Shown: one piece after another, positions 1 to 64,000 of the stretch | Layout of the letters: every line of letters starts with the position of its first letter | How positions within the stretch are numbered: position 1 is the first letter of the stretch | Assembly (NCBI GenBank): GCA_965220165.1 | Contig: CBDCPJ010000054.1 | Coordinates: 385,708-449,707 of the forward strand | From: Spirochaetia bacterium | Lineage (GTDB): Bacteria; Spirochaetota; Spirochaetia; G963692905 | Length of the DNA stretch: 64,000 nucleotides | Reading direction: 5' to 3' | The notes under the pieces: generated by a model | What the model was told of the DNA's origin: nothing | The model's database searches: none | The model's input: only the letters and a program-made list of their open reading frames with translations | Program-made: the position numbers and the translations under genes

Positions 1-58
1 AAGATTTGGGTCTCTATTCTCTCCTAAAAAACATACTATCATAGCGAGACTCTCGCTA

Positions 59-1258
59 TTGGATCCTTCAGGCGCGGCAGACGAAGCTTTTGAACATTTT
101 GCCAGACAGGCGGTTATCGGAGAAGATACCGCAAATAATCAATTTGAACCTATCCTCTCCGTTGTCGGCAATGAGCTGGCGACTACGCATTCCGATACGT
201 TAGCGACATTGCTTCGTCGATCTCTTCCCTATGCTGTTTCGCCGCCTATGGCGAAAGAATGGATTCGAACCGCGCTCATCTACGCAAATCGCGGGAGATC
301 CGGTGGAACGCTCGCCCCGCTTTTGTTGCTAAGGGAGATTATTATTGGGTTCGCGGACAATAACAGATTGCTTGCGCTCGCCGGCGAGTCGTTGCCCGAA
401 ACCATTGCCGCATCGCTTCAGGAGCTTGCGCCTATTACGCTGGCCGCCGAAAGTATACCTGTTATCTCCGATCTACAGCCCGATCATCGTCGTTACGATG
501 TGGTGGAAATTGCGGAGATTATATTTGTCGGTTTGCCTGGGGGGAGGTTTCTATTTGGAGCCTCTCCCGCTCAGGAAGATCCGCTGTTGCCTCCCTATCT
601 TGTAGATATGCCCCCATTCTACATTATGCAGACTGAGACGACTCGTCGTCAATTCACCAATTACCTGTCCGCGACAGAGGATAACGCGACGCAGTGCTCA
701 TACCTAAACGCTCCTGATTGGTCGCAAAAACCCGAAGATGCCGCCGTCGCCATGGTAAACTGGGAAATGGCGACTCGCTTTGCCCAATGGATAGAGAAAC
801 AATTACCCGAGTATCTAAACGATCACCAAGTTCGATTGCCCTTTGAGCATGAATGGGAATGGGCGGCAAATCTAGCTGACGCCCCTTTCGCGGGAGGCCG
901 CTTTCTTGAAGCGGAGCAAAACGGGCAATCGACGCCCGGATTATTGAACCCGTCTCTATCGTCGACAGGAGCGGCGCCGATAGTCGATCTTCTAGGAAAT
1001 CTATGGGAATGGACCTATAATAGATATGCTCCGGGCGACTACATTGTACAGACACTTGCCCCAGTAAATTACGATGAATATATCGAGACGCGATCGAAAA
1101 TCGATTCGGCTCCGATAATATCAGCGCGCGGCGGATCATGGGCAAATAGCAAGAACGAGATATCCATATCGACTCGAGCTGCTATACCTGGCGATTGGTG
1201 TACTCCATATCTGGGATTTCGTGTTGTCATCGTCCCTCGATCGGTAGAAGAAATCTAG
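59..1258 (+). CDS. Formylglycine-generating-enzyme (FGE)-sulfatase domain protein (SUMF1/EgtB-like fold)
   Basis: 399-aa ORF. The C-terminal half carries FGE-type motifs (GNLWEWT..., RGGSWANS, FRVV). The frame is open back to nt 2, so the gene may be 5'-truncated by the window edge; the TTG at 59 is only the first possible start. Confidence 0.7.
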   Translation: MDPSGAADEAFEHFARQAVIGEDTANNQFEPILSVVGNELATTHSDTLATLLRRSLPYAVSPPMAKEWIRTALIYANRGRSGGTLAPLLLLREIIIGFADNNRLLALAGESLPETIAASLQELAPITLAAESIPVISDLQPDHRRYDVVEIAEIIFVGLPGGRFLFGASPAQEDPLLPPYLVDMPPFYIMQTETTRRQFTNYLSATEDNATQCSYLNAPDWSQKPEDAAVAMVNWEMATRFAQWIEKQLPEYLNDHQVRLPFEHEWEWAANLADAPFAGGRFLEAEQNGQSTPGLLNPSLSSTGAAPIVDLLGNLWEWTYNRYAPGDYIVQTLAPVNYDEYIETRSKIDSAPIISARGGSWANSKNEISISTRAAIPGDWCTPYLGFRVVIVPRSVEEI

Positions 1259-1262
1259 CGCT

Positions 1263-1733
1263 TTGAACGCAAAGAATCTCTCGTCCGAGCAAAAATCAAT
1301 TCTCATCTCTCGTAATCGCAAGGCATTTCACGAATTCTCTATTATCGAGCAAATTGAATGCGGCATCGTATTGACGGGAACCGAAGTCAAAGCTATCAAA
1401 GGAGGAGCTGTTTCGCTGAACGATGCGTACGCGAGGATAAAAAATGGCGAGTTATTTCTGTATGGGCTCCATGTTTCCCACTATAGTCACGGAAATATAT
1501 TCAATCATACCCCGCGCCGCATTAAAAAATTGTTGGCCAATCGCCGCGAAATTCTCAGGATGTTTCGGCAGGCCACAGAACGAGGCAATACGCTCATTCC
1601 TTTATCGATTCGAAGCAATCGCGGACTCATAAAAATCGAATTGGGAATATGTCGAGGCAAACAGATGTATGATAAACGAGCTACTTTAAAGCAGCGGGAC
1701 ATCGCTAAGAAGCTGCGATCTATCGATGATTAG
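1263..1733 (+). CDS. smpB: SsrA-binding protein SmpB
   Basis: 156 aa; KAFHEF...GIVLTGTEVKAIK...LYGLHVSHY motifs typical of SmpB. TTG start lies 4 nt after the upstream stop. Confidence 0.85.
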   Translation: MNAKNLSSEQKSILISRNRKAFHEFSIIEQIECGIVLTGTEVKAIKGGAVSLNDAYARIKNGELFLYGLHVSHYSHGNIFNHTPRRIKKLLANRREILRMFRQATERGNTLIPLSIRSNRGLIKIELGICRGKQMYDKRATLKQRDIAKKLRSIDD

Positions 1734-2553
1734 AGAAAACATGCCGTTTGATATCGCCCAGCTTCACAACTATCGCGATTTCGCGTTGCAAATAGCCATC
1801 AAGGCGGGCAAGATCGCAACACGCTATTTCAATAGCAATGTAGACATAGAATATAAATTAGATAATAGCCCTGTAACCAAGGCCGATCGACAAATAGAAG
1901 CGATGCTTCGCAAGGCTATCAATGATAAATATCCCTCCCATGATATTATAGGAGAAGAATTGGAGAACCATCCGCAAAATCTGCCCATGGATCAGCGAAA
2001 ATTTTGCTGGTATCTCGACCCTATTGACGGCACGCAATCATACGCGCATGGCATTCCTCTCTACACAACGCTCATAGCGTTATTTTATCAATCTACCCCG
2101 CTTATTGGAATTATATACTGCCCGCAAACCGGCGAATGGGTAGAAGCAATAAGCGGCAATGGTTGCCACTATAACGGAAGGCATTGCGAGATTTCGTCCT
2201 GCCGCGATATTTCTCAAGCGCGACTGATGACCAGCGACGTTTCAGAACTGTTGCGTCGTTTACCATCAGCAATACCACTGCTTCGTTCGGTATCGATCGG
2301 ACGCACTTGGGCAGATGGGTATGCGTACCTTATGCTGGCTAGCGGAAGGTGCGACATAGTCATCGATCCAATCCTCAATCCATGGGATATAGCGCCGCTC
2401 TATCCTATTGTCATGGAGTCGGGAGGCGCTATCACTTCTATTGCTGGAAAATATGAACCATTAGGCGCATCTGTTTTAGCGTGCGGCCGGTCGCTTCATG
2501 GCGCAGCGGCGGAATTATTGACGGAACATAATAAGAATAATGCAATGTATTAA
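1726..2553 (+). CDS. Inositol monophosphatase family protein (SuhB/HisN-like)
   Basis: 275 aa; WYLDPIDGTQSYAHGIP metal-binding motif. ATG start overlaps the smpB stop by 8 nt. Confidence 0.8.
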   Translation: MIRENMPFDIAQLHNYRDFALQIAIKAGKIATRYFNSNVDIEYKLDNSPVTKADRQIEAMLRKAINDKYPSHDIIGEELENHPQNLPMDQRKFCWYLDPIDGTQSYAHGIPLYTTLIALFYQSTPLIGIIYCPQTGEWVEAISGNGCHYNGRHCEISSCRDISQARLMTSDVSELLRRLPSAIPLLRSVSIGRTWADGYAYLMLASGRCDIVIDPILNPWDIAPLYPIVMESGGAITSIAGKYEPLGASVLACGRSLHGAAAELLTEHNKNNAMY

Positions 2554-2570
2554 TAATTATTGTAATATTT

Positions 2571-2643
2571 GGACGCGTAGCTCAGTGGATAGAGCGTTGC
2601 CCTCCGGAGGCAAAAGTCGTGGGTTCGAATCCCGCCGCGTCCA
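2571..2643 (+). tRNA. tRNA-Arg (anticodon CCG)
   Basis: Cloverleaf by eye: acceptor GGACGCG/CGCGTCC, D-arm GCTCAGTGGATAGAGC, anticodon stem TTGCC/GGCAA with loop CTCCGGA, T-arm GTGGGTTCGAATCCCGC, discriminator A. Confidence 0.9.
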
Positions 2644-2708
2644 ATAACGCTCTTCTCGCTAATGAGCAAGCTCGATTCGATATTATTGCTATATTAGGCG
2701 CTTTGTCT

Positions 2709-3179
2709 ATGTTTTTAGCAGTCATTGAGTATCTTATCCCTAAACCGATTCCATTTCTACGAATTGGACTGGCCAATCTTCCTATTTTGATAGCGTTGCG
2801 AATATTTCCATTTCATCAACTCATTCTTATTACAGCGCTCAAAACATTCGGACAAGCGTTGGTCAATGGAACATTGGCATCGTACGTTTTTCTTTTTTCT
2901 ATAGCCGGATCATTCAGTAGTCTAGTTATTATGTTTTTCTTTAGCCGCATATTACGAAATGCTATAAGTCTTATTGGGGTGAGCGTAATGGGAGCGCTCG
3001 CATCGAATTTAGCTCAGTCCGCATTGGCAGCGATTTTTATTTTTGGGGAGCAAGCCTGGTTAATTATTCCGCCGTTGCTTATTGCCGGTAGCATAAGCGG
3101 AACTATCGTAGGAGGTTTGGGCAATCATTTTTGGCATCGTTCTCAGTGGATAGGAAAAATTAAACGATGTTGTCAATAA
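2709..3179 (+). CDS. Gx-transporter / heptaprenyl diphosphate synthase component I-like small polytopic membrane protein
   Basis: The ORF track begins at 2619 and overlaps the tRNA; the first ATG downstream of the tRNA is at 2709. Very hydrophobic with about 5 TM segments (LANLPILIALRIF..., SIAGSFSSLVIMFF). Confidence 0.45.
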   Translation: MFLAVIEYLIPKPIPFLRIGLANLPILIALRIFPFHQLILITALKTFGQALVNGTLASYVFLFSIAGSFSSLVIMFFFSRILRNAISLIGVSVMGALASNLAQSALAAIFIFGEQAWLIIPPLLIAGSISGTIVGGLGNHFWHRSQWIGKIKRCCQ

Positions 3180-3772
3180 TACGTCATCACTTCGCAAACA
3201 GAATTATTTTTGGGGCTCGCGCCCTTTTCTTTTCCGGAATATTTCTCTTTCCAGCCTTTGCTCTTCAGTCTAATTTAATCATACGAATAGCGCAGGTATT
3301 ACTATTTGGTTTCCTTGCTCATTGCGCAAAAAAAAAGATCCAGTTGCTCTATTTTCTAATGTTGATAGTCATTGTCGCAATATGCAATACGATTGTTCCA
3401 AATGGAACCGTATTATGGCGATTCGGCCCAATTACAATTACTGAGCAGTCGCTTATTGGAGGATTGCATCGCGGTCTTGCTTTAACGGGAATGGTATTTA
3501 TTTCGCTATTCACTGTTCGCTCTGACCTCCATCTTCCAGGACGTTTTGGACATTTGTTAGCTTTAATGTTTTTCTACTTTGAGCGCCTCGTCGCCCAACG
3601 CAATCGTGTCAGAATAGGCAGTTGGCGACAGGATATCGATGGCCTGCTCGAAACGCTGTCTCCACCGATTCGAACGCCATCTCTAAATCCAGTTCGCACT
3701 AATGCCTATGGGTGGGTATTGTTACTTATTCTACTTACCTGCAATTGGCTTCTTCTTATACTGGAAAAATGA
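3167..3772 (+). CDS. Hypothetical polytopic membrane protein
   Basis: 201 aa, multiple TM helices, 13-nt overlap with the upstream membrane-protein gene (likely co-transcribed). No recognisable catalytic motif. Confidence 0.4.
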   Translation: MLSIIRHHFANRIIFGARALFFSGIFLFPAFALQSNLIIRIAQVLLFGFLAHCAKKKIQLLYFLMLIVIVAICNTIVPNGTVLWRFGPITITEQSLIGGLHRGLALTGMVFISLFTVRSDLHLPGRFGHLLALMFFYFERLVAQRNRVRIGSWRQDIDGLLETLSPPIRTPSLNPVRTNAYGWVLLLILLTCNWLLLILEK

Positions 3773-3930
3773 TATTTTTTACCATGCAAATTAATAAATA
3801 ACCTATTCATAATAGTGCAATTATCATCAATAAATATTATATATTTATATTCAAACTATTTTTATGAAACTATTAGATGATATCAGATACTTAAAAATAA
3901 TAGAATCTTTGCTATCCAACAGGAGGAATT

Positions 3931-5424
3931 ATGCGTAGAAAGATTATATGGATCGGTTTAGTTGGGTTAATATTGTCTGGCGCGTTGTTAACGTTGCCGC
4001 CTTTGAGCGCGAGAGGAGGATCTTCTCGAGTTGAAGCAACCGAAGACGCTAGCGGCGCTCAATTAACCGAAACGCCTCGCAGGCCATCGCAGAATCTTGA
4101 CATACTCTATGATTTGCAAGAGGCATTTGAGTCAGTTGCTGAAAACGTATTGCCAACAGTGGTAGAGGTTAATACACTTTCTAGCGTCCAAAGAAACAAC
4201 GAGTTACGCTCCCCTTGGGAATTCTTTTTCCGCCAACAACCTCGTCAGGAAGAGTTTCAACTGCCCGGACTCGGCTCGGGAGTTATCGTTCGTCGAAATA
4301 GAAGATCGGTGTATGTTTTAACCAATAACCATGTTGTTGGAAATGCCGAAAATATCTCGGTACGCCTTAACGACGGCAGAGAATTTGAGGCTGAAGTAAT
4401 CGGCACGGACGAGCGTATCGATTTGGCCCTTATCTCATTTGAAACTGCCGATGATGTTCCTGTTGCCGTACTAGGCGATTCCGACAAATTGCGCGTGGGA
4501 AATTGGGTGTTGGCTATCGGAAATCCGTTGGGTTTTGAATCGACAGTTACGGCCGGGATTGTCAGCGCTGTCCATCGCCAAGCAAATGGAAATAGTTCAA
4601 TCTCTAGTCTTACCGATTATATCCAAACCGACGCCGCGATTAATCGCGGAAATTCAGGCGGAGCGCTTGTCAACCTTAGTGGAGAAATTGTGGGCATCAA
4701 TACCTGGATAGCCTCTAATAACAGTGGAGGGAATATAGGACTGGGATTTTCTATTCCAATTAATACCGCCAAAGAAACTATAGACGACTTTATTAATGAA
4801 GGAGAGATTGTTTATGGCTGGCTGGGAGTTAATTTATTCGATGTCGACGACGCTCAAGACGCCGAGATATTCGCCAAAGAACTCGGCGTTGAGAATTTAA
4901 TGGGAGCAATGATAAGCAGTGTGTTTCGAGGCTCTCCGGCCGAAAAGAGCGAAATACTCCCGGGTGATTTTATAACTCGCGTCAATGACGAGGCGATCAA
5001 CGGACGTTCTCATTTGGCCCGCGTGGTTGGCAATATTGATCCAAAAAGCGAAGCGCAATTTGAATTAATCCGCGATGGGCGAACAGAGAGGATCTCCGCG
5101 TTGCTAGAGCGACGAAAACAATCCGATAATATTGATGAATCTGATAGTTGGCCAGGTATCATAGTTCTGCCGCTTACTGATGAATTGCGCGATAGATTAG
5201 AAATAAATTCCAATATTCGTGGAGTATTCGTTGCGGCCGTAAGAAGAGACACGCCCGCCGATGCCCGATTAGAAGTTGATGATATTATCACGGCCGTTGC
5301 CGATCGTTCTGTAAGAAACTTGCGTGAATTCTATCGTGAATTGAATAGAAATAGATCGGATGCTATGGAAATAACCGTTGAACGCACTGGGCGAACCGAT
5401 AAAGTGCGATTGCCCGGTCTTTAA
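3931..5424 (+). CDS. htrA: Periplasmic serine endoprotease HtrA/DegP (trypsin-like domain plus two PDZ domains)
   Basis: 497 aa; signal peptide; catalytic triad context TNNHVV, D(LALI), GNSGGALVN; PDZ-like C-terminal regions. AGGAGG RBS 6 nt upstream of the ATG; 160-bp AT-rich leader. Confidence 0.9.
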   Translation: MRRKIIWIGLVGLILSGALLTLPPLSARGGSSRVEATEDASGAQLTETPRRPSQNLDILYDLQEAFESVAENVLPTVVEVNTLSSVQRNNELRSPWEFFFRQQPRQEEFQLPGLGSGVIVRRNRRSVYVLTNNHVVGNAENISVRLNDGREFEAEVIGTDERIDLALISFETADDVPVAVLGDSDKLRVGNWVLAIGNPLGFESTVTAGIVSAVHRQANGNSSISSLTDYIQTDAAINRGNSGGALVNLSGEIVGINTWIASNNSGGNIGLGFSIPINTAKETIDDFINEGEIVYGWLGVNLFDVDDAQDAEIFAKELGVENLMGAMISSVFRGSPAEKSEILPGDFITRVNDEAINGRSHLARVVGNIDPKSEAQFELIRDGRTERISALLERRKQSDNIDESDSWPGIIVLPLTDELRDRLEINSNIRGVFVAAVRRDTPADARLEVDDIITAVADRSVRNLREFYRELNRNRSDAMEITVERTGRTDKVRLPGL

Positions 5425-5427
5425 TCC

Positions 5428-6228
5428 ATGCGGCATACCAACAGATTAGCAAACAAGGTAGCCTTTATAACAGGTTCTAGTCGAGGTATTGGTCGCGAAA
5501 CAGCTCGTTATTTGACAGCGCAAAAAGCATCTGTGATTATAAATGGCCGCAATGCAAGACAATTGGAACAAACGAGAAAACAATTAATTGCCGATGGGTC
5601 TTCTGTCGCCGCAGTTTGCGGCGACATCCTATCAGACCCGTTGGTTATTGCAAATAAAGCGATCGAGAAGTTTGGCAGAGTCGATATTTTGATTAATAAC
5701 GCCGCTCTGTCAATGCGAGGATCATTTGAAGACACAGAATTGTCGGTATGGCGCAAAATACTTGAGAATAACATTCTTGGTTGCGTAGCGATTACTCATG
5801 CGTTGCTTACTGAGATACGCAATCGAAAAGGCGCCATTATGTTTATTGGAAGCATATCAGGATTATATGGCTTCTATCAGGCCGTTCCGTATAGCATAAG
5901 CAAAATGGCAATCACGGGAATAGCGCAGGCTCTGCGCATGGAATTGGCTAATAGCGGAACACATGTCGGTATCATCTATGTTGGATTTACCAAAAACGAT
6001 CCGGACAAAGTAATTATGGGGTCCCATGGGGATCCCGTATCGCTACATCGATCAGCCCATTCTACTCAATATGACGTAGCTCGGAATATCGTCGAAGCTA
6101 TAATACGAAAAAAAAAGCGAACTGTGCTCACACCGTTAGGCCATTATATATCATTCTTACAGCGTTTTTTTCCAAACTGGCTAGAATATCGTTATCGACT
6201 ATACGCAAAGAAGCACTCCGAAGTATAA
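5428..6228 (+). CDS. SDR family NAD(P)-dependent oxidoreductase
   Basis: 266 aa; TGSSRGIGRETA Rossmann motif, NNAA, YxxxK (YSISK). Confidence 0.8.
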   Translation: MRHTNRLANKVAFITGSSRGIGRETARYLTAQKASVIINGRNARQLEQTRKQLIADGSSVAAVCGDILSDPLVIANKAIEKFGRVDILINNAALSMRGSFEDTELSVWRKILENNILGCVAITHALLTEIRNRKGAIMFIGSISGLYGFYQAVPYSISKMAITGIAQALRMELANSGTHVGIIYVGFTKNDPDKVIMGSHGDPVSLHRSAHSTQYDVARNIVEAIIRKKKRTVLTPLGHYISFLQRFFPNWLEYRYRLYAKKHSEV

Positions 6229-6236
6229 TAGAATAT

Positions 6237-6974
6237 TCAGTGAATTGCGATAACTAAACCATATATTTCGATCACTCCATGTCTGCGAAGTGTTATAGCG
6301 CATTCATTCAGAGTGGCTCCAGTAGTAAAAACATCGTCCAACAATACAACCTTACTTGGCAATTCTATATTTTGAGGACAAAATATCGCTCCGCGTAAAT
6401 TACTTAACCGTTCATCTCTATTTAATTTCTTTTGCGATCGAGTCGAGCGACGACGCAAAGCGTTAAAATACTCTATATTATCCATATCTCGCCTCGCCCA
6501 TTTTCGCATAGCTGATATTAAATCAATCCCCTGATCCCATCCGCGTTTACGCAAGTTTCTTGGATTTGCGGGGGCGGGAATCACAGGTAGCCCATGATAA
6601 AATTTTCGCCACAATCTATATAGCGCTCGCCCGAATATATTACGCAATGAACGTTCGCCGGCTATTTTGTATGTTTTTATTAACGTAGCAATATCGCGAC
6701 GATATTCATAGGCAGGACGCACCGATGTAAAAGCGAATTCCTCTCTTCTACAACGCATACATTGCTGATATTCGGAAACTAATGAAATACCGCATAATTG
6801 ACACGTTGGGGGAACAATTCTTGTAAGCCCATGAATGCAACGCGTACAGCATGCGGCGCCCAACGCGTTGTTGGCAAATAATGCCGCGTCACAAATAGCG
6901 CAACGACGAGGAAGCAACAAATCGACACCACCTCGGATTATCGAATTCAATTGAACTATGACCTTATTCCGCAT
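6237..6974 (-). CDS. comF: ComF family protein (phosphoribosyltransferase-domain, zinc-finger N-terminus)
   Basis: 245 aa; N-terminal CxxC...CxxC and C-terminal PRTase motif VVLLDDVFTTGATL. Confidence 0.7.
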   Translation of the reverse strand: MRNKVIVQLNSIIRGGVDLLLPRRCAICDAALFANNALGAACCTRCIHGLTRIVPPTCQLCGISLVSEYQQCMRCRREEFAFTSVRPAYEYRRDIATLIKTYKIAGERSLRNIFGRALYRLWRKFYHGLPVIPAPANPRNLRKRGWDQGIDLISAMRKWARRDMDNIEYFNALRRRSTRSQKKLNRDERLSNLRGAIFCPQNIELPSKVVLLDDVFTTGATLNECAITLRRHGVIEIYGLVIAIH

Positions 6975-7105
6975 GAAAATAGTTACCGATCTTATCTCGG
7001 CGCATTAAGAAATATAACTGATATTAAGCATAGAGAAATAAATTATATATTCACTAATATCAGCTTCCATGCTATAATTACCTCCAATTGTAAACTCATG
7101 GAGGG

Positions 7106-8503
7106 ATGATGGCAACAATGGACAATTACGATCTTGCTATAATCGGATCTGGCCCCGGTGGATACGTATCCGCTATTCGCGCGAGTCAGCTTGGCATGAA
7201 AGTCGCTATAATAGAAAAAGACAGCCCTGGAGGTGTTTGCCTTAATATTGGCTGTATTCCTTCAAAATCGATTATTCATCAAGCGACTTTATTTATGGAG
7301 CTCAAAGAAATGAAAGCGTTCAGCGAGGCCTTTGATCCAACGAAATTCGACTATGCTAATGTCTATACGAAATCGCGAGATGCCGCGACAAGCCTTTCAA
7401 AAGGCGTAACATTTTTATTGCGAAAAAACAATGTCGATTATCTCAAGGGACATGCTCGTATTGCGGAAAAACACATAGTGCAAATCGATAACGGCGCAAC
7501 AATACAGGCAAAAAATATTTTGATCGCAAGCGGAGCTCGCCCAAAATCAATACCCGGTTTTGAATTTGACGGACGCTTTTCACTCTCATCTACCGATCTT
7601 TTGATGCTCAAAAAATTACCTAAAAAACTGATTATTTTAGGAGCCGGTTATATAGGCATGGAGTTTGCGCATGTAATGAACGCTTTTGGAGTCGATGTAG
7701 CCGTTGTTGAGATGCTAGATCGCATTGTTCCAACCGCCGATATTGAGATCGCAAATATTTTAGCAAAAAGCATGACCAGACGCGGCGTAAAAATTCTAAC
7801 AAGCCATCGCGCGACTCAATTAGTTAAGAAAAGCGATTCTGTCTCGCTGTCGCTGAGATCCGCCCATGATAAATCGCTTGTTATCGATGGCGACCAATTG
7901 CTTGTGGCAATTGGAAGAACGCCTAATAGCGAAGAATTAGGATTGGAAAATGTAGGAATTGTTACTGATCGAGGGTTCATTCCAACGCGGGATTACTATC
8001 AAACAAGCGTGGATAATATCTACGCAATTGGCGATGTTATTTCTTCTCCTATGCTAGCTCACGTAGCCTCGGGCGAAGGGGAGTTGGCTGTATCCCATAT
8101 GGCGGGCGAGAGCCGAGAAGCGAAATTGGATCCAGACGAAATTCCCGGAGCAATCTTTACTCAGCCTGAAATGGCAAGTTTTGGGCCTACCGAAGAGCAA
8201 CTCCAGAATAGTAGCATCAAATACAAAAAATCTACTTTCCCCTACCGCGGCGCGGGAAAATCAGTTGCGATAGGGCATCCTGACGGAATAATTAAGCTAC
8301 TCTATCAACAAGAGACAAAAGAAATATTGGCGGCGCACATTATCGGGGTATCAGCAACCGAAATTATTCATGAGCTTTTATTGGCAAAACGTTGTGAACT
8401 GTTGCCTGAAAATATCGCCACTATGATTCATGCCCATCCAACTATATCTGAGACCATCATGGAGGTAGCTCGCGGAGCAGAAGGATGGATGATCCATTCT
8501 TGA
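7106..8503 (+). CDS. lpdA: Dihydrolipoyl dehydrogenase (E3 component)
   Basis: 465 aa; GSGPGGY FAD motif, redox-active CLNIGCIPSK disulfide, NAD-binding GAGYIG, C-terminal HAHPT. GGAGGG RBS. Confidence 0.88.
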   Translation: MMATMDNYDLAIIGSGPGGYVSAIRASQLGMKVAIIEKDSPGGVCLNIGCIPSKSIIHQATLFMELKEMKAFSEAFDPTKFDYANVYTKSRDAATSLSKGVTFLLRKNNVDYLKGHARIAEKHIVQIDNGATIQAKNILIASGARPKSIPGFEFDGRFSLSSTDLLMLKKLPKKLIILGAGYIGMEFAHVMNAFGVDVAVVEMLDRIVPTADIEIANILAKSMTRRGVKILTSHRATQLVKKSDSVSLSLRSAHDKSLVIDGDQLLVAIGRTPNSEELGLENVGIVTDRGFIPTRDYYQTSVDNIYAIGDVISSPMLAHVASGEGELAVSHMAGESREAKLDPDEIPGAIFTQPEMASFGPTEEQLQNSSIKYKKSTFPYRGAGKSVAIGHPDGIIKLLYQQETKEILAAHIIGVSATEIIHELLLAKRCELLPENIATMIHAHPTISETIMEVARGAEGWMIHS

Positions 8504-9618
8504 AGCATTCTCCAAACACCTATGATAAAGGCACTATAAATTTTATAGGAAATGGCCGTGTTATAGCAATTAACGTTACTTTATTAACTGTTTTTGCTCT
8601 CGGAGTAGTTTTACGTCTTACAAGACAGATTTTTCTTCCGTTCTTTATCGCGCTGTTGCTTTCTTACGCTGTCGCTCCAATTATCGCATTCCTCACCAAA
8701 CGCAAGGTTTCACATATCATTGCAATTATTGTGGTGTTGATATTACTTATGGTCATAAGCTTTCTAGTTAGCCTAATTCTTTTTTCCAGTATTCGATCAT
8801 TAACGGCCAATTACGCATTCTATCAAGAGAGGTTTGTAACGCTTATTAGCAGTCTTATTCAACGCTATAATATACCCGATACCGCCGTGAACGATCTTAT
8901 TAATTTCTTCGACCCCTCTATCATTGCCAATATCGTCCTTTCACTTTCTGGAAGCTTTGTAACCTTTGGGCAATATTTGATTCTCGTTATTTTGTTTATG
9001 TTCTTTCTCTTGCTTGAACACAAATATATCCGACGCAAATTGGCGCTTGCATTTAACCGCAAAACTAATCGTCAAATTAACAATGTATTAGTAGATATCA
9101 ATCGGCAAATCGGCGCCTATTTATCGATAAAAATTGCGATCAGCTTAATGACAGGAATATTGGTCTATATAGTCTTTTTACTGATTGGAGTCGATTTCCC
9201 TTTTATATGGGGAACATTGGCATTTCTTTTTAACTTCATCCCTAGCGTAGGCTCTATTATTATTTCGTTGATATCTTCTTTATTTGTTATAATTCAGTTT
9301 TTACCCAACTGGCTTCCGATAATTGCGGCAATAACTTCTATTCTTGTTATTCAAATCATTATGGGCAATCTCATTGAGCCTCACCTGCTTGGCGAGCGGT
9401 TGAATATTAGCCCTGTTTTATTAATCATCTCTTTGCTCATTTGGGGGACCGTTTGGGGCTTCGCGGGCATGTTTCTCTCGGTTCCATTGGCGGTAGCCCT
9501 TAAAATTGTGCTACTCGGAATACCCGCTACTCGATTTTTAGGAATACTCATGGGAAGCAAACCAAATATTAAATCCTATACCAGGAAAACTAAAATTAGT
9601 ACTCGGCAATCGGTTTGA
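8485..9618 (+). CDS. AI-2E family transporter (PerM/UPF0118)
   Basis: 377 aa; about 8 TM segments; conserved FLFNFIP...G motif region. Confidence 0.75.
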   Translation: MDDPFLKHSPNTYDKGTINFIGNGRVIAINVTLLTVFALGVVLRLTRQIFLPFFIALLLSYAVAPIIAFLTKRKVSHIIAIIVVLILLMVISFLVSLILFSSIRSLTANYAFYQERFVTLISSLIQRYNIPDTAVNDLINFFDPSIIANIVLSLSGSFVTFGQYLILVILFMFFLLLEHKYIRRKLALAFNRKTNRQINNVLVDINRQIGAYLSIKIAISLMTGILVYIVFLLIGVDFPFIWGTLAFLFNFIPSVGSIIISLISSLFVIIQFLPNWLPIIAAITSILVIQIIMGNLIEPHLLGERLNISPVLLIISLLIWGTVWGFAGMFLSVPLAVALKIVLLGIPATRFLGILMGSKPNIKSYTRKTKISTRQSV

Positions 9619-10664
9619 AGCGCATTTTAACCGGCGATCGCCCTACTGGGCCTCTCCATATTGGTCATTATGTTGGATCATTAAGCAATCGAGTTCGCTT
9701 ACAGCAACAGTACGAGTGTTTTTTTATCATTGCGGATCTTCATACGCTGACCACAAATCCCAATCCAGAAGAAATTAAGACTATAAAAAATAATGCATGC
9801 GAAATGACATTGGATTATCTATCCTGCGGAATTGATCCTGCGCGCTCAACCATTTTTCTTCAGTCTGCTGTTCCTGAAATATATGAACTTAATTTGCTGT
9901 TTGAGATGTTAGTCACTGTCCCTCGGTTGCAACGTCTTCCCAGTCTTAAAGAAATGAAAGACGCCGCTAATCTTAAAGAGATGCCATTTGGACTATTGGG
10001 CTATCCAGTGTTGCAAGCCGCCGATATTTTGCTGCCGCGCGCTCATCTAGTACCTGTCGGAAAAGATAATATAGCTCACGTCGAGCTATGTCGAGAAATC
10101 GCGCGTCGTTTTAATCGCGGCTATGGCGATGTATTTCCATTGCCCGACCCGATGATAGGCGAGGTCTCTACATTAATTGGAACTGATGGCAAAGCAAAAA
10201 TGTCTAAATCGTTGGGGAATTTTATCTTGTTATCTGACGACTCCGCGACAGTGGATCGAAGAGTCATGCGGATGTTCACAGACCCAAATCGTATACATTC
10301 CAACACCCCGGGTCGGACACAAAACAATCCTGTCTTTATATATCATGACATATTCAATACCGATCGCGATCAAGTTGAGATGCTTAAAAAACGCTACCGC
10401 ACCGGGAATGTTGGAGATGTGGAGGTCAAGCAAGCATTAGCCGCTACGTTAAATCGCTTTTTAGATCCTATACGAGAACGCAGAGCACAGTATCAAAAAG
10501 ATACTGGCTATGTTGAAGAACTTATCTACAGCGGAACAATGAAAACCCGTGAGGAAGGGAAGAAAACACTATTGCTCGCTCGTAAAGCGCTCGGGCTGAG
10601 CGGTATATGGAATCGCATCTCCCGTAAAGCGGAAAAATGGAGAAAATCTAGGCAACCTGGATAG
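9615..10664 (+). CDS. trpS: Tryptophan--tRNA ligase
   Basis: 349 aa; class I HIGH-type motif (PTGPLHIGHYVG) and KMSKS motif. Confidence 0.92.
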   Translation: MKRILTGDRPTGPLHIGHYVGSLSNRVRLQQQYECFFIIADLHTLTTNPNPEEIKTIKNNACEMTLDYLSCGIDPARSTIFLQSAVPEIYELNLLFEMLVTVPRLQRLPSLKEMKDAANLKEMPFGLLGYPVLQAADILLPRAHLVPVGKDNIAHVELCREIARRFNRGYGDVFPLPDPMIGEVSTLIGTDGKAKMSKSLGNFILLSDDSATVDRRVMRMFTDPNRIHSNTPGRTQNNPVFIYHDIFNTDRDQVEMLKKRYRTGNVGDVEVKQALAATLNRFLDPIRERRAQYQKDTGYVEELIYSGTMKTREEGKKTLLLARKALGLSGIWNRISRKAEKWRKSRQPG

Positions 10665-10745
10665 GCAAAACGTTGCGCGTCATTAGAGCAATAACGCATA
10701 TTCCCTTAGCCTATAGTATTTCTACATAGCAATACGAGAAGCTAT

Positions 10746-11336
10746 ATGGAGAAAAACCATGCAATGAAAAAATGGCTAATAATATTATACGGAATAATAG
10801 TCACCTTCTTTGTCATAGGAATTCCAATTATCATACTCTTGCGATTGGATAGATCGCGCCAAATAGCAACTCAATCAGCAGAAAATAGTATTGCTTCTAT
10901 CGTTGAAAGCATTGAGAAAACCTCATTCCAAGAAGAAGAATATTTCTCTGCCCAAATCGAAGATCTGTTATCTCCAATTAATATTGATGATCAGACATCA
11001 TATCCAGCTATATTAAGAGAAATTTCAGTAATTGACACAAACGGAGCAATGATATACCGCTGGGGAGCATCTTCTCGCCGTGCCACATCATCGATAAATA
11101 CCTTTCGATTATTGGACTACAATGCGTTTAGCGAAATTCGCCTTACTAAAATAGCACAATCGCAGGAATATGCTTTTACTATTGACTCTGTCTATCAAGT
11201 GCTCCCTCGCGCTGAAATTTACAGGATAATAAAAGAAATATTTCCATTCTCTGTTATTTTTGTCATCGCCATCGCAATTACGCTTATTATATCGGCTCGT
11301 TTCACCAGCGCTCGCGCAAATGCGCCTTCAAACTAA
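10746..11336 (+). CDS. Hypothetical membrane-anchored protein
   Basis: 196 aa; an N-terminal TM helix and a C-terminal TM helix; no recognisable domain. Confidence 0.4.
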   Translation: MEKNHAMKKWLIILYGIIVTFFVIGIPIIILLRLDRSRQIATQSAENSIASIVESIEKTSFQEEEYFSAQIEDLLSPINIDDQTSYPAILREISVIDTNGAMIYRWGASSRRATSSINTFRLLDYNAFSEIRLTKIAQSQEYAFTIDSVYQVLPRAEIYRIIKEIFPFSVIFVIAIAITLIISARFTSARANAPSN

Positions 11337-11357
11337 CCGTACAAAAATAACTTATAT

Positions 11358-12224
11358 CTATCCCTTCACAGCGCCAAATGTGAGCCCTTGAATAAACTGT
11401 TTTTGCATAATGAAGAAAACAACCACTGGAGGCAATGCCGCGACTACCGAACCTGCAGAAATAAGATGCCAAGAAGCGACCCACTGCCCTCGCAATGCCT
11501 GCAATCCAACAGTAACCGGTCGCACCGAGTCGCTCTGCACAAGAACTAACGACCAGAAAAAGTCGTTCCAGATAAATGTAAAAATGAGTACTGCTAAGGC
11601 TCCCAGAGCCGGTCGAATGAGTGGCAATATAATCTTCAGATAAATATGCCATTCGCCCGCGCCTTCTACGCGAGCCGATTCAATTAACGCAATTGGCAAC
11701 TCAGCGATAAAATTACGTAGAAAAAATGTACAGAATCCCGATTGAAATGCTATATGAAATAAAATCAGCGCCCAGCGAGTATTATAGAGCGTATCGCCAA
11801 ATATCCTCACTCTTATCATAATATTAACCACTGGAATCATGAGAATTTGAAAAGGGATAAAATTACCGGCGATAAACATGGCAAAGATAACAAATCGTAG
11901 TTTAAATCGATGTATCGCTAACGTAAAACCAGCCATTGAACTTATTAGAATAGCAAAAAATACTGCCGGAATCGTAATAGTAATACTATTAAGAATATAC
12001 GTGAACATCTGCGTACTGGTAAATACTGTTGAGTAGTTTTCTACCAACGCAAATTCCGTAGGTACTCCCCAATAATTGCCCGCGGTAATATCCGCAAGCG
12101 ATCGAACCGAAGTCAACATAACCGCGGCAAGGGGCAACAGCCATAACAGGAGCGTGATTGGCAACGCTATTTTATAAAGATATTGAAGGCCTTTAGGGGC
12201 TCGTTGAATTGGAGTTGGAAACAT
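11358..12224 (-). CDS. Carbohydrate ABC transporter permease (MalG/UgpE-like)
   Basis: 288 aa; 6 TM; EAA-like loop region. Last gene of a three-gene minus-strand operon. Confidence 0.8.
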   Translation of the reverse strand: MFPTPIQRAPKGLQYLYKIALPITLLLWLLPLAAVMLTSVRSLADITAGNYWGVPTEFALVENYSTVFTSTQMFTYILNSITITIPAVFFAILISSMAGFTLAIHRFKLRFVIFAMFIAGNFIPFQILMIPVVNIMIRVRIFGDTLYNTRWALILFHIAFQSGFCTFFLRNFIAELPIALIESARVEGAGEWHIYLKIILPLIRPALGALAVLIFTFIWNDFFWSLVLVQSDSVRPVTVGLQALRGQWVASWHLISAGSVVAALPPVVVFFIMQKQFIQGLTFGAVKG

Positions 12225-12228
12225 TCCG

Positions 12229-13131
12229 CTACCCTTTTTCGTTCCGCATTATTCGAGATAGAAAATATGCAATATAGATACTCATAATTAAAAATAGGAC
12301 AACCGCAATAGTTGCTCCATAACCATAACGGTAATTGGTAATTGTCATTTCGTACATCTGGAATGCCAATACGTATGTTCTCCCGTACGGGCCGCCGTCG
12401 GTCATAATCGCTATAAGATCAAAACTACGCAGAGCGCCAATAATAGTTACCACAGTCGCGATAAACGTAGCGGGGCGCAACATTGGCAAAATAATATGCC
12501 ACAGCATCATCAATCCCTTTGCCCCATCAATTCGTCCAGCCTCTATAACTTGATTATCGACACTCGAAAGACCAGTTATATACAGTATCATGCAATAAGC
12601 TGTCTGAGGCCATAGAGCCGCAACTATAATACCAAAAGTAGCAATGTTTTCATCGGCAAGGATTGGAATAGGCTTCAGTCCCACCATCTGGAACAAACGG
12701 CTCAATATACCAAAATCAGGATTGTAAAACCACGAAAATACCAATCCGACTACCACTAAATTGATAACAAATGGGAAAAAAAACAGCGATTTGATCGCGC
12801 GCATACCTGCGATGCGTTGGTTCAAAAAAAGCGCCAGAAACATCCCCGCCACAGGAGAAATAAGCATAAGAAGGAGCCACAATAAATTATTTTTGATAGA
12901 TACAAAAAACCGAATATCGTTCGTAAAAAGATCGATAAAATTCTTTAGTCCGACCCATTCGGCTGTATCAAGAGCACCAACACCATTCCAGCGATAAAAA
13001 CTCAACCAAATACTCTGAATTATCGGCCAAATAACAAATATGGAAAAAAATACTAGCGCGGGAGCCAAAAAAACAATCGGCGAAAGCTTAAGACGCAACT
13101 GCATCCAACGATATTTATTAACTACTGCCAT
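12229..13131 (-). CDS. Carbohydrate ABC transporter permease (MalF/UgpA-like)
   Basis: 300 aa; 6 TM; binding-protein-dependent transport inner-membrane component signature region. Confidence 0.8.
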   Translation of the reverse strand: MAVVNKYRWMQLRLKLSPIVFLAPALVFFSIFVIWPIIQSIWLSFYRWNGVGALDTAEWVGLKNFIDLFTNDIRFFVSIKNNLLWLLLMLISPVAGMFLALFLNQRIAGMRAIKSLFFFPFVINLVVVGLVFSWFYNPDFGILSRLFQMVGLKPIPILADENIATFGIIVAALWPQTAYCMILYITGLSSVDNQVIEAGRIDGAKGLMMLWHIILPMLRPATFIATVVTIIGALRSFDLIAIMTDGGPYGRTYVLAFQMYEMTITNYRYGYGATIAVVLFLIMSIYIAYFLSRIMRNEKG

Positions 13132-13200
13132 AGTTATACATCCTCATCTTTTTGCTCCCCTTATTATCGATCGCGAAAATTACTTATACAAGAATAATTT

Positions 13201-13225
13201 GGGAGGCTTATACTCAAAGCCCCCC
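13201..13225 (-). promoter_or_regulatory. Intra-operon stem-loop between the substrate-binding-protein and permease genes
   Basis: GGGAGGCTT-atactca-AAGCCCCCC gives 8 of 9 base pairs. It lies 23 nt downstream of the SBP stop codon, inside the 116-nt SBP-permease spacer. No U-run follows on the coding (minus) strand. Confidence 0.35.
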
Positions 13226-13247
13226 TTTTATGCCTGTTAAAATACTC

Positions 13248-14537
13248 CTAGTTGCCGAATATTCTTTTACGCTCGTCATCAAGTCTTTGTCTAATTTGAG
13301 ACAAGCGATCAGGATTCGTCATAAATTCCTGAAAACCTTCCATGCCGATCTGAGCCATTTCAGGGTCTGTATCTCGATCATAGAATTGCGCCAAACCATC
13401 CGAAGCGGCAAGTAGTGTAGCGCCTGCTTGGAGAAATCGATCAGACGGCGCGGGAGCCTTATTATTTGGCGGGAGATTGCCAATGCCGGTAGCGATCATA
13501 TTATTAATATCTGGACGCGCGATAAATGCCAGAAATTTCTTCGCATCCTCTTTATTTTTCGCCCCAGAAGGAATATGAATCGTGTCGGTGGGCGCATCTT
13601 CGTATGACCCCGCATTCGGGTTAATAACTGGGAATGGAAAAAATCCTATATTATCGACAATACCCGCATCCTCAAAAAATGGAACGATAAAATTACCGAT
13701 AAGATACATTGCCGCTGTCCCTTGAATAACCGGAGCCTGCGCCTCTTGCCATGAATATGTGGCATGATTTTCAAGGAAGTACCCTGCGTCAAGAAGCTCC
13801 TGCCAATACTCAAAAACTTGATCCAATCTTGGGTCAAGATAAGAAATATCGCCGTCAGCAAGTCCCAAGTGAAAATCAAGCCCATTCACTCGTAAATTTA
13901 AATAGTCAAACCAGCCAGCAGCTGTCCACAAAAATTTTGTTCCTATGGAAATAGGCGTTATGCCTGCCGCGCTCAACTGAGAACAGGCCTCTAAAAATTC
14001 TTCCCACGTTGTCGGCACCGATGCCCCTACCTGTTCAAATAGATCGGAACGATAATAAACACCCCATTGATAATAGGCGTATGGCACTCCATACTGATTG
14101 CCATCGACACTTAAAGCCGAGTATGAAGACGCCATGTCTCTGTCTAAATTATTTTCGTTCCATACATCGCTTACATCTTCAAAAAGACCTTGATCTACAA
14201 AAAACTTCATTCTATTTCCCGCAAACCAAGTCGCTACATCTGGCGGCTCCGCTACCAAGAAATTACGAATATTGGTTTTATAGGCCTCATGGTCAAAAAT
14301 AGTAAGCTGGGCGTCAATATCGGGATTCTCTTCATTGAACATTGCCACCGCCTGTTCAAAGAGCGCTTTTGGCGCAGGATCTGACGTATTCGCGCTGATT
14401 TGCAATACCCTTTTGCCATCATTCATCATCATCTCTTGTCCATCATCCATCATTTCTTCTTGCTCTCCTCCCGCAAATATTGCGCCGGGAACAAATAAAA
14501 GAATAATGACGAACAGTAATAAACTAGTTAGTTTCAT
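13248..14537 (-). CDS. ABC transporter extracellular solute-binding protein (family 1, sugar-type)
   Basis: 429 aa; signal peptide; size and composition typical of the MalE/UgpB family. First gene of the operon. Confidence 0.8.
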   Translation of the reverse strand: MKLTSLLLFVIILLFVPGAIFAGGEQEEMMDDGQEMMMNDGKRVLQISANTSDPAPKALFEQAVAMFNEENPDIDAQLTIFDHEAYKTNIRNFLVAEPPDVATWFAGNRMKFFVDQGLFEDVSDVWNENNLDRDMASSYSALSVDGNQYGVPYAYYQWGVYYRSDLFEQVGASVPTTWEEFLEACSQLSAAGITPISIGTKFLWTAAGWFDYLNLRVNGLDFHLGLADGDISYLDPRLDQVFEYWQELLDAGYFLENHATYSWQEAQAPVIQGTAAMYLIGNFIVPFFEDAGIVDNIGFFPFPVINPNAGSYEDAPTDTIHIPSGAKNKEDAKKFLAFIARPDINNMIATGIGNLPPNNKAPAPSDRFLQAGATLLAASDGLAQFYDRDTDPEMAQIGMEGFQEFMTNPDRLSQIRQRLDDERKRIFGN

Positions 14538-14685
14538 AATACCTCCATAATTTTATCTCTATAGTTATAAATTTTGGTTTGAATTTTGTCAACCGATCGA
14601 CTGTAAAAATGCCAATGAAAATTTTGGATGACAAATAATTTTTTAGATGGTAATTCGAGAAATTATGATATAACTATTCGAAGTA

Positions 14686-17600
14686 ATGGCTAAGAGCACA
14701 TTTGCGCATTTACGAAACCATACCGATTATAGCCTTCTAATGTCCACCATACGAATTCCCGAATTGGTTGACAAAACAAAAGCGTGCGGGATGGAACACG
14801 TTGCTATAACCGACGATGGCAATTTATTTGGCGCGCTTGAATTTTACCACTGCTGTCGCCAGCGCGGCATCAATCCAATTATCGGCGTTGATTTTTACTT
14901 ATCGTCTAATTCTCGACATACCCGCGGCATAGAACATGACGGAAGAGGGCAGAACTATAATAGACTTGTATTGCTGGCGACAAGTAAGGAGGGATATCAT
15001 AACCTTGTTCAGTTATGCTCTCGCGGATACCTAGAGGGATTTTACTATAAACCTCGCATTGATTATGATCTTTTAAAGCAATATAATGGTGGACTAATCG
15101 CGCTTGTCGGCGGGCAATTCGGCGACGTGGGCGCGCAACTCGTGATGAACAACGTCAAAGAGGCGCGGCGGCGATTGCGAATATATCGTTCTATATTTGA
15201 CCAAAATCGCCTCTATCTAGAACTGCAAAGACACCGTATCCCCGCCGACGAAGTGGTAATCAATGGGTTGAGCGCTCTCGCCGACGAAATGTCGTTGCCG
15301 TTAGTAGCCACTAATAATTGCCATTATATCTCCACCGGAGACGCCGACGCCCATAGCGTGCTGATGAATATTGGGCTCAATCGTTCGCGCGGGAATCGAC
15401 ACTTTAAATTCCCCACCACAGAATTCTACTTCAAAGAATCCGACGAAATGGCGTCTCTTTTCAACGATTTTCCCGAAGCGATAGAAAATAGCCTTCGTAT
15501 CGCCGAACGATGCAACATCAGGCTGGAACGGAGAAACATACGTTTTCCCGATATCTCGTTGCCAAAAAACTTTTCCACCGCCGATGATTGGTTGCGCCAT
15601 CTCAGCGAGGTCGGTTGTTCTCGACGCTACCCCAATATTACTCAAGAGATCTCTGATCGCTTGAAATACGAATTAGATACCATAATCTCTATGGGCTACA
15701 CAGGTTATTTTTTAGTGGTTTATGATTTTATATCATACGCCCATAAGCAAAATATTGGCGTAGGACCGGGACGAGGATCGGGAGCCGGTTCAATAGTAGC
15801 ATACTGCTTGGGAATAACAAATATCGATCCGTTGAAATATGGACTATTATTTGAACGATTTTTAAACCCAGAACGAATATCTATGCCAGATTTCGACATC
15901 GATTTTTCTTATGAGCGACGCGGCGAGGTTGTGCGTTATGTTACAGAAAAATATGGCGCCGCTCGCGTAGGACAGATCATTACATTCGGTCGCCTAAAGG
16001 CAAAAGCGGTGATGAGAGATGTCGCGCGAGTACTTGAGATGCCGTTGAGTGAGATCAGCGCGATAGTCAAGCTAATTCCTAATACTATAGGAATTACACT
16101 TGCGGACGCCTTGGAAAAGGTTCCAGAGTTGAATGCAATTCGCTCGGGAAGCGACAAACATAAATCTCTTTTTGCTATAAGCTCAAAATTAGAGGGTCTA
16201 TGTCGCCATATTTCCACTCACGCAGCAGGCGTAGTTATTGGATCAGAAGATCTTATCGAGATAATTCCGCTCTATCGAGATCCGAAGTCGGGGGCTCAAG
16301 TCACTCAATATGCTATGAACTATCTGGAAGAGCTGGGCTTGATCAAAATGGACTTCTTAGGCCTTAAAACCATCACGCTGGTAGAACATACTGTCTCGCT
16401 TATTCAAGAAAGCGGGAAACAAATAGCGCCGGAAACAATTCCTGAAAATGATCCCGAAACATTTCATATGCTTGCTCAAGGACATAGCGAAGCTGTATTT
16501 CAATTTGAAAATCAGGGAATGCGCAAGATGTTGATCGACGCAAAACCCAACTCATTTGAAGACCTGATCGCTCTAATTTCTCTCTATCGTCCCGGCCCGA
16601 TGGAACACATTCCAAAATATATAGCGTCGAAACATGGAAAACAAAAGATCTCGTATCCTATTGACCAGTTACGCAATATTCTTGACGAAACATATGGTGT
16701 CATCGTCTACCAAGAACAGGTAATGGAGATAGCTCGTACCATCGCGGGATTCAGTCTTTCGCAAGCCGATATCATGCGGCGAGCGATGGGTAAAAAGAAG
16801 CAACAAGATATGGTTGAGATGCGAGAAAAATTTGTCGCGGGAGCGCTAGAAAATGGTATCGCAAAAAAAGATGCTGTAGCGGTCTTTGATCTTATGGCCC
16901 CGTTTGCGAAATATGGATTCAACAAATCCCATGCCGCAGCCTATTCAGTGCTATCCTATCAAACCGCCTATCTTAAATGCCATTACCCCCGCCAATTCAT
17001 GGCGGCCAATCTTACCAATGAGCGCGATAATCCCGATAACTTTATCTGGTATCTTGAAACAACGCGTTCAATGGGCATCGCTATAGAAGCGCCACAAATA
17101 AATCGTTCCCAAAAAGGGTTTTCAGTTGTGAACGATAAAATTGTCTATGGATTTATCGCGATAAAAAATGTGGGCGAAAATGCGGTGGATGAGATATTGC
17201 GGGCGAGAAAGAAGGTGGGCTCGTTCGAAAGCTTCTCGGATTTTTTAGAAGTTGTCGAATCGAATGTCCTTAACCGCAAGATATTGGAGTCGCTCATTCA
17301 AGCAGGTTTATTTGAAGGATTGGGCCATAATCGAGCGACGCTTCTCCGCAATCTTGATATACTCTTGTCCAGCGCGAATGCCGCTAGAGAAAAAAGACAA
17401 ACTGGACAAGGAGGGCTATTTGACGACGGCAAGATGCTCGCGGCCGACCTTGAAATCAATCCGGAGCTGGACGCCAACCAAATATGGCAGTATGAATACG
17501 AACTGTTAAGCTGTTATTTTTCGGGACATCCCCTAGATGCCTACCGAGAAAAGTGGGCCGCTATCATCGCGAGCGAACAATTGGATACACAACAAAACGG

Positions 17601-18090
17601 CGTCAAAATCCTAGGAATCGCTCGGAAAGTAAAAAAAATCAGCTCGTCCAGCGGGGATTTTTTGACGCTAACCGTAGAATGCGATCGTGGTTCTATAGAA
17701 GCCGTCGCCTATCATCAAGAAGCTGAACTGTATTCTCGCGCGCTCACGCCGGGAGCGATACTTGGATTGGTCGCAAGAATCAATAAATATCAAGAACGGA
17801 CTCGACATATCATTATGCGAGTATACCCGCTCCAAGAGAAAAAAAGGATTATCAAAGAACTCCATATTTGCCTCGATGCGCCGCTCGTCGATCAGGCCAA
17901 GCTGCGAGAATTGAGCGCATATTTATTTGACCACAGGGGAGAATCGGCCGTCTATCTTCATATAGAAGAAAATAAACAGAAACGCGTCTTGCGCATTGAA
18001 GACAAGGTTAACTGTTCGGATGAAAGCGGGTTAATTGAGGCAATAGAACAACTGGAAGCCATTAATCGGGCTTGGATCGAAACGCGATAA
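14686..18090 (+). CDS. dnaE: DNA polymerase III subunit alpha
   Basis: 1134 aa; N-terminal PHP domain, polymerase core (GRGSGAGS..., PDFDIDF), OB-fold C-terminus. Confidence 0.95.
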   Translation: MAKSTFAHLRNHTDYSLLMSTIRIPELVDKTKACGMEHVAITDDGNLFGALEFYHCCRQRGINPIIGVDFYLSSNSRHTRGIEHDGRGQNYNRLVLLATSKEGYHNLVQLCSRGYLEGFYYKPRIDYDLLKQYNGGLIALVGGQFGDVGAQLVMNNVKEARRRLRIYRSIFDQNRLYLELQRHRIPADEVVINGLSALADEMSLPLVATNNCHYISTGDADAHSVLMNIGLNRSRGNRHFKFPTTEFYFKESDEMASLFNDFPEAIENSLRIAERCNIRLERRNIRFPDISLPKNFSTADDWLRHLSEVGCSRRYPNITQEISDRLKYELDTIISMGYTGYFLVVYDFISYAHKQNIGVGPGRGSGAGSIVAYCLGITNIDPLKYGLLFERFLNPERISMPDFDIDFSYERRGEVVRYVTEKYGAARVGQIITFGRLKAKAVMRDVARVLEMPLSEISAIVKLIPNTIGITLADALEKVPELNAIRSGSDKHKSLFAISSKLEGLCRHISTHAAGVVIGSEDLIEIIPLYRDPKSGAQVTQYAMNYLEELGLIKMDFLGLKTITLVEHTVSLIQESGKQIAPETIPENDPETFHMLAQGHSEAVFQFENQGMRKMLIDAKPNSFEDLIALISLYRPGPMEHIPKYIASKHGKQKISYPIDQLRNILDETYGVIVYQEQVMEIARTIAGFSLSQADIMRRAMGKKKQQDMVEMREKFVAGALENGIAKKDAVAVFDLMAPFAKYGFNKSHAAAYSVLSYQTAYLKCHYPRQFMAANLTNERDNPDNFIWYLETTRSMGIAIEAPQINRSQKGFSVVNDKIVYGFIAIKNVGENAVDEILRARKKVGSFESFSDFLEVVESNVLNRKILESLIQAGLFEGLGHNRATLLRNLDILLSSANAAREKRQTGQGGLFDDGKMLAADLEINPELDANQIWQYEYELLSCYFSGHPLDAYREKWAAIIASEQLDTQQNGVKILGIARKVKKISSSSGDFLTLTVECDRGSIEAVAYHQEAELYSRALTPGAILGLVARINKYQERTRHIIMRVYPLQEKKRIIKELHICLDAPLVDQAKLRELSAYLFDHRGESAVYLHIEENKQKRVLRIEDKVNCSDESGLIEAIEQLEAINRAWIETR

Positions 18091-18149
18091 CTGGCGAGCT
18101 CCTCTCATTCAAAGTAGCTCATGCATGGGCTCGCCGAACAAAATAACAA

Positions 18150-19169
18150 CTATTCCACCCCGATATTTCTCACTCTATAATCATAAATCTCCCAAGAATC
18201 TTGGCGACGATTAAGAAGATAGGTATACTCTTTTACCTCCGAGAACTGACCGTTGTCGAATCGCAACTCGGCGACAACGCTTCCCGAACGTTGCGTATAG
18301 CGCGTCTCAAGAATGGTAAAACCATCCGGAATGAGGCTGATCCCTTCGTCGGTCGCTTCGCTCCGCAAGAGCTGACGATATCGTTCTATTTCGGCCAATT
18401 GCTCGGATTCTGACAGGTTAAGAAATCGGCGTTCACGCGCGGGATCGCTACGCAAAAGACTGGGAATATCAAGATAAAGAAAAAAACGTTGCCATTGACG
18501 GCTTCTCCGCGCCCGTAGCGTATCCGCGACCACTCTATCGGGAGATATATCTTCTCGGCGCAACAGTTGCGCTATTTCTCCCTCCAATTGCCGTTCAATA
18601 GGATCGAGATTGCTATCTGTAGGACGAACGGCTATAGTCAATCGTTCGGCGCTACGCAAAACATCTCCCTCCGATTGAATCAATTCCGGATAAAATAGCC
18701 CGCCGACAGTATAGATTCCCGGGCTCTTAATATCGATATAATCGCGCAGATCTTCACTAAAGGAGTACTCGCTCCCTGGATCAATTATGATGTCACGATA
18801 AAAAATCCGATCGTTCGACGCCCGATTAAGCGAGAGGCTCGATGGAATCGCCAGCGGTTTAAAAAGTTCGTTTCTCGCTTCGAACGTTACATTGAAAATC
18901 CTTCTATCTGCCAGTTTAAAATGATAGGCGCGCGGAGAAGTATTGCGAATAGACGCTCGTATCAATATTGGGGTTTCGGGAGTATAGATACGCTGATCAA
19001 ATAGCCGAATCGAAAACGATATATTCTGTTCATCATCAACAATAGATGGGTCGTTTTCCAAGTTGTCCAAATTTAATTGAGCAAATGCGATGCTTGTCGT
19101 CGACAGCAAGAGTATAAAAATAGCTATATTGTTGCGTGTAGTCGTCGTCATCTTATTTTCTATCGGCAT
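18150..19169 (-). CDS. Hypothetical secreted protein
   Basis: 339 aa; cleavable signal peptide; no recognisable domain. Convergent with dnaE. Confidence 0.5.
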   Translation of the reverse strand: MPIENKMTTTTRNNIAIFILLLSTTSIAFAQLNLDNLENDPSIVDDEQNISFSIRLFDQRIYTPETPILIRASIRNTSPRAYHFKLADRRIFNVTFEARNELFKPLAIPSSLSLNRASNDRIFYRDIIIDPGSEYSFSEDLRDYIDIKSPGIYTVGGLFYPELIQSEGDVLRSAERLTIAVRPTDSNLDPIERQLEGEIAQLLRREDISPDRVVADTLRARRSRQWQRFFLYLDIPSLLRSDPARERRFLNLSESEQLAEIERYRQLLRSEATDEGISLIPDGFTILETRYTQRSGSVVAELRFDNGQFSEVKEYTYLLNRRQDSWEIYDYRVRNIGVE

Positions 19170-19201
19170 GAATCGCCAAATAAATGAGATAGGCTACGCG
19201 A

Positions 19202-20578
19202 TTGAAAAATGACCTATCGCGCGCAATTATAGACGAAACGCAGAGTAGCCGAAGCGTCTATCTATCGCTTCCAATATTGCGCCGGATAGAGAATAAATAT
19301 ATCATCCAATCAGTGGCTAACGATACGCTATTTTCCAAGGATCAAAGAATTGTATCTTTGGATATATTGAGAGGCTTTGCTCTTATGGGTATATTGGTAA
19401 TGAATATACAATCGTTTTCTATGCCCGCGAGCGCATACCTTAACCCTCTGGCATATAGCAGTTCTGGAGATGGTATTTCATTTTTGGATCTTGCGACGCA
19501 TTTCTTGACGCATCTATTCGCCGAACGGAAATTTATTTCTATATTTTCTCTGTTATTTGGGGCGGGGATGGCGATGTTATTTGAACGCAACGTTAGTCTA
19601 CGCCGTCCGAAGAGAGCGATTCACTACCGAAGAGCGGTGTGGTTGTTGATCTTTGGCCTAATCCATGCATATCTATTTTGGTATGGCGACATCCTTACGG
19701 TATACGCCATCTGCGCGTTATTGCTCTACCCATTGATTAAAGCATCTCCCGTAACCACCTGTATCGCTGGTATTATTTTGTTCCTCATCTGGCCGCTTAT
19801 CAATATATTTATAGCAATTATATGGCCATTTATACCGCTTGAGGCAATTCAAGAAATAGCGCAATCATGGGCGCCCCCTTTAGAGCGGATAGAGGCCGAA
19901 ATAGCCGCCTATCGCGGCGGATGGATTGAGCAAATTCAATGGAGAGTCGTTCAAACATTTCAATCGCAATTCACCATTATGCCGCTTTTGATATCGCAAA
20001 CAGGCGGACTCATGTTAATTGGCATGTCGCTCTATCGCTGGAAAATACTTGGAGCGGAACGTTCATCGAGCTTCTATTTTCGAATAATGCTAATTGGAGG
20101 AATTGTGGGCGCGGCTCTCGTTCTATTCGGTCTGCGAGGGCACTATCTCCGCGGATGGGAACCTGGATATGGACTATTATGGGGACGAAACTACAACTAT
20201 CTCGGAAGCGTTGGATTGGCGTTAGCCTACATCGCCGCTATAATGCTCGCGGCGCGCCATAAAATATTCCCTCGAATACAGCAAGCGCTTGCAAACTACG
20301 GACGATTGGCATTCACCAACTATATCGGGCAAACAATATTGGCGTCGTTAATTTTCTATGCGCCTGGGCTAGGATTATTTGGACGAATCAATAGGCCATC
20401 GCAACAATTAATCGCCGCGGCGATAATCGTGTCGCAAATCATTGTTTCAAATATTTGGGTGAAATACTTTCGATGCGGACCTCTGGAATGGCTCTGGAGA
20501 GCGCTGACCTATCAAACAAAGGTACCATTTCGGAAATATCCCGCGTTGAACGGAGAACACCATACCCTTGACAGATAG
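19202..20578 (+). CDS. DUF418 (YeiB-like) membrane protein
   Basis: 458 aa; characteristic LDILRGFALMGIL start of the DUF418/acyltransferase-3-like fold; about 10 TM. The real start is uncertain (TTG at 19202; no in-frame ATG). Confidence 0.65.
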   Translation: MKNDLSRAIIDETQSSRSVYLSLPILRRIENKYIIQSVANDTLFSKDQRIVSLDILRGFALMGILVMNIQSFSMPASAYLNPLAYSSSGDGISFLDLATHFLTHLFAERKFISIFSLLFGAGMAMLFERNVSLRRPKRAIHYRRAVWLLIFGLIHAYLFWYGDILTVYAICALLLYPLIKASPVTTCIAGIILFLIWPLINIFIAIIWPFIPLEAIQEIAQSWAPPLERIEAEIAAYRGGWIEQIQWRVVQTFQSQFTIMPLLISQTGGLMLIGMSLYRWKILGAERSSSFYFRIMLIGGIVGAALVLFGLRGHYLRGWEPGYGLLWGRNYNYLGSVGLALAYIAAIMLAARHKIFPRIQQALANYGRLAFTNYIGQTILASLIFYAPGLGLFGRINRPSQQLIAAAIIVSQIIVSNIWVKYFRCGPLEWLWRALTYQTKVPFRKYPALNGEHHTLDR

Positions 20579-21197
20579 CCCGACGCCCCGTTCTAACAAA
20601 ACGGATCATAGCGAACCCACTCGTTGCCCTTGGTGTCGCCATCCCCTTGCTATCGACTATCATGACAGAGAGTGGGGAACTCCATGCTATGATGATCGCA
20701 AACTGTTTGAATATCTCTTTTTGGATGCGATGCAATCAGGGCTCAGCTGGAATCTCATGCTTATAAAACGAGAAAATTTTCGCCGAGCATTTGCCAATTT
20801 TGATCCAGAGGCTATCGCTCGCTTCGCCAATCGCGACATCGATCGTCTCATGGGCGATGCGACAATCATACGAAATCGCCGAAAAATAGCGGCGGCAATT
20901 GAAAACGCGCGGCAATTTTTAGCGATACAGGAAGAAAATGAAACGTTCGCTCGGTATTTATGGGATTTTGTTGATGGGAACCCCATCGATGACGCTTGGC
21001 AACACCATGAAGATATCCCCACCACTTCGAAGCTCTCTGGAAAATTATCTCGCGATCTTCGCCAACGGGGATTCCGTTTTGTTGGAAGCGTCACTATCTA
21101 CGCCTACATGGAGGGAGCGGGACTCTATAATAATCACCTGCTTTCCTGTTTTAGACATAGCGAAGTCAAGCGATTAGGCGAAGCGCTCCCCTATTAA
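20568..21197 (+). CDS. tag: DNA-3-methyladenine glycosylase I
   Basis: 209 aa; CPWC...YHDREWG...SGLSW motifs of Tag; zinc-binding Cys/His present. Confidence 0.88.
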   Translation: MTDSPTPRSNKTDHSEPTRCPWCRHPLAIDYHDREWGTPCYDDRKLFEYLFLDAMQSGLSWNLMLIKRENFRRAFANFDPEAIARFANRDIDRLMGDATIIRNRRKIAAAIENARQFLAIQEENETFARYLWDFVDGNPIDDAWQHHEDIPTTSKLSGKLSRDLRQRGFRFVGSVTIYAYMEGAGLYNNHLLSCFRHSEVKRLGEALPY

Positions 21198-21215
21198 GAA
21201 GCGCTCCCCTATTAA
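21180..21215 (+). repeat. Perfect 18-bp tandem duplication (GAAGCGCTCCCCTATTAA x2) spanning the tag stop codon
   Basis: Direct reading: the first copy carries the last 5 codons plus TAA of tag; the second copy follows immediately. Confidence 0.9.
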
Positions 21216-21337
21216 ATAAATCGCGCGCATGATATAATTGACAGCGAGAAATATTTTGTGTAACTTTTACTAAAATATCTTGATATAATGGTTAGTTATA
21301 GGTATAAATATTGTGTTTATGATAGATAATAGGAGAA

Positions 21338-22309
21338 TTGATGATTGAAGTAGCGAATGCGCGTAAACGCTACGGGACATTCGAAGCCGTACGCGATATT
21401 ACATTTGAAATTGGCAATGGAGAGGTTGTTGGGTTGCTCGGTCCAAATGGCGCGGGGAAAACAACAGTTATGAAAATGTTAACCTGCTATCATTACCCAA
21501 CCAGCGGCTCTATACGCATCAATGGCAACAATATTTTTCAACAGCAGGTCGCGATAAAACGCGATATTGGATATCTTCCCGAAAATGCCCCCGTATATAC
21601 CGATCTTACGGTCTGGGAGTATCTTCAATTTGTCGCGCAAGCGCGCGGCATACCGGCGGCGGAGCGCCCCGCGAAAATAGAACATACCATAGCGAGGTGC
21701 GGATTGGAAAGTGTTCGCCACTCTTCGATAGATGTTCTATCAAAAGGTTACAAACAGCGAGTTGGGTTGGCGCAGGCAATCATCCACAATCCTCCCATTT
21801 TAATCCTTGATGAGCCAACAAATGGACTTGATCCAAACCAAATTATAGAAATTCGCTCATTAATTCGGAATCTTGGAGAGGAGAAGACAGTCATCCTTTC
21901 CAGCCATATTCTTCAAGAAGTTGAGGCGGTGTGCGATCGTGTAATTATCCTCAACGAGGGGAAAATTGCGGCTATGGGAACCGCGGCTGAAATTGCCGCC
22001 GGTATGCGCGGCGGAGAGATGTATCGCGTAACGCTTAAAGGATCGGAGTCCACAGATTTTCAAACGCTATTCGATCAGCTGAAAACGCTGGAAAACATAG
22101 TCAATACAAAAGAGCGATCGAATACCGACACGCGTCGCGACATCTGGAGAGGCGAATTGATATTGCGTCCCGAAATTGAGGGAACGGGAGGAGAATTGAT
22201 CTTTGACTGGGCGGTCGCCCGAAATCTCAAAATACTAGAGCTAGCAAAGCCTCGCGTAAAACTTGAAGACCTATTCACTCAACTTACTCAAGGGGAAGAA
22301 AGCGAATAA
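21338..22309 (+). CDS. ABC transporter ATP-binding protein (GldA-like)
   Basis: 323 aa; Walker A GPNGAGKTT, signature LSKGYKQRV, Walker B ILILDEPT. Confidence 0.88.
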   Translation: MMIEVANARKRYGTFEAVRDITFEIGNGEVVGLLGPNGAGKTTVMKMLTCYHYPTSGSIRINGNNIFQQQVAIKRDIGYLPENAPVYTDLTVWEYLQFVAQARGIPAAERPAKIEHTIARCGLESVRHSSIDVLSKGYKQRVGLAQAIIHNPPILILDEPTNGLDPNQIIEIRSLIRNLGEEKTVILSSHILQEVEAVCDRVIILNEGKIAAMGTAAEIAAGMRGGEMYRVTLKGSESTDFQTLFDQLKTLENIVNTKERSNTDTRRDIWRGELILRPEIEGTGGELIFDWAVARNLKILELAKPRVKLEDLFTQLTQGEESE

Positions 22310-23034
22310 TGATAAAGGGAATCGCTGTACTTGCAAAACGGGAATTGGCTTCCTATTTTAATTCGCCTATCGCCTATATTGTGGTGATTTTCTTCACCTC
22401 ATTTTGTTCGATATGGTTTTTTTATGTCCAAGCATTTCTAACACAAAATGTCGCAAGCATGCGCGCATATTTTAATATCATTCCAATCGTATTCATCTTT
22501 ATTATTCCCGCTATCACTATGCGATCATGGGCGGAAGAGCGAAAATTGGGAACCGCCGAGTTGCTATTAACTTTGCCTTATCAAGAGGGTGTCGCGGTGC
22601 TGGGGAAATTCTTTGGCGCCATTGGCCTCATATTAATTATGATGGCGCTCACTATTCCGGTGCCGCTCTCTATCGCGGCGCTCGGCAACTTTGAGATAGG
22701 CGAAATTGTTGGCCAATACCTGGGAATGTTCTTTCTGGCGGTCGCGGCGACGGCAATTGGACAGTTTATATCTTCCCTGTCGCGCAATCAGATATCCGCG
22801 TTCATATTCAGCGGCGTAATTCTTCTGGTTCTTATGCTTATTGGACAGATCAATTTCGCGCTCAATCCTCCGCGCGCCATTGCCGCGTTAATTCGTTGGA
22901 TCTCTTTTAATCAACATTTTCAAAGTTTCGAAATTGGACTCGTCGATACACGCGATGTCGCCTATTATTTGATTTTGGCCATATTTTTTCTCTATCTTAA
23001 TACTAAAATATTGATTTTACGGAAATGGAGTTGA
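22309..23034 (+). CDS. ABC-2 type transporter permease (GldF-like)
   Basis: 241 aa; 6 TM. Its start overlaps the ATPase stop. Confidence 0.75.
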   Translation: MIKGIAVLAKRELASYFNSPIAYIVVIFFTSFCSIWFFYVQAFLTQNVASMRAYFNIIPIVFIFIIPAITMRSWAEERKLGTAELLLTLPYQEGVAVLGKFFGAIGLILIMMALTIPVPLSIAALGNFEIGEIVGQYLGMFFLAVAATAIGQFISSLSRNQISAFIFSGVILLVLMLIGQINFALNPPRAIAALIRWISFNQHFQSFEIGLVDTRDVAYYLILAIFFLYLNTKILILRKWS

Positions 23035-23037
23035 TCG

Positions 23038-24630
23038 ATGAGAAAAAATGAAATTATCACTCTATTGCTTGTCGCCGGTATTCTTACTATGGCGGTATTA
23101 ATCAGTTCGCTCCTATTTTATCGCTTTGACCTTACCGAAAACAAGATCTATACCGTTTCCCCCGTTTCACGATCAGTGGCTCGCGACATACCTGAGCGGC
23201 TCACTATATCGTATTATCTTTCCGATGAATTGCGCGACAGATTTGTCGAAACCCAACAAATTGCCGACCTTATCTACCAATATGCCGCCTATTCGCGCGG
23301 ACGAATATCGGTGGAGGTCGTCGATCCAAATGTGGCCGGAGTAACAACCGACATAGAGATATTGGGCATCACGCCCCGTCAGATCCAGGTGATAGAAGAA
23401 AATCAACAGAGCGTCGCGGTAGTCTATAGCGGCGTCGTTATTTCCTACCTTGATAGAACGGAGATCATTCCCTTCGTTCTTACTCCGAGCGCCATAGAAT
23501 ATGAGGTGACTACCGCTATTCGCAATGTCGTCAGTCAGCGCGAAACCAATATAGGAATTGTGATTGGAAATAGCCAGCGAACAATCGAAAGAGATTATCA
23601 GCAGATTACGAGGTCCTTGCGACAGTCCTATTCAGTAGAGGTGATAGGAATTGGAGATAATATCCCCTCTAACATTGCGACATTGGTTGTGCTGGGCGCA
23701 GATTCGCTTGACGAATATTCCCTATTTCCAATAGACCAGCATATCATGCGAGGCGGGGGGGCGCTATTCGCCGTCGACGGAACAACTGTCAGTTTAGAGG
23801 CGGGGCTTGACGTGCAACCCATAGACGAAGATGCGCCAATTATACCACTGTTAGAAAACTACGGCGCGCGTCTTCGCAGAGCCCTTGCGCTGGATTCCAA
23901 TCATCTTCGTATTCCTGTCCAACAACAGAGCGGCGGAGGATTTATAATTCAGCAATTCTATCCCTATCCATTCTGGGTTCAGGTTTTCGAAGATAGCGTC
24001 AATTCAACGCATCCCGTTACCGCGCGTTTTGCCGGCGCAGACTTTTACTGGGCGAGCCCGCTTGAGATACTCGACGAAGAGAGAGTAGAAACATTAATCT
24101 CCACCTCTCCAAACGGTTTTATTCAGATGCCTCCGTTCAACGTCGATCCGACAGTCGCCTCGACGTTGCCGATTACCGACACCTCTGAGCGGGGGTCATA
24201 TCCACTGGTCATATCTATCAATCCGCCATTTGAGAGCTTCTATGACGAAATACCTACGCGTCCCGGAGAGGAGCCGATATGGACAGAGCTCGTCGAGTCT
24301 GGAGACAGCGGACGAGTCGTGGTGGTTGGCGACAGCGATATTGTAAGCTCTTTTGTTCAATTCTCCAACAGCGTCCAAAATTTTACTTTTGCCGAAAATT
24401 TGATCAGCTGGCTGGCAAATGACGAGGATCTCATCGATATCCGCACAAGATCGACGCGAAATCAACGCCTCTCCGCGATAGAAGATGAAGATCGGCGCAG
24501 TTTCATCGCTGGATTTGCCGCATTTATTAATATCTATTTTATCCCGTTGCTTGTTATTGGATATGGCATATTTCGCATGGCTCGAAAACGCCGTCTTAAC
24601 AAACTAACGTTAGGAAGTAACGCAAAATGA
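23038..24630 (+). CDS. GldG-like ABC transporter auxiliary component
   Basis: 530 aa; N- and C-terminal TM anchors with a large extracytoplasmic domain; organisation is typical of GldG/ABC_transp_aux. Confidence 0.7.
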   Translation: MRKNEIITLLLVAGILTMAVLISSLLFYRFDLTENKIYTVSPVSRSVARDIPERLTISYYLSDELRDRFVETQQIADLIYQYAAYSRGRISVEVVDPNVAGVTTDIEILGITPRQIQVIEENQQSVAVVYSGVVISYLDRTEIIPFVLTPSAIEYEVTTAIRNVVSQRETNIGIVIGNSQRTIERDYQQITRSLRQSYSVEVIGIGDNIPSNIATLVVLGADSLDEYSLFPIDQHIMRGGGALFAVDGTTVSLEAGLDVQPIDEDAPIIPLLENYGARLRRALALDSNHLRIPVQQQSGGGFIIQQFYPYPFWVQVFEDSVNSTHPVTARFAGADFYWASPLEILDEERVETLISTSPNGFIQMPPFNVDPTVASTLPITDTSERGSYPLVISINPPFESFYDEIPTRPGEEPIWTELVESGDSGRVVVVGDSDIVSSFVQFSNSVQNFTFAENLISWLANDEDLIDIRTRSTRNQRLSAIEDEDRRSFIAGFAAFINIYFIPLLVIGYGIFRMARKRRLNKLTLGSNAK

Positions 24631-25667
24631 ACTATCGTAAGAAGATTACTATTTTATCATCGACCCTCGGTATTTTAATTATTGTTTATTTTCTATTGTT
24701 ATTGCTATCGCCGAGGTCTCCCCGCCAGATAGACGAAAAACTTATCGGCAATCTATCTGTGGAAGATGTTGTCCGTATTGAATTGGATTTGGATGGGGAC
24801 AGTCTTATTTCGCTGAGCGGGACCGAAGAGAATTGGACGATTGCCATCGGCGACGATTTTTTTCCCGCTCGTTACGATCGCATTTCGTCATTTCTCGAAA
24901 ACATCGCCGCATTGCAAATAGAGCGCCGCGTAACCGATAATGTCGATGTAGCGGAAAACTTTGACCTGGATTCAGATTCCGCTAAAAAAATCACCTTGTA
25001 TAACGCCGACAATAGCTCATTATTTTCGTTGCTCACGGGAAAATCGGCGCCGACGAACAATCGGCGATACGCCCAGTTAGACGAGGCATCCGATATACTG
25101 CTAGTCAGCGATGAAATTGGTTTCTATTTACAGCAATCGGAGAACTACTGGTCGGCGCTCGGAATCTATCCCGATTCGCTCGACGGGGAGCAGGTCGTCT
25201 CAATCTCTATCGACGCAAACAATCTTATATTGGCCGATGCGGAAAATCCGCTGTCTATTCAATACAGCATTAATAGAGAGGTGGACGCATGGACGGCGGG
25301 CGAAGAATATCTTGACGCTCTGTCGACCGACGACGCCGATAGCGATGCGACCCGGTCGCTCGATACCGAAAAAATTGACCGCGTGATCGACTCGTTGCTC
25401 AATCTTGACGGCGCTGAATTTGTCGTTACGGGTCTTACCGATTTGATAACTGAGCTCGACATGCCTGCCGCGACGATAGGATTTACGTTAGACAATGGTC
25501 AGCGCTACGGTCTTGAAATTGGCGCGCGGGATCCCGAAAATACCCAACGTTTTTTCGCGCGCCCCATCTACCCAAATGCTTCTCGGCAGTATAGCTATTA
25601 TACAAGCGTTTGGAATTTGGAGAGGATTATGCAGCCGCTTGATGGGTTGCTGTCCGATGATGAATAG
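24627..25667 (+). CDS. DUF4340 domain protein
   Basis: 346 aa; N-terminal TM. It follows a GldG-like gene, which is the usual position for DUF4340. 4-nt overlap with the upstream gene. Confidence 0.55.
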   Translation: MNYRKKITILSSTLGILIIVYFLLLLLSPRSPRQIDEKLIGNLSVEDVVRIELDLDGDSLISLSGTEENWTIAIGDDFFPARYDRISSFLENIAALQIERRVTDNVDVAENFDLDSDSAKKITLYNADNSSLFSLLTGKSAPTNNRRYAQLDEASDILLVSDEIGFYLQQSENYWSALGIYPDSLDGEQVVSISIDANNLILADAENPLSIQYSINREVDAWTAGEEYLDALSTDDADSDATRSLDTEKIDRVIDSLLNLDGAEFVVTGLTDLITELDMPAATIGFTLDNGQRYGLEIGARDPENTQRFFARPIYPNASRQYSYYTSVWNLERIMQPLDGLLSDDE

Positions 25668-25721
25668 GGCGTCTCCCGCGGTGAACGCGGCGCGCGCCTT
25701 GAGGGCCATGAAGGGATTTTC

Positions 25722-25945
25722 GGATGGTTTGGGCGTTGCGGGCTATTTGCTGGGCGTTTGGAAATGCAAGAATTGCCGCCCGCTGAGGGGGGTAGCGTAA
25801 TAGCGCGGAGCGCTATGGAGCGAGGGGGGAGACAGCGATGTTCTTACCGTTCTCCGGTAGATAATCCGCGCTCCAATGTGTTCGTATCGCGCATATGCGA
25901 GGCTTCGAGCATATGCGTTGGTCGCAATCGCCCTCCCCCCCCCCC
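25722..25945 (+). repeat. Intergenic dispersed repeat, copy A (G6/C-run-bounded structured element)
   Basis: GGTTTGGGCGTTGCGGGC ... GAGGGGGGTAGCGTAATAGCGCGGAGCGCTATGGAGCGAGGGGGGAGAC ... CCCTC11. Matches the copies at 38479-38740 (reverse orientation) and 49028-49198. Confidence 0.7.
25931..25945 (+). repeat. Homopolymeric tract CCCTC11 (poly-G on the minus strand) about 95 bp upstream of the response-regulator start
   Basis: Direct reading of the sequence. Confidence 0.9.
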
Positions 25946-26039
25946 ACAACTTTATATTCTATCAATGGTATTTCATTGACATATCGGTCTATAGTGTCTA
26001 CGTTTGTGTGTAGTATGCTAACAATAGCGGGGAGGCGCA

Positions 26040-26753
26040 ATGAATAAAACTATTTTGGTTGTCGATGACGAACAGAGCAATGTTGAATTTTTCGAGGTGA
26101 TGTTTCCGAAGATGGGATTCAATGTTTTAACGGCATCCAATGGCAAAGACGCGCTTGAGACTATCAACGATCACGATATCGATCTTGTGCTACTGGATAA
26201 TGTGATGCCGATTATGTCGGGCAAAGAGATGCTTACGCATCTCAAGCAGTCGCCGCGATACGCGCATAAGGCTCGTATTCCGGTGATTATGTTTTCTGCG
26301 CTGCAGAGTCCCCATGACAAGGCGGAGGGGTATGATTTGGGCGTTGTCGATTATATTACCAAGCCGTTTAACCTTTCGGAGGTGTTGGCGCGAATCCATG
26401 CGGCGTTGCGGACGCAAGAGATGGCCGAACAACTTATCGCTCGAGAGCATAGAACCGCTCTATTCGATTCGCTGAATAAGCTTTTCGTCTACTTTACCAA
26501 ACATCTTCGAGAATCTATTGACAAGCTTCGGGAATCTTCTAGCCAGATCGATATTACCGATAGCAAAGCGGTGCTTCGGTTGTTGGAAAATGTCAAGGCG
26601 GAAACAAACTCAATTATGGCGACTCTCGAGGGGCTGGAAGATGAGATTGCCAATTTTCAAGGCGATGGAGAGGCTATCAAAAAGAATGCGCTTACCTTGG
26701 CGGGGCTTGAGGAAAAGTATTCTCGCCACTACCGGCAGCATGCGCGGAATTAA
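26040..26753 (+). CDS. Response regulator receiver (CheY-like REC) protein with coiled-coil C-terminus and no DNA-binding domain
   Basis: 237 aa; phospho-acceptor context VLLDNVMP (Asp), N-terminal acidic pair VDDE, conserved K (ITKPF). Confidence 0.8.
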   Translation: MNKTILVVDDEQSNVEFFEVMFPKMGFNVLTASNGKDALETINDHDIDLVLLDNVMPIMSGKEMLTHLKQSPRYAHKARIPVIMFSALQSPHDKAEGYDLGVVDYITKPFNLSEVLARIHAALRTQEMAEQLIAREHRTALFDSLNKLFVYFTKHLRESIDKLRESSSQIDITDSKAVLRLLENVKAETNSIMATLEGLEDEIANFQGDGEAIKKNALTLAGLEEKYSRHYRQHARN

Positions 26754-26980
26754 TGATGTGCATCTCTCCGGAAAAGCGACAGGTCTTGGATCTTTTTACC
26801 CAGGGAAGAAAGATGTATATCGAGCGAAAATTTGGCGAGGCGCTTGTTATGTTTAGAAAGGCGCTGTTGATCGATCCACATGACGGACCTTCAAGGGTCT
26901 ATTATCGACGGTGCGCGGCATTCCAGAAAAATCCTCCGCCTCCTGAATGGAACGGGGTTTTTACGTTTAAAACGAAATGA
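26753..26980 (+). CDS. Small hypothetical protein (single TPR-like helix pair)
   Basis: 75 aa; ATGA start/stop overlaps with both neighbours suggest translational coupling; a TPR-like segment EALVMFRKALLIDPHD. Confidence 0.35.
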   Translation: MMCISPEKRQVLDLFTQGRKMYIERKFGEALVMFRKALLIDPHDGPSRVYYRRCAAFQKNPPPPEWNGVFTFKTK

Positions 26981-27606
26981 ACAAGCCTATCTTTTCTCAT
27001 CACCATGCTCCTTCTTCCGCAATTGGCGCCAGCGATTCGCTTGTCGGCGAGCTCTCTTTTGATACTTCCCTTGTCATAACCGGCAAATTTAGCGGAAAGA
27101 TCATCTCAAAGGGGCAGTTGATCATTGCGGATACCGCGGAGGTAGAGGGAGAGATCATTGTGGATACCATTGTTATCCATGGAACCGCGCGTGGTCTGCT
27201 TCGCGCAAAAAAGCGTCTTGAGGCCGCGGAAGCCGCTCGCATCTATGCGAAAATTTTTACTTCATCGTTGACGATAGCCGATGGGGCGCTATTTGAGGGT
27301 ACGTGCGATATGTTTTCTGAAGATGGGCTTCTGGATAGCGCCGCGCCATCTTCATCGAGCGGCGCGATAGAGAAGAATAGCGCAGATCGCAAGCCGCCGC
27401 CCGCCTCTTCCAAAACGAACGAATCGGCTAACGTCGCAAAACCCGGCGCGTCCAGGAAAATAACGAAGGCAAAATTCGCCCCTTCGGCTTTGGACGACAA
27501 AAGCGACAAACCAAGCGAAAGAGGCTCGGCAGACAAAGACGGGTCAACGGACAAAGGCGTTTCGACGAAGGCGTTCAAACAAAATAAATCTCCTCCCTCA
27601 ATGTAG
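26977..27606 (+). CDS. Bactofilin family cytoskeletal protein
   Basis: 209 aa; beta-helical repeat pattern (VITGKFSGKIISKGQLIIADTAEVEGEIIVDTIVIHGTARG) followed by a disordered Ser/Lys/Asp-rich tail. Confidence 0.7.
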   Translation: MNKPIFSHHHAPSSAIGASDSLVGELSFDTSLVITGKFSGKIISKGQLIIADTAEVEGEIIVDTIVIHGTARGLLRAKKRLEAAEAARIYAKIFTSSLTIADGALFEGTCDMFSEDGLLDSAAPSSSSGAIEKNSADRKPPPASSKTNESANVAKPGASRKITKAKFAPSALDDKSDKPSERGSADKDGSTDKGVSTKAFKQNKSPPSM

Positions 27607-28866
27607 ATGGGCGATACTTCCCAGCCGATAATACGCCTCATTCTTATTGGCAGCGAATTAACTGAGGGTCGTCGAAGCGATCGGCATGCGCGCTACCTTG
27701 CCGCTCAGCTTGACGCTATGGGATGCGCTGTCGTCCAGATAACGTTGTTGCCCGACCATCGCGACTCTATGCGACAAGCGATGAGCGATGCCTTTGCTCG
27801 AAGCGACGCCGTAATTATAACCGGCGGGCTTGGGCCGACGAGCGACGATATCACACGCGATGTCATCTCCGAGGTTGTAGACGCTCCGCTGGAGTATAGT
27901 AATGAAATCTGGGAGGGCATATGCTCCTATCTAGGCGACAGGAATATCAATCAGACAAATCGCCGCCAAGCGATGGCGCCGAGATCGTTTGCCTATATTC
28001 AAAATATGAATGGCACGGCTCCGGGATTGATGGGCTCGTATGGGGCATGCTCCATTTTTGCGTTGCCCGGCCCTCCGCGCGAGTTGCGACCAATGTTTGA
28101 GCGATCTGTCGTTCCGGAATTGGAGCGATTATTTTCGCTCGCGAGGCCAAATAGATTGCATATGACCATATTCTTTACTCCCGAATCCGAGCTTGAGGAG
28201 GCGCTTCGCGAGCGCTCCGATGAATCCTTGCGATGGAGCACACAGTGCGGACGGTCGCGCATCGCGCTATTTCTCTATGGCGACGAGGATGCCGCCAATC
28301 ATACCGCTGTCAGACTATTGCGACGACTTGGGCCGATTCGCGCGCAGTTTGGCGCATGCGACCCGGCTCGCCTGGCGTTTGAACAGTTAGAACGCCATCG
28401 CGCAATCGTATCGGTGGCCGAATCGTGCACCGGAGGCGGGGTTATGGCCGCGTTAACCGGAGTTGCCGGGTGCTCTCGCGTTCTATGGGGCGGAGGCGTA
28501 GTCTATCGCAACGATGCGAAAGAGCGGGTGGTCGGCGCGCGGCGCGATCGACTGGATCAATATGGGGCGGTATCGGAAGAGATCGCGCTTGATATGGCTC
28601 GCGGGGCGCTGGCGATGAGCGAACAGGCGACTCTTGCGATCGCCATCACTGGGTTGGCCGGACCCGAGGGGGCTACCGATAGCCTGCCTGTGGGGACGGT
28701 CTATATCGCCGTTGTCGATCGCGCCGGCAAAGTTTGCAACCAACGATTGCTATTTCGCGGCGATAGGAAATGCGTACAGAAGCGCGCGGTAATGGCGGCG
28801 CTATTTATGATCGCCCATTTTTGGGACGACCCCGCCCCTTCATTCGAGGCGCTCTCCGCGCGATAA
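27607..28866 (+). CDS. cinA: CinA family competence/damage-inducible protein (MocF-like N-domain plus nicotinamide-nucleotide amidase C-domain)
   Basis: 419 aa; N-terminal LIGSELTEG, C-terminal VAESCTGG motif. Confidence 0.85.
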   Translation: MGDTSQPIIRLILIGSELTEGRRSDRHARYLAAQLDAMGCAVVQITLLPDHRDSMRQAMSDAFARSDAVIITGGLGPTSDDITRDVISEVVDAPLEYSNEIWEGICSYLGDRNINQTNRRQAMAPRSFAYIQNMNGTAPGLMGSYGACSIFALPGPPRELRPMFERSVVPELERLFSLARPNRLHMTIFFTPESELEEALRERSDESLRWSTQCGRSRIALFLYGDEDAANHTAVRLLRRLGPIRAQFGACDPARLAFEQLERHRAIVSVAESCTGGGVMAALTGVAGCSRVLWGGGVVYRNDAKERVVGARRDRLDQYGAVSEEIALDMARGALAMSEQATLAIAITGLAGPEGATDSLPVGTVYIAVVDRAGKVCNQRLLFRGDRKCVQKRAVMAALFMIAHFWDDPAPSFEALSAR

Positions 28867-29781
28867 TTGTCCCCGCTCGATTATCGACTCGTGTTGCCGC
28901 GCCACTTGGCGATACTGATCCGCCCTTTCGCAGTTGCCGCGTTTCATTGCCCCGTTGGCATAGATATGACATTTTCGTATAAGCTCTTGGCGGGCAAGCT
29001 CCTGGTGGCAGGGATGCAACAGCGATTGCTCGACCAGCGGCCGAAGCGCCGCGATACGAAAATATTCGATGGGTCCATTCTGGGATAGTTGCGGCCAATC
29101 TCCCGATCGCTTGAGAGTCATTGGCTTATTCAAATATGCCACAGGGTATCGATCGGCTATTCGTATCCACAATTCATAATCTTCGGCCAGCGCGAGATCG
29201 TTTCGAAATCCTCTCATTTTTTCAAATAACGATCGCGTCATCATCACGGTAGAGGGGCCGATGACACATTTTTTAAGGCATGACGAAAACATCATTCCGC
29301 TCTTCGCATGAGTCGATTTTGGCTGGCCAATTATCGCCCCTCGGCGCCACCATCGCTCGGCCGTATGAGAAATTGGAGTGTCGGAACCTATGTGTAGCGC
29401 CACCTGCTCGCTCATTTTTTCGGGACTCCATAGATCGTCGTCGTCCAAAAACGCCAAGAGTTCGCCTTTCGCTGCGTCGACAGCCCTATTGCGAACGGCG
29501 CCCGGGCGCGCGGAGAGCGGCGAGCAGGGCGGCTCCTCGCCATCGGCTCTATGATAGCCCGCAGACAAATATCGAATGGGAAGATGGTATTGGCTTCTCG
29601 CTCGCTCTATCGCCTCTCTATTCGCTAGTCGATTGGCGCCGTTGCCGCTGTCGTCGATGACCACAATCTCGCGATTCGGCCATGTCTGGGTGGCCGCGGA
29701 ACGCAACGCCTCTTCGAAGAGAGACGGCCTGTCTGATGTTGGAATAATAGCTGAGACGACTGGAGAGTCGAGGCTCATCAT
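28840..29781 (-). CDS. Glycosyltransferase family 2
   Basis: 313 aa; N-terminal GT-A fold with VSAIIPTSDRP...VIDDSGNG motifs. Convergent 27-nt overlap with cinA. Confidence 0.8.
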   Translation of the reverse strand: MMSLDSPVVSAIIPTSDRPSLFEEALRSAATQTWPNREIVVIDDSGNGANRLANREAIERARSQYHLPIRYLSAGYHRADGEEPPCSPLSARPGAVRNRAVDAAKGELLAFLDDDDLWSPEKMSEQVALHIGSDTPISHTAERWWRRGAIIGQPKSTHAKSGMMFSSCLKKCVIGPSTVMMTRSLFEKMRGFRNDLALAEDYELWIRIADRYPVAYLNKPMTLKRSGDWPQLSQNGPIEYFRIAALRPLVEQSLLHPCHQELARQELIRKCHIYANGAMKRGNCERADQYRQVARQHESIIERGQLSRGERLE

Positions 29782-31028
29782 CGATCAAGTTCGATTCCTA
29801 CAAGATCGTCGTCCGCCCCAATCGGCCGCCACAAAATGATCCCATCTTCGGCATTTGATAGGTCGATGACAGTGTATCGACGACCTTTGAAATTGAAATA
29901 GGTTGGTTGGGCTCCAGTCACTCCGCTATTTGCGCGATTATTCGGCGTATCTTCAATATCGACTCCTGCCCATATACGGTTGGATCGAGAGGAAGTGATG
30001 AGAATTGCCCGATAACCAAGGTGACGCAATAGGCTAACATAGAGCAGCGATAGGGAAGATGCCTCTCCCTCGCGCGCGATAAGCGACGAAACTGGCGCGG
30101 AGAATTCGATAGATCTATCCAATGGGCTATAATTAAATGATCGAAGCCAGCTGGCGAGCGTAAATGGCAGACGATCGCGCTTGGAGAATTTCTCTTGGTC
30201 GACGGCTTCGATAGCCGATGCAAGCTCTTGTAAGCGATGGTGATTGTCGCGATAGACAAGCCTGTAGTAACGCTCGATAGCCTGGGTAAATAGCGGGTCG
30301 CTTCGCTGCATGCGATCGACAATCCTCGCTTCGCGCGCGATAATCTGCTGGGCTCCCGCTATCTCGAGATCGTTAATCGCAATTTGTATCGCTTCGCCTT
30401 CTATCTCAAGTTCGAGGGAGCTCTCGTTTCCTCCATCAAGAGTTCCGATAAAATCGCTAATAGGACCGGGCGCAACCTTATCAAAAATAGAGGCGGAGAA
30501 CGTATTGAGCGTTGATAATATATCGTCTTCATAGAAATGGTATTCGTTTTCCGGCGCGAATACAAGCGTAACAAATGCCTTCTTTTGATGGATTTGGTAG
30601 AGTCCATATCCTCGCACGCTATTTCGACCCGCGCGAAATTCTAAATTGCTGAGTATGACGTTATTCCCGCGATGCTCGAATTGCGCGTTTTCGCTCTTCG
30701 CGTTGAATCTTTCGGCGATAAATTGCGCGATAGATTCGTTGTCGATATATTGTTCGCCGTCGAGAACAAATATCTGCGCGACCGCCTTTTTGGAGGAATC
30801 GCTAAACGATATCGCGGCGCTCTCGCTATCATCCAACAGGGTCCAGCGCGACGGCGGGTAAATAGCATATCCATAGGCGCTATTAAAGACCTCGGTCGAT
30901 GAAGCCGCAAATGGCATCATCAATAGCAAGATCGAAAACGCGAATACTCGAATCATACTGATAGGCATAGAAGGCATATTCCATTGTCGTCTTAAAAATA
31001 TGGACATATTAACCCATATTGCTATCAT
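29778..31028 (-). CDS. Hypothetical secreted protein
   Basis: 416 aa; signal peptide (likely start MPSMPISMIRVFAF near 30977). 4-nt overlap with the downstream GT2 gene implies co-transcription. Confidence 0.5.
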   Translation of the reverse strand: MIAIWVNMSIFLRRQWNMPSMPISMIRVFAFSILLLMMPFAASSTEVFNSAYGYAIYPPSRWTLLDDSESAAISFSDSSKKAVAQIFVLDGEQYIDNESIAQFIAERFNAKSENAQFEHRGNNVILSNLEFRAGRNSVRGYGLYQIHQKKAFVTLVFAPENEYHFYEDDILSTLNTFSASIFDKVAPGPISDFIGTLDGGNESSLELEIEGEAIQIAINDLEIAGAQQIIAREARIVDRMQRSDPLFTQAIERYYRLVYRDNHHRLQELASAIEAVDQEKFSKRDRLPFTLASWLRSFNYSPLDRSIEFSAPVSSLIAREGEASSLSLLYVSLLRHLGYRAILITSSRSNRIWAGVDIEDTPNNRANSGVTGAQPTYFNFKGRRYTVIDLSNAEDGIILWRPIGADDDLVGIELDR

Positions 31029-31034
31029 TGGATT

Positions 31035-31649
31035 ATGATCGCTATTATCGCCGCCTTGCGAGCCGAATTGACGGGGCTTATTCGCCGTTGTCGCGGCGAG
31101 ATCGCTGGAATTCCCGTGACTTTTATTATCGCGGGAGTTGGATGTTCCAATGCGACCTGGCGCCGCTCATTGGCGCTCGCGCGACCGAAGGCAATACTCG
31201 TCGTAGGAATGGCCGGCGCGGTGGCTTGCGACATTCGAGCCGAATCGACGGTTATTGTAACGGAGGCGCTCGGGTATCGCGAGGGGCAAGAATGTCGCTC
31301 TCCAATCCCATGCGCCCCTTCGCTCATCAATATTTTCCGAACTGCCGCGCCAGACAGCGCCAGCGGGGCGCTCGCCACGGTAGACACTCCGGTCTTTGAT
31401 CGGCGTCGGGCGAGGGAAATCGCTCGGAAAACCGGCGCGGCGGCTGTAGATATGGAGACTGATATCATCGCGGAGGTTGCTCAGTCGGCGCGCGTACCGT
31501 GGGGCGGAGTTCGCTGGATATCCGACACTTGCGATCGTCCGGTAACAGACATTGGCCCGCTGGCCAGAAAAGCGTCGGAGTCGCTTGCGGAAATTGTCGC
31601 CGCCGCGCTTCTCGATCGCCGGATTCGCGAAGTTCTTGGGGGGAAATAG
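31035..31649 (+). CDS. MTA/SAH-nucleosidase family protein (PNP/UDP phosphorylase superfamily; MtnN or futalosine-hydrolase-like)
   Basis: 204 aa; conserved C-terminal VDMETDIIAEVAQSARVPWGGVRWISD (compare Pfs VEMEATAIAHV...VRAISD) and an N-terminal glycine-rich loop. Confidence 0.7.
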   Translation: MIAIIAALRAELTGLIRRCRGEIAGIPVTFIIAGVGCSNATWRRSLALARPKAILVVGMAGAVACDIRAESTVIVTEALGYREGQECRSPIPCAPSLINIFRTAAPDSASGALATVDTPVFDRRRAREIARKTGAAAVDMETDIIAEVAQSARVPWGGVRWISDTCDRPVTDIGPLARKASESLAEIVAAALLDRRIREVLGGK

Positions 31650-31698
31650 CCTATCGCTCAAGGCGAGCGCGCTCCTTATTTTGAAAATGCCCCGATTT

Positions 31699-33261
31699 TT
31701 ATTGGTCTGACTTCTCTATAATCTGCTCTAAACTTATATTCGGCTTGTTGCTCAATACAAGACCGTCGACACGTATAGCGGCCGGCCTTAAATACAACGC
31801 GCGAATGACGCGCTCGTTAATCTCCCGCTCTTCATAGGTCGCTTGATAGACTCGTGTATCGATCATAAGGCCGTTATCGTCGAAGAGCGTGATTTCCAAC
31901 ACTTCTTGGTCGATGCGATAGAAAACATAACTCCCTCGCAATTGGCGATCGGAATCGGAAATCGCCACGTTTGATCCATCGAAATAGAATTCCAGCCCAT
32001 TTTCATTGGTATAGAGCCCTTGCGCAGAAATGGACGACGCAAACGCGACCGATCTACGAGGAATAGATTCCGATGTGTCCAAAGGAAAATAGACTCCGTC
32101 CCATTGATCTGTCTCTCGTATCGAAATACGCACGCCGCCATCTACGCTGGAAACGGTAACGTTCATTCTTACATTGGGAAGAACGCTATTTGCGGCGTTG
32201 ATCAATAAAATAGGGCCGTCGCGGAGATAGAGCAACCGAGAACTATTCCAATTATAGATCTCTTGAAACGTCCCGCGCAGAAGATCGATGGAACGTTGCA
32301 GAGAATCGAAAAAAATTATTGCGCCCTCCCGCTCGTCCCCTCCCCCATCTATTTGGGCGCGCCATCGCCCCGATAAGAATTGCTCAAAAGTCTCTTTGGT
32401 AGCGTTTCTAAGATCGTTTAGCTGCTCCGCGCGAAGATCATTCTCCGTTATTTGTTGCGTCTCATGCTCGACAAACGCGCCGTCTGTTTCTTGCCATTGA
32501 TATATCTGGCGCGTAAGAACAACTTGAAGGCCTTCAACATCGGGCTGTCGCTCATGGCGTTGGTAGGATACGACCGAAAAGGGTCTCCCGTTAAGCCCCA
32601 AATTATAGAGCCGTTCGCGCTCCGCTTGCTCGATTTCTTGCCCGCCATTTGATTGCAACTGCCCAATAGAAAGATAATTGATATTTCTAAGCAATTGATT
32701 GGTCGAGCGTTTAAATATATCCAGAGTATGTTGCCCCTCCGCAGAGACGCCAAAACAGGCGATTTCTATGCTGTGATCTCCGGTGATGTCCATAAATTCG
32801 ATGGTGAACGCCCCGCTATTGCTTGCTTGAGTAACACCCTCCCAAACAAAGCGCATCTCGTTATAGTCGGGGTCGTAATCCGCAAAAAACAAACGAATGC
32901 GGTCATCGAGCGCCTGATCGCGTTTAAATACAACTATCTGCTCCTCTTCTTCGTCCTCGTCAAGATTGATGTCATACACATCGAGCGCGCTGTATTCCTC
33001 GGGAAATGCGGCAATACGGATCGACGCTTCGATAGATTGAGCGATTTCGTCATTTGAAGGCGCTATGCCATATGCCCCTAATAACATTGTATCTTCGCCC
33101 GCGATAGGAACGATATGAAGCGCGCCCGCAGAATTAATTTCGCTTTCGCGATTGCACGACGCGAACATCGCCAGCATAAGAAATATCCCTATCAATGCCT
33201 GGAAAACGTTAATTGGAGCCCGATAGGCAGGCGTTTCGAAAAATATAAAATATTGCGCCAT
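31699..33261 (-). CDS. Hypothetical lipoprotein
   Basis: 520 aa; signal peptide with lipobox LAMFASC; no recognisable domain. Confidence 0.55.
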   Translation of the reverse strand: MAQYFIFFETPAYRAPINVFQALIGIFLMLAMFASCNRESEINSAGALHIVPIAGEDTMLLGAYGIAPSNDEIAQSIEASIRIAAFPEEYSALDVYDINLDEDEEEEQIVVFKRDQALDDRIRLFFADYDPDYNEMRFVWEGVTQASNSGAFTIEFMDITGDHSIEIACFGVSAEGQHTLDIFKRSTNQLLRNINYLSIGQLQSNGGQEIEQAERERLYNLGLNGRPFSVVSYQRHERQPDVEGLQVVLTRQIYQWQETDGAFVEHETQQITENDLRAEQLNDLRNATKETFEQFLSGRWRAQIDGGGDEREGAIIFFDSLQRSIDLLRGTFQEIYNWNSSRLLYLRDGPILLINAANSVLPNVRMNVTVSSVDGGVRISIRETDQWDGVYFPLDTSESIPRRSVAFASSISAQGLYTNENGLEFYFDGSNVAISDSDRQLRGSYVFYRIDQEVLEITLFDDNGLMIDTRVYQATYEEREINERVIRALYLRPAAIRVDGLVLSNKPNISLEQIIEKSDQ

Positions 33262-33358
33262 CGATTATTATACCATATTGATTTATATGCAAAATAGATA
33301 TACTATCGCGACATAATACCTACCCATTGTATTGATAGCAAGCGGGCGGAGAAAATTT

Positions 33359-34912
33359 ATGGAGGAGATAATGAATCGTTCAAGTATAATTATATTTATT
33401 GCAATTTTTTTTGTCGCTTTTCCCCTTTTCGCTATTGACGTAAATCGCGATGAGCTTATTCAGGCTGAGGATATGACAATCGAGTTCGAAAACTACGCCG
33501 GTCCTCAAGATGTTATTTCTAGCGTCGAGGCAATTCGGGGAATAGGCGAAGGGTTAGGAGAAGAGGAAAATATCCCAGGCGCTCGCTATAGTTACGCTGG
33601 GCGATATGATATTATCCATGCGTCGGATCCCGATAACAAGACACTGCTTAACGCGGATATTTTAATCCTAGGCGAGGCGGCTCGCGTAGATCATATCGAC
33701 AACCTGCGTCGCATTATTAGCGGATATATCGAAACGGCGTACGATTACCGACGAGGCGATGCCGATCTTCTCGCGACGCTTATAACGATATACAACGCCA
33801 TCTATCGCGGACAATACGACTTTTTTTCGCAACGTTATAGTCAGTTGGTATTGGACAATATTAGCCCGGAACAGGTGGGATTGCCGCTCAGCTATCGAGA
33901 ATGGCCGGGGCAATCGGAAATTGTCATCCCCTTGGCTCCCGGAGAGACTATCCCCGGATCGTTAAATACCGTCGACATACTACAACTCACCGATAAACAG
34001 GTGCGCGAGGATCTTAGCGCTCGCGAGGATAGAGCGATAACAGAGCGACAGGCGACGGTTGATCTTCTGGAACGATTGGTCGACGAGCTACAAGACGAGA
34101 TTGATACCACGCAAAATAGGACAGTCGATCAAATAAGAACTCTTGACGAAGAGGAGCAGGCGATCGTCCAGCAGCTGAGTGACATCGAGCTTCTTCGCGA
34201 ACAGCTGGAGAGCGACGGCGTAGACGAAGAGGAACTTCAACAGATCGAAGAGTTGCAGACGCAAGAAGAAGCGCTTAAATCGCAACAAGAGGAGGTCGTC
34301 GCCGAACGCGAACAGACAATTGAAGAACAGCAACAGAGAATAGCCGAACTAACCGCGGTCATTCGCGACGAGAGGAGCGAAATAGCCGAAGATCTCAGCG
34401 CGGATCCCGATCTAAGAGCGCCAACGATTCTATTTCCGAGAGTTGTTGTCGGCATTGATGGAAGAGAAACGACGTTGGTAAGAATTGACGCCGCGACAGG
34501 AGAGGTCATAAGACGATCAAGCAACCTCCGTATTATCAGCAGAGATTATACCATCTGGCAATCTGATATTATTGTGGCGTCGCTCAACGAAGATGGAACG
34601 AGGGTCAATCTCGTCGCGCTTGACCAAGAGACATTTGAGACGAGACGATTTTCGGACGCGGCGACACATCCCGACGGGATAATCGTTATAGCCGACGATA
34701 AACTATACACCGCCGTAGACATTGACGGGGAGTGGCACCTAGGCCTATTTGACAACCAACTGCGAATGATTGGTCAATCGTCCGTTACCATCGACCCCAA
34801 CACAGCCATTCTACTCAACCTAGGAATTATCTACGTGCAGGCTATAGATGGACGCGTTATACTCCTTGATGCCGATAATCTAAGCAATGTCGGCGCGGCC
34901 GGCGGCGCATAG
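33359..34912 (+). CDS. Hypothetical secreted protein with a central acidic coiled-coil
   Basis: ATG at 33359 with a GGAG 8 nt upstream; signal peptide; a Glu/Gln-rich heptad region (residues about 230-330); beta-rich C-terminus. Confidence 0.55.
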   Translation: MEEIMNRSSIIIFIAIFFVAFPLFAIDVNRDELIQAEDMTIEFENYAGPQDVISSVEAIRGIGEGLGEEENIPGARYSYAGRYDIIHASDPDNKTLLNADILILGEAARVDHIDNLRRIISGYIETAYDYRRGDADLLATLITIYNAIYRGQYDFFSQRYSQLVLDNISPEQVGLPLSYREWPGQSEIVIPLAPGETIPGSLNTVDILQLTDKQVREDLSAREDRAITERQATVDLLERLVDELQDEIDTTQNRTVDQIRTLDEEEQAIVQQLSDIELLREQLESDGVDEEELQQIEELQTQEEALKSQQEEVVAEREQTIEEQQQRIAELTAVIRDERSEIAEDLSADPDLRAPTILFPRVVVGIDGRETTLVRIDAATGEVIRRSSNLRIISRDYTIWQSDIIVASLNEDGTRVNLVALDQETFETRRFSDAATHPDGIIVIADDKLYTAVDIDGEWHLGLFDNQLRMIGQSSVTIDPNTAILLNLGIIYVQAIDGRVILLDADNLSNVGAAGGA

Positions 34913-35053
34913 GCGCAGATCCTTGCCGCCCCGACAGCCAACTGCTTCATAAAAAACTCCAGCGCCCGCGCTTCGCCCGTAGATACAAAATCTTGGACGG
35001 AGCGCGGGCTTTTTTCAGATGAAGCCGCCGGTAAACTTATATATTATTTTGTA

Positions 35054-38000
35054 TTATTCTAAAAGAGCTTCGTTGATTGGCTCTGAGATTGGCTCTGAAA
35101 GCCCAGAATTAGAAGGCTGAATTATTCTCGCCCTGCTAATAATAACCTCGTTGGAAGCCGGCGCTTCGGCATCAGACTCATCATCTGGCTCGTCGAGCTG
35201 TTCCGCGTTGTCGTCGACTACGGGGACGATCAGATTATCGGAAGCCCCCTCAATATCGGATAGAACGCCCAGTCCATCGGCAGGATCTCCGTAATCGACG
35301 ACGCCCAGCCAATCGACGACGCCCAGTCCATCGGCAGAATCTCCGTAATCGACGACGCCCAGTCCATCGGCGGAATCTCCGTAATCGACGACGCCCAGTC
35401 CATCGGCAGGATCCCCGTAATCGACGACGCCCAGTCCATCGGCGGAATCCCCGTAATCGACGACGCCCAGTCCATCGGCAGGCTCCCCGTAATCGACGAC
35501 GCCCAGTCCATCGGCGGAATCCCCGTAATCGACGACGCCCAGTCCATCGGCAGGATCTCCGTAATCGACGACGCCCAGTCCATCGGCGGAATCTCCGTAA
35601 TCGACGACGCCCAGTCCATCGGCAGCCCAGTCCAATCTCCGTAATCGACGAATAATCGACGACGCCCAGCCCATCGGCAGGAATCCCCGTAATCGACGAC
35701 GCCCAGTCCATCGGCAGGCCCGTAATCGACGACGCCCAGTCCATCGGCAGGAATCCCCGTAAATGGCGGGATCAGCGGCAAAATAGTTTGAGAGCCCAGT
35801 CCATCGGCTTTGCGTTTGCGCTTCCGCGTAAATGGCGATTTGCGCAAAATGCGTTTGCGCTTGCGCTTGCGTTTGCGCTTGCGTTTCGAGCGCCCCTTGC
35901 CGCTCGCCAGCGCCGACTATATCGTCCGATTCGCTAACTTCCTCGACCTCTTGGTCTCCGAGAAAAGACAACGCGGCAATATCTAGCTCCAATTCAACCG
36001 TCTGAAGATTGCTACTCAACCGCTTCACGAGGCCTTGCCGTCGCTCCTGTTCGAAACTATACAGCGTATCGTATTCGGTAGGCTCTGTATTCTCAATAAA
36101 TACCTCGGTTCTTACCCCCAACTCATAGCTCGGTGGCGGCAACAGGCCCGTGCGAGTCGCAATTTCATTGTAGACAATACCTTCGGCCGGCGGCACAAAC
36201 TCTCTGCGAGATAAATTCTTATGAATTTCACTCATATATTTTGCCCAGATAGGGCCTGCCGTTACGGCGCCCGTTTGATTTGTGCCCAACGAGTTGTTCC
36301 CTCCGCGATCAAATCCAATCCATACAGCCGTGGTGTAATAGGGAGAAAATCCCACAGTCCATGCGTCGCTCCAATTTTGGGTAGTGCCGGTTTTGCCAGC
36401 CACAGGAGAGGTAAACCCCCCGGCGATATTCTTAGCGTATCGCAACGTGCCAGAATTTACCGTCGACTGAAGAAGATCGGTCATAACATAGGCGGCTTGC
36501 GGACTAATAATCTGTCGCTCTTCAAGCGTCTGCTCTATCTCTTTTTGCCTCTGCTGTCGAAGATCGAGCACAATTTTGCCATTTTTATCCTCTATATAGA
36601 GAATGGCAAAGGGATCCACCAAAACGCCATTATTGGCAAATGTCGAGTATGCCTGCGCCATTTCGATGGGAGCCAATTCAACAATTCCAAGCCCCACCGG
36701 GTATCGACGCACCAAATTGCGGCTCAGCATATCCTCCGCGGGAATGCCAAGAAGACGGCGCGCTGTGGTAAGGGAATCGTCAAAACCCACCCGCTCGAGC
36801 ACTCGCAAACTGGGCACATTCATCGAATTGGCCAACGCTTGACGCGCCAAAACCGGACCGTGCCAGACGCCTTTGTAGTTCTCGGGCGTGTAGGCGGTGC
36901 CGTCTTCGTTCCAAAACACAACCGGCGCGTCGTAGATCATCGTCGCGGGAGTAATAACGCGCTTATCGATCGCGGCGGCATAGTAGAGCGGCTTAAAGGA
37001 CGAGCCCGGCTCCATCCTTCCGTCAATGGCTCGATTAAATTGGTTGCGCGATTCGAATTTGCTCCCGCCAATCATACTCAAGATATTGCCCGTCCCATTC
37101 TCCAATGTGACTAGCGCCCCCTCGACAATGGTTCGCTGCGCCTCGCGGCGATTGGCATCCAACGAGGCCTTGGTAATATCTCGAAGATCGCTCGATTCGC
37201 CGCGCGAGAACAGAAGAGAGATCATTTCCATCGCCGGCGCGATCTCCGTATTGTAATAGCGCTTGGCATCCCTGCGAATAGGAGCGTCCGCCGCGTAGAT
37301 ATCGGGGATATTAAACGCCAGCGCCAGCGCGTCGACCATGGCGATATATTCATCTCCCCCGCTCACTCTCCGATTATTATTTCGTTGGTAGATACGGTTG
37401 GCGTCTTTGAGCCCGTCGCTTATATGTCGCCGCGCCGCCTGTTGATATCCCAGATCGAGCGTTGTGCGCACCACAAACCCGCCGGTGTTGATATTATTAT
37501 TGCCCAATAGATAGCGATTCTCCAAAAGATATCGCACATATTCGCTAAAATAGGGAGCCAAATCATCGCGCTCGAAAAATGCGGTCGAGGTATTGGCTCG
37601 CGTGAAATCATAGCTCCCCCAATATTCGTTAAACGACTGATCCGCCTCCGCTCTTGACGTGTAGCCCAATTCAACCATTTGGTCGAGCACCGTCCGCTGA
37701 ATTTTGCGCGCGTTATTGGGATTGCGAATAGGGGAATAGATCGTGGGATTAGCCAGCTGGATAACCAGCATAACCGATTCGGCAAGGGTAAGATCGCGCG
37801 CGGAGTGGCCAAAAAAGAACTGAGACGCCGCCTCTATTCCATAGTTGCCGTGGCCAAAAAACATCGTATTGAGATACTTCTCCAGAATCTCGTATTTCGT
37901 CCAGTATCGCTCGACATGGTATGCCCACCAGAGCTCTTTTATCTTGCGCGAAATCGTAATTTCGCTACGATCGGCGTAGAGATGCCCCGCCAGTTGCTGT

Positions 38001-38449
38001 GTCAACGTGCTTCCGCCAGAAAAATAGCTATTGGTTATTTGATTCCAGATAGCGCGCGCCGTCCCGCGAACGCTAAATCCATTGTGTTGGAAAAATGTGC
38101 GATCCTCTCGAGTAATCAGCGCGTTGATCAGGTGGCGAGGGAGGCTGTCGATCGAAATAAGATCGCGCTTCTCTTCGGCGAAGAATTTGGTGATGAGCGC
38201 GCCGTGCCGATCGAGCACTTGGGTGGGAAGCGCCGCGGGCGTCGCCGCCAAAAGGTCGCTCTCGTCGATATTGTATACCGAGGCTATCCCAATGCCGGCG
38301 ACACCGCCGATGCAGATCATCGCAAGCGCGCAGAGAATCCAGAGCAACGCCCTCCATTTAGATGCTACACTTCGCATAGCGCAATGCTTATCATCATCGC
38401 CCGCCCTTGTCAATGCAAAAGATCGGCCATTGTTAGACCAAATCTCCAC
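35054..38449 (-). CDS. mrcA: Class A penicillin-binding protein (PBP1A: GT51 transglycosylase plus transpeptidase) with an approximately 300-aa repetitive C-terminal extension
   Basis: 1131 aa; N-terminal TM; GT51 motifs (EDRTFFQHNGF, GGSTLTQQL); transpeptidase SxxK-like and KTGT motifs. The tail contains (ADGLGVVDYGDS/P)n. Confidence 0.88.
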   Translation of the reverse strand: MEIWSNNGRSFALTRAGDDDKHCAMRSVASKWRALLWILCALAMICIGGVAGIGIASVYNIDESDLLAATPAALPTQVLDRHGALITKFFAEEKRDLISIDSLPRHLINALITREDRTFFQHNGFSVRGTARAIWNQITNSYFSGGSTLTQQLAGHLYADRSEITISRKIKELWWAYHVERYWTKYEILEKYLNTMFFGHGNYGIEAASQFFFGHSARDLTLAESVMLVIQLANPTIYSPIRNPNNARKIQRTVLDQMVELGYTSRAEADQSFNEYWGSYDFTRANTSTAFFERDDLAPYFSEYVRYLLENRYLLGNNNINTGGFVVRTTLDLGYQQAARRHISDGLKDANRIYQRNNNRRVSGGDEYIAMVDALALAFNIPDIYAADAPIRRDAKRYYNTEIAPAMEMISLLFSRGESSDLRDITKASLDANRREAQRTIVEGALVTLENGTGNILSMIGGSKFESRNQFNRAIDGRMEPGSSFKPLYYAAAIDKRVITPATMIYDAPVVFWNEDGTAYTPENYKGVWHGPVLARQALANSMNVPSLRVLERVGFDDSLTTARRLLGIPAEDMLSRNLVRRYPVGLGIVELAPIEMAQAYSTFANNGVLVDPFAILYIEDKNGKIVLDLRQQRQKEIEQTLEERQIISPQAAYVMTDLLQSTVNSGTLRYAKNIAGGFTSPVAGKTGTTQNWSDAWTVGFSPYYTTAVWIGFDRGGNNSLGTNQTGAVTAGPIWAKYMSEIHKNLSRREFVPPAEGIVYNEIATRTGLLPPPSYELGVRTEVFIENTEPTEYDTLYSFEQERRQGLVKRLSSNLQTVELELDIAALSFLGDQEVEEVSESDDIVGAGERQGALETQAQTQAQAQTHFAQIAIYAEAQTQSRWTGLSNYFAADPAIYGDSCRWTGRRRLRACRWTGRRRLRGFLPMGWASSIIRRLRRLDWAADGLGVVDYGDSADGLGVVDYGDPADGLGVVDYGDSADGLGVVDYGEPADGLGVVDYGDSADGLGVVDYGDPADGLGVVDYGDSADGLGVVDYGDSADGLGVVDWLGVVDYGDPADGLGVLSDIEGASDNLIVPVVDDNAEQLDEPDDESDAEAPASNEVIISRARIIQPSNSGLSEPISEPINEALLE
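35262..35770 (-). repeat. About 10 tandem copies of a 39-bp unit inside the PBP1A 3' region, encoding a 13-aa DGLGVVDYGDxA repeat; distal copies are degenerate and out of register
   Basis: Direct reading: the unit acgacgcccagtccatcggc(a/g)g(a/g)at(c/t)(c/t)ccgtaatcg recurs head-to-tail. Shadow ORFs 35230-35847 and 35250-35744 are the same repeat read in other frames. Confidence 0.9.
35806..35895 (-). repeat. GCGCTT/GCGTTT hexanucleotide microsatellite encoding a (TQAQ)n segment of the PBP1A tail
   Basis: gcgtttgcgcttgcgcttgcgtttgcgcttgcgtttc read directly. Confidence 0.85.
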
Positions 38450-38478
38450 AGCTCAAATAAAATATAAGGCCGCTCCGT

Positions 38479-38740
38479 TGGGAAGGGGGGAGATAGTCCG
38501 CAAGCGAGGCGTCTATCTCTATCGTTTCGCAGCCCGAATGCGTCGCGATGACCCGACAATCGCCGTCTCCCCCCTCGCTCCATAGCGCCTTCGCGCCGAA
38601 CGGCGCGAACCGCGTCCGCCTCTTCGGGCTCCACTCGCGCTCCGCCCTGACGGCCGCTGGCGCTATTGCGCTACCCCCCTCGTCGGGCGAAACGACGAAA
38701 TTATGCGCGCCGCGCCCTCCAAGCGTCGCCCGATAAGCCC
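38479..38740 (-). repeat. Intergenic dispersed repeat, copy B (reverse orientation), between the argS stop and the PBP1A start
   Basis: Its reverse complement reads ...GACGAGGGGGGTAGCGCAATAGCGC...GGAGCGCGAGTGGAGC...GCGCTATGGAGCGAGGGGGGAGAC...TCTCCCCCCTTCCC. Confidence 0.7.
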
Positions 38741-38741
38741 A

Positions 38742-40463
38742 TTACATGCGATCCAGCGGGCTAATATTAATCATATCCAGGCCATTGCATAAGACTATCC
38801 TCGTCGCGCGAGCCAACGCCAATCGAGCCGTTCGCAATTGACGATCGTCGGCGGTGGCGATAGGGTTGCTTTGATAGAAACGCGAAAAAGATCGCCCCAA
38901 ATCGTAGAGATACCCAACAAGCGACGAAACATCCATGGCGATAGCCGACCGCTCCACTTGTTGGGGGAATTGGCCAAGAATATAACATAGTTCCCACTCA
39001 TCGTCGGAGGCGAGCAGTTCGAAATCGCAGTCAAACGTTTCGCCCTCGTCGCCAGCCCGTCGCAGTATGCTGGCTATCCTCGCGCTGACATATTGAAGAT
39101 ATGGACCGGTGTCGCCGTTGAACGAAAGCGATCGTTTGGGATCAAATATTATATCGCTCGCGGGATTAAACTTAAGAAGATAGTAGTGCACCGCCGCCAG
39201 CGCAATCGCCTCCGCCGAGTCCAACGAATCGTCGGTCAATTGACGCGAGCGTATCTCTTCTTTAGCCAAATCGGTCAATGAATCGAGCAACCAATCGGCA
39301 TCGACGACGACTCCCTCGCGCGATTTCATCTTGCCCTCGGGAAGATGCACCATCCCGTATGAGAGATGATGAAGATGATTTGCCCAAGAATAGCCTAGCA
39401 TCTTCATAACATGGAAAAAAACCTGAAAATGGTAGCGTTGCTCCGACGCGACCACATAAATTAGCTTATCAAATGGCCAATCCTCGCGGCGACGAATGGC
39501 GGTTCCAATATCTTGCGTAAGATAGAGCGACGTCCCGTCGCCGCGAAGCAGTACCTTGCTATCGAGGCCAATATCGCCAAGATCGACCATAATAGCCCCG
39601 TCGTCGGATCGATAAAAACATCCCTTGCGAAGACCTTGCGACACGGCCTCCTTTCCCTCGCGATACGTATCGCTCTCCAAGTCGATCCTATCAAAAGATA
39701 TGCCCGTGCGACGGTAGGTCTCTTCCATGCCTTTGATAGCCCATTCGTTCATTTTCTTCCACAGGGCTCGCACGGTGTCATCTCCGCGCTCCCACGCCCT
39801 TAGCATCTCGGATGCCTCGTGTTCGGCGCTTGGATATTCCTTGCTCCAGCGAGCAAATCGCATATACCACTCTCCAACGAAATGATCCGGCTTTTTGCGC
39901 GCCGTCTCGGGAGTCTCGCCATTGCCAAAACGGCGATAGGCGCTCATTGATTTGCATATATGGATGCCTCGATCGTTAATGAGATTGGCGGAGCGCGTTT
40001 CGGCCCCCGCCGCGCGCGAGACGCGCGCGAGACTTTCGCCGATAATGTTGTTGCGAAGGTGCCCAAGGTGAAGCGGCTTGTTGGTATTGGGGCTGGAAAA
40101 TTCAATCATAATCTTCCGCCCTCGCAACGCGTCGCCATGGCCAAAACGCTCTCGTTCCGATTCGACCGCGCGAAGAAGACGGCCAATGTAGTTACGGCGC
40201 CCATAGCGAATGTTTAAATAGGGTCCAGCGCTTGTCGCGCCTCCCCATTCATCGTCGGGCAACAGTTTGATAAGAGCCTGCGCGATACTCTGGGGCGATT
40301 GACGAAGCGGCTTCGCGTAGGGATAGAGCGGGAATGAGAGATCGCCGAGCGATCTATTGGGAGGAGTTTCAGATGCTACGCCATCAAGCAAATCGATTTC
40401 CGGAGACAATTGACGCAACGCCTCTTTTACCCGGCGTTGCCAAAGATCAAGGAATTGCCGCAT
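38742..40463 (-). CDS. argS: Arginine--tRNA ligase
   Basis: 573 aa; class I HIGH region PNTNKPLHLGHLRN; C-terminal DALR anticodon-binding region. Confidence 0.9.
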   Translation of the reverse strand: MRQFLDLWQRRVKEALRQLSPEIDLLDGVASETPPNRSLGDLSFPLYPYAKPLRQSPQSIAQALIKLLPDDEWGGATSAGPYLNIRYGRRNYIGRLLRAVESERERFGHGDALRGRKIMIEFSSPNTNKPLHLGHLRNNIIGESLARVSRAAGAETRSANLINDRGIHICKSMSAYRRFGNGETPETARKKPDHFVGEWYMRFARWSKEYPSAEHEASEMLRAWERGDDTVRALWKKMNEWAIKGMEETYRRTGISFDRIDLESDTYREGKEAVSQGLRKGCFYRSDDGAIMVDLGDIGLDSKVLLRGDGTSLYLTQDIGTAIRRREDWPFDKLIYVVASEQRYHFQVFFHVMKMLGYSWANHLHHLSYGMVHLPEGKMKSREGVVVDADWLLDSLTDLAKEEIRSRQLTDDSLDSAEAIALAAVHYYLLKFNPASDIIFDPKRSLSFNGDTGPYLQYVSARIASILRRAGDEGETFDCDFELLASDDEWELCYILGQFPQQVERSAIAMDVSSLVGYLYDLGRSFSRFYQSNPIATADDRQLRTARLALARATRIVLCNGLDMINISPLDRM

Positions 40464-40484
40464 ACAAGTCTTTCCGCGAGGGGA

Positions 40485-41894
40485 CTAATTTACCTCGGGA
40501 AGATTATCCAACGCTTTATCTATCTCATCCTTGGGATAGGCGTATTTATGAAGCTTTCCCGCGTTAAAATCAAGGTATGCCCCCATATCGAAGTGCCCAT
40601 GTCCGCAGAGATTAAAAAATATTGTTTTCGCTTTCCCGTCTCGTTTGCAAATCAGCGCCTCATTGATAGCTTGGGCGACCGCATGGTTTGCCTCGGGGGC
40701 GGGAATGATGCCCTCCGCGCGGGCAAACTGAATCCCCGCTTTGAATGTGGAGATTTGATCGATCGAGAGCGCTTCGATGAGCCCCAATTGAGCGATATGG
40801 CTTACCAATGGAGCCATGCCGTGGTAGCGCAACCCTCCGGCATGGAACGCGGGAGGAATAAATTGGCTCCCCAAAGTATACATTTTAAGCAATGGGGTTA
40901 GATGCCCGGTATCGCCAAAATCATACGCAAAGCGGCCTTTGGTGAGGGTGGGACATGCCGCGGGTTCCACCGCGATTATTCGCGTATCCTGTTCTCCGCG
41001 AAGTTTTTTGCCCAAAAATGGGAAGGCTGCTCCGGCAAAATTAGATCCGCCGCCGACGCACCCAATGACAATATCGGGATAGTCGTCAGCCATCGCAAAC
41101 TGCTCTAGCGACTCGAGTCCGATGACGGTCTGGTGCAACAGGACATGGTTGAGCACGCTCCCCAACGCATAATTGGTATTGTCGCGTTGCGCGGCATATT
41201 CTACCGCTTCGGAAATTGCGATGCCGAGCGATCCCGTCGAATCGGGAGTCTGCTCTAAAATGGTCCGCCCTACCTGCGTCTCGTCGCTTGGGCTGGCGGA
41301 CAGCTTGGCGCCGTATGATTCGATAAGCCCTCGACGATAGGGCTTCTGTTCAAAACTTACCTTAACCATAAATACCGAGCACTGAAGATCAAAAAATGCG
41401 CAGGCCATCGCGAGCGCCGATCCCCATTGCCCCGCGCCGGTTTCGGTAGAGAGGCCTGTAATTCCCGCCTCTTTGTTATAGAAGGCCTGAGCGACCGCGG
41501 TATTTGGTTTGTGGCTCCCGGCAGGACTCACTCCTTCGTATTTGTAGTAAATTTTGGCGGGCGTATCGAGCATTTTTTCCAATCGAACGGCCCTCTTAAG
41601 CGGCGACGGGCGCCAGATACGATAGATATCGCGAACAGGTTGCGGTATTTCGATTTCGCGCTCGGCGCTCATCTCCTGTTCAATCAACGCCATAGGGAAT
41701 ATCGCGCGCAAATCATCGGGGCCCGCCGGCTGTTTGGTCCCCGGATGAAGCGGCGGCGCCATTGGCTCGGGGAGGTCGGACTGTATATTATACCAAGCCT
41801 TCGGGACGGCGCCATTAGGCAATAGAAATGTAATATCTTCCATAGTTACATAATACCGTCGGATTCCCGCGAGGTCAAGCTGATAATTACGCAT
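40485..41894 (-). CDS. trpB: Tryptophan synthase beta chain, TrpB2 (long) type, stand-alone
   Basis: 469 aa (likely start MEDITF at 41843); PLP-lysine context GSHKPN; TrpB2-specific N-terminal extension; no trpA adjacent. Confidence 0.8.
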
Positions 41895-41999
41895 ATCGTC
41901 AAGAAAGAGCGATAATCGCGCGCGTTATTTACTATAACGTCAACAGCAATAAGCTGCCATTTTACTTTTTTCGAAAAATAAATATACTACTATAATGCT

Positions 42000-42839
42000 A
42001 TGTTGATACAGAAAATAGGCAAAACAATATTGTTCATTATTTTGCTGTTAGGGGCTGGTTATATATTCTTCGCCGGATGGATGCAACTTCGCGTCGGCCC
42101 GAATATGGCGGGAATCGCCCGCACCAAAACCGGTGGCTGGCATCGACGCCCAATAACGCCCGGAACATTTACATGGCTCTGGGAGGCTGCTATTCCCGGC
42201 AATCTTGCGCTCTATAATTATTCGCTGAACCCGCGCCAACCTATAATTGAGGTCGATGGATCGCTCCCGTCGGGAGATCTTTATAGTCTCTATCTCCCGG
42301 GCAACCCCCAATTTGCATATAGCGCCGCGATAGGCGTTCACTATCGCATTCGCATTGATAGAATCGCCCATCTGGCCGAAAATGAGGGTACGTTGCCCGA
42401 CCAGCTGGAAAATTGGTATAGAATCAACGATCTACGGATAGAAGCGGCGCTTGTCGACGAGATACATAAACTATTTCGCGAGAACGGCGCGGCGCGCCAT
42501 GGCGAAATTGAGCAACAGATCCTTGGAAGGATGGAAAACGAATTTATCGACATTGAGGTTGTATCGGTCTACGTGTTGCGTATGAACCTTCCCGATACCG
42601 ATCTCTACAAGGTCGCGAAAGAATCCTATTTAGCTATCGCGCGGCAATCGGAACAGGGCCCGGAAGACAGCGCCTCAAACAATTCGTTTCAACAGACGCG
42701 ACTCATCGCGCATATCAATACGCTCAAACAGCTTGGGGATATACTCAACGATAGCCCCGAAATCATTGAATATATCAAACTCGCTCAAGACAACCCCGAG
42801 CTATTTGATAATATCTTCCCCGATATAACAGAACAATAG
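42000..42839 (+). CDS. Hypothetical membrane-anchored protein (possibly SPFH/Band-7-like)
   Basis: 279 aa; one N-terminal TM; the following region is vaguely SPFH-like. Weak assignment. Confidence 0.4.
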   Translation: MLIQKIGKTILFIILLLGAGYIFFAGWMQLRVGPNMAGIARTKTGGWHRRPITPGTFTWLWEAAIPGNLALYNYSLNPRQPIIEVDGSLPSGDLYSLYLPGNPQFAYSAAIGVHYRIRIDRIAHLAENEGTLPDQLENWYRINDLRIEAALVDEIHKLFRENGAARHGEIEQQILGRMENEFIDIEVVSVYVLRMNLPDTDLYKVAKESYLAIARQSEQGPEDSASNNSFQQTRLIAHINTLKQLGDILNDSPEIIEYIKLAQDNPELFDNIFPDITEQ

Positions 42840-42863
42840 CGAACTGCGACCATAACGCGTCGA

Positions 42864-43496
42864 CTACGATTCGCCAAAATCTCGCGCCATAATGAGTTTT
42901 CCGGTTATCATAGCGATAGAAAGCGTATGACCTACCACTCTATTGCTTAACCCCGAGCCCTCTCCGGCTTCCCAGCTGATACCGTCCAATTCCCATTGAA
43001 GACCGCGGCTTTTCATCGAGCACCGTTCGCGGCCAACGGGAAAGAATGAGACAATGTTGCCGCGAAGGTCATGACGCTCGAGCTTGTCGTCAATCAGGGC
43101 TACCTCGCACCGATCGGTCCACCAAGACGACGGGGGATTGGGGCGATGAAATAGCGATAGCAACGCTACGATATGATCAAAACGACCGCCGCCGCCGCCG
43201 ACGATGGTGATCGCTGTCGCGCCTTGACTCCGCGCCAAATCGATCGCCAATTCCGTATCGCTATGGTCTTTTTCCCGGGCATAGAGCAAAACCCGATCCT
43301 TGGAAATATCGTCAAGCAATGAACGGCGACGCAATGAGTCGCCATCGCCCACAAACCAATCGGCTTTCCAGCCGATCGCGCTCGCGGTATCGAGCCCTGA
43401 GTCGGCCGCTATAACAAGATCGCTGTCTCGATAGAGCCGGTCGACGATATCGCGTCGATTTGGAAACGCGCCGCCAACGGCAATTATACAGCGCAT
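42864..43496 (-). CDS. Thiamine pyrophosphokinase
   Basis: 210 aa; IAADSG...GDGDS motif arrangement and size fit the TPK family. Confidence 0.65.
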   Translation of the reverse strand: MRCIIAVGGAFPNRRDIVDRLYRDSDLVIAADSGLDTASAIGWKADWFVGDGDSLRRRSLLDDISKDRVLLYAREKDHSDTELAIDLARSQGATAITIVGGGGGRFDHIVALLSLFHRPNPPSSWWTDRCEVALIDDKLERHDLRGNIVSFFPVGRERCSMKSRGLQWELDGISWEAGEGSGLSNRVVGHTLSIAMITGKLIMARDFGES

Positions 43497-43664
43497 AGCG
43501 CTACCTTATCGCGCTTATTGAATATTGACAATTACCTACTCTTTGCCTTGCCGCAATAGCATCTTTGGTTTGGTATCGCAACGCGATTTGCGCGGGAAGA
43601 GGATGGAAATAGAAAATTGCGAGAGGCTATTGCGAAACTGGGCTTACTATGAGATGATAGCGAT

Positions 43665-43946
43665 ATGAAAGCTATATTTAAGAATTGCGTCATCGCTGAA
43701 AGCAATGCTACCATACGTTTGGAAAATAATGAATATTTCCCCCGAGAAAGCGTGCGATCGCAACACCTGCAAAAAAGCGAAACAACCTATCATTGCACTT
43801 GGAAAGGCGAGTGTGAATATTACAATGTCGCGATAGGAGACGAAGTGTTGCAAGACGGAGCATGGTCATATCTTAAGCCTGCTCCCGCCGCGGAAAATAT
43901 CGCCGGCCATATCGCATTTGCTCGCGGAATAGATATATCCTCCTAA
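43665..43946 (+). CDS. DUF427 domain protein
   Basis: 93 aa; ENNEYFP...C.WKG.C.YY pattern characteristic of DUF427. Confidence 0.55.
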   Translation: MKAIFKNCVIAESNATIRLENNEYFPRESVRSQHLQKSETTYHCTWKGECEYYNVAIGDEVLQDGAWSYLKPAPAAENIAGHIAFARGIDISS

Positions 43947-43991
43947 TATTGATATATCCTCGCTACGTTTAACCGGCGTCATAATCATTCG

Positions 43992-45068
43992 CTACTCTAC
44001 GTCGTCGCCGCTCAGGGGATAGTCGCGTTGCCGGATATTGCCTGCTTGCTCGTACGCTCTCCCGCTGATCGCCGCGGCGATGTTTGAGGCGTGGCGGTGA
44101 CATGTGGTAATAAATACCCGATACCTACTCTGGTCTCCGGCGGTTGCGGTTCCAGCCACATAGAGACCGGGCGGCGAGCATTCCATCGTCTGCGGATTGA
44201 AGAGCGGACATCGATCGTCGCCGACAAGCGAGACGCCGAGCGAACGATAGATGCTCCAATCTGGATGATAGCCGGTCGCGAGAAATACAAAATCGACCCG
44301 TCGCGTTATGGTTCGTTGCCGCTTTGTGTCTCGCAAAAACGCTACGCCGTCGGCGATTCGCTCTACCTCTGTATTGGGAAGAAAGGCTATCTTGTTATGC
44401 CTCATCAACAGCTCGATCTCCAGTTTGTTGCGCGCCAATATTCCGTGATCGGGAAGTTGAGGCGCTCGATAGCTAACGGCAACATAGGCCCCTACGCGCC
44501 ATGCCCTAATCGCGGCCTCCAGCGCGGAATTGCGTCCGCCGACAATGAGCAACTTTTGGCGAAAATATCGATGGGGATCGCCAAATTTATGTGAAACATA
44601 GTGGAGGTCTTCGCCCTCTATGCCGATTCGCCGCTCGATAACGTTGCCTCCGGTCGCCAAAATAAGATAGCGACATCGACATCGAAATTGGCCGCTTCTA
44701 TTCGCTATCAATAGTTCGAAGCGATTGCCGTCGGCATCTTTGGGCTCTATCGCGCGCGCGTCGACAACGTTATGATAGAGCAACACGTCAAGCCTCAATA
44801 TCTCCGTCACCTGTCTAAGATAGGCAAGATATTGTTCTCCGACGATACGTTGTTGGCTTTCGGTTTGGATAGGAATACCGCAAATAGCAAGCCATTCGGG
44901 AGAACTAAAAAAGAGCGTGTTGGGTGGATAGCGAAAAATAGTCTCTCCAATTTGCCCCGCTTCGACATGGAGATAGTCGACACTGTTAGCTGCCAGCGCC
45001 GCGGCAACCTCTATTCCTATAGGGCCGGCTCCAATAATGACAACCTCTTTCGATGCTGGAATCGACAT
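43992..45068 (-). CDS. NAD(P)/FAD-dependent oxidoreductase (YpdA/TrxB-like pyridine nucleotide-disulfide oxidoreductase)
   Basis: 358 aa; two Rossmann GxGxxG motifs (IIGAGPIG, IVGGRNSALEAA); GD near the C-terminus. Confidence 0.7.
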   Translation of the reverse strand: MSIPASKEVVIIGAGPIGIEVAAALAANSVDYLHVEAGQIGETIFRYPPNTLFFSSPEWLAICGIPIQTESQQRIVGEQYLAYLRQVTEILRLDVLLYHNVVDARAIEPKDADGNRFELLIANRSGQFRCRCRYLILATGGNVIERRIGIEGEDLHYVSHKFGDPHRYFRQKLLIVGGRNSALEAAIRAWRVGAYVAVSYRAPQLPDHGILARNKLEIELLMRHNKIAFLPNTEVERIADGVAFLRDTKRQRTITRRVDFVFLATGYHPDWSIYRSLGVSLVGDDRCPLFNPQTMECSPPGLYVAGTATAGDQSRYRVFITTCHRHASNIAAAISGRAYEQAGNIRQRDYPLSGDDVE

Positions 45069-45091
45069 AGCGAATTGCGCGGAGTTTTCCC

Positions 45092-45745
45092 TTAGGAGAT
45101 TGCTCGCAATAGCGAGCGAATAGCCTTTCCTCTATGAGATAGGCGATCTTTTTGCTCGTCCAAGATCGTAGCGGCATGCATTTTTATTTCGGGAAGATAG
45201 AATAGAGGATCATAGCCAAAACCCCTCTCGCCTTCCATCGTTTCGGCGATAGCGCCTTCCCATGTCTCCTGCGCGACAAAGAACCGCTCTTCGCTAAAAA
45301 TTAGCGCAACACAGCATACATACCAGGCGCGGCGATTCTCTATTCCTCGCATAGTCTCTAACAACAACCTCGAACGCCCCGCGTCGTCGAGCTTTTGATC
45401 GGGCGCCCCAAATCGAGCCGAGCGAACACCCGGTTTTCCGTCCAGCGCTTCGACGCATATTCCCGAGTCGTCGGCCATTGTAGGACGGCGCGTGATACGA
45501 AACAGCTCGAGGGCTTTGCCCATAGCATTTGCTAAAAACGTTTCGCCAACCTCCTCGTAGAAAAAATCGACGCCAACCTGCCGGGGCGTATGGAGCTCTA
45601 TGGACGCGTCAGACAGAATGCGCCTAAATTCGCGGGCTTTATGGGAATTATTGGTCGCAAGAACTATATCGCGCGGTCGCCGCTCGCCACGTCCCGAACC
45701 GGCGTTGTTCATATTGGACGCGCCTCCCGCCGCTTCATTATCCAA
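45092..45745 (-). CDS. rdgB: Non-canonical purine NTP pyrophosphatase (RdgB/HAM1)
   Basis: 217 aa; IVLATNNSHKAREF N-terminal motif and size. The true start is probably internal (the N-terminal 20 aa of the ORF is low-complexity). Confidence 0.8.
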   Translation of the reverse strand: MDNEAAGGASNMNNAGSGRGERRPRDIVLATNNSHKAREFRRILSDASIELHTPRQVGVDFFYEEVGETFLANAMGKALELFRITRRPTMADDSGICVEALDGKPGVRSARFGAPDQKLDDAGRSRLLLETMRGIENRRAWYVCCVALIFSEERFFVAQETWEGAIAETMEGERGFGYDPLFYLPEIKMHAATILDEQKDRLSHRGKAIRSLLRAIS

Positions 45746-47060
45746 TGCGGCGGGCCTCCAGGTAGTAGCGCTTTTCGGCGGCGGATCCTAGCGAGAACAT
45801 TTTTCGGGGCAACGGGCCGCTTCGAACGACGCGGCGAAATAGCCCTTCTGTTTCGATCGGCGGATAGAGAAGCCCTACGGAATCGGAATGCTCGCCCAAC
45901 CGCGCCAATTCATCGTCTCCATGGATATAGTCGATTGTCGGACGCTCGCCAACTCTTTTTGACGTTACGAGCATTATAAGACGCTGCTCAAGATGTTCGG
46001 CGGGATAGCGATCGTCGTCGCTATCGATGGCAATCATCCCATTTAATGTTTTACTGATAAATCCGCAATAGCGTATCGATTCTCCCGAACGCCGCTTGGT
46101 TTCGTTTGCCTCTCGGCAGGCCGCTATCGCGTCGTTCGCGTCGTATAAGCGCTCGCCGCTCCAGCGAGGGTGTTCCCGCAATTGGTCCCAGAGCCGCTCG
46201 GGCGAGCAGGCAAATATGACGCGATGGATGGGCTCGATATGCAACGCGGGGTCGTATAGGTTAATCAATTCGACAAGCGCGTAGCGGCTTGGATGGGATA
46301 GATCGCCGCCGTAATCCTGCGACCAGATACGCCGCGCGGCCGCCAACGAGTGGTTCCCGTCGCCCGCCATATAGAGAGGAAGCGACTCTTCGCCTCCCGC
46401 GGCGCGCTGGGAAGCCGATAGTTCCTCTAGGCGATCGACAATATGGGCTTGGTCTTCTCGAGATGAGAGCGCGTAGCCGCTAACCGCTCCCCCGTCCGCC
46501 ATAAGCTCGGTGTCGTAGAGTCTCTCAAGTCGATCGCGTCGATGCAAAAGCGGCGCGAATACCCGACGCTCTGAATCGTTAACCAACACGATGATATGCG
46601 GCATATCCAATAGCGCCCCGCGGCGTATGGAGACGCGGGCGGGAAGCCTCGACTCGATCGTCTCCTCGGTGGGCTGAATGAGCCCTCCAAGGTCCAAGTT
46701 ATATCTACTGAGATCGACCGGCGCGAGCAAACCTATACGTCGCTTTCCGGAAGGCAACGTTCTATCGACCAATACCCAACAGGGGTCGCGCTCCTCCAGC
46801 GTTCCATCGGACAGGTAACGACGCGCCGTCGCCGTCACCTCGCTTCGTCTCGATTCCAATTGATCAAGGTAAATTTCGGGAACTATAAGACGCAACGTGG
46901 AGGGAGACGAACCTACAATCGCCTCGACTCTACTCCAATAGTCGGGATTTGCGGTGTGTTGATCGCAAGCGATCGTCGACCATCGTTTTAGATCGATGTC
47001 GGCTCGAGGAAGCAATATCGGCGCTAGTCCCAACCCCACACGTTCCATCCTTTGTATCAT
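45738..47060 (-). CDS. DUF1015 domain protein
   Basis: 440 aa; ACDQHT... motif and size typical of DUF1015 (COG4198). Confidence 0.55.
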   Translation of the reverse strand: MIQRMERVGLGLAPILLPRADIDLKRWSTIACDQHTANPDYWSRVEAIVGSSPSTLRLIVPEIYLDQLESRRSEVTATARRYLSDGTLEERDPCWVLVDRTLPSGKRRIGLLAPVDLSRYNLDLGGLIQPTEETIESRLPARVSIRRGALLDMPHIIVLVNDSERRVFAPLLHRRDRLERLYDTELMADGGAVSGYALSSREDQAHIVDRLEELSASQRAAGGEESLPLYMAGDGNHSLAAARRIWSQDYGGDLSHPSRYALVELINLYDPALHIEPIHRVIFACSPERLWDQLREHPRWSGERLYDANDAIAACREANETKRRSGESIRYCGFISKTLNGMIAIDSDDDRYPAEHLEQRLIMLVTSKRVGERPTIDYIHGDDELARLGEHSDSVGLLYPPIETEGLFRRVVRSGPLPRKMFSLGSAAEKRYYLEARRIG

Positions 47061-47899
47061 TGAACCGAATATTCCGCCGCGGCGCGGGGAAAACCTATAT
47101 CGGAGAAAAAACTATCTCGGCGTTTATGAATAAAATTGAGCATATAATATTGTTTGCCGTCAAAAAATTGACGTTCCAACGCGGCGGCCAACTTCCCTAT
47201 ATAGCGATAATGCCAGCTTTCATAGATATATCCTGTCAAATGTTCCATTCCTGATGGATAGGAGAGCGAAAATCCATATGATGAGGCGTTGGCCTCTAAC
47301 CAGCGAGACGCTTCGGTATCGGCAAATCCCAATGAGATAGAGCCAAAATCGATCGTGGTGCCCAACTGATGTTGCGACGCGCCCGGAAGCGCCACCTCTC
47401 TGCTTGCTTGTTCCAAGCCAATAAGACGAACTTCTCGGTCATAGATTTCCGCTTGATAGTCATAGGAGCGATAGGCCGACGCAATCTCTAAAACAATTCC
47501 CTCTTCCGCCGCCGCATCCGACATTTCCAACAAATCGGCAATCGCCGAACGGCTTATAAGCATATCAGGACGTAGCAATACCAGACGATCGCCATAATCG
47601 TCGATCGCGACGAGATCGCTTGGAACATATGTCGGCGAAAGCGGCGAGTGTCTGTCTACTAGCGCGACGAGGTCGGGGCGGTGCGATAAAACCGCTATAA
47701 CATAGGCGTTGAATAGATCGGGACGTTCCAATATCGATTGTTGGATAGAGTCGGGCAACTCGCCCACAATTTCATCTAATTGATGGGAGTCGGCTACAGA
47801 GGCTATTCCAAATAGAAGCGATAGCGCAAGAAAGATAGCGATAGGGGGCGAATATTGCCCCGCGCGGCAATGCGACTCTATCGTTATTCGCTCGACCAT
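47057..47899 (-). CDS. M15 family metallopeptidase (D-alanyl-D-alanine carboxypeptidase, VanY-like)
   Basis: 280 aa; signal peptide; SxHxxGxAxD-type motif (SQHQLGTTIDF) and C-terminal SWHYRY. Confidence 0.7.
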   Translation of the reverse strand: MVERITIESHCRAGQYSPPIAIFLALSLLFGIASVADSHQLDEIVGELPDSIQQSILERPDLFNAYVIAVLSHRPDLVALVDRHSPLSPTYVPSDLVAIDDYGDRLVLLRPDMLISRSAIADLLEMSDAAAEEGIVLEIASAYRSYDYQAEIYDREVRLIGLEQASREVALPGASQHQLGTTIDFGSISLGFADTEASRWLEANASSYGFSLSYPSGMEHLTGYIYESWHYRYIGKLAAALERQFFDGKQYYMLNFIHKRRDSFFSDIGFPRAAAEYSVQ

Positions 47900-48867
47900 A
47901 TATTGAGAGCCCCTTCGACAGCGAGGGGTTCAATTTCGGCAAGCTCCTCCGGACTAATTTCGAGCCGTTTGAGCGCGGCGATATTTTCCGCGAGCTGTTC
48001 CGCGCGGCTTGCGCCGATCAGCGAAGAGGTGACGCGTTTGTCTCGCAACGTCCACACGATGGCCAACTGCGCGAGAGTCTGCCCCCTTTTCCGCGCGATG
48101 GCGTCGAGGGCCGATACCCTTCGCATGTTTTCTTCCCGAAGAAATTTCTTGCTAAAGAATTCCGGCGCCGTCTTTGCCCTCGCGTCTTCGGGGATGCCGC
48201 CGAGGTAACGGTTGGTAAGCAATCCCTGCGCAAGCGGAGAAAAGACGATGCATCCCATGCCCGATCGCTCAAGCTCATCCAAAAGCCCCTTCTCGATCCA
48301 GCGATTGAAAAGAGAATAGGATGGTTGATGAATGAGGCAGGGCGCTCCCATCTCGCGCAACAGGCGGGCGGCTCGCGCCGTCTCTTCGGGGGGATAGGAA
48401 GAAATTCCAACATAAAGAGCCTTGCCCTGCTTGACCGCGCTGGCTAACGCGCCCATTGTCTCTTCGAGCGGCGTTTTGGGATCAAATCGATGCGAGTAAA
48501 AAATATCCACATAGTCTAGGCCCATACGGCGAAGGCTCTGATCGAGGCTTGAGAGAAGATACTTTCGCGATCCCCACTCTCCATAGGGGCCGGGCCACAT
48601 ATAATATCCCGCTTTTGTCGATATAATGAGCTCGTCGCGATAGGGACGAAGATCAGAGGCCATAACGCGCCCAAAATTCTCTTCCGCCGACCCGGGCGGG
48701 GGGCCGTAATTGTTGGCCAAATCAAAATGGCAAATGCCATGGTCGAATGCCAAAAAGAGCATTTCGCGAATCGCGCTCATCGACTGCAGACCGCCAAAAT
48801 TATTCCATAAGCCGAGCGATATTACCGGAAGTTGTATTCCGCTTTCGCCGCAACGGCGATAAACCAT
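47884..48867 (-). CDS. Aldo/keto reductase (YghZ/Kv-beta-like)
   Basis: Likely start MVYRRCGESGIQLPVISLGLW (ATG at 48867; the ORF track extends to 48921). AKR catalytic tetrad context present. Confidence 0.8.
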   Translation of the reverse strand: MVYRRCGESGIQLPVISLGLWNNFGGLQSMSAIREMLFLAFDHGICHFDLANNYGPPPGSAEENFGRVMASDLRPYRDELIISTKAGYYMWPGPYGEWGSRKYLLSSLDQSLRRMGLDYVDIFYSHRFDPKTPLEETMGALASAVKQGKALYVGISSYPPEETARAARLLREMGAPCLIHQPSYSLFNRWIEKGLLDELERSGMGCIVFSPLAQGLLTNRYLGGIPEDARAKTAPEFFSKKFLREENMRRVSALDAIARKRGQTLAQLAIVWTLRDKRVTSSLIGASRAEQLAENIAALKRLEISPEELAEIEPLAVEGALNIWSSE

Positions 48868-49027
48868 CTCAGAACTATAACGTTTTATATTTGGTAGATA
48901 AATCATACGGTATTGTATCATATTGGCGCGGTCGTCTCAATACAATTAGCGCGCGCTCTGCTCCGCGGCGAATGATATACGACCCAGTGACGGTATATCG
49001 CTCTATTGGCGGAGCGTTGCTTTGTAG

Positions 49028-49198
49028 AATGGGTTTGGGCGTTGCGGGCGTCGCGCTGATCGATCTACTATTGAGGGATGTCGCCCGCAGAGGGGGGAGC
49101 GCAATAGCGCAGGGGCGAGCCCAGCGGAGCGCGAGCGGAGCTGGATCAGCGCGCCCCGATCAGCGCTATGGAGCGCGGGGGGAGACTTCCCCCTTCTC
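49028..49198 (+). repeat. Intergenic dispersed repeat, copy C, in the divergent aldo/keto reductase / hisD promoter region
   Basis: GGGTTTGGGCGTTGCGGGC...GAGGGGGGAGCGCAATAGCGC...GGAGCGCGAGCGGAGC...GCGCTATGGAGCGCGGGGGGAGACTTCCCCC. Confidence 0.7.
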
Positions 49199-49358
49199 TT
49201 TTTATGGGCGAAATAAATAATTTTACAATTATAGTTTATGAGAAATGCGCCGACATTTATAATGGCTGTCCTGTCGGCGCAGTTCCCCTCCCAGTTTCTG
49301 CGTCGGCAACCAGCCTTTTTTTGTTTTTTGCGCGGCTCCATTTGCCGGCGCCGCGATT

Positions 49359-50729
49359 ATGGCAAATTATTGCGAAATATTCCGTTACTTGCTAGCATTA
49401 GCCGCTATGGCATTGGTAAACTATTGGCGGTGGGCGCGGCTTTCTGCCGAACAGCGGACGCGGCTTCTTCGCCGAGCGCAGGGCGATATCGATTCTATTA
49501 TGTCGGAGGTGGCCGAGATTGTCGCTTCGGTCAAAAATGGGGGCGACCACGCGCTCTGCCGATATATCGCGAAGTTCGACCATATCGAGCTTCGCGGCGG
49601 GGAGCTTCGAGTCGCCGAAGATGAGATAGAGAACGCTGAAACCCTGTTGCCGCAAAGCATTCGCAAGGCGATCGATTTTTCGGTGGAGAACGCGTTTCGT
49701 TTTCACCGTCCGCAAAAACGCGAGAGCGATGCCCAAATGGAAATACGACCAGGCGTATTCGCGCGAGAACGCGTCGATCCCATATCGTCTGTCGGGCTCT
49801 ATGTGCCGAGGGGTCGGGGGAGTTTTCCCTCTATGCTCTATATGATGGCGGTTCCCGCTCGAATAGCCGGGGCGCGTCGCGTCGTTGTAACCACCCCCGC
49901 GCTTCCCGATGGGAGCGTCGATCCCGCATGTCTCTACGCGGCGAAACTCTGCGGGGTCGCGGAGATATACCGGGCGGGCGGCGCGCACGCCATCGCCGCG
50001 CTGGCATATGGAACAGAATCTATCGAGGGTGTCGACGCCATTTTTGGGCCGGGGAGCGCCTGGGTGGCCGCGGCTAAACGCGTCGTGGCATCGGTTGTCA
50101 ATGTGGGGTTGCCGGCCGGCCCCTCCGAAGCGATTATACTCGCCGATCGATCGGCGAACGCGAGAAATGCCGCGCTCGATCTTGCCATTGAGGCGGAGCA
50201 TGGGGTAGATTCGTCGGCGTTGCTGATCACCGATTGCGAATCGATCGCGCTGGCGGTTCAAGGCTATGTCGACGAGGCGATAGAAGCGACACCATCCCCC
50301 CGCGGCGAGATACTTGCGCGGGTATTTGGCGAGGGCGGGTATGGCGGCATTATCCTCTGCGAGGATCAGCGGCAGGCGGTCGATCTTGTCAATCGCTTTG
50401 CCCCCGAGCATCTGCAGATTAGAACGGAGAATCCCGAAAAAACCGCGGAAGAGATTGTCAATAGCGGCGAAATTCTTCTGGGCGATTACGCCCCCTTTAG
50501 TCTGGCAAACTACGCCGTCGGAGCGAATGCGGTGTTGCCCACGGGGGGCGCCGCCAGAAGCTGGTCGGGGCTCTCTGTCCGCGATTTTCAGAAGTCGTCC
50601 GCAATTATTTCCATCAATAGAACGGGCTATCGTTCACTCCGCGATCATGTCATAGCGCTGGCCGATTACGAGGGATTTTTTCGCCACGCCGAAGCGCTGA
50701 GGCAGAGAGACGAAGACCATGGAGTTTAA
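49359..50729 (+). CDS. hisD: Histidinol dehydrogenase
   Basis: 456 aa (alternative ATG at 49410); characteristic GGDHALCRYIAKFD and SVGLYVPRG motifs; about 65% GC. Confidence 0.85.
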   Translation: MANYCEIFRYLLALAAMALVNYWRWARLSAEQRTRLLRRAQGDIDSIMSEVAEIVASVKNGGDHALCRYIAKFDHIELRGGELRVAEDEIENAETLLPQSIRKAIDFSVENAFRFHRPQKRESDAQMEIRPGVFARERVDPISSVGLYVPRGRGSFPSMLYMMAVPARIAGARRVVVTTPALPDGSVDPACLYAAKLCGVAEIYRAGGAHAIAALAYGTESIEGVDAIFGPGSAWVAAAKRVVASVVNVGLPAGPSEAIILADRSANARNAALDLAIEAEHGVDSSALLITDCESIALAVQGYVDEAIEATPSPRGEILARVFGEGGYGGIILCEDQRQAVDLVNRFAPEHLQIRTENPEKTAEEIVNSGEILLGDYAPFSLANYAVGANAVLPTGGAARSWSGLSVRDFQKSSAIISINRTGYRSLRDHVIALADYEGFFRHAEALRQRDEDHGV

Positions 50730-52065
50730 CGCTCCCGAAGATGGGTTCCGATGGTTCGAATCGCTTGTGAATCTGGAGCGCGCTCCATCGCGTCGCAGGT
50801 ATCATCTTCAAAAGATGGAAAAAATGCTCGACGATTTTAACCACCCCGAGCGCGACATCGCTATCATCCATATCGCGGGTTCGAAGGGAAAGGGATCGAC
50901 CGCGTCGTTCCTCGCTTCGGCGATAGCGAGCGGGGGCTATCGAGTCGGGAGGTATCTCTCTCCGCATGTCTCCTCCTATAGAGAGCGTATCGAATGCTTT
51001 CCCGACGCGCTGTCGTCTGACGCTATCGTGGAAACGATGCGGGAGATCTACAGCTATGTCGATCGTCAAGCGCCGCCTTCTAACGAGATGCCCACAACAT
51101 TTGAGCTTCTGACGCTTTTGGCGTTTCTTCTGTTTCGCGCGACGCGGCGCGAGTGGGCGGTGGTGGAGACGGGGCTGGGCGGACGACTCGACGCTACCAA
51201 TGTGGTATTGCCCCGCGCCTCTGTCATTACTCCTATCGAGCTGGAGCACCGAGAGTATTTGGGCGACACGCTGGAGGCGATCGCCACCGAAAAGGCGGGC
51301 ATTATAAAGGAGCGAAGGCCGCTCTTTATAGGATATCAGCAACCGGACGCGATGAGCCCTATTATCAAGCGAGCCAACGCGCTTCGCGCCCCGACCTATC
51401 CGTTGGAGCGTCATCTTAAAGCCATAGAATGGAGGGGCGAACTGCGAGGCGGCAGGCTGGCGTCTTATGCGTCGATAGAATTTCGCGGCGCCGACAAGCC
51501 TATTCAGACGCATTTGCGTCTTGCGGCTCCTGTACAGGCCTATAACGCGGCGCTGGCGTTGTTGATCATAAATACATTGCCCGAATTATCGCGTATAACA
51601 AGCGACCGTGTTATCGACGGAATCAATAATGCCTTTGCTCCGGGGCGATTTGAGCTGTTAGAGCATAGTCCTCCATTTATTATCGACGGCGCCCATACGC
51701 CCGGGTCTATCGAAGCGACCATTGCCGCATATCGCGCCTATATCGATCGATCCGCGTATGGCAATGGCGGACTTATCTTTGGGGCGGCCGCGAAAAAGGA
51801 TATCGCGGCGATGGCGAAATTGACGGCGCCCCATTTCTCATGGATCATCACAACTCGCCCCGATCATGTTCGGGCGGTCGACGCCGAATATCTTGCGAGC
51901 CTCTTTCGCCGATACCATCGCGATGTCGAATCGCGCGACAATATCGGCGACGCGCTTCGTAGAGCCCGCGAACGGGCGGGAAGAAGCAGCCCCATTTTAG
52001 CGACCGGCTCTTTCTATCTTATCGGCGCGTTGCGAAATGAGATTTCTTCCGCCCATAATTTATGA
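50719..52065 (+). CDS. folC: Bifunctional folylpolyglutamate synthase / dihydrofolate synthase
   Basis: 448 aa; Mur-ligase P-loop IAGSKGKGST; 11-nt overlap with hisD. Confidence 0.8.
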   Translation: MEFNAPEDGFRWFESLVNLERAPSRRRYHLQKMEKMLDDFNHPERDIAIIHIAGSKGKGSTASFLASAIASGGYRVGRYLSPHVSSYRERIECFPDALSSDAIVETMREIYSYVDRQAPPSNEMPTTFELLTLLAFLLFRATRREWAVVETGLGGRLDATNVVLPRASVITPIELEHREYLGDTLEAIATEKAGIIKERRPLFIGYQQPDAMSPIIKRANALRAPTYPLERHLKAIEWRGELRGGRLASYASIEFRGADKPIQTHLRLAAPVQAYNAALALLIINTLPELSRITSDRVIDGINNAFAPGRFELLEHSPPFIIDGAHTPGSIEATIAAYRAYIDRSAYGNGGLIFGAAAKKDIAAMAKLTAPHFSWIITTRPDHVRAVDAEYLASLFRRYHRDVESRDNIGDALRRARERAGRSSPILATGSFYLIGALRNEISSAHNL

Positions 52066-52154
52066 GAATTGATAAATAGGCGCTTGACACAATCGCCATT
52101 ATATACGATCTTTGTTATTATCAATAATCATGATCATCAAGGAGCATATTGTTA

Positions 52155-52250
52155 GTGCCGTGTGGACGTAAGCGAAAACGCCAAAAGATATCTACGCATA
52201 AGCGAAAAAAAAAGCTACGCAAGAATCGCCATAAAAAGAAGGGCAAATAG
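52155..52250 (+). CDS. Unannotated 31-aa lysine/arginine-rich ORF resembling ribosomal protein bS22 / DUF1713 family
   Basis: GTG at 52155 lies 10 nt after the AAGGAG at 52139-52144. Peptide: VPCGRKRKRQKISTHKRKKKLRKNRHKKKGK. It is below the 60-aa cut-off of the ORF track. Confidence 0.45.
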   Translation: MPCGRKRKRQKISTHKRKKKLRKNRHKKKGK

Positions 52251-52333
52251 GATAGACGCGCCGATTATGGTGTGTCGGCGCTCTTTCTGTAGACTGCGGC
52301 TGACGCTCTCTTTCTGATCGTTGCATAGATAAT

Positions 52334-53191
52334 ATGGCTCTTATAACATTGCGCGATGGCGCATCTATCGATACCTCTGTCAGAGCTCGCGTAATGGGCG
52401 TGGTTAATGCTACGCCCGACTCCTTTTACGCCCCGAGTCGCGTATCTCGCGATACGTTGGGGCGGGTAGACGCAATGATCGAGGCCGGCGTCGATATTAT
52501 CGATGTGGGGGGCGAGTCGTCGCGTCCGGGGAGCGACTATGTCGAGTCCGAGATTGAAATTGCTCGCGTATTGCCAATTATCGACTACATACGACGACGG
52601 ACCAATATTCCCATTTCGATAGATACCCGCAAAGCGGCTGTCGCTCAGCGGGCGCTTGACTCCGGCGCCGATATTGTCAACGATATCAGCGCGTTGCGCG
52701 ACGATCCCGATCTTGCGCCGCTTGTCGCCCGTAAGAAGGTTCCCGTGGCGCTGACTCATATGCGGGGAACTCCCCTAACGATGCAGAACAATCCTCGGTA
52801 TAACGACGCCGTCGCCGATATCGCAGACGAGCTTGCGCAGTGGGCCAAGCGCGCCGAAACATTTGGGATATCGCCAAATAATATTATTATCGACCCCGGA
52901 ATAGGATTTGGCAAAAGGTTGGTCGACAATGTCGCTATTATCTCTCGTCTATCCCGTTTTCGAGAACTATCCTACCCTCTTATGATTGGGATATCGCGTA
53001 AATCGTTCATTGGAAAACTCCTTGACGACAGACATCCGCGAGATCCGGAAGAGAGACTCGCCGGAACCATCGCGTTGCAAACCATCGCGTTGCTCAATGG
53101 CGCCGATATAATTCGGGCGCACGACGTTGCGGAAGCAATGGACGCGGCGCGTGTCGTCAGCGCGATCGGGCGAATGGAGGCGACCGCATGA
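52334..53191 (+). CDS. folP: Dihydropteroate synthase
   Basis: 285 aa; VMGVVNATPDSFY, DVGGESSRPG, GISRKSF motifs. Confidence 0.88.
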   Translation: MALITLRDGASIDTSVRARVMGVVNATPDSFYAPSRVSRDTLGRVDAMIEAGVDIIDVGGESSRPGSDYVESEIEIARVLPIIDYIRRRTNIPISIDTRKAAVAQRALDSGADIVNDISALRDDPDLAPLVARKKVPVALTHMRGTPLTMQNNPRYNDAVADIADELAQWAKRAETFGISPNNIIIDPGIGFGKRLVDNVAIISRLSRFRELSYPLMIGISRKSFIGKLLDDRHPRDPEERLAGTIALQTIALLNGADIIRAHDVAEAMDAARVVSAIGRMEATA

Positions 53192-53997
53192 TAAATTGGA
53201 CGGCAGATATTCCTTTTCTGCGACAATATATTTTGCCGGTATTGGATATCGCCATTTTGGCTGTTCTTATCTATCAGGGCTATCGCATTCTTGTCCACAC
53301 CCGCGCGGTGCAGTTAATTAAAGGGGCGGTATTCCTTGGGCTTCTCTATGTCGTGGCATTCATCTTCAATCTTAACACGTTGCTATGGATAATGAATCTA
53401 TTGGCTCCCAGTTTGGTTATCGCGCTGGCTATCATATTCCAGCCGGAGCTGCGCAAAATATTTACCCGTATCGGACAGCGGCCCATCCTTGCAAAAACGG
53501 ACAATATACGTCAATACATCGCCAACCTTACCGAAGCGTTGGAACAATTGTCCAAAAAAAAATGGGGGGCGCTCATAGTAATCGTTCGTTATATTGGAAT
53601 CAAAAATATCGCCGAGAAGGCGGCGCGATTAGACGCGGAGATCTCTTCCGCGCTTCTGGTTTCCATTTTTAATCCCACTTCCCCTATCCATGATGGCGCC
53701 GCAATTATTGAAGATGGCCGCATTAGCGTTGCCGGGGCGTTTCTTCCGACGTCTGAACGAGACGATCTTCGCTCTGAGTTTGGCAGTCGTCATAGAGCGG
53801 CGTTGGGTTTAGCCGAAGAGAGCGACTCAGTTATACTTATTGTTTCAGAGGAACGAGGGACAATTTCTATGGGCTACGAAGCCAATATCCACTATGATAT
53901 GCAACCAAAAGAGGTTAGAGATCGTCTAAACGAACTATTGGGACGCGCAAAGAAGTCAACTTCGCGTCGAGGATCGCCGCTTGCAAAAAAACGCTAG
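53188..53997 (+). CDS. cdaA: Diadenylate cyclase CdaA (c-di-AMP synthase)
   Basis: 269 aa; three N-terminal TM segments; DAC-domain motifs HDGAAII, RHRAALGL, SEERG. Confidence 0.85.
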   Translation: MINWTADIPFLRQYILPVLDIAILAVLIYQGYRILVHTRAVQLIKGAVFLGLLYVVAFIFNLNTLLWIMNLLAPSLVIALAIIFQPELRKIFTRIGQRPILAKTDNIRQYIANLTEALEQLSKKKWGALIVIVRYIGIKNIAEKAARLDAEISSALLVSIFNPTSPIHDGAAIIEDGRISVAGAFLPTSERDDLRSEFGSRHRAALGLAEESDSVILIVSEERGTISMGYEANIHYDMQPKEVRDRLNELLGRAKKSTSRRGSPLAKKR

Positions 53998-54937
53998 CCG
54001 CGGCTTTTTGTTCCGAGTCCTGAAAAATTGGCCGGAAAAAACATTATCTCTTGTCGCGGCTATCGGGTTGCTGGTCTTTTACAATATCAGTCGACTAGAG
54101 AGCCGATCTTTCGTTGTGCCGCTGAGAACGATACTATCGAACGAATTTTCGCTGTCGGTCGATCCGCCCGACGAGGCGCGAGTTACGGCGCGGGGGAGCC
54201 CCGAACAGCTGGCCGCGATAGAGGCGGGCGATATATTCGCGGTCGCCGATCTACGCTCTTCAAATAATCCAGGGGAGATAACGCAAACAATAGCGATAGA
54301 GCGAGAACGAGCCGCCGCCAACAACTCGCTGGAAATCGTCGTTGATCCCGTCGAGATAACATTTCATATTGATCGGCGAGTATCCCGATCGATAGAGGTG
54401 GTCGCGCAGTTTATCGGCGCGCCGTCGAGGGGATTTCAACGTATCGGTCATCAAATTTCGCCCCAAAACGTCTCTATAATCGGGCCGCAAACCATTTTAG
54501 AAGCGATACCAATGATTAAGACGGCAAATATCGATCTTACCGACCGCAACAACAGCTTCGACACAACCATTCCGCTCCTCATTCCAAATGATCTCCTGTC
54601 GTTCTCCAATATCGCCAGTGTCGAAGCGCGAATTCTCATTGAAGAGACATCGATATTGACCACATTTACGCCTATCGCAATTACGGCGTTAAATTTGGAC
54701 AATCTATTAATTATCGCCTCGCCGTTGCCAAGCGGGTTAATTCGAGTGCAGGCGTTCAGTAGCACCCTAGACAGAATCGATATCGCGCAGGTGCAGCTCC
54801 TAATCGACGTCGGCGATATCGACGCGGCGGGAAGTTATGAAATCGCCGTGCAACCTCGTGTCCCGTCCGGACTTACCGTAGTTCGATACGAGCCGCGAAC
54901 GGTAGATCTGGAGATTACGACAGTCCAAGATCGGTAG
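53981..54937 (+). CDS. cdaR: CdaA regulatory protein CdaR (YbbR-like repeats)
   Basis: 318 aa; N-terminal anchor plus YbbR-like beta repeats; conserved position immediately after cdaA with overlapping stop/start. Confidence 0.65.
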   Translation: MQKNASRGFLFRVLKNWPEKTLSLVAAIGLLVFYNISRLESRSFVVPLRTILSNEFSLSVDPPDEARVTARGSPEQLAAIEAGDIFAVADLRSSNNPGEITQTIAIERERAAANNSLEIVVDPVEITFHIDRRVSRSIEVVAQFIGAPSRGFQRIGHQISPQNVSIIGPQTILEAIPMIKTANIDLTDRNNSFDTTIPLLIPNDLLSFSNIASVEARILIEETSILTTFTPIAITALNLDNLLIIASPLPSGLIRVQAFSSTLDRIDIAQVQLLIDVGDIDAAGSYEIAVQPRVPSGLTVVRYEPRTVDLEITTVQDR

Positions 54938-54940
54938 TAG

Positions 54941-55315
54941 ATGATATACGGCATAGGAGTCGATATTGTAAAAATCGCTCGATTACAGCGCTGGATAAAG
55001 AACAGACGGTTGCTGGCGCGATTCTTTCATCCCAATGAGGTGCGCGGCGGAACGCTCCGCGCGCGCGACGCCGCCACATATTTCGCATCGCGTATTGCCG
55101 CTAAAGAGGCCTTTGGGAAGGCGCTGGGCACCGGAATGCGTTTTCTCTGTTTACGAGATATCGAAATTCGCTCCACTCAACTGGGCAAACCTATCATTAC
55201 GCTCCATGGCGCGTCGCGATCGAGGGTATCGAGTCGCGACATCGCCGCTATTCACCTTTCGATAAGCCATGAGAGCGATAAAGCAATAGCGATGGTAGTG
55301 TTAGAGACGCCGTAA
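54941..55315 (+). CDS. acpS: Holo-[acyl-carrier-protein] synthase
   Basis: 124 aa; MIYGIGVDIV start and size. Confidence 0.8.
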   Translation: MIYGIGVDIVKIARLQRWIKNRRLLARFFHPNEVRGGTLRARDAATYFASRIAAKEAFGKALGTGMRFLCLRDIEIRSTQLGKPIITLHGASRSRVSSRDIAAIHLSISHESDKAIAMVVLETP

Positions 55316-56169
55316 TGCCAAAAATAAACAGCGCGACATTTTTCTCTAAAGAGAATATACAGTGTCCTGTATGTTCAACAAATTTTAAACGAGAAGAGAT
55401 GCGAGTCGGCCGAGGCCGATTGATCGCAGGACGGCTGACCCCCGAGTTGCGACGTCTCTATGAACCCTCTCCAAAATATGGGCGATTTAATCCACTGATC
55501 TATTCCGCGACAATATGTCCCTCATGCTACTATGCGGCGCTGGCGCCCGATTTTATAAAGGCTTCCCAAAGCGTGATTGAGAAATTACAAAACGCTACCG
55601 ATACTCGACATTCAGAACTGCAAGCAATATTTCCCGACCTTAATTTTCAAAGCAATCGACGATTGAGCGAAGGAATTGCCGCCTATTACGCCGCTATGAG
55701 TTGCTACGAACACTTTAGCGCGCAGCGCTCGATTGCCCATAAGCAGGCTATATGCTCGCTTCGGGCTGCTTGGTTATCGCACGATCTCCATATTGAACAA
55801 CCGGACGAACATTTCGACTCGCTCGCGATTATATTCTATCGAAAGGCGGCATTTCTCTATAAACACTCGATCGAGAACGAACAGAATATCCAAAAAGAGA
55901 TAGGCGGCGAGTTTTCCTATGGCCCCGATATCGACAAGAACTGGGGATTTGACGGAATGGTCTATGTTTCCACCATTCTTAATTATCAATATAATATGCC
56001 AAAGAATCCAATAGAACGATCGGCTGATTTGAGAGTGGCAAAGAAAAATCTCTCTTCCATATTCGGTATGGGACAAGCGAGTCGACTCAAACCGAGCGAA
56101 CTTCTTGAAATGTCAAAAAATCTTTTCAATACGATTTCTGCTGAGATAAAGACCGAATCAGATGCGTAA
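55315..56169 (+). CDS. DUF2225 domain protein (N-terminal zinc-ribbon-like CxxC...CxxC plus helical domain)
   Basis: 284 aa; CPVC...ICPSCYYA pattern. Confidence 0.6.
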   Translation: MPKINSATFFSKENIQCPVCSTNFKREEMRVGRGRLIAGRLTPELRRLYEPSPKYGRFNPLIYSATICPSCYYAALAPDFIKASQSVIEKLQNATDTRHSELQAIFPDLNFQSNRRLSEGIAAYYAAMSCYEHFSAQRSIAHKQAICSLRAAWLSHDLHIEQPDEHFDSLAIIFYRKAAFLYKHSIENEQNIQKEIGGEFSYGPDIDKNWGFDGMVYVSTILNYQYNMPKNPIERSADLRVAKKNLSSIFGMGQASRLKPSELLEMSKNLFNTISAEIKTESDA

Positions 56170-56929
56170 AATTATGATCAAAGTCGCCTACGATGGAACG
56201 AGATTTTGCGGTTGGCAACGACAGACAAATGGAGATACTATTCAGAACACATTGGAAAATGCCCTCGCCGAAATTCAACAAAAACCCGTAACAATCTATG
56301 CCGCCGGACGCACCGATTCAGGGGTGCATGCGACGGGACAGGTGGCGCATTTTTCCTGCCATTGCTATGGGTTGCCTCCCGAACGCTATCGCGAAGCGTG
56401 CAATAGACTGTTGCCCGGCGATATTCGCGTGCTTTTGAGCCGCCAGGTATCCGATCGCTTCCATGCGCGATACGACGCGCTGTCCCGCTCGTATCTCTAT
56501 CGAATTCGTGTCGGTCGATTCATCCCGCCTATGTGGCGATCGCATTGCTCGCTGATACAGCGGCGGCCAGATTTGGCGATGCTCAATCGAATAGCGTCGA
56601 CGCTTGTCGGGGAATGGGATTTTGCTCCCTTCGCCCATGCCGTCGCGCCCGGAAGCAACACTATTCGTTCTGTCTATAGAGCCGCATTCTATCCCAAAGG
56701 AGAATTTATCCTATTCACAATAACGGCAAATGGATTTTTATGGCGCATGGTTCGATCCCTTGTGGGCACGATATTGGAATTGGAGCGCGCGGGAAATGGA
56801 GTGGAAAAAATGAAAGCCATACTGGATAATGGAACCCTTTGCTATGTGGGACCAACCATGGCGTCAAGCGGGCTCGCGCTTGTTAATGTGCGTTATGGGC
56901 GGCTCGATATCGACGGCGCCGCAGGATGA
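56162..56929 (+). CDS. truA: tRNA pseudouridine(38-40) synthase
   Basis: 255 aa; VAYDGTRFCGWQRQ and catalytic GRTDSGVHA motifs. Confidence 0.88.
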   Translation: MRKIMIKVAYDGTRFCGWQRQTNGDTIQNTLENALAEIQQKPVTIYAAGRTDSGVHATGQVAHFSCHCYGLPPERYREACNRLLPGDIRVLLSRQVSDRFHARYDALSRSYLYRIRVGRFIPPMWRSHCSLIQRRPDLAMLNRIASTLVGEWDFAPFAHAVAPGSNTIRSVYRAAFYPKGEFILFTITANGFLWRMVRSLVGTILELERAGNGVEKMKAILDNGTLCYVGPTMASSGLALVNVRYGRLDIDGAAG

Positions 56930-57612
56930 ATCGCGACGCATCGCCTCGAGATCGCTTGCGCGAGCTCCTTGAAGATAGCCTCGATTGCGTCGCTACCGGG
57001 TATCGGCGTCCGCGCGAGGCAATACCGCGTCAAGAAGAAGAACATATCCCCGAAGAACGAGCGCATAGACTAGAACAGTTGGCGGAGACGATACGCGCCT
57101 GCAAAAAATGCCCGCTAAGCGCGGGTCGGCAACAGGCCGTTCCCGGCATCGGCGCGATCGATCCCCTTACGATGGTGATAGGGGAGGCTCCGGGCGCCGA
57201 CGAAGATCGATTGGGCGAACCATTTGTCGGCAAATCAGGAAAATACCTAGACAAATGGCTTCATTCGATAGGACTCTCTCGGCAAAGCAATACCTATATC
57301 GCCAATATCGTTAAATGTCGTCCGCCAAATAATCGAGATCCAGAATCCATAGAAGTTGAGCGATGCGCGCCCTATCTGGACGAACAAATTAAGCTAATTC
57401 GCCCAAAAACAATTCTTCTGCTGGGGTTGGTAGCCGCTCATCGCCTGCTCAATTGCGGCGATCCGCTCAAAGCGCTCCGCTGTCGGGAACATCAATATCA
57501 AGGTATTCCGACGGTAGCAACCTATCACCCAAGCGCGGTGCTTCGCAATCCTCATTGGAGACAGCCGGTATGGGATGATTTGCGGAAACTGCGCGCGATA
57601 ATCGATCGATAA
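56926..57612 (+). CDS. Uracil-DNA glycosylase, family 4
   Basis: 228 aa; 4Fe-4S Cys cluster (CKKCPL...C), GEAPG..ED motif, FVGKSG. Confidence 0.8.
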   Translation: MNRDASPRDRLRELLEDSLDCVATGYRRPREAIPRQEEEHIPEERAHRLEQLAETIRACKKCPLSAGRQQAVPGIGAIDPLTMVIGEAPGADEDRLGEPFVGKSGKYLDKWLHSIGLSRQSNTYIANIVKCRPPNNRDPESIEVERCAPYLDEQIKLIRPKTILLLGLVAAHRLLNCGDPLKALRCREHQYQGIPTVATYHPSAVLRNPHWRQPVWDDLRKLRAIIDR

Positions 57613-57802
57613 CAATCGCCATGCAATCCTCATCGACAGCCCTGTTTCATTTTCGCGAGGCGCGACTATAGATCGTTTCGCCGATATAGCATTTAATCTT
57701 CCTATAGATACCCTCTTCACCTACGCCATTCCGCCGGATAGCAAATGTTTCGTAGGTTCTATAGCGAAGGCGCCGCTTGGCAATCGATCGAAGATAGGCT
57801 AT

Positions 57803-59665
57803 GTGGTGGCGACTCATAACAATAGCTACGATCGCAAAGCGAAAATACGAACAATTACTCGCATAATAGAGGAAGAGCCCCTATTTGATCGCGATGGTCT
57901 CGAACTGGCAAAATGGATGTCTCGTTCCTATTTTTGCAGCTTAGGCGAGAGCTTAAGCGCTATCGCGCCGAGATCGACGACCGCGAAAAAGGCGTCCGCG
58001 GACTCGGACGACGAAATAGCCCCCGACAATGAGCGCCATTCGGAATCCGGGTATATTCGGCGCTCCTCTATTTCGTCTCGGCTCACTTCCAGTCAAAGCG
58101 AGAGCCTGAAACATCTCAAAAACGCGCGGTCGGGACTGTTTTATCTCTACGGGAAACCGGGCTCGGGAAAAACAGAGGTATTTTTGCAATTTGCCCGCCA
58201 TATTTTGGGCGACAACCGCGGCGTTATCTATCTTGTGCCCGAAATCGCGCTGACCTACCCCGTCGCCGATATGTTCTCGGAGCGATTTAGCTTTCCATTC
58301 GCGGTATTGCATTCAGGACTCTCCCCGGCGCGTCGTCTTCGCGAATGGCGCCGAATCCAACAGGGAACCGCGCAAATCGTTATAGGAACAAGAAGCGCGA
58401 TATTTGCCCCGATACGCAATCTCGGCGCGATTATCATAGACGAAGAGCATGAAAGCGCCTACAAATCCGACCGAAAGCCCCGCTATCACGCCCGCCATAT
58501 CGCGCAGAAACGGCGCGCGAATCGCCCTATACCGATCCTCTTTGGCAGCGCCACTCCTTCGGTCGAAGCATGGAAGTTGATGCATAGCGGCGCGCTTCGT
58601 CGACTCGACCTCCATGGATATCCGGCGGGAGGCGCGGCCGCGTCGATTTCCATCGTAGATATGACGCGGGTAAAGAACGATCTGCTATCGCCGCAGTTGG
58701 CAAAAAGAATACGCGAGGTAAAAAATAGATCTCGTCAGTCGCTACTTTTGCTGAATAGAAGAGGATTTGCCAACTGCCTCAACTGCAAGTCGTGCGGATA
58801 TACCATGCAATGCGACAACTGCGCGGTCGCTATGACCTATCACAAATCGATCGACAGAATGATATGCCACTATTGCGATTACTCTACAATGCTGCCGGAA
58901 ATATGTCCGGAATGCTCTTCGCTCGATCTTCGCTATAGCTTCCCGGGCACCGAACAGCTTGATGAAGAGATAGCGATGCGGTTCCCTGACATCTCGTTTC
59001 GTCGACTCGACGCCGATATCGCCAGAAAGCGCGATGCGTCAAGCGAAACGTTGCGACTATTCCGCAATGGCGAGCTGGATCTTTTGATGGGAACGCAGAT
59101 GATAGCCAAGGGTCTCAATTTTCCCAAGCTACAGCTGGTGGGCGTAATCCAAGCGGACGCGGGGTTGCTGTTGCCGGATTTCCGAGCGCCGGAACGCCTA
59201 TTCGCGCTCCTTACTCAGGTAGCCGGACGCGCCGGACGTTTCTTTGCCGACGGCGAAGTGATCATTCAAACATATCGCCCAAAAAATAGCGCGATCGTTC
59301 ATGCGGCGACCGATAACGCCGAAGAATTTTACACTAAAGAGCTAGACGTCCGCAAAATGCTGTCGTTCCCCCCGTACACCCGCCTCATACGAATCGTCTT
59401 TCGAAGCGGCAACAACGATAGGGCGTACGAGACCGCGCGGCGTTTCGCAAAAGAAGTCAAACAATCAATTGAACGACACAGCAAATTAGCGGGTCCTGTT
59501 GAATGTCCTATAGGACTTATCGCCGGCAAACATAGATATCAAATATTGATTCGAACGCTCAAATTCGACGAAACGCATGCCATACTCTATCGCGCGGCGC
59601 GGCGATTTACTCTTCCGGCGTCGGTCTATCTTGAGGTCGACATCAACCCTATGTCGATGCTATAG
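57803..59665 (+). CDS. priA: Primosomal protein N' (PriA helicase)
   Basis: The ORF from GTG 57803 has Walker A GKPGSGKT, a DEEHE DEAH-box variant, a Cys-rich zinc-binding region and a C-terminal domain. Conserved PriA N-terminal residues (FADIAFNLPIDTLFTYAIP...) continue in-frame upstream to about 57668 with no ATG/GTG/TTG, so the true 5' end is unresolved. Confidence 0.8.
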   Translation: MVATHNNSYDRKAKIRTITRIIEEEPLFDRDGLELAKWMSRSYFCSLGESLSAIAPRSTTAKKASADSDDEIAPDNERHSESGYIRRSSISSRLTSSQSESLKHLKNARSGLFYLYGKPGSGKTEVFLQFARHILGDNRGVIYLVPEIALTYPVADMFSERFSFPFAVLHSGLSPARRLREWRRIQQGTAQIVIGTRSAIFAPIRNLGAIIIDEEHESAYKSDRKPRYHARHIAQKRRANRPIPILFGSATPSVEAWKLMHSGALRRLDLHGYPAGGAAASISIVDMTRVKNDLLSPQLAKRIREVKNRSRQSLLLLNRRGFANCLNCKSCGYTMQCDNCAVAMTYHKSIDRMICHYCDYSTMLPEICPECSSLDLRYSFPGTEQLDEEIAMRFPDISFRRLDADIARKRDASSETLRLFRNGELDLLMGTQMIAKGLNFPKLQLVGVIQADAGLLLPDFRAPERLFALLTQVAGRAGRFFADGEVIIQTYRPKNSAIVHAATDNAEEFYTKELDVRKMLSFPPYTRLIRIVFRSGNNDRAYETARRFAKEVKQSIERHSKLAGPVECPIGLIAGKHRYQILIRTLKFDETHAILYRAARRFTLPASVYLEVDINPMSML

Positions 59666-59753
59666 CCTACTTCATAGTCTTGTATGGCCGACGCGATTGA
59701 CATTGGACATATCGATTTCAATATGATAGCATTGCGCTCGAGGAGGGGAAATT

Positions 59754-60509
59754 ATGAAGGCCGCTATAAAATTATGTGTAGCGTCGCTCTTACTATCGGC
59801 TTGCGCGACGACACAAACGAGCGATCAAATCCAAGACGCGCTTGCGAGCAACGAGCCAAAAACATTGGAAGCGACTGAACAGGATGCCGCTCCATCGAAC
59901 ATATCGCCTGATACCGCTGTCTCCGAGCCTGCTTTCATCTCTAGCGCGCCATTAGGAACAGAATCGCCGCCAATCTCGGCGATTCGATTACTCTCGCCGA
60001 AGCCGCGAGTACGCCAACTCGGCACCCGCGAAACCCTCGCCGAAGCGTTCCCGACAGAACGTCTCTCCGCAAATGGATGGACTCATTCGCTATCGACCAC
60101 CATCGCGCGCCCGGCATCGCCAGAAATTATCGCGCCACTCGCCTCGCTGATCATAGCCGCGCCCAACTCGCCGACGATAGCGACGACAATACCGTCCGCT
60201 CCGACGACCGATCTATTCGAAACGACGATCGACGCCGCGCGAGGAGCCCAAGAAGCAGAAAACTTTGGCGAGATCTCTATCGAGTCTTCTTCAATGGAGC
60301 CCGCGACGATAGAGAATCCCTTTTTTTCGCGAAGCCCGATATTTCTCGCCGCCGCGCCATCCATCCCGCCAATAGATCAGCCCGCGATCGCATCAGACAT
60401 GATCGCAGACAGAACCGCCGCCGCTCCTGCCGCCGCTCCTGCCGCCTCCCGTCGACCCTTCCGTCGTGATCGACGGACTCCTGACGCCGCCTCCGAGCGC
60501 CGATATTGA
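59754..60509 (+). CDS. Hypothetical lipoprotein, N-terminal portion (probably one gene with 60466-61419)
   Basis: GAGGAGGGG RBS; signal peptide with lipobox LLSAC; low-complexity Ala/Pro/Ser-rich region. The frame degenerates into an Arg-rich tail after 60445. Confidence 0.5.
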   Translation: MKAAIKLCVASLLLSACATTQTSDQIQDALASNEPKTLEATEQDAAPSNISPDTAVSEPAFISSAPLGTESPPISAIRLLSPKPRVRQLGTRETLAEAFPTERLSANGWTHSLSTTIARPASPEIIAPLASLIIAAPNSPTIATTIPSAPTTDLFETTIDAARGAQEAENFGEISIESSSMEPATIENPFFSRSPIFLAAAPSIPPIDQPAIASDMIADRTAAAPAAAPAASRRPFRRDRRTPDAASERRY

Positions 60510-61419
60510 ACGAATTAACGAACGCGTCTTTCTCCCTATCGGCAATCAACAGGTAGATCCAGCGGGATTGGACGCAATCGACCAGCTGGCGGAAGAGAAC
60601 CAATTCGATCAATCGATAGAGCCCGACGCGACCCTTACCGCCGAGATAAAAGATGTCTTCGCCGTTAGCCTGGAGGGATTAAACTGGATTTTTCTCGGCT
60701 CCTCTTCCATATCCAATCGCCAGGTCGACCTCGTCTCCTCCGAATGCGACGATACAATATGCCGCTTTGAATTTCGCGCCAATGCAGAGGAAATCTATCA
60801 ATTGCAATTCCAGTCCCAGTCATTGACCGTCGGAACGACCAACGACTATATCGTTCTCGCGACAATCGTCGAAGAAGGGGCGCTGATCGCCTCAGCTGGA
60901 ACCCCCCTTGAAATAGGCAACGTCAGAAGCACTCAAATTGAACCTCTCAACCAATCGGCGTCGCAGACTACCCCGGCGCGAGAACAGGAAATGGCCGCCG
61001 AAAACAAGAGCGCCGAAATAAGCTCCGAAGCGGAGCTCATCGCGCTGGCAGATTCGGCGGCTATGGACAGAGATTTTGCCTCCGCCGCCTTTTATATCGA
61101 CGACATCGTCAATCGCCAACTCGTTCCAACCTATTCCACAATCATCGATACCGCCTCCTGGCATAGCCAACGCGAACAACCCCATCGAGCGTTCGAATAT
61201 CTCGACTATGCGAAAGACCAATATCCTCTTTCCGAGCATACCGACCAGCTATACTGGATGCTCGCCAATCTCCACGACATTCCCGGCGATCGCGTAGATT
61301 TAACTCAGGCCATCGATTTCTACAAAACCCTTATTGCCGAATATCCTCTAAGCGACTATTATCAAGATGCTCGCGAACGGGTAGAATATTTACAACGCAA
61401 CTATTTTGATATACGATAG
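60466..61419 (+). CDS. C-terminal portion of the same lipoprotein (Pro-rich linker plus TPR-like / YbgF-like C-terminus)
   Basis: The frame is open upstream to 60313 and there reads PPLLPPLLPPPVDP (a Pro-rich linker). The C-terminal helical region DFYKTLIAEYPLSDYYQDARERVEYLQ is TPR-like. Confidence 0.5.
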   Translation: MIDGLLTPPPSADIERINERVFLPIGNQQVDPAGLDAIDQLAEENQFDQSIEPDATLTAEIKDVFAVSLEGLNWIFLGSSSISNRQVDLVSSECDDTICRFEFRANAEEIYQLQFQSQSLTVGTTNDYIVLATIVEEGALIASAGTPLEIGNVRSTQIEPLNQSASQTTPAREQEMAAENKSAEISSEAELIALADSAAMDRDFASAAFYIDDIVNRQLVPTYSTIIDTASWHSQREQPHRAFEYLDYAKDQYPLSEHTDQLYWMLANLHDIPGDRVDLTQAIDFYKTLIAEYPLSDYYQDARERVEYLQRNYFDIR

Positions 61420-61454
61420 CGACATACCCTATGAAGACTAACAATATCGTCCCT

Positions 61455-61528
61455 GCTCCGGTAGCTCAGTTGGATAGAGCAACTGCCTCCTAAGCAGTAG
61501 GTCGCGCGTTCGAATCGCGCTCGGGGCA
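61455..61528 (+). tRNA. tRNA-Arg (anticodon CCU)
   Basis: Acceptor GCTCCGG/TCGGGGC (two G-U pairs), D-arm GCTCAGTTGGATAGAGC, anticodon stem ACTGC/GCAGT with loop CTCCTAA, T-arm GCGCGTTCGAATCGCGC, discriminator A. Confidence 0.88.
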
Positions 61529-61532
61529 TATT

Positions 61533-61946
61533 ATGCGATCACACCAATTTGAATGGGCGCTCTCCGCAAGTAGCGAAGGGTCGGTAATTTTCCATAGCGA
61601 TCGGCCATGGCTCTACCCTCTCCTTGACCTCGGCCAATTTTTGACCACATGGCGCGGAGACATCGCCGACATTCTCCTGCGCGACCGCATCATCGGGCGC
61701 GCCGCAGCGTTGCTTATCGCGAGACTGGGCATCTCTCGCCTCATCGCCTCTATTATGAGCGAATTGGCGATACCTGTCCTCGCCGACCATTCCATCCAAT
61801 GGCGCGCGGAATCAATTGTCTCGACCATCGCCTGCGCAACCGAGCGACATCTGGCAAACGAAAAAAACCCGCAGCGCGCCTACCGCGCAATCACGTCGAT
61901 CATATCCCGCGACAGCAAAACCGCGCCGCGCGATCGCGATGAATGA
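61533..61946 (+). CDS. Hypothetical protein (GC-rich, unknown function) upstream of bioY
   Basis: 137-aa ORF starting 5 nt after the tRNA; no recognisable motif. It could alternatively be a non-coding leader. Confidence 0.3.
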   Translation: MRSHQFEWALSASSEGSVIFHSDRPWLYPLLDLGQFLTTWRGDIADILLRDRIIGRAAALLIARLGISRLIASIMSELAIPVLADHSIQWRAESIVSTIACATERHLANEKNPQRAYRAITSIISRDSKTAPRDRDE

Positions 61947-62502
61947 CTCGCTGCGTCTATCGGCGCTGTCGGCGCTCTGTTGCTCGCTTATAATAGCGGG
62001 AAGCTACATCGCGCTCCCGATCGGCCCCGTGCCCATCGTTCTCGCCAATCTCTTCGTTATCATCTCAGGGCTTCTATTGGGCGCTCGATGGGCAGCGATA
62101 ACGGTCGCGCTCTATCTCTTGCTGGGAATCGCGGGATTGCCAGTATTTAGCGCGGGGAGGGGCGGGCTCGCCCATATCGCGGGACCTACGGGAGGCTACC
62201 TCATCGGCTATCTCCCGGCGGCATTTGTCGCGGGCCTTATCGCGCGCCGCCGCGCCTCGTTCGCCCTCAACCTCTCTGCCGCCGCCGCAGCAGCAGCAAT
62301 TATCTACCTCTTCGGAGTGGTATGGCTCAAAAGCGCGACCAACCTATCGTGGCCAGCCGCGATCTCTGCCGGACTACTCCCCTTCATCGTCGGCGACCTC
62401 CTCAAAATTGGCGCAGCCGCCATCGTCGCCACGCGAATGCGAACCATCGCCCCGTTTGCCACACTCCATGATAAGCCTCAAAACAATCAACCTCACCCAT
62501 AG
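61939..62502 (+). CDS. bioY: Biotin ECF transporter S component BioY
   Basis: Start MNDSLRLSALSALCC; 5-6 TM segments; GGYLIGYL and the Ala-run region typical of BioY. Confidence 0.8.
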   Translation: MNDSLRLSALSALCCSLIIAGSYIALPIGPVPIVLANLFVIISGLLLGARWAAITVALYLLLGIAGLPVFSAGRGGLAHIAGPTGGYLIGYLPAAFVAGLIARRRASFALNLSAAAAAAAIIYLFGVVWLKSATNLSWPAAISAGLLPFIVGDLLKIGAAAIVATRMRTIAPFATLHDKPQNNQPHP

Positions 62503-63193
62503 ATTTCCCGACGGATCGCTTGGGCTGAACGACATCTCGCTATCGTTCCATCGCGACTCCTTCGCGCTGCTGCTTGGCGACAACGGGGCGGGCAAAACCC
62601 TGCTCGCAAAACATCTCGTGGGCTTGGAATCGCCCACCGGCGGCTCGGTAGAGCTGGACGGCATCGACATTCGAAAAACGCGAGCGAAAATACCCACACG
62701 AATAGGCTATGTCTTTCAGCATTCAGAACATCAAATTATAGGACAAACCGTTCGCTCTGACATAGCATTTGGCCCTCGAAACCTCTCGCTTCCCGTCGAC
62801 GAACAGGCCCAAAGGGTCGACGACGCCCTAACCGCGATGAACCTCTCCCATCTCGCCGACCGCGACTCGCGCTCGCTATCAGGCGGCGAACAACGCAGGC
62901 TCGCCATCGCCGGAACTATCGCGATGGATTGTGAATTGATCATATTGGACGAACCATTCGCCAACCTCGACCGGCCAAGCAGAACAAAAACATTGCAATG
63001 CCTGGTCGCCCTATTCCGCTCCAAATGCGGACTTATCGTCTTAACCCATGACAGCGAGCACATCGAACCATACGCCAATCAACGCGTGACGCTCCAAAAG
63101 GGAACAGTGGCGGAGATCGCGACTCGCGATTCCTCCACAATGACGCGCTGGAAAATCGACACCCGCATCGACACCCGCAATGCGTCTATTTAA
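62468..63193 (+). CDS. ECF transporter ATPase component (BioM/EcfA)
   Basis: ATG at 62468 (MISLKTINL), 35-nt overlap with bioY. Walker A GDNGAGKT, signature LSGGEQRRL, Walker B LIILDEPF. Confidence 0.82.
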   Translation: MISLKTINLTHRFPDGSLGLNDISLSFHRDSFALLLGDNGAGKTLLAKHLVGLESPTGGSVELDGIDIRKTRAKIPTRIGYVFQHSEHQIIGQTVRSDIAFGPRNLSLPVDEQAQRVDDALTAMNLSHLADRDSRSLSGGEQRRLAIAGTIAMDCELIILDEPFANLDRPSRTKTLQCLVALFRSKCGLIVLTHDSEHIEPYANQRVTLQKGTVAEIATRDSSTMTRWKIDTRIDTRNASI

Positions 63194-63929
63194 TTGCCAC
63201 CAATGCGGCGGCTGGATTGGCAACGCCGACCCTCGCCACAAACTCCTCGCCATCCTGCTCTCTCAGGCATCGATACTCTATGCCAACTCATGGGCGCTTC
63301 TACTCATCGGCGCGCTCATAACCGCATTCTACAGCCTCCTCAAACTTAAACTTCCGCTCGTCATCGCAAGCATGCGCCCATTGCTCGGCATCATCGCGAT
63401 TACGATACTCTTGCGAATCGCCGGCGCCCTAACCGACTCGGGGACTATCGCCCACCCCTCCCCAAAATCGGCGCTTATCTCCGCAAGCCTTTGGGGATAC
63501 AGGCTCCTCATCATCGCGCTCTACGCCCACTGCTACATTGCCATAACACCGGTCGAAGCGATCGTCGACACATTGCGATGGCTCTTTCGCCCCTTAGGCA
63601 AGCGAACCGCCGAACGCGCGGCGCTGATATCTGGATTGGCGCTCACCTTCTATCCCCTGGTAGCCCGCGACCTCCGAACCATCTCCGCCGCCGTCTCGCT
63701 CCGAAGCGGCGGACGCTCCCGCTGGAAATGGCTACCCCTTATCGGTTACAACGGCATGGTAGCCATCGCCCACCGCGCGACTCGGCTCGGAGACGCGCTA
63801 TTTATGCGTTGCTACACAGACGACAGGGCGATAGCCCCATTTTGCCGCAGCCCCTTCGATTGGACGATAAGCCTCATTGGCATAGCGACTCTGGCCGCGT
63901 CGGTCATATCCAACCTCCCAAAAATATAA
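63180..63929 (+). CDS. ECF transporter transmembrane T component (BioN/EcfT, CbiQ family)
   Basis: 249 aa; N-terminal DPRHKLL motif (compare the EcfT LDPR.KL motif); multiple TM segments; 14-nt overlap with the ATPase gene. Confidence 0.7.
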   Translation: MRLFNCHQCGGWIGNADPRHKLLAILLSQASILYANSWALLLIGALITAFYSLLKLKLPLVIASMRPLLGIIAITILLRIAGALTDSGTIAHPSPKSALISASLWGYRLLIIALYAHCYIAITPVEAIVDTLRWLFRPLGKRTAERAALISGLALTFYPLVARDLRTISAAVSLRSGGRSRWKWLPLIGYNGMVAIAHRATRLGDALFMRCYTDDRAIAPFCRSPFDWTISLIGIATLAASVISNLPKI

Positions 63930-64000
63930 CGCCATGCATGGGGGGGGGAAATTGCTCAAAATCGGAGCGCCGATCAAATACGTCGAACGCCCATCACCCG

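Follow-up and report, generated by a model that had tools for sequence, protein, structure and literature searches.

A GC-rich modular repeat with hairpin-forming boxes in three intergenic spacers of a spirochaete genome

Several kinds of small dispersed repeats have been described in bacteria. REP and SMAG elements (repetitive extragenic palindromes) are linked to RAYT transposases and run to tens or hundreds of copies. In them a palindrome is preceded by a 5' GTAG, and SMAG units alter the stability of upstream transcripts (PMC3184786). BOX elements combine conserved end modules with a variable middle (boxA-boxB(n)-boxC), and SPRITE repeats carry a motif resembling a Rho-independent terminator (PMC10969869; PMC3184786). 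MITEs such as Correia, ERIC and QMITE are non-coding, shorter than 500 bp, bounded by terminal inverted repeats and typically AT-rich (PMC10969869).

We describe here a GC-rich, hairpin-forming repeat that is present in three copies (A, B and C), each in an intergenic spacer, in a 64-kb stretch of DNA from an uncultivated Spirochaetia bacterium (the whole of which we call the window). In appearance it joins the small dispersed repeats known from bacteria, such as REP/SMAG, BOX and SPRITE, and does not seem to be a new type of system. As in REP and SMAG units, the sequence is intergenic and GC-rich, contains an imperfect palindrome and lies behind genes in the same orientation; in copy A the second of three possible hairpins (P2), 31 nt with its outer pairs, comes directly after GTAG. 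This tetranucleotide stands 5' of the palindrome in A and B (GGGGTAGCG), whereas C has GGGGGGAGCG, without the T. The repeat differs from REP and SMAG in that the whole element is 170-260 nt long and combines two long invariant boxes with three hairpins where those repeats have a single palindrome of 20-40 nt, in that the P2 apex carries inserts of 52-71 nt in B and C, and in that no RAYT gene is found in the 64-kb window.

With BOX and SPRITE the repeat shares a modular make-up, stable stem-loops and an intergenic location, and the SPRITE terminator motif resembles that of copy C. However, there is no sequence similarity to these repeats of Firmicutes, the G6/C6 stems and twin G-boxes of the spirochaete element do not resemble BOX or SPRITE, and the compact terminator form is seen in only one of its three copies. 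MITEs, to which the original prediction had likened the repeat, are also below 500 bp, non-coding, intergenic and multi-copy, with size variants and predicted stable RNA stem-loops. The repeat nevertheless lacks the terminal inverted repeats that define MITEs, its inverted repeats being internal. Nor is a clear target-site duplication seen, the core has 66-75% GC in a window of 49% GC, and no parent IS is known.

Three copies built around two conserved boxes

Each element spans ~170-260 nt, and its core is far richer in G and C (66-75%) than the window (49.4%). The three segments lie where the original prediction had placed them and contain the blocks quoted from them, except that the base before GAGGGGGG, given as A or T, is T, C or A. 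The features of the copies are collected in Table 1.

Table 1. Coordinates of the three copies and their parts, numbered along the window
Feature	Positions	Strand	Remarks
Copy A, whole element	25722-25945	+	55 nt past stop of DUF4340 gene (24627-25667); 3' end 95 nt ahead of response-regulator ATG (26040)
Copy A, upstream module GGTTTGGGCGTTGCGGGC	25726-25743	+	exact 18-mer, also in copy C
Copy A, P1 arms	25738-25743, 25778-25783	+	GCGGGC (5' arm) with GCCCGC (hand reading)
Copy A, box 1 GAGGGGGGTAGCGTAATAGCGC	25785-25806	+	G-run 1 and P2 5' arm
Copy A, P2 loop	25807-25809	+	GGA alone
Copy A, box 2 GCGCTATGGAGCGAGGGGGGAGAC	25810-25833	+	P2 3' arm, GGAGCG motif, G-run 2 (P3 5' arm)
Copy A, P3 3' arm, ATCGCCCT and C11	25927-25945	+	CTCCCCCC (25933-25940) pairs 8/8 with GGGGGGAG (25824-25831)
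Copy A, C-run	25935-25945	+	11 C; 12 C in second assembly
Copy B, whole element	38479-38741	-	5' end overlaps argS stop codon TAA (38742-38744); ends ~100 nt ahead of PBP1A ATG (38377)
Copy B, P1 hairpin	38683-38733	-	TCGGGCGA (38733-38726) pairs 8/8 with TCGCCCGA (38690-38683); 35-nt loop
Copy B, box 1 GAGGGGGGTAGCGCAATAGCGC	38660-38681	-	
Copy B, P2 apical insert, 71 nt	38589-38659	-	contains a degenerate box-2 copy, GGAGCGCGAGTGGAGC (38643-38628)
Copy B, box 2 GCGCTATGGAGCGAGGGGGGAGAC	38565-38588	-	
Copy B, C-run TCTCCCCCCT	38484-38493	-	pairs 10/10 with AGGGGGGAGA (38575-38566) as P3; arms 72 nt apart
Copy C, whole element	49028-49205	+	divergent spacer between aldo-keto reductase gene (- strand, start ~48867) and hisD (ATG 49359)
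Copy C, upstream module	49032-49049	+	
Copy C, P1 hairpin	49043-49089	+	TGCGGGCG (49043-49050) pairs 8/8 with CGCCCGCA (49082-49089)
Copy C, box 1 GAGGGGGGAGCGCAATAGCGC	49090-49110	+	without T after G-run
Copy C, P2 apical insert, 52 nt	49111-49162	+	inner stems GGGGCG/CGCCCC and CCAGC/GCTGG, enclosing loop GGAGCGCGAGCGGA (49126-49139)
Copy C, box 2 GCGCTATGGAGCGCGGGGGGAGAC	49163-49186	+	
Copy C, minimal P3	49177-49203	+	GGGGGGAGACTTCCCCC then TTCTCTTTTT; fits intrinsic-terminator pattern

Two boxes are common to all copies. Box 1, with the consensus GAGGGGGG(T)AGCGyAATAGCGC, is identical between copies at 20-21 of 22 positions, and box 2, with the consensus GCGCTATGGAGCG[A/C]GGGGGGAGAC, is the same in A and B (24/24) and agrees at 23 of 24 positions in C. 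The 20-mer GCTATGGAGCGNGGGGGGAG from box 2 has three matches in the window at up to three mismatches, where dinucleotide shuffles lead one to expect 0.01. As predicted originally, A and C also have the exact 18-mer upstream module in common, and B and C share GGAGCGCGAG[T/C]GGAGC. The G-box is duplicated within the element, giving twin boxes (GAG6 and G6AGA) beside a single C-run.

Conservation is mosaic. The boxes are 91-100% identical (z 7.5-10), and the inserts between them vary freely in length: 3, 71 and 52 nt separate box 1 from box 2 in A, B and C (the P2 inserts), and the P3 inserts measure 101, 74 and 2 nt. The P2 inserts of B and C can be aligned weakly (z 2.5), those of P3 in A and B not at all (z 1.3). 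Since the copies are mosaic and not uniformly alike, they are not recent. In addition, the unpaired linker bases in these boxes of 22-24 nt are near-invariant, beyond what the hairpins need, which points to a sequence-specific partner.

No further copy was found in the 64 kb by fuzzy search with up to four errors, by blastn-short or by a covariance model with filters off; the heptamer ATAGCGC by itself is common in the genome (37 found, 21 expected). All three copies are also present in a second assembly, in a 54.8-kb ENA contig that lies inside the span of the window and is 99.7% identical to it. Two independent assemblies thus agree, which removes the concern of an assembly duplication artefact. 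Within the copies the strains differ only at window position 38548, a substitution inside B's P3 insert, and by one indel in the C-run of copy A, and no copy is present in one assembly and absent from the other. The indel may be a homopolymer error, as the second contig has a coverage of 3.48x.

The ATG within box 2 opens reading frames of 54, 57 and 75 aa (MERGGR...) in the three copies, and by hand translation those of A and B share a frame that continues past the C-run and terminate at the same CATTGA. A small coding gene could explain this pattern, and chance similarity or an assembly artefact would be further explanations of the repeat; taken together we regard these as extremely improbable. 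Against chance and artefact stand the expectation of 0.01 matches and the agreement of the assemblies. Against coding, the inserts between box 1 and box 2 differ by lengths that are not multiples of three, the products agree only where the conserved DNA specifies their residues, a Shine-Dalgarno sequence is lacking in copy C, none of these frames was called as a gene in the ENA assembly, and six-frame translations of both boxes had no protein match at E<=10. We therefore reject the coding reading, and the earlier statement that no plausible protein is overlapped is right in substance. A tRNA-like reading of box 1, in which UAGCGCAAUAGCGC resembles a D-arm, was rejected as well: neither the Rfam tRNA and tmRNA models nor ARAGORN lent it support, the latter finding no tRNA or tmRNA-like gene in the spacers, and the two tRNA-Arg genes of the window are unrelated to box 1.

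Database searches agree with the prediction of a novel, dispersed, non-coding family. At the gathering threshold, Rfam 15 returned two tRNAs alone, and each spacer searched at E<=10 gave only noise far below threshold. An exact scan with the box-2 20-mer had four matches in GTDB species genomes, two in JGI metagenomes and none in IMG/VR; all six were dismissed as single chance matches, five of them lying within coding sequence (among them Mur ligase, MurD and Bcp-like) and one in a short, unrelated contig. In plasmid and phage collections, blastn found only a chance match of 39 nt in fhuB. A covariance model (R1) built from the insert-trimmed copies recovered A, B and C but no further element, either in the window, searched with filters off, or in other loci totalling ~155 kb; one match at 26 bits (E ~0.008 in that search) was dismissed, being inside an acyltransferase gene and without the boxes.

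Hairpins and a possible structured RNA

Three hairpins are possible in each copy, and local folds recover all three in every copy. P1 is built on GGGCG/CGCCC with a loop of ~31-35 nt; B uses different GGGCG copies for it than A and C do, and in A the local fold places the pairing somewhat differently than our hand reading. P2 joins ATAGCGC to GCGCTAT, perfectly in all three copies, in a unit of 31 nt (A), 99 nt (B) or 80 nt (C). P3 joins G6AGA to TCTC6, the G-run/C-run stem having 8/8 pairs in A, 10/10 in B and 7 pairs in C. Both internal complementarities of the original prediction, P2 and P3, are thus borne out. The repeat is real and non-random, and the sequences show its mosaic conservation, its pairing potential and the terminator pattern in C.

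After trimming of inserts, 94.6% of cells in the core are paired as compared with 35-68% when the partners are slid, a control that favours the structure by construction because the structure was derived from the same three sequences. The core helices contain no compensatory double change and 15 of 19 pairs are invariant; with three sequences, which give no statistical power, and helices this constant, the covariation analysis that had been proposed as a check says nothing either way, although the want of compensatory pairs is one half of the outcome named in the original prediction as refuting it. Both one-sided substitutions in the core give a G-U pair on the G-rich strand and an A-C mismatch on the opposite strand, and structure-preserving differences are confined to the variable, uncertainly aligned parts. 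Folding of the whole element barely beats shuffled sequence, and the sense strand (z -1.07, -0.50 and -2.26) is not better than the antisense strand (z -2.78, -1.54 and -1.96). With weak scores on both strands, folding energy is uninformative for the choice of strand.

We scanned for intrinsic terminators, defined as a GC-rich stem that closes a loop of 3-8 nt and is followed by a U-run after 0-2 nt; the scan is loose, with 39 sites in 20 kb where 24 are expected. P3 of copy C fits this pattern, its 7 pairs, 5 of them G-C, being followed by TTCTCTTTTT. The P3 hairpins of A and B do not, with apices of 74-101 nt and a U-rich tract 5-17 nt past the stem. A second strong hairpin followed by U7GU6 (z -3.1) lies 60 nt downstream of copy C on the same strand, which suggests that the spacer of copy C is transcribed on the + strand.

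The multiple G-runs had also been taken to make the repeat a candidate G-quadruplex former. This reading is rejected: the motif (G3+N1-12)x3 G3+ is absent from every copy, so that the common part lacks four G3+ tracts with loops of <=12 nt, and the G4Hunter maxima of 1.36-1.60 come from the G6 runs alone.

It is possible, though rather unlikely in our estimate, that the copies are regulatory RNAs with a defined structure, whether small RNAs present in several copies or leaders acting in cis. In them the similar G-boxes GAG6 and G6AGA would compete for the C-run UCUC6UU and so give alternative structures, or repeated YGGAGCG/GGA motifs, exposed in loops and linkers, would bind a protein in the manner of a CsrA-type sponge. 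An invariant core whose hairpin bases and junctions are conserved while the apices vary is typical of functional RNAs, the single C-rich tract is complementary to purine-rich GGAG-like boxes, and copy C resembles a stand-alone unit ending in a terminator. The G-U pairs on the G-rich strand fit this too. Both G-runs can pair with the region of the C-run in every copy (for G-run 1 of B by hand reading), although such alternative pairing follows automatically from the internal duplication of the G-box. Hairpins appear to be kept where their arms differ, as in P1 of B versus A and C, or in the stem that closes the conserved loop GGAGCGCGAGyGGA, which is GGGC/GCCC in B and CCAGC/GCTGG in C; with three copies, however, whether this looks like compensation hinges on the alignment chosen for the variable parts. 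Nor do the weak fold scores, the want of covariation support or the empty Rfam search at E<=10 favour an RNA family. The 5' flanks are mutually unrelated and no conserved promoter lies upstream of the unit, and no copy was found beyond this genome in the collections scanned or in ~85 kb of its nearest relatives. The genes downstream, for a response regulator, PBP1A and hisD, share no theme, which argues against a riboswitch; one downstream functional class and conservation across species are both wanting, and the syntenic response regulator in relatives lacks the element.

A more specific version of this idea is quite unlikely. It would make the repeat a new three-hairpin class of structured RNA, restricted to a deep-branching, uncultivated spirochaete lineage, with GAG6 and G6AGA competing for one C-run and so switching a terminator-type helix, and/or with loop-exposed GGAGCG/GGA motifs titrating a protein that binds RNA. 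On this view copy C would stand as a gene by itself, whereas A and B would form part of 3'-UTRs.

Genomic setting and relatives

The flanking genes are as originally reported, the downstream products having the domains Response_reg (A), Transgly and Transpeptidase (B) and Histidinol_dh (C). A and B lie directly behind co-oriented genes, 55 and 0 nt past the stop, an arrangement that with only two informative copies has a chance of ~1/4; copy C has neither a co-oriented gene upstream nor a convincing promoter of its own. Once the long gaps that contain small genes are set aside, the spacers with the repeat are the three longest truly non-coding ones in the window.

Another alternative is a DNA-level regulatory module upstream of promoters, whose boxes would bind a transcription factor or nucleoid protein through the half-sites TAGCGC-N2-TAGCGC and an inverted GCGCTA, with GAG6 present twice and the C-run serving as a spacer of variable, phase-variable length. 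Poly-G tracts upstream of tpr genes in Treponema pallidum have been described as length-variable in this way. We consider such a module unlikely. Downstream of both A and B, 30-70 nt past the end of the element, stands a TTGACA hexamer, itself ~35-65 nt ahead of the annotated start codon, and the near-invariance of unpaired bases suggests sequence-specific recognition; yet a promoter scan detected no sigma-70-type site beside A, nor beside B on the right strand. A sigma-54-like -24/-12 motif (TGGCCGATCTTTTGCA) lies 50 nt downstream of copy B, where an upstream enhancer would be expected, but it is found at B only and the enhancer idea was rejected. A protein that binds as a dimer in a single mode would hardly accommodate palindromic half-sites whose spacing varies between 3 and 71 nt, the heptamer ATAGCGC is frequent in this genome, and the one-C difference in the C-run of copy A, which would fit a phase-variable tract, comes from the 3.48x contig.

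The nearest relatives are distant, with ArgS 54-56% identical, and no copy was found in the ~85 kb of their sequence that was covered. Where the operon of response regulator, bactofilin and CinA is syntenic, the upstream spacer in relatives measures 47-88 nt and lacks the element, which fits an insertion or expansion in this lineage.

That absence, the dispersal over unrelated loci, the hairpins near both ends and the lack of coding capacity would suit a recently mobile non-autonomous element, either a MITE or a REP mobilised on single-stranded DNA hairpins by a RAYT or IS200/IS605-type transposase, and GTAG directly ahead of the P2 palindrome in A and B recalls SMAG/REP (PMC3184786). We find recent mobility very unlikely. 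In each spacer the only inverted repeats are the internal arm pairs of P1, P2 and P3, and the AATGG end is not linked to the 3' end by any of them; the element is GC-rich rather than AT-rich, GTAG is missing in C, the 64-kb window has no transposase, and the mosaic state of the copies speaks against recent movement. AATGG (ATGG in A) stands at the 5' boundary, and each copy has it a second time 10-65 nt past its C-run. This short repeat is identical in all copies and does not flank them immediately, and its shortness and variable distance mean that it is not a clean target duplication; nor does the second strain show a presence/absence polymorphism.

A possible role in transcript punctuation

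Our preferred reading, to which we give a probability of roughly 0.47, is that the family is a lineage-specific, GC-rich, modular dispersed repeat whose hairpins serve as transcript punctuation. The repeat probably marks transcript ends. We infer that RNA polymerase would read the G-rich strand of the element as part of the neighbouring transcription unit or immediately after it, and that the stable hairpins would then act on the RNA. The main actor may be the P3 stem with its U-rich tract, which could terminate transcription, shield the 3' end from exonucleases, or insulate one transcription unit from the next. The working form would be the minimal P3 found in copy C, and the long-insert copies A and B would be weakened forms. 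The hairpin bases and linkers, which make up the two boxes, are near-invariant, and the apical parts vary freely in length and sequence. Precedents are the terminator-like motif of SPRITE, the effect of SMAG on upstream transcript stability and the modularity of BOX (PMC3184786; PMC10969869). In favour of this reading also speak the recovery of P1, P2 and P3 by local folds, the G-U pairs on the G-rich strand, the terminator pattern of copy C with the second hairpin behind it, the setting of A and B behind co-oriented genes, and the short, element-free spacer of relatives. Against it weigh the weak folding of whole elements, the failure of A and B in a terminator scan that is itself loose, the lack of a co-oriented upstream gene at copy C, and boxes more constant than hairpins by themselves would need; in the window, no transposase, terminal inverted repeat or clear target duplication explains the dispersal.

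The repeat does not open a long-standing question. Its design is unusual, with twin G6 boxes, a single C-run and hairpin apices that tolerate insertions of 0-100 nt, and it offers a compact natural series of the G6AGA/UCUC6 stem, from a tetraloop version to forms with inserts of 74-101 nt, in which the effect of the apex on termination could be tested. It also flags three spacers where a repeat may set transcript ends or insulate promoters. If our reading is true, a previously unseen family would be added to the catalogue of small dispersed structured repeats, in the Spirochaetota and in a lineage, distant even from its nearest relatives by ArgS, for which such elements have hardly been described.

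Copies of the repeat and their conservation

Direct reading of the segments confirms the three intergenic copies with common blocks that the original prediction had described (see table). Each copy, or unit, carries two near-invariant blocks: box 1, GAGGGGGG(T)AGCG(C/T)AATAGCGC, in which 20-21 of 22 bases are identical between copies, and box 2, GCGCTATGGAGCG(A/C)GGGGGGAGAC, with 23-24 of 24 identical (alignment z-scores of the boxes 7.5-10). With up to three mismatches allowed, the window contains three matches to a box-2 20-mer, where dinucleotide shuffles predict 0.01. Fuzzy search (≤4 errors), blastn-short with the whole spacers and a covariance model with filters off found no further copies in the 64 kb; the structure, orientation and covariation data are drawn from three copies in a single genome region.

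Conservation across the unit is a mosaic. The 62 nt preceding box 1 are clearly related between A and C (z 5.9), which have an exact 18-mer upstream module in common; B is less clearly related there. Box 1 and box 2 lie 3 nt apart in A, 71 in B and 52 in C; B and C are only weakly similar here (z 2.5) and share GGAGCGCGAG(T/C)GGAGC. Box 2 and the C-run, the 3' arm of hairpin P3, are separated by 101 nt in copy A, 74 nt in copy B and 2 nt in copy C, and the stretches of A and B cannot be aligned (z 1.3).

All three copies are also present on a 54.8-kb contig of a second assembly (ENA ERZ25072490), 99.7% identical to the window across 19.7 kb, so that the assembly duplication considered in the original prediction is not the case. 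Copy C shows no difference there, copy B has one substitution (window 38548, within the variable insert of P3), and the C-run of copy A has 12 C (3.48x coverage) rather than 11, which may reflect either a sequencing error in the homopolymer or a length (phase) variant; a TTGACA hexamer follows this run at ~30 nt. Separately, the PBP1A gene contains, near its C-terminus, a 36-nt tandem array encoding ~12-14 copies of the 12-aa unit ADGLGVVDYG(D/E)(S/P). The protein is called at 1083 aa in the second assembly and 1107 aa in the window, about two units apart, and the repeat number thus varies between near-identical strains or assemblies.

The ATG in box 2 opens short ORFs (MERGGR...), which in A and B keep one frame throughout the C-run (Pro codons) and end at the same CATTGA stop. 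We judge these coincidental, their products being otherwise unrelated. Chance, artefact and coding readings are essentially excluded.

Features of the window and of syntenic loci in two distant spirochaete relatives (L013, L019)
Feature	Position	Strand	Setting or description	Basis
Copy A	25722-25945	+	55 nt 3' of co-oriented DUF4340 gene; 95 nt 5' of response-regulator ATG	direct sequence reading
Copy B	38479-38741	-	starts at argS stop codon; ends ~100 nt 5' of PBP1A ATG	direct sequence reading
Copy C	49028-49205	+	divergent spacer, aldo-keto reductase gene / hisD	direct sequence reading
P1			GGGCG/CGCCC-based stem, loop ~31-35 nt, just 5' of box 1	single-module folding
P2			ATAGCGC/GCGCTAT + 3-4 outer pairs	single-module folding
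P3			G6AGA with UCUC6	single-module folding
Box-2 ORF, copy A	25815-25979	+	54 aa	
Box-2 ORF, copy B	38583-38410	-	57 aa	
Box-2 ORF, copy C	49168-49395	+	75 aa	
C-run, copy A	25935-25945		11 C	
TTGACA hexamer, copy A	25976-25981			
Response-regulator operon	26040-28866		L013 10001-11657; L019 3033-5649	
PBP1A gene	35054-38377			
PBP1A tandem array	35239-35756	-		
Sigma-54-like motif	38414-38429	-		
Hairpin before hisD	49264-49330	+		
Basic ORF	52155-52250	+	31 aa	
Hairpin after basic ORF	52258-52281		terminator-like	

Hairpins and the support for the fold

When each module is folded alone, the same three hairpins (P1 to P3) are obtained in every copy, and the internal GCGCTAT/ATAGCGC and G-run/C-run complementarity noticed at first reading is borne out by P2 and P3. 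Covariance-model alignment identifies the apical motif of P2 in B and C as a degenerate box-2 copy, and the two G-boxes (GAG6 in one box, G6AGA in the other) resemble each other, with two occurrences of CGAGGGGGG in B. An internal duplication is therefore part of the unit, and as a result both G-runs are able to pair with the single C-run region. A true structured regulatory RNA family that would use such alternative pairing, or the GGAGCG/GGA loop motifs, is the main rival reading, if a rather unlikely one. The near-invariance of the unpaired box bases exceeds what hairpin formation alone explains, and nothing argues more strongly for still considering a sequence-specific partner, be it protein or RNA. 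The minimum free energy of the whole element is near that of shuffled sequence, whichever strand is folded (z -0.5 to -2.8).

Trimming the inserts leaves a core alignment with 94.6% paired cells, versus 35-68% with partners slid, a control that favours structure by construction because the structure was derived from the same sequences. Since 15 of the 19 core pairs are invariant and double changes are absent from all of them, covariation is silent: the core helices of the three copies offer none of the compensatory changes that the original prediction had taken as a touchstone. Both one-sided changes in core helices result in G-U on the G-rich strand, a slight hint of an RNA on that strand. 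The variable parts keep their hairpins with differing sequences, the P1 arms being TCGGGCGA/TCGCCCGA in B and TGCGGGCG/CGCCCGCA in C, and the stem enclosing the conserved loop GGGC/GCCC in B and CCAGC/GCTGG in C. This persistence is only suggestive of kept structure, because arm homology is uncertain, MAFFT aligning the arms differently. The proposed G-quadruplex did not hold, as the shared part has no canonical motif in any copy (G4Hunter peaks 1.4-1.6).

Genomic setting and transcription signals

The window is an ordinary spirochaete housekeeping region, its phylum indicated by Pallilysin and Borrelia_P83 domains and by response-regulator and ArgS homologues named Spirochaetia, Treponema or Alkalispirochaeta. 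Identity to the closest non-self ArgS is just 54-56%, which makes the lineage an isolated one. Mapped gene positions place the copies in the predicted spacers, and since the remaining seemingly long gaps of the ORF map contain small genes, these are the three longest truly non-coding spacers. All copies are directed at the downstream gene; because a copy in a divergent spacer faces a gene either way, the information comes from A and B alone (chance ~1/4). Elsewhere, an extremely basic ORF (VPCGRKRKRQKISTHKRKKKLRKNRHKKKGK), followed by a hairpin, has no NCBIfam match and may encode a small ribosome-associated protein.

The operon of response regulator, small protein (73-75 aa), bactofilin and CinA is syntenic in the relatives. 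The element is absent from their response-regulator upstream spacer (47-88 nt) and post-ArgS spacer (173-227 nt), and the covariance model and patterns gave no real match in ~85 kb of non-redundant sequence from relatives. L019 has the small protein, which is not called in L013; the receiver domain is the only one that Pfam recognises in the response regulator.

P3 of copy C (GGGGGGAGACTTCCCCC followed by TTCTCTTTTT) fits the intrinsic-terminator pattern, in a loose scan giving 39 sites versus 24 expected in 20 kb. A separate hairpin (GGCUG...CUGUCGGCGCAG / CUGCGUCGGCA...CAGCC; -33 kcal/mol, z -3.1), followed by U7GU6, lies 60 nt beyond this P3 and 30 nt before the hisD ATG (49359), and resembles a terminator or an attenuator of the hisD leader. 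Two plus-strand terminator-like structures with no plus-strand gene upstream suggest that the copy C spacer is transcribed rightwards. Neither A nor B passed the terminator scan; their P3 stems enclose inserts of 74-101 nt, and 5-17 nt separate the stem from the U-rich tract that follows (CTTTATATTCTAT for A, CCTTATATTTTATTT for B).

No convincing sigma-70 promoter was found 5' of the unit, where the flanks of the copies are unrelated. Downstream of the element, A and B have a TTGACA hexamer at 30-70 nt, and copy B is followed by a sigma-54-like -24/-12 motif, TGGCCGATCTTTTGCA, which precedes the annotated PBP1A ATG by 37 nt and is the sole intergenic one among five TGGC-N7-TTGCW matches in the window (1 expected). 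A protein-binding or phase-variable module acting upstream of genes at the DNA level could accommodate these positions and the near-invariant unpaired bases; we regard it as improbable, next after a regulatory RNA.

Known repeat classes and the favoured reading

No Rfam family matches the element at the gathering threshold or at E≤10, ARAGORN reports nothing at the copies, and plasmid and phage collections hold no match. MITEs are defined as <500 bp and AT-rich, with terminal inverted repeats and flanking direct repeats (PMC10969869); the element is within the size limit but has no terminal inverted repeats and is not AT-rich. As candidate direct repeats, AATGG (ATGG in copy A) stands at the 5' boundary of each copy and comes back 10-65 nt past the C-run. 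REP/SMAG elements combine GTAG with a 20-40 nt palindrome and are associated with RAYT (PMC3184786). P2 of copy A is REP-like, whereas copy C has no GTAG and the P2 apex is enlarged by long inserts in B and C. The interpretation first proposed is supported in part: the MITE-like nature is not, and a REP-like one may hold. A strict MITE or RAYT-mobilised element is quite improbable, ranking after the DNA-level module. In function, the nearest precedents are SMAG, which changes the stability of the upstream transcript (PMC3184786), SPRITE, a dispersed terminator-like repeat, and BOX, which is modular with a variable middle (PMC10969869, PMC3184786); none is related to the element in sequence.

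The analysis establishes the repeat itself, the mosaic pattern of its conservation, its potential for pairing and its absence from the collections and relatives sampled, whereas transcription, strand, effect and mobility are inferred. We favour, with a probability of slightly under one half, a lineage-specific modular hairpin repeat that would be transcribed where transcription units end and would serve there as punctuation, whether as terminator, 3'-end barrier or insulator, with copy C as its putative compact working form.

Follow-up and report, generated by a model that had tools for sequence, protein, structure and literature searches.

A strain-variable 36-bp coding minisatellite in the predicted disordered C-terminal tail of a spirochaete class A penicillin-binding protein

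The PBP1A gene in a 64-kb stretch of spirochaete DNA (hereafter the window) encodes an intact bifunctional class A penicillin-binding protein (PBP), the acidic tail of which contains an array of 36-bp tandem units that is rebuilt in L001 (contig ctg193789_3.48x_l, ENA assembly ERZ25072490), another assembly, which represents a nearly identical strain. We propose, with a probability of roughly 55%, that a coding minisatellite driven by slippage and recombination has expanded the disordered periplasmic tail of PBP1A, and that changes of frame within it are tolerated if the end of the protein is in frame. According to this proposal, the 36-bp minisatellite and a hexanucleotide microsatellite would have grown inside the acidic disordered tail carried by all PBP1A proteins of the spirochaete family, and the array would be remodelled continually by slippage during replication and by unequal recombination among its closely similar units, to the point that it already differs between two almost identical strains. 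Single-base duplications in the units would not truncate the protein, because none of the three sense frames of the unit contains a stop codon; they would only turn a stretch of the tail from the acidic DGLGVVDYGD to the basic RWTGRRRLR or to PMDWASSIT. Selection would appear to act mainly on regaining the frame, so that the protein still finishes with its acidic segment and the residues LL[D/E]. The layout of the gene in window coordinates is as follows.

35054..38449, minus strand: PBP1A open reading frame, 1131 aa counted from the first GTG, stop codon at 35054-35056, uninterrupted in the ORF list
37676..38203, minus strand: glycosyltransferase (GT51) domain, aa 83-258 (Pfam PF00912 Transgly, E=2.7e-56)
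36314..37120, minus strand: transpeptidase domain, aa 444-712 (Pfam PF00905, E=6.1e-31)
35887..36091, minus strand: start of the tail, with a conserved helix (FEQERRQGLVKRL...) and then an acidic linker common to the family (spirochaete PBP1A alignment, composition)
35850..35886, minus strand: hexanucleotide microsatellite (GCGCAA/ACGCAA)n, 5.5 units coding for (T/A)Q repeats (Tandem Repeats Finder, period 6/12)
35810..35849, minus strand: degenerate second leader copy (HFAQIAIYAE), then two hexanucleotide units (AQTQ) (local alignment)
35797..35808, minus strand: 12-nt unit fragment CCGATGGACTGG, an in-frame insert (RWTG) ahead of the leader, not present in L001
35746..35796, minus strand: array leader LSNYFAADPAIYGDS, itself a degenerate unit, ending in GATTCCTGCC (haplotype parse)
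35621..35745, minus strand: out-of-frame units of 33 bp, 37 bp and a scrambled 39+16 = 55 bp (unit lengths, frames)
35333..35620, minus strand: eight units of exactly 36 bp, all in the PBP frame, (ADGLGVVDYG[D/E][S/P])8 (unit lengths, Tandem Repeats Finder)
35265..35332, minus strand: array end, comprising a half unit, a variant unit and a truncated last unit DGLGV- (same in both haplotypes)
35057..35264, minus strand: post-repeat acidic end, 69 aa, net charge -16, terminus ...INEALLE (composition; LL[D/E] as in the family)

The PBP1A ORF matches the database protein P0001 at 100% and shares 52-67% identity with ~120 spirochaete PBP1A proteins; database gene calls begin 12 or 24 codons downstream of the first GTG. 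Its translation contains the GT51 motif E-D-x-x-F-x-x-H-x-G as REDRTFFQHNGF and the transpeptidase motifs SSFK, SMN, and KTGT (SxxK, SxN, and KTG), which are invariant in the alignment of spirochaete PBP1A proteins. The protein has a single N-terminal membrane anchor (hydrophobic stretch WRALLWILCALAMICIGGVAGIGIASV; helix at residues 13-47 of the AlphaFold2 (AF2) model), judging from which the catalytic domains presumably lie outside the cytoplasm. The tail, described in the initial annotation as a surface/periplasmic appendage, would by this anchor and the standard topology of class A PBPs be periplasmic and not on the surface. A scan of the 3' intergenic region of the gene yielded no terminator or promoter.

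The confidence of the AF2 model drops past residue ~805 (of 1119), and the tail beyond the last conserved core motif (NTEP) extends over ~345 aa. Tails as such are the rule in the family: all of the ~120 spirochaete homologues carry acidic, D/E-rich tails of 60-144 aa (median 89), and the C-terminal motif NP[L/F/Y]L[D/E] occurs in 108 of 120 members. The view that a class A PBP ordinarily has little sequence beyond its transpeptidase domain is thus not borne out, either in these homologues or in Gram-positive class A PBPs with known C-terminal disordered regions (PMC9732909, PMC12041528). The expansion noted previously is real; however, its size had been put at about 300 aa, and the net gain over the family tails is ~200-250 aa. 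The repeat has about tripled the normally short acidic tail in the PBP1A of the window. One homologue, P0098, carries an independent and unrelated tail repeat. Comparison of the post-repeat end by BLASTP with the tail of P0003, from the nearest other species, gave no significant similarity (E=3.6), hence the orthology of this end is judged only from its composition and its terminal ALL[D/E]. A literature search on spirochaete PBP1A C-termini, including the NP[L/F/Y]LD-COOH motif, returned nothing relevant.

Tandem Repeats Finder reports the array at 35311-35762 with a period of 36, 12.1 copies, and a score of 589; no other sizeable tandem repeat occurs in the 64 kb. The 26-nt core of the unit has 11 matches in the window, all of which fall inside the PBP1A array, whereas shuffled sequences lead one to expect none. 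Both results place the tandem-repeat tail where it had initially been reported and far above chance; however, the unit is 36 bp long and encodes 12 aa, ADGLGVVDYGD[S/P], and not 39 bp and 13 aa as previously given. Likewise, the block of in-frame repeats is confirmed, but in place of about nine near-perfect copies it consists of eight exact units plus variant and partial copies, namely a half unit of 18 bp (35315-35332), the variant unit DWLGVVDYGDPA (35279-35314), and the truncated last unit. Of the seven positions at which the unit variants differ, four fall on the third base of a codon in the DGLGVVDYGD frame, a bias that hints weakly that this peptide sequence may have mattered and to that extent speaks against the proposal. 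The post-repeat end contains a 12-bp x2 repeat (35075-35098, SEPISEPI). The peptides expected from the tail are those of the ADGLGVVDYGDSADGLGVVDYGDPADGLGVVDYG type, frame-specific ones such as the tryptic fragment WTGR or, in the L001 type, LPMDWASSITEILPMGWASSITG..., and those of the post-repeat end (IIQPSNSGLSEPISEPINEALLE).

The leader side of the array is more degenerate. The second leader copy aligns locally to the array leader with 25/31 identities, a score that 0 of 2000 shuffles reached. Aligned with L001, the leader end shows a gap of a single T at 35749; this is the extra T of GATTCCTGCC, which makes the first +1 shift. The 33-bp unit (35713-35745) is read in the +1 register, the 37-bp unit (35676-35712, GATGGACTGGGCGTCGTCGATTACGGGGATTCCTGCC) carries the second +1 shift, and the 55-bp scrambled piece (35621-35675) carries the third. 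Across the three or four damaged units the peptide is RWTGRRRLR while the +1 register lasts and PMGWASSII further on, in the +2 register; the stretch 35621..35745 gives CRWTGRRRLRACRWTGRRRLRGFLPMGWASSIIRRLRRLDWA, 42 aa with a net charge of +13. The net charge per unit passes from -3 to about +5 on the change of frame. The unit parse agrees with the initial annotation that the RWTGRRRLR stretch is the same repeat DNA in another register. Drifted out-of-frame copies likewise exist, but they are gene-proximal, on the N-terminal side (35621-35751), and not distal as had been stated. The array is open in all three sense frames, and the alternative frames, which form ORFs at 35230..35847 and 35250..35744, stop 4-12 codons beyond it. 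We rejected this openness as a special property, since shuffling of the unit preserves it in 21% of cases and synonymous recoding in 12%. The Cys, Trp, and Arg runs of the out-of-frame peptides are atypical for an acidic PBP1A tail and weigh against the proposed explanation. The literature searched on compensatory frameshifts in bacterial tandem repeats contained nothing relevant.

The comparison with L001 covers two haplotypes, which are all that the searched databases contain. In 14.7 kb of flanking sequence, the two assemblies are 99.93% identical (11 substitutions, 0 indels), whereas the ~550 bp of the tail contain many indels and rearrangements. The L001 tail is rebuilt with fewer 36-bp units, a different unit order, and frame shifts at other positions, and it keeps only ~6 in-frame units in two blocks. 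Its microsatellite has 11 units, as compared with 5.5(+2) in the window, and most of 35810..35849 is missing from it, with a 21-nt gap at 35850. The ends of the array are the same in the two haplotypes and its interior differs, which is the pattern expected of unequal exchange; the post-repeat end differs by one substitution. The strain variation that had been predicted for the array is therefore realized in the number of units, the hexanucleotide run, and the positions of the frame shifts. No further haplotype was recovered. Scans of the GTDB representative genomes with the back-translated peptide and the exact 26-nt core had no match (the species of the window is absent from this set), and a 20-nt unit pattern matched 58 loci in metagenome contigs, once each and never as an array, as expected of chance hits. 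A protein search with the 86-aa unique end had no match, and P0121, the sole match of the 299-aa tail, was discarded as a spurious ORF with a 9-aa repeat. Both of these tail-only searches missed even P0001 and P0002, which indicates that the word-index search handles such a low-complexity query poorly.

The main rival reading, possible but less probable, is that the array is real and its out-of-frame units are assembly or consensus artefacts, the true protein having ~12-14 in-frame DGLGVVDYGD units; with units so alike, reads placed in the wrong register or drawn from a mixture of strains could then have yielded the single-base insertions. Consistent with this, every indel difference between the window and L001 falls in the repeat zone, the coverage of L001 is only 3.48x according to its record name, and the +1 units are normal P-type units with one duplicated base (GATCCT to GATTCCT, GAGAT to GAGGAT). 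In addition, GATTCCTGCC could be a column-wise consensus of TCCGCC, TCTGCC, and CCTGCC, and the out-of-frame units of L001 otherwise match sequence types that are read in frame in the window. However, general indel error must be negligible in both assemblies, given 0 indels in the ~14.7 kb outside the tail, and ORFs across the window are intact. Each assembly passes through frames 0 -> +1 -> +2 -> 0 by exactly three +1 events and zero -1 events, regaining the frame; on the other side of the balance, random errors would have a chance of ~1 in 9 of restoring it in two of two assemblies, which weighs against the proposed explanation. The complete 37-bp units, of which there are three (35676-35712 in the window, units 1 and 7 in L001), share one sequence, and all four GATTCCTGCC junctions are preceded by GGGG, whereas GGA occupies this place in 11 of the 17 normal units; the identical units and the constant context suggest an inherited unit variant and not random errors. 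Moreover, the L001 array lacks the GGGGATTCCGCC and GGGGATCCTGCC units that a hybrid consensus would need, and the form of its name is typical of long-read metagenome assemblers, the reads of which would span the array. The frame-shifted units are thus presumably real, and the concern that the true stop might lie ahead of the repeats appears unlikely, as both assemblies regain the frame and end in ...ALLE, like the LL[D/E] of the family.

It is improbable that the 37-bp units act as recombination-driven frame toggles by which populations keep making acidic, basic, and hydrophobic tail variants, some of them losing LL[D/E]; if they did, this would be phase or charge variation on an essential peptidoglycan synthase. 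Still less likely is a contingency (phase-variation) locus proper, in which gain or loss of a 37-bp unit switches the acidic end with LL[D/E] on or off and sets the amount of basic peptide. The 37-bp units do sit within an array that demonstrably recombines, and the early stops and charge reversal of the shifted frames would give such a switch its effect; however, both haplotypes are in the "on" state with no "off" variant among them, and with canonical units of 36 bp and 6 bp, both divisible by three, the frame survives an ordinary change in copy number. Very unlikely, too, is a folded functional module (calcium-binding and beta-roll-like, or peptidoglycan-binding) whose copy number tunes binding. 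The unit of (ADGLGVVDYGDS)n is Asp/Gly-rich and strictly periodic, its differences are mostly synonymous third positions or conservative (D/E, S/P), and eight units of exact length follow in succession. RTX/beta-roll repeats are likewise Asp/Gly-rich tandem peptides, but they are built of the nonapeptide GGxGxDxUx and not of a 12-residue unit, and the PBP1A repeats neither match HemolysinCabind nor form beta strands in the AF2 model. Profiles of cell-wall-binding domains (CW_binding, LysM, SPOR, PASTA, SLH) gave no match at E<=10, as did all Pfam families searched with both halves of the tail, including calcium-binding and wall-binding repeats. A PDB sequence search with the tail found no match, and protein database searches found no homologous repeat family for the array. 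Full-library HMMER with the in-frame repeats returned 74 hits, which we rejected as homologues; the inspected ones are unrelated periodic low-complexity proteins, often eukaryote-like, whose match reflects periodicity and composition and lies in a region without Pfam coverage. Residues 874-1119 have a pLDDT of ~30 and no secondary structure in the AF2 model, where an alignment depth of essentially nil in the repeat makes low pLDDT weak evidence of disorder. The tail of the typical homologue P0016 (residues 793-849) is modeled with similarly low confidence and no secondary structure, and its NPLLD remains low-confidence and is not docked onto the enzyme. The reduction of the in-frame units to two blocks in L001 also argues against a module. 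The calcium- or cell-wall-binding character suggested earlier is therefore not supported: the tail lies beyond the last folded domain at the extreme C-terminus, is predicted to be disordered, and is probably not a folded binding domain.

The preferred reading, an expanded disordered tail, has counterparts in Gram-positive bacteria. In Bacillus subtilis, PBP1 (ponA) has a 121-aa C-terminal disordered region without which the enzyme is not fully functional, and disordered regions of scrambled or foreign sequence still work in its place (Brunet et al., 2022, PMC9732909); tolerated frame changes in the spirochaete tail would follow from the same tolerance of scrambling and replacement. As in this protein and its Gram-positive homologues, the spirochaete extension is extracytoplasmic, of low complexity, predicted to be disordered, and poorly conserved between relatives. 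It differs in being strongly acidic rather than Asn/Ser/Gln-rich, ~3x longer (345 vs. 121 aa), and built of near-identical 36-bp units, with the terminal motif NPLLD in relatives and ALLE here; the host is a diderm spirochaete, to which the model from the monoderm B. subtilis may not transfer. The streptococcal PBP1a and PBP1b also have C-terminal disordered regions, which modulate protein level or function and are Ser/Thr-rich and O-glycosylated (PMC12041528), whereas the spirochaete tail is Asp/Gly/Val-rich with no sign of glycosylation. By analogy with these enzymes, the PBP1A tail most probably serves as a flexible spacer or disordered region with little dependence on its exact sequence. 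We regard it as an unusual form of the disordered tails known on such enzymes and not as a new domain type.

Coding minisatellites, or VNTRs, of bacterial envelope proteins consist of near-identical head-to-tail units of a multiple of 3 bp, the copy number and order of which vary among very close strains, with stable edges and a dynamic interior. The PBP1A array has near-identical head-to-tail units that differ in number and order between the window and L001; however, unlike the VNTRs of surface adhesins and antigens, it lies in an essential periplasmic peptidoglycan synthase and contains translated, compensated frame-shifted units. The array is a strain-typing marker, and assemblies and gene calls across it are likely to be unreliable. 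The family comparison also exposes NP[L/F/Y]LD-COOH as the nearly invariant end of the acidic disordered tails of spirochaete PBP1A proteins, which could mark a so far undescribed partner or regulator of peptidoglycan synthesis; to our knowledge, Lpo-type activators of class A PBPs have not been described in the spirochaete phylum. If the frame-shifted units are real, they constitute a natural experiment in which the tail of a class A PBP tolerates a wholesale change of sequence and charge with its end in frame, and a property known from the scrambling of B. subtilis PBP1 would thereby be extended to a diderm spirochaete.

The PBP1A gene, an ORF of 1131 codons on the minus strand (from 38449 to a stop at 35054-35056), encodes a protein with the Pfam glycosyltransferase (aa 83-258, E=2.7e-56) and transpeptidase (aa 444-712, E=6.1e-31) domains and with the catalytic motifs seen in the translation, and is therefore an intact class A PBP. 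The 3' part of the gene contains the repeats: Tandem Repeats Finder (TRF) placed a period-36 array of 12.1 copies at 35311-35762 (score 589), with a second, hexanucleotide array at 35850-35886. A 26-nt core of the unit occurs 11 times versus 0 expected and is confined to the PBP1A array. Thus, the tandem array reported in the initial annotation is present; however, its unit is 36 bp and 12 aa, ADGLGVVDYGD[S/P], rather than 39 bp and 13 aa. No second tandem repeat comparable to this array was found within the 64-kb window; two other small perfect tandem repeats are located at 21180-21215 (18 bp x2) and 60417-60446 (12 bp x2.5, GCCGCCGCTCCT).

Features of the PBP1A tail in gene order (5' to 3'), and two neighboring genes
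35850-35886, minus: hexanucleotide (ACGCAA/GCGCAA)n, encodes (T/A)Q (TRF)
35810-35849, minus: degenerate second leader copy (HFAQIAIYAE) and two further hexamers
35797-35808, minus: unit fragment, 12 nt
35746-35796, minus: array leader LSNYFAADPAIYGDS, ends in GATTCCTGCC; one extra T is the first +1 shift
35713-35745, minus: 33-bp unit
35676-35712, minus: 37-bp unit, the second +1 shift
35621-35675, minus: scrambled piece, 39+16 = 55 bp, the third +1 shift
35333-35620, minus: eight units of exactly 36 bp, read in the PBP frame
35315-35332, minus: half unit
35279-35314, minus: variant unit DWLGVVDYGDPA
35265-35278, minus: last unit, truncated
35057-35264, minus: acidic end, 69 aa, finishes INEALLE
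33332-34912, convergent with PBP1A: Borrelia P83/100-family protein (E=9.4e-71)
31699-33261: pallilysin beta-barrel-domain protein (E=1.3e-10)

The frame-shifted stretch is translated into 42 residues with a net charge of +13 (CRWTGRRRLRACRWTGRRRLRGFLPMGWASSIIRRLRRLDWA), and the 120 in-frame residues have a net charge of -29. All three sense frames are open across the array (other-frame ORFs 35230..35847 and 35250..35744), an unremarkable property shared by 21% of shuffled units; both wrong frames reach a stop 4-12 codons past the array.

The protein search identified an identical protein, P0001, which is the window's own database entry from a contig of 834 kb. It also turned up a single close relative of 1083 aa, P0002, encoded on the ENA contig ERZ25072490:ctg193789_3.48x_l at locus L001, a sister haplotype from a second assembly of a nearly identical strain. 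The aligned haplotypes differ by 11 substitutions and 0 indels in ~14.7 kb outside the tail, whereas the ~550 bp of tail contain many indels and rearrangements; the predicted strain-to-strain variation of the array is thus borne out. L001 has 11 hexanucleotide units versus 5.5 (+2) in the window, lacks the second leader copy, and contains nine full-length units, followed by the half, the variant, and the truncated unit that also close the window array. Its three 37-bp units occupy different positions, so that in P0002 two units are translated in the PBP frame, one in +1 (RWAGRRRLR), and five in +2 (PMDWASSIT) before the frame is restored. The frame path of both haplotypes is 0 -> +1 -> +2 -> 0, via three +1 events. 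At its ends the array is identical in the two, and its interior differs, a pattern that would be expected of unequal exchange. The post-repeat end of both also contains a perfect 12-bp x2 repeat (35075-35098, GATTGGCTCTGA on the plus strand), encoding SEPISEPI. The order of PBP1A, the P83/100-family gene, and the pallilysin-domain gene is the same in the window, L001, and the nearest other species (L060). No third haplotype was found in genome, metagenome, and protein collections; a word-indexed protein search with the tail alone missed even the identical P0001 and P0002, and a no-match there is weak evidence for repeat or low-complexity queries.

Each +1 event is one duplicated base within an otherwise normal unit, as random sequence error or a hybrid consensus in the assemblies might leave behind; however, general indel error is negligible in the window and L001 assemblies, and the window ORFs are intact. 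There are exactly three +1 events and zero -1 events per assembly, although random error would restore the frame in two assemblies with a chance of ~1 in 9. The three complete 37-bp units share one identical sequence across assemblies, GGGG precedes 4/4 GATTCCTGCC junctions where most normal units have GGA, and the parental unit types needed for a hybrid consensus are missing from the L001 array. Error gains some weight from the coverage of L001, only 3.48x, and from the existence of only two known haplotypes; single reads probably cover the whole L001 array, judging only by its record name, which is of a type given by assemblers of long-read metagenomes. We estimate a probability of 60-65% that the frame-shifted units are genuine.

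Approximately 120 homologues (52-67% identical, 825-920 aa long) were identified in Spirochaetaceae and Alkalispirochaeta MAGs, Spirochaeta africana, S. thermophila, and Salinispira pacifica. In all of them, the conserved GTEP..FD..FE..RL helix is followed by an Asp/Glu-rich tail of 60-144 aa (median 89), which contradicts the earlier premise that class A PBPs normally end soon after the transpeptidase domain and makes the array an expansion of a pre-existing tail rather than a new appendage. The window tail extends 341 aa past the motif, over twice the length of any other tail in the family. Tail repeats arise recurrently in the PBP1A family, as the homologue P0098 (907 aa, 930-kb ENA contig) has an unrelated, independent repeat at the same tail site (NTNTANNDAPNDVLDTLRNVKL, about four copies) and another, P0119, has a duplicated SNPYLD end motif. 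In 108 of the 120 homologues (family alignments A1/A2), the tail, predicted to be disordered, closes at the extreme C-terminus with a nearly invariant NP[L/F/Y]L[D/E], which looks like a candidate short linear motif for a partner protein; a literature search found nothing on this motif of spirochaete PBP1A. The window protein (C-terminus 35057-35071, ...NEALLE) and P0003, PBP1A of the nearest other species (...TALLD), retain ALL[D/E] alone, beyond which the post-repeat segment does not significantly resemble the P0003 tail.

The AlphaFold2 model of the window PBP1A, built on a 75-sequence alignment, is confident to ~residue 805, contains a helix of moderate confidence in the TQAQ region (residues 841-877), and has no secondary structure at residues 874-1119 (pLDDT ~30). 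The tail of a typical homologue, P0016 (793-849), has equally low confidence, with its NPLLD end undocked on the enzyme. The window tail has no Pfam match at E<=10 and no PDB sequence match. Scanning 1.84 billion representatives by HMMER with the repeat gave 74 matches; those inspected were rejected as homologues, being unrelated low-complexity proteins of periodic sequence with no Pfam family over the matched region. The full-library search also yielded P0133 (365 aa), with a signal peptide, a weak, below-cutoff FlgD-Ig-like match near the C-terminus, and an N-terminal acidic 12-aa repeat DPADSTGVADVD agreeing with the PBP1A unit at 7/12 positions, and P0130 (803 aa), with 12-aa YGDxxAGxxxxK repeats; both repeats are probably acidic linkers that arose by convergence, not homologues. 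The Pfam, PDB, HMMER, and AlphaFold2 results, with no homologous family, thus leave the proposed calcium- or wall-binding character of the repeat without support; RTX repeats have period 9, in contrast to 12 in the PBP1A tail. Of the seven variable unit positions, four fall on the third base of a codon in the DGLGVVDYGD frame, a weak counter-signal that is not significant with so few sites.

Overall, the initial interpretation is partly supported. The window tail is a class A PBP C-terminal disordered tail combined with a coding VNTR. We propose that a coding minisatellite, prone to slippage and recombination, has inflated a disordered periplasmic tail; as no frame of the unit contains a stop, single-base duplications within units would be tolerated. 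Selection would mainly keep the total length divisible by three, which allows the acidic end and terminal residues to be made. It seems improbable that recombination drives variation of the tail in frame, charge, or phase. In function, the closest documented analogue is found in B. subtilis PBP1, whose 121-aa C-terminal disordered region is needed for efficient wall synthesis, is proposed to steer the synthase towards sites where the peptidoglycan meshwork has gaps, and still works when scrambled or swapped for unrelated disordered regions (PMC9732909); disordered regions are likewise present at the C-terminus of streptococcal PBP1a/1b (PMC12041528). By analogy, the B. subtilis PBP1 model may carry over to this diderm spirochaete.

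Follow-up and report, generated by a model that had tools for sequence, protein, structure and literature searches.

The window analyzed here, a continuous 64-kb stretch of DNA, belongs to a deep-branching spirochaete of about 50% GC without a close relative. On its minus strand, argS (38742-40463), encoding an arginine--tRNA ligase of 573 aa, lies upstream of the PBP1A gene mrcA (35054-38413), encoding a class A PBP with transglycosylase and transpeptidase. The spacer between the two genes holds copy B of a repeat (38480-38741, minus strand, as delimited in the original prediction), followed by an AT-rich remainder (38414-38479, minus strand) containing TTATATTTTATTT, a weak hairpin with a T-run (38441-38423) and TTGACA. 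The PBP1A start is called at TTG 38413 on the 834-kb contig (1119 aa) and at ATG 38377 on the ENA contig. Copy B had been said to fill the entire spacer and to end about 30 nt from a PBP1A start at 38449; as delimited, it occupies 72-80% of the spacer and leaves 66-102 nt before the called starts. The GTG at 38449 is merely the first start codon of the longest open reading frame, and a 1131-aa product from that position is not on record. At its other end the element does abut the argS stop codon, as had been claimed: homology with the other copies begins at AATGGG, so that the TAA stop (38744-38742) overlaps the first bases common to the repeat. The argS-PBP1A synteny is not conserved in the nearest ArgRS relatives (55% identical), where argS is followed by gltB and no PBP gene, and the motif patterns of the repeat are absent from the argS loci of these relatives.

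Copy B is real in the sense originally predicted, being one of three copies (A, B and C) of a single GC-rich, modular, hairpin-forming repeat, a count that covers the 64-kb window. Copy A (approximately 25724-25945, plus strand) lies between a DUF4340 gene upstream (end 25667) and a response-regulator gene downstream (start 26040). Copy C (approximately 49029-49205, plus strand) occupies a spacer whose flanking genes diverge, an aldo/keto reductase gene on the minus strand (start 48867) and hisD on the plus strand (start 49359). The three flanking gene pairs, including argS and PBP1A, are functionally unrelated. The copies range in size from about 177 to 262 nt and have in common the near-identical blocks GAGGGGGG(T)AGCGYAATAGCGC and GCGCTATGGAGCGNGGGGGGAGAC. 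Conserved blocks were 95-100% identical, with 0 expected by chance, and a blastn search at word size 7 returned copies A, B and C as the only matches. Three occurrences of the 24-nt core GCGCTATGGAGCGAGGGGGGAGAC were counted in the window (25810-25833, plus strand; 38565-38588, minus strand; and, with one mismatch, 49163-49186, plus strand) versus 0.00 expected from shuffles. A further core, GAGGGGGGTAGCGCAATAGCGC, is found at 25785-25806 (plus strand) and 38660-38681 (minus strand), and in copy C in a version with a 1-nt deletion. All three copies are extragenic, and the spacers that hold them are the three longest genuine ones in the window. No open reading frame spanning a copy was called as a gene. 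Their GC content is 0.60-0.68 (0.676 for copy B), compared to 0.461 for the intergenic DNA of the window.

The modules of copy B run in the order 5' module, P1, M1, P2 with insert, M2, P3 with loop, and C-run tail. The P1 hairpin (38683-38733, minus strand) begins 8 nt past the argS stop codon and has an 8-bp closing stem with arms TCGGGCGA (38733-38726) and TCGCCCGA (38690-38683). M1 (38660-38681, minus strand), which reads GAGGGGGGTAGCGCAATAGCGC, comprises the first G6 run and the P2 5' arm and is identical to copy A at 21 of 22 positions; AATAGCGC corresponds to 38667-38660. The P2 loop holds a 71-nt insert (38589-38659, minus strand) where copy A has GGA, and this insert opens with a degenerate extra copy of M2, GCGGAGCGCGAGTGGAGC. 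M2 itself (38565-38588, minus strand), the 24-nt core, comprises the P2 3' arm, a linker, the second G6 run and the P3 5' arm; it is identical to copy A and has one mismatch to copy C, with GCGCTAT at 38588-38582 and GGGGGGAGAC at 38574-38565. The P3 domain (38484-38575, minus strand) consists of a perfect 10-bp stem, AGGGGGGAGA/TCTCCCCCCT, around a 72-nt loop, with 38575-38566 pairing to 38493-38484. The word TCTCCCCCC lies at 38493-38485 and TTCCC at 38484-38480, and the segment intervening after GGGGGGAGAC (38564-38494) is 71 nt long. The original prediction of a 70-nt insert, a 73-nt P3 segment and a perfect closing stem was thereby confirmed, with 71 nt, 71-72 nt and 10 bp measured, respectively. 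Perfect inverted repeats of at least 9 bp within 130 nt are common in the 64-kb window (87 nine-mer pairs), and what gives the P3 stem of copy B weight is solely its recurrence in the corresponding position of each of the three copies, where the loop it encloses differs.

The hairpin positions P1, P2 and P3 are present in all three copies, with loops of varying length whose sequences are in part unrelated. At the place equivalent to P1, the arms are GCGGGC/GCCCGC in copy A and TGCGGGCG/CGCCCGCA in copy C. The P2 loop of copy A is 3 nt long, and the P2 insert of copy C measures 52 nt. The P3 arms of copy A, GGGGGGAG/CTCCCCCC, surround a 101-nt segment, and the copy closes with a run of cytosines, C11 here and C12 in the second assembly. 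Copy C has a reduced P3 (GGGGGGA/TCCCCCT, 4-nt loop), after which comes TCTCTTTTT.

The P2 inserts of B and C are homologous (score of 36 versus 22.1 +/- 4.1, with 4 of 500 shuffles as good), and an extra degenerate M2-like module is present in the P2 loops of both and absent from copy A. Module number varies because the P2 insert begins with this degenerate M2 duplicate; MAFFT, which misplaced modules when given only three sequences, places the M2 of copy A on the start of the P2 insert of copy B. The 5' modules of A and C are alike (0 of 500 shuffles as good), a likeness confined to the 5' block and the P1 3' arm, and the P3 segments of A and B are not similar (57 of 500 shuffles as good). 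Judged from the sequences, this alternation of conserved blocks with differing loops is the pattern of a mosaic element, unlike point-mutational divergence. The balance of the evidence leans toward copy B being a member of a lineage-specific family of mosaic, GC-rich, hairpin-forming intergenic repeats that are REP/BIME/BOX-like and not homologous to those elements. The family unit would consist of a 5' block followed by P1, P2 and P3 in series, with M1 and M2 flanking P2 and opening P3, and its hairpin loops may tolerate or attract extra palindromic modules, including the second degenerate M2, giving lengths of ~177-262 nt.

Folding was considered for the separate domains and for the whole element. 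Each hairpin domain folded alone forms the expected closing stem in all copies. Isolated domains of copy B gave -21.9 kcal/mol for P1, -47.1 kcal/mol for the P2 domain (z -2.5) and -36.4 kcal/mol for the P3 domain (z -1.6), and the P3 domain of copy A gave -51.1 kcal/mol (z -4.2). The whole-element folding energy of copy B was no better than that of dinucleotide shuffles (z -0.5), nor did the whole-element energies of the three copies on both strands go beyond such shuffles (z -0.5 to -2.3), and the z-scores were, if anything, relatively better on the antisense strand. No covariation was found among the copies, the stems being sequence-identical, and the single possible P1 pair hangs on an ambiguous alignment. 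This putatively compensatory pair, which is G-C in copies A and C but U-A in copy B, was given less weight, as the 5' arm of copy B is perhaps non-homologous to those of A and C.

These results bear on the possibility that the element is a cis-regulatory structured RNA, i.e. a riboswitch-like or protein-binding 5' leader acting on the downstream gene, in which M1 and M2 would form junction strands, the G6 runs would pair with the pyrimidine tail, peripheral stems would vary and a terminator would be the expression platform. Consistent with such a leader, the minimum-free-energy fold of copy C pairs the first G-run with the pyrimidine tail, enclosing a multiloop, conserved sequence lies in linkers and stem bases beside peripheral loops of variable length, and the terminator-like hairpin and T-run of copy C are followed by another, orphan terminator before hisD. 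Furthermore, all three copies are oriented as the downstream gene (chance probability 1/8). This orientation was also counted as an observation against a repeat; a neutral element need not share it. A cis-regulatory leader is nevertheless unlikely, given downstream genes that are unrelated (response regulator, PBP1A, hisD), stems identical between copies without covariation, folding energies not above shuffles and relatively better antisense, and the lack of any Rfam match. In addition, neither a terminator nor a sequestered start follows the element in A and B, and the promoter-like sequences of A and C sit downstream of the element, below the scan threshold. That the copies represent an undescribed class of structured RNA in the 5' leaders of unrelated genes, built on a multi-stem junction core (M1/M2 strands, G6 runs paired with the 3' pyrimidine tail, variable P2/P3 extensions), is very improbable; such a class would take its cue from a global signal or from an RNA-binding protein dedicated to it, and copy C with the orphan terminator before hisD would be its termination read-out.

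Copy B had also been proposed as a terminator or insulator for argS. The element is indeed co-oriented with argS and mrcA, its domains fold, and copy C ends in a terminator-scoring hairpin plus T-run, but a terminator scan of copy B (38480-38741) detected no terminator-like site. No T-tract follows any of its three closing stems, the sequence after the P3 stem being TTCCCAACGGAGCGGCC (also read as TTCCCAACGG). The 3' end of copy C (7-bp G/C stem, 4-nt loop and T-rich tail) has the structure of an intrinsic terminator and scores as one, yet no co-oriented gene lies upstream of it; a second strong orphan terminator stands immediately before hisD. The suggestion that argS simply has copy B as its intrinsic terminator draws on the position of the copy directly after the stop codon, its GC-rich hairpins and the terminator-like P3 of copy C, and is highly unlikely in view of the missing T-tracts in B, a length (262 nt) about ten times terminator size and the absence of a gene for copy C to terminate. 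Terminator-like sites in 20-40 kb of the window are likewise no commoner than in shuffles (24 vs 21.4). RNA richer in G than in C is a poor Rho-loading site, and the sense RNA of copy B contains 39% G versus 28% C.

The setting of copy C, a divergent spacer into which no upstream gene reads and in which a hairpin with T-run precedes a second terminator, would also suit an independent small-RNA gene, each copy then belonging to a multicopy sRNA family, and -10-like hexamers are present at the 5' boundary of C (TAGAAT) and B (TGTAAT). However, no sigma-70-like promoter was detected before any of the three copies, similarity between the copies begins only at ATGG, which implies no shared promoter within the repeat, and A and B have no 3' terminator. 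With the promoter of copy B falling inside the argS coding sequence as well, sRNA genes are a most doubtful explanation. The proposed participation of copy B in the mrcA promoter gained no support, as no sigma-70-like promoter was found on the minus strand in or after the element. The TTGACA common to the 3' flanks of copies A and B was considered as an element-borne promoter and rejected, the weak similarity of these flanks (39 of 500 shuffles as good) not being significant; in copy B the TTG of this hexamer is itself a called start codon. The proposed coupling to PBP1A expression gained no support either: the element is found ahead of the response-regulator gene and hisD too, which leaves it with no specific link to PBP1A.

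BIMEs bind IHF and gyrase, and a role at the DNA level was also considered, either as a site for a nucleoid or topology protein or as a putative G-quadruplex or cruciform barrier, with any effects on RNA being incidental. The conserved blocks are kept as sequence, not merely as pairing potential. RTAGCGC heptads are present three times, twice in direct and once in inverted orientation, and one strand carries two or three G6 runs. Furthermore, the P1, P2 and P3 stems contain only Watson-Crick pairs, which makes them equally able to form on both strands and in DNA, and the folding z-scores are relatively better antisense. Such a role is improbable, since copies C and B have 52-71 nt interrupting what in copy A is a TAGCGC-GGA-GCGCTA palindrome, which would destroy a duplex-DNA dimer site but spares the hairpin, and no candidate binding protein is known.

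With regard to mobility, no Y1_Tnp, RAYT or any other transposase domain was detected in the open reading frames and gene calls of the window. Terminal inverted repeats (left 50 nt against the reverse complement of the right 60 nt) were not significant, with 71, 821 and 134 of 1000 shuffles as good for A, B and C, respectively. Every copy has ATGG at its 5' boundary and one further ATGG 10-50 nt past its C-run (25965, 38430 and 49204; the occurrence at 38430 lies in the spacer after copy B), a possible target-site duplication with a chance of ~0.25 per copy and ~0.016 for all three in a post hoc test. The number of copies seen (three), the lack of a mobilising enzyme in the window, the lack of significant terminal inverted repeats and a flanking direct repeat of no more than 4 nt, recognised post hoc, were counted against a repeat.

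Searches of Rfam with the whole window at the gathering threshold returned two tRNAs only, with no match to the copies, and at E <= 10 the three spacers gave nothing for B and snoRNA/IRES noise for A and C. The exact core GCGCTATGGAGCGNGGGGGG had four matches in GTDB genomes, in unrelated MAGs, the one inspected (L002) matching a 19-mer alone, and two chance matches in JGI metagenomes; both cores had 0 matches in viral contigs. A six-frame translation of the concatenated copies, aimed at spurious gene calls over further copies, yielded nothing at E <= 10 against 5.8 billion proteins, and a literature search by core sequences yielded 0 papers. The repeat family is apparently new, no description having been found in the databases and literature searched. 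The ENA assembly is 99.9% identical to the window, its contig lying wholly inside it. One SNP (38548 T>G) was seen in the second assembly in the P3 loop of copy B and nothing in copy C; differences between assemblies in the copies are at background level and uninformative. Both assemblies of the organism carry all three copies and no empty site, an observation that was counted against a repeat, together with whole-element folding no better than shuffles.

Taken as a dispersed mosaic repeat, the interpretation preferred here, the copies most likely spread and were reshuffled at the DNA level by transposition, recombination or gene conversion, and they would sit where insertions are tolerated, between transcription units. 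Since copy B is co-oriented with argS and begins at its stop codon, argS transcripts must enter it, and this orientation and adjacency suggest that it is transcribed as an argS 3'UTR or intercistronic segment. Stem-loops at 3' ends can stabilise transcripts and BIMEs can attenuate transcription (PMC3049150); by analogy, the three stable hairpin domains of copy B would impede 3'->5' exonucleases and may stabilise argS mRNA, and the element might damp read-through into mrcA. In E. coli, ribosomes stall at REPs that lie no more than 15 nt from a stop codon (PMC12306157), and P1, 8 nt past the argS stop, could hinder terminating ribosomes in a similar manner. Copy B would not be a dedicated PBP1A regulator, and nothing yet shows PBP1A control. 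Its placement puts a very stable predicted structure between the gene of an essential synthetase and that of the main peptidoglycan synthase, and could set the argS:mrcA expression ratio as a by-product of a generic element, not as a dedicated circuit. If the classification holds, annotation would benefit from knowledge of this dispersed family of mosaic hairpin repeats, which belongs to a deep lineage of uncultured spirochaetes. The repeat accounts for the three longest spacers of the window, suggesting caution in calling open reading frames, promoters or riboswitches there, and it is a possible handle on origin and reshuffling via nested insertion of palindromic modules into hairpin loops.

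MITEs (Correia, ERIC, RUP) can supply neighbouring genes with terminators, promoters and RNase sites or alter existing ones. The present repeat resembles them in being short, non-coding, structured and dispersed in intergenic DNA, but the terminal inverted repeats that help to define MITEs were not found, and the sole candidate for their target-site duplications is the 4-nt ATGG. The intrinsic-terminator form of the 3' end of copy C recalls SPRITE repeats and Rho-independent terminators, whereas in A and B the P3 arms stand 101 and 71 nt apart, respectively, and no T-tract follows the stem, and the present element is far larger.

Likeness in composition and setting is seen with REP/BIME elements, which are also extragenic, GC-rich compared to spacers and composed of palindromic units mosaicked with other motifs (PMC3733652, PMC12306157). 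They often lie just downstream of coding regions and between co-directional genes, and roles proposed for them include mRNA stabilisation, attenuation and translational effects within 15 nt of the stop codon. REPs bear an unpaired GTAG or CGTC tag at one end of an imperfect palindrome; in copies A and B the first small palindrome, GCGC-AATA-GCGC, has GTAG directly before it (GGGGGGTAGCG), but GTAG is missing in copy C, which reads GGGGGGAGCG. A REP unit is a single 20-40-bp palindrome, in contrast to the larger three-hairpin array conserved here, and no RAYT gene is present in the window. REPs number tens to hundreds of extragenic copies per genome, and the 64 kb analyzed here hold three of the present repeat. 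CGTC-type REPs have been reported in Spirochaetes with a different architecture. Stems of the CGTC families are 8-9 bp with 4-5-nt loops, whereas the tagged palindrome here has 4 bp and P2 has 7 bp with a 3-71-nt loop.

BOX elements of Streptococcus pneumoniae are arranged as boxA-boxB(n)-boxC with a variable number of internal boxB modules, and their terminal inverted repeats are similar to those of ISSpn2 (PMC3049150). The present element has no sequence relationship to BOX, is G-rich with G6/C6 runs, resides in a spirochaete, and was not found to carry such terminal inverted repeats. BOX is co-transcribed with neighbouring genes, as the present element would be. Both are modular intergenic repeats of ~100-300 nt with extensive predicted stem-loops, in which conserved terminal or core modules accompany an internal module in variable number that folds independently, so that its number can change without disturbing the remainder. 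As a functional analogy only, BOX-like modularity is thus found in the present repeat, with M1 and M2 conserved and the internal module variable.

Re-reading copy B, the repeat copy in the spacer between argS and the PBP1A gene (mrcA), on the minus strand confirmed its sequence description in the original prediction to within 1-2 nt. Neighboring genes were identified from Pfam scans and from gene calls on ENA ERZ25072490, a second assembly of the same organism with a 99.9% identical 54.8-kb contig wholly within the window. The argS gene (38742-40463, minus strand, 573 aa) is followed on the same strand by a class A penicillin-binding protein (PBP) gene with transglycosylase and transpeptidase. 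GC content was 0.615 in the argS-PBP spacer and 0.676 in 38480-38741, compared to averages of 0.461 for intergenic DNA of the window and 0.494 for the whole window. Copy B, as read from the minus strand, has AATGGG as its 5' boundary, overlapping the argS TAA stop codon, followed by the first hairpin, P1 (TCGGGCGA 38733-38726 paired with TCGCCCGA 38690-38683), the G-rich block M1 (GAGGGGGGTAGCGCAATAGCGC, 38681-38660), a 71-nt insert (38659-38589), the G-rich block M2 (GCGCTATGGAGCGAGGGGGGAGAC, 38588-38565), a 71-nt segment (38564-38494), and a 3' end of TCTCCCCCC (38493-38485) and TTCCC (38484-38480). The perfect closing stem described previously is present with a length of 10 bp (AGGGGGGAGA 38575-38566 with TCTCCCCCCT 38493-38484). 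The observation was essentially correct with two exceptions: the PBP start was placed at 38449, about 30 nt from the element, and the element was said to occupy the whole spacer. The called starts are TTG 38413 (gene call on the 834-kb source contig) or ATG 38377 (ENA call), which leave 66-102 nt of spacer, and the 1131-aa PBP product expected from GTG 38449 was without any record among protein records. The PBP gene contains a tandem array with a 36-nt unit and approximately 12 copies (35311-35762, minus strand), which encodes ADGLGVVDYGDS-type units in the C-terminal extension; the window and the ENA assembly differ in how many units it has and how they are arranged, and the reading frame apparently switches inside it (RWTGRRRLR stretches), suggesting an assembly error or real length variation.

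A repeat search and a sensitive blastn self-search of the window returned three copies only, namely copy A (~25724-25945, plus strand), copy B (38480-38741, minus strand, as originally delimited), and copy C (~49029-49205, plus strand). M2 occurred three times in the window with at most one mismatch (0.00 expected). M1 occurred twice, with a third version in copy C that lacks 1 nt. Homology was assessed module by module using Smith-Waterman alignment against 500 shuffles. The 5' modules of A and C were homologous (score 42 vs 20.5 +/- 4.2; 0/500 shuffles as good), as were those of A and B (1/500), with the A-C likeness limited to the 18-nt 5' block and the P1 3' arm; the P1 loops of A and C (~31 nt) did not align to each other. 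The inserts in the loop of the second hairpin, P2, were homologous between B (71 nt) and C (52 nt; 4/500), and the P2 loop of copy A is GGA only. In B and C this insert opens with a degenerate second M2, GCGGAGCGCGAGYGGAGC, which resembles GCGGAGCGCTATGGAGCG of copy A when aligned by MAFFT. The segments inside the G-run/C-run stem of A (101 nt) and B (71 nt) were unrelated (57/500), and copy C carries a 4-nt loop at this position. Judged from these alignments, the family is a mosaic: near-identical blocks persist along with the three hairpin positions, and loop contents differ, partly unrelated and partly duplicated.

Folded alone, each domain formed the expected closing stem in all three copies. 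Folding energies for A, B, and C were -16.5, -21.9, and -20.2 kcal/mol for P1, -8.1 (z -2.9), -47.1 (z -2.5), and -35.7 (z -3.2) for the P2 domain, and -51.1 (z -4.2), -36.4 (z -1.6), and -12.1 (z -1.7) for the domain of the third hairpin, P3. Whole elements folded no better than dinucleotide shuffles (z -0.5 to -1.5 sense, -1.7 to -2.3 antisense). Single perfect inverted repeats of at least 9 bp are common in the window, and the closing stem of copy B gains meaning only from the recurrence of this pairing in A and C, where it encloses different contents. The P1, P2, and P3 stems are Watson-Crick throughout and identical in sequence between copies, and therefore provide no covariation; an apparent G-C to U-A change in P1 of copy B was downgraded as a compensatory pair, the underlying alignment being ambiguous. 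Since GCGC is self-complementary, M1 and M2 are each predicted to be able to fold locally (GCGC-AAUA-GCGC and CGCU-AUGG-AGCG) in place of P2. A role at the DNA level, through protein binding or the formation of a G-quadruplex or cruciform, is considered improbable.

Copy A is flanked by a DUF4340 gene and a response-regulator gene (both plus strand), copy B by argS and the PBP gene (both minus strand), and copy C by two divergent genes, one for an aldo/keto reductase (start 48867, minus strand) and hisD (start 49359, plus strand). No other genuine spacer in the window is as long as these three (372, 364, and 491 nt; median ~113 nt), and no ORF crossing the copies was called as a gene in a collection of 15 billion proteins. 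All three copies share the orientation of the downstream gene (chance probability 1/8), and the downstream genes share no obvious feature. A structured cis-regulatory leader or sRNA family, taken jointly, would be consistent with this shared orientation, with the conserved linker strands, with the terminator-like end of copy C, and with a strong orphan terminator (49264-49329) just before hisD. In riboswitch copies that evolve independently, stems vary with covariation and the controlled genes form a coherent regulon, unlike the pattern seen here. Such a leader or sRNA family seems rather unlikely.

The hisD upstream region (49262-49358, plus strand) contains a 16-bp GC-rich hairpin (49264-49315) followed by T7GT6 (49316-49329) 30 nt before the ATG, a strong orphan terminator or attenuator. 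The leader (97 nt) has a folding energy of -41 kcal/mol (z -4.4), a co-oriented upstream gene is absent, a perfect TATAAT (49256-49261) adjoins the 5' arm of the hairpin, and no His-rich leader peptide was seen in the leader. On the minus strand, a good sigma-70-like promoter with an extended -10 (48912-48940, TTGAGA-17-TACAAT, 10/12 matches) precedes the aldo/keto reductase gene and supports the start at 48867 over the longest-ORF start at 48921. Copy C is directly preceded by a small hairpin with a T-rich tail (48999-49016, plus strand). Near copy A, GC content steps at ~24 kb from 0.40-0.48 (1-24000) to 0.49-0.58 (24000-64000). Copy A is closed by a poly-C tract (25935-25945, plus strand) ~95 nt before the response-regulator gene; the window has C11 here and the ENA contig C12, reflecting either slipped-strand variation or long-read homopolymer error at 3.5x coverage.

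The original prediction proposed that copy B could act as a terminator or insulator for argS and as part of the mrcA promoter or 5' UTR. The general form of this proposal is plausible, while its specifics were unsupported. Scanning the minus strand inside copy B yielded neither a terminator-like site nor a sigma-70-like promoter. The sole terminator-like match at copy B is a weak hairpin with a T-run in the residual spacer (38441-38423); P3 of copy B is followed first by TTCCCAACGGAGCGGCC and only then by TTATATTTTATTT. The sense RNA of copy B contains 39% G and 28% C and, by the usual character of rut sites, would be a poor substrate for Rho loading. P3 of copy C (GGGGGGA/TCCCCCT, 4-nt loop, then TCTCTTTTT) scores as an intrinsic terminator, and no upstream gene reads into this copy. 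Terminator-like sites in the 20-40 kb portion of the window were not in excess (24 vs 21.4 in shuffles). That copy B is a plain argS terminator is regarded as very doubtful. The 3' flanks of A (25958-25981) and B (38437-38406, minus strand) have TCTAWCAATGG...CATTGACA in common, a small CAATG/CATTG hairpin with a terminal TTGACA -35-like hexamer, a similarity that was not significant (39/500 shuffles as good); in B, the gene call on the 834-kb contig places the PBP start at the TTG of this hexamer.

The whole window lacks any gene for a transposase, RAYT, reverse transcriptase, or integrase, and no significant terminal inverted repeats were found at copy ends. ATGG forms the 5' boundary of each copy (25724, 38742, 49029) and recurs once soon after each C-run (25965, 38430, 49204), with a post hoc chance of ~0.25 per copy and ~0.016 for all three. 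As a post hoc lead from sequence, ATGG could be a 4-5-bp target duplication or a target motif. Were these limits real, the copies would span 25724-25968 (A), 38742-38427 (B), and 49029-49207 (C), and copy B would reach ~38427, nearly filling the argS-PBP spacer.

Beyond the window, Rfam 15 gave no match at the gathering threshold or at E <= 10, and the exact M2 core had four matches in 185,579 GTDB species genomes, all in unrelated MAGs, two chance matches in JGI metagenomes, and none in viral contigs. A six-frame-translation search for ORFs miscalled over further copies and a literature search for the core sequences returned nothing. The host is a deep-branching spirochaete, with the best non-self ArgRS matches (55-56% identical) from Spirochaetia MAGs. 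Two adjacent genes at 31699-34912, one homologous to Treponema pallilysin (PF18663) and the other to Borrelia P83 (PF05262), confirm the spirochaete origin of the genome. In the nearest relatives argS is followed by gltB, not a PBP gene, and thus there is no orthologous spacer to compare with copy B.

From its position and by analogy, the most likely consequence of copy B would be a passive one at the RNA level, in which the element is transcribed from argS and its hairpins shield the argS 3' end. P1 begins 8 nt past the argS stop codon and, because of this proximity, might disturb translation termination; E. coli REP hairpins <16 nt from a stop codon cause terminating ribosomes to stall and reduce expression (summarised in PMC12306157). 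By the same reasoning copy B might reduce transcription running on into the PBP gene. Scans detected no independent mrcA promoter, so argS and mrcA may be co-transcribed through the element. The element is not classed as a strict REP, REPIN, or MITE, as the window data do not bear out the defining tag/palindrome, RAYT, TIR, and TSD features. It is filed under a known kind, dispersed mosaic intergenic hairpin repeats, as a new family specific to this lineage, because near-identical blocks, stem bases included, are separated by loops that show no relationship and have not just diverged, and because the number of internal modules varies. A similar pattern is found in the BIMEs of enterobacteria and the BOX elements of pneumococci, mosaic repeats built by recombination or transposition (PMC3049150; PMC3733652).

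Follow-up and report, generated by a model that had tools for sequence, protein, structure and literature searches.

Several families of small intergenic repeats have been described in Bacteria. The BOX elements of Streptococcus pneumoniae (boxA-boxB(n)-boxC) are small, non-coding and modular and are predicted to form stable stem-loops; they possess no transposase of their own and no classic terminal inverted repeats, and are often located near gene starts. In the Enterobacteriaceae, the ERIC/IRU sequences are repeats of about 70–250 nt in transcribed spacers, with size variants that go back to internal deletions and to insertions at fixed positions, and orientation-dependent effects on the flanking mRNAs have been reported for them. 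REP/BIME sequences, which are mobilised by RAYT proteins, consist of a short GC-rich hairpin in intergenic DNA. When they are co-transcribed, BOX, ERIC and REP/BIME all fold as multi-hairpin RNA. Furthermore, some copies of the Correia/NEMIS element of Neisseria carry terminator or promoter activity. This element belongs to the MITEs, which are short, intergenic and non-autonomous-looking and exist in internal-deletion variants (general review: PMC3184786).

The window analysed here, a stretch of 64,000 nucleotides from a Spirochaetia bacterium, contains three copies (A, B and C, Table 1) of a repeat that is comparable to these families in its build. Copy C, between an aldo/keto reductase (AKR) gene and hisD, is best explained as a member of a lineage-specific, non-coding, modular and structured intergenic repeat family in a deep-branching uncultivated spirochaete, a reading to which we give about an even chance. 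The repeat family is previously undescribed and of a familiar kind, the small structured intergenic repeat; to our knowledge nothing comparable is known from a deep uncultivated spirochaete lineage. The organism represents a Spirochaetia-like lineage which is deep-branching and uncultivated, and a comparison with 5.8 billion proteins gave no relative of its hisD and ArgRS above about 55–57 % identity. In content the window is an ordinary piece of spirochaete chromosome with genes for Pallilysin, Borrelia_P83, SmpB, DnaE, PriA and CdaA, and no transposase, RAYT or integrase was found among its open reading frames (ORFs).

Table 1 Coordinates of the three copies, of the parts of copy C and of the neighbouring features (positions in the window)
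Feature	Position	Strand	Sequence or remark
Copy A	25723-25945	+	between DUF4340 gene (stop 25667) and response-regulator gene (start 26040)
Copy B	38744-38480	−	begins on argS stop codon; ends 103 nt before PBP1A start 38377
Copy C, whole	49028-49205	+	between AKR and hisD
U block, left end of copy C	49028-49049	+	AATGGGTTTGGGCGTTGCGGGC; 18/18 identical to copy A
Hairpin 1, copy C	49043-49089	+	arms TGCGGGCG 49043-49050 and CGCCCGCA 49082-49089; 8/8 complementary
L block with G-run 1, copy C	49090-49110	+	GAGGGGGGAGCGCAATAGCGC; matches A and B
G-run string, copy C	49090-49101	+	GAGGGGGGAGCG; read from sequence
G-run string, copy C	49111-49119	+	AGGGGCGAG; read from sequence
G-run string, copy C	49174-49186	+	CGCGGGGGGAGAC; read from sequence
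Hairpin 2, copy C	49104-49169	+	arms ATAGCGC 49104-49110 and GCGCTAT 49163-49169
M block, conserved 14-nt loop	49126-49139	+	GGAGCGCGAGCGGA; 13/14 identical to B 38643-38630
R block with G-run 2, copy C	49163-49186	+	GCGCTATGGAGCGCGGGGGGAGAC; 3 exact matches in the window
Hairpin 3, compact form, copy C	49177-49205	+	GGGGGGA gac TTCCCCC, 7 bp, then TTCTCTTTTTAT
C-run TTCCCCC, copy C	49187-49193	+	read from sequence
R-block ORF (MERGGR...), copy C	49168-49395	+	no Pfam match
R-block ORF (MERGGR...), copy A	25815-25979	+	no Pfam match
R-block ORF (MERGGR...), copy B	38583-38410	−	no Pfam match
AKR promoter-like site	48940-48912	−	TTGAGA-17-TACAAT, TG-extended; automatic scan
Candidate hisD promoter	49235-49263	+	TTTATG-17-TATAAT; putative, read from sequence
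hisD-leader hairpin and U7GU6	49264-49329	+	−26.4 kcal/mol, z −2.8

The window contains the 24-nt R block GCGCTATGGAGCGNGGGGGGAGAC exactly three times, at 25810 (+), 38588 (−) and 49163 (+), with 0.00 occurrences expected from shuffled sequences, and a pattern search finds the L block, GAGGGGGG(T)AGCGYAATAGCGC, at these loci as well. No fourth copy was found in the window by a low-stringency blastn-short search with the three copies. Pairwise blastn, gapless anchored alignments and inverted-repeat scans reveal an ordered plan which is common to all copies and runs on one strand: U block, hairpin 1, G-run 1, hairpin 2, GGAGCG, G-run 2 and C-run. The U block at the left end has the consensus (A/G)ATGG(G)YTT, with a degenerate version (AATGGGCTTATCGGGCGA) in copy B, and the left end is 62–63 nt away from G-run 1 in all three copies. 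Hairpin 1 has the core CGGGCG/CGCCCG throughout and a loop of about 31–35 nt whose sequences are unrelated between the copies (31 nt of unconserved sequence in copy C). G-run 1 (GAGGGGGG) lies inside the L block, which in copy C carries a 1-nt deletion compared to A (25785-25806) and B (38681-38660). The seven base pairs of hairpin 2 (ATAGCGC/GCGCTAT) are identical in all copies and enclose an insert of 3 nt (GGA) in A, which therefore has the short form of this hairpin, of 71 nt in B and of 52 nt in C, the last with stems of its own (GGGGCG/CGCCCC and CCAGC/GCTGG). An internal block, the M block with GGAGCGCGAGYGGA, is presented as a hairpin loop in B and C and is missing in A; it is 87 % identical to R at 49170-49184 and is a diverged duplicate of R.

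The R block itself comprises GGAGCG-N followed by G-run 2 (GGGGGGAGAC). A C-run complementary to G-run 2 is located downstream, CTCCCCCC in A and B and TTCCCCC in C, and the pairing between both runs spans 101 nt in A, 72 nt in B and 3 nt in C. All three copies have a YTCCCCC motif no more than 120 nt away from the R block, for which the probability by chance is about 5e-6; the C-run therefore belongs to the element, and A and B are longer than the interval first assigned to them. In copy A the run is a C11 tract (25935-25945), 95 nt upstream of the response-regulator gene, compared to C6 in B and C5 in C, and this tract is a candidate for slipped-strand variation.

The blocks are 95–100 % identical across the copies, and the loops are unrelated. 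According to a table of the stem pairs, compensatory double changes have occurred at three pairs, and only copy A has a broken core pair, a single one. In hairpin 1 the outer pair, G-C in A and C, is replaced by T-A in B, and the stem closing the GGAGCGCGAGYGGA loop shows two compensatory pairs between B and C (G-C vs C-G; G-C vs A-T). Both G-runs are on the same strand, thus the element is no palindrome. The fold of the forward strand is more stable than that of the reverse complement in each copy, by 9–17 kcal/mol (−93.6 vs −84.8, −122.5 vs −105.9 and −81.7 vs −69.0 kcal/mol); the z-scores of the whole-element folds against shuffles are weak (−0.6, −0.1 and −2.0). Judged from the alignments, identical blocks beside saturated loops together with compensatory stem changes show a constraint that would act on a folded single strand, and either a host function or a propagating machinery could be its source.

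An earlier note on this DNA had placed copy C at 49028-49198 in a divergent spacer, with AKR on the minus and hisD on the plus strand. The spacer and the location were confirmed; the right end has to be shifted to 49205, as a T-rich tail extends past 49198. Reading of the sequence from 48700 to 49600 also recovered at their positions all strings quoted for this copy, and the upstream module said to be common to A and C, GGTTTGGGCGTTGCGGGC, is indeed identical in 18 of 18 positions (49032-49049 vs 25726-25743; 0.06 matches expected from shuffles). The distances given to the flanking genes, 160–330 bp for hisD and about 110 bp for AKR, hold for the longest ORFs (ATG 49359 for hisD, ATG 48921 for AKR) but not for the likelier starts. 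These are 48867 for AKR, according to the gene call in a second assembly, and 49408 for hisD, since its homologues have about 435 aa vs 456 aa here; with them the element is 161 bp away from AKR and 210–380 bp from hisD.

In appearance, copy C is a deletion variant: the C-run directly follows GGGGGGAGAC, leaving a stem of 7 bp and a loop of 3 nt. It is the only copy that combines the GC-rich stem, short loop and 3′ U-tract of an intrinsic terminator (GGGGGGA-gac-TTCCCCC, then TTCTCTTTTT); in A and B the stem is present, but the loop is long and no U-tract is adjacent. A terminator scan likewise classifies hairpin 3 of copy C as intrinsic-terminator-like, on the plus strand and directed toward hisD. 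Within this copy, positions 49053-49062 (GCGCTGATCG, in the loop of hairpin 1) are fully complementary over 10 nt to 49157-49166 (CGATCAGCGC, before and overlapping the R block), which may represent an alternative long-range pairing specific to copy C. In addition, GATCAGCGC is duplicated 14 nt apart, at 49144 and 49158.

Among the described systems, BOX of the pneumococci and ERIC of the enterobacteria are the closest analogues in build, a likeness in build and probable behaviour and not in sequence or ancestry. As in BOX, modules vary in number between conserved end modules: copy A is without an M block, and B and C contain one each. BOX is a family of Firmicutes and the present element one of Spirochaetota, and their likeness is architectural only, not a matter of direct comparison with boxA, boxB or boxC. 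Different from BOX are furthermore the three separate hairpins with free loops and the two same-strand G-runs clamping onto a C-run. ERIC is one long imperfect palindrome, whereas the element is not palindromic from end to end and has no sequence similarity to it. As in REP, a GTAG directly precedes the hairpin-2 region, namely in A (25791-25794) and B (GGGGGGTAGCG...); copy C has no such GTAG/GTGG head and reads GGAGCG because of the 1-nt deletion. The inverted pairs of REPIN/BIME were not found, as the G-run blocks are direct repeats and R, when reverse-complemented, agrees with L over ATAGCGC alone. In contrast to REP/BIME the unit measures 170–265 nt with three hairpins, and there is no RAYT gene in the window.

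With the MITEs, including Correia/NEMIS, the element shares shortness, intergenic position, a non-autonomous appearance and internal-deletion variants. A scan of the three copies and their flanks for terminal inverted repeats detected only the arms of the internal hairpins, with the U-block end unpaired with the C-run end, and flanking direct repeats of at least 8 nt are absent at all three copies; three copies do not fix the exact ends, so that repeats of 2–4 bp are not judgeable. On these grounds a MITE was rejected. Riboswitches and 5′-leader RNAs resemble the element in conserved junctions, covarying stems, variable loops, orientation to the downstream gene and a possible terminator hairpin. 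However, the copies match no Rfam family, their downstream genes are unrelated, and the stems are conserved in sequence and not only in pairing.

On a greedy ORF map about 92 % of the window is coding, its three largest intergenic gaps are those that contain the copies, and no copy lies within a gene. From a consistent placement in 5′ regulatory space it had been argued that the family is regulatory rather than a selfish insertion. All copies are indeed upstream of and co-oriented with a gene, that of the response regulator (26040), that of PBP1A (38377) and hisD, respectively; A and B, however, occupy as much 3′ as 5′ space because they are situated between co-directional genes. In bacterial genomes generally, about 85 % of the spacers would be expected to precede some gene. 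Given that A and B are in co-directional spacers and C in a divergent one, the co-orientation has a chance of about 0.25, and with n = 3 the conclusion drawn from placement is unsupported. The three downstream genes are functionally unrelated and share no common pathway. A regulatory role is possible, as the conserved blocks with free loops point to some constraint, and would need more than three copies for its support; likewise, regulation of hisD or AKR by copy C is possible and not supported by three copies. Against a selfish repeat speak the co-orientation with the downstream genes and the conserved internal blocks, neither of which is required of a purely selfish element.

Both genes next to copy C have a promoter candidate of their own. 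The AKR promoter-like site fits the AKR start at 48867 and is situated beyond the left end of the element, at a distance of 88 nt. The candidate hisD promoter is located in an AT-rich stretch just downstream of the element and was missed by the automatic scan because its −35 hexamer has only three of six matches; a single-nucleotide polymorphism (SNP) at 49245 (A/C between the assemblies) falls in its spacer. On these predictions the element would be upstream of both promoters and inside neither mRNA. A promoter transcribing copy C was not found. Between the candidate hisD promoter and the hisD start a further, strong hairpin is present, separate from the repeat, which consists of an 11-bp inner stem, a 5-bp outer stem and a C-rich 15-nt loop, UUCCCCUCCCAGUUU, and looks like a leader terminator or attenuator. 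Neither a leader peptide with His codon runs nor, in Rfam, a T-box or riboswitch match was detected in this leader, and a histidine leader peptide or T-box before hisD was thus rejected. For the annotation of the locus this means that the length of the region before hisD is accounted for by an inserted repeat together with a leader terminator of its own and not by a known histidine control element.

The structured-repeat explanation would account for these features as follows. The unit is strand-asymmetric, with three successive hairpins and purine-rich linkers carrying two GAGGGGGG runs, and stems and linkers are kept while the hairpin loops take any sequence or length. The family would have been spread or homogenised by a mechanism encoded outside the window, and a copy co-transcribed with its neighbour would give a stable multi-hairpin RNA on the gene-sense strand. 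In copy C, the clamp (7-bp G/C stem, U-rich tail) could serve for intrinsic termination in one direction only, at a site just before the probable hisD promoter, so that an effect on hisD or AKR would most likely be incidental insulation rather than a dedicated control circuit. Mobility of the family is unproven, with neither terminal inverted repeats nor target-site duplications of at least 8 nt at the copies nor a transposase, RAYT or integrase in the window. If the family is abundant in the genome, it would add a structurally distinct class to the few well-described bacterial intergenic repeats, distinguished by three hairpins, same-strand G-runs clamped by a C-run and ends that are not inverted. 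Conserved blocks beside saturated loops would reflect either a host function or an unrecognised mobilisation mechanism, and either answer would be informative.

A portable cis-regulatory leader, co-transcribed with the downstream gene and with two G-runs alternating on one C-run, perhaps with an upstream ORF that begins at the R-block ATG (MERGGR) and translates the C-run into Pro-Pro, is an unlikely alternative. It would explain why all copies are co-oriented with the downstream gene, their C-runs ending 95, 103 and 215 nt before the start codon, and it is in line with alternative complementarities such as 25816-25825 with 25866-25875 and 49053-49062 with 49157-49166. From the ATG of the R block an ORF runs over 54, 57 and 75 codons (p = 0.22, 0.11 and 0.08 in block shuffles, product 0.0018); it stops 60, 32 and 12 nt before the downstream start and in copy C passes through the hisD-leader terminator. 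The distance from G-run 2 to the C-run is a multiple of three in every copy (111, 84 and 12 nt). The C-run invariably falls in the CCC-CCC frame of this ORF and is read as PPPPP in A and as PP in B and C. The frame, however, was picked after the translations had been seen, so that the p-value needs an at least 3-fold correction. Moreover, the peptides are unrelated after residue 6 and match no Pfam family, only copies A and B have a Shine-Dalgarno-like motif ahead of the ATG, which itself is buried in hairpin 2; the ORF is probably not a gene. A common pathway of response regulator, PBP1A and hisD is missing, upstream of copy C no promoter was found and the best hisD candidate is downstream of the element, and the hisD of a relative has no such leader. 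The specific form in which translation of the MERGGR ORF melts the G-run/C-run clamp, reads a Pro-Pro(-Pro) stalling motif and ends 12–60 nt before the downstream start is most unlikely. If true, downstream expression would hinge on how the ribosome advances, and so for instance on EF-P or the supply of proline, and perhaps also on C-run slippage (C11 in copy A).

That the copies are independently transcribed paralogous sRNAs, whose G-rich linkers or GGAGCGCGAGYGGA loop act in trans on C-rich targets or titrate a protein, is improbable too, and considerably so. Copy C does end in the compact hairpin and U-rich tail with which sRNAs typically terminate, covarying stems beside conserved single-stranded blocks are the pattern of a structured RNA, and −10-like hexamers occur at the left end of C (TAGAAT, 49025-49030) and B (TGTAAT). 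Yet a complete promoter is predicted at none of the three copies, A has not even a −10-like hexamer, A and B are devoid of a U-tract after hairpin 3, and read-through from argS would transcribe B anyway, since this copy starts at the argS stop codon. No Rfam family matches, and by a rough hand estimate the GGA motifs are not enriched over composition; the same estimate, and the 77 occurrences of GGAGCG in the window, led to the rejection of a CsrA sponge. The element could also act as DNA, either through protein-binding blocks (an upstream activating sequence or a nucleoid-protein site) or with the U block as a −24/−12 sigma-54 promoter. Such a reading, to which we attach very little weight, would fit blocks conserved to the base, including stems that are free to covary in RNA, the position of copy C just upstream of both divergent promoter candidates, and the motifs TGG-N8-TTGC in the U block of copy A (25725-25739) and GGG-N8-TTGC in copy C (49031-49045). 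The sigma-54 variant was rejected, as the U block of copy B has no −12 TTGC and TGG-N8-TTGC is common in the window (15 matches, 7.3 expected, mostly inside genes). Spacings of 37, 105 and 85 nt between the G-run blocks are unlike a fixed multimeric site, both G-runs are on the same strand, and the compensatory changes favour pairing over recognition of the duplex. Remnants of a local duplication or gene conversion in a region of about 24 kb, with no family elsewhere and no function, have as small a chance as the sRNAs. All copies lie within 25.7–49.2 kb of the window, and apart from a chance match the exact R block is present nowhere else in the GTDB representatives, the JGI metagenomes and IMG/VR, collections which may or may not include the source genome. 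The flanks of the copies are dissimilar, and saturated loops beside near-identical blocks are unlike neutral decay.

Several further assignments were rejected. A riboswitch, a ribozyme or a known sRNA finds no counterpart in Rfam, where only two tRNAs of the window pass and the regions of B and C reach, at E-values up to 10, 11–23 bits vs thresholds of 45–100. Protein-coding sequence was discarded as no ORF across the copies has a Pfam match, and a canonical intramolecular G-quadruplex as each copy has only two G6 runs, with spacers of 31–99 nt. The triplet spacing is too irregular for a TRAP- or HutP-type NAG-repeat site. For an integron attC site, the R″/R′ core sites (RYYYAAC ... GTTRRRY), an array and an integrase are missing in the window; the arms here are ATAGCGC/GCGCTAT.

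In 185,579 GTDB species-representative genomes the exact R block has one match, which is inside a peroxiredoxin gene and due to chance. If the source genome is among them, the family is confined to the window and not dispersed. The JGI metagenomes yielded no exact match of the R block and four of the L block, none of the four with the partner block, and no copy was found in IMG/VR by an exact block scan or in PLSDB by blastn. A 978-aa composite of all six-frame translations, searched for mis-called ORFs over other copies, gave nothing relevant. In the only relative found with hisD-Mur ligase synteny, the 200 bp upstream of hisD contain no element, and an argS relative shows no synteny and is uninformative. 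The organism is also represented by a second assembly (ENA ERZ25072490), which is 99.94 % identical; its contig ctg193789 (54.8 kb) falls inside the window. There, the conserved blocks of B and C are unchanged, and one SNP is found, in the loop of hairpin 3 of copy B.

Over 20.5 kb the two assemblies differ by six SNPs and one 6-nt indel, the latter at 45700 near the start of a DUF1015 gene. A 36-nt tandem repeat of about 14 units (35239-35756, −) is located in the C-terminal part of the PBP1A gene (35054-38377), whose product has 1107 aa here vs 1083 aa in the second assembly; the two strains thus appear to be two repeat units apart. Upstream of the same gene, 38 nt from its start, TGGCCGATCTTTTGC (38429-38415, −) is a good TGGC-N7-TTGC match to a sigma-54 −24/−12 element, which may mean nothing as the pattern is over-represented in the window. 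A G9 homopolymer (63940-63948) just follows the stop of a CbiQ-like gene near the end of the window.
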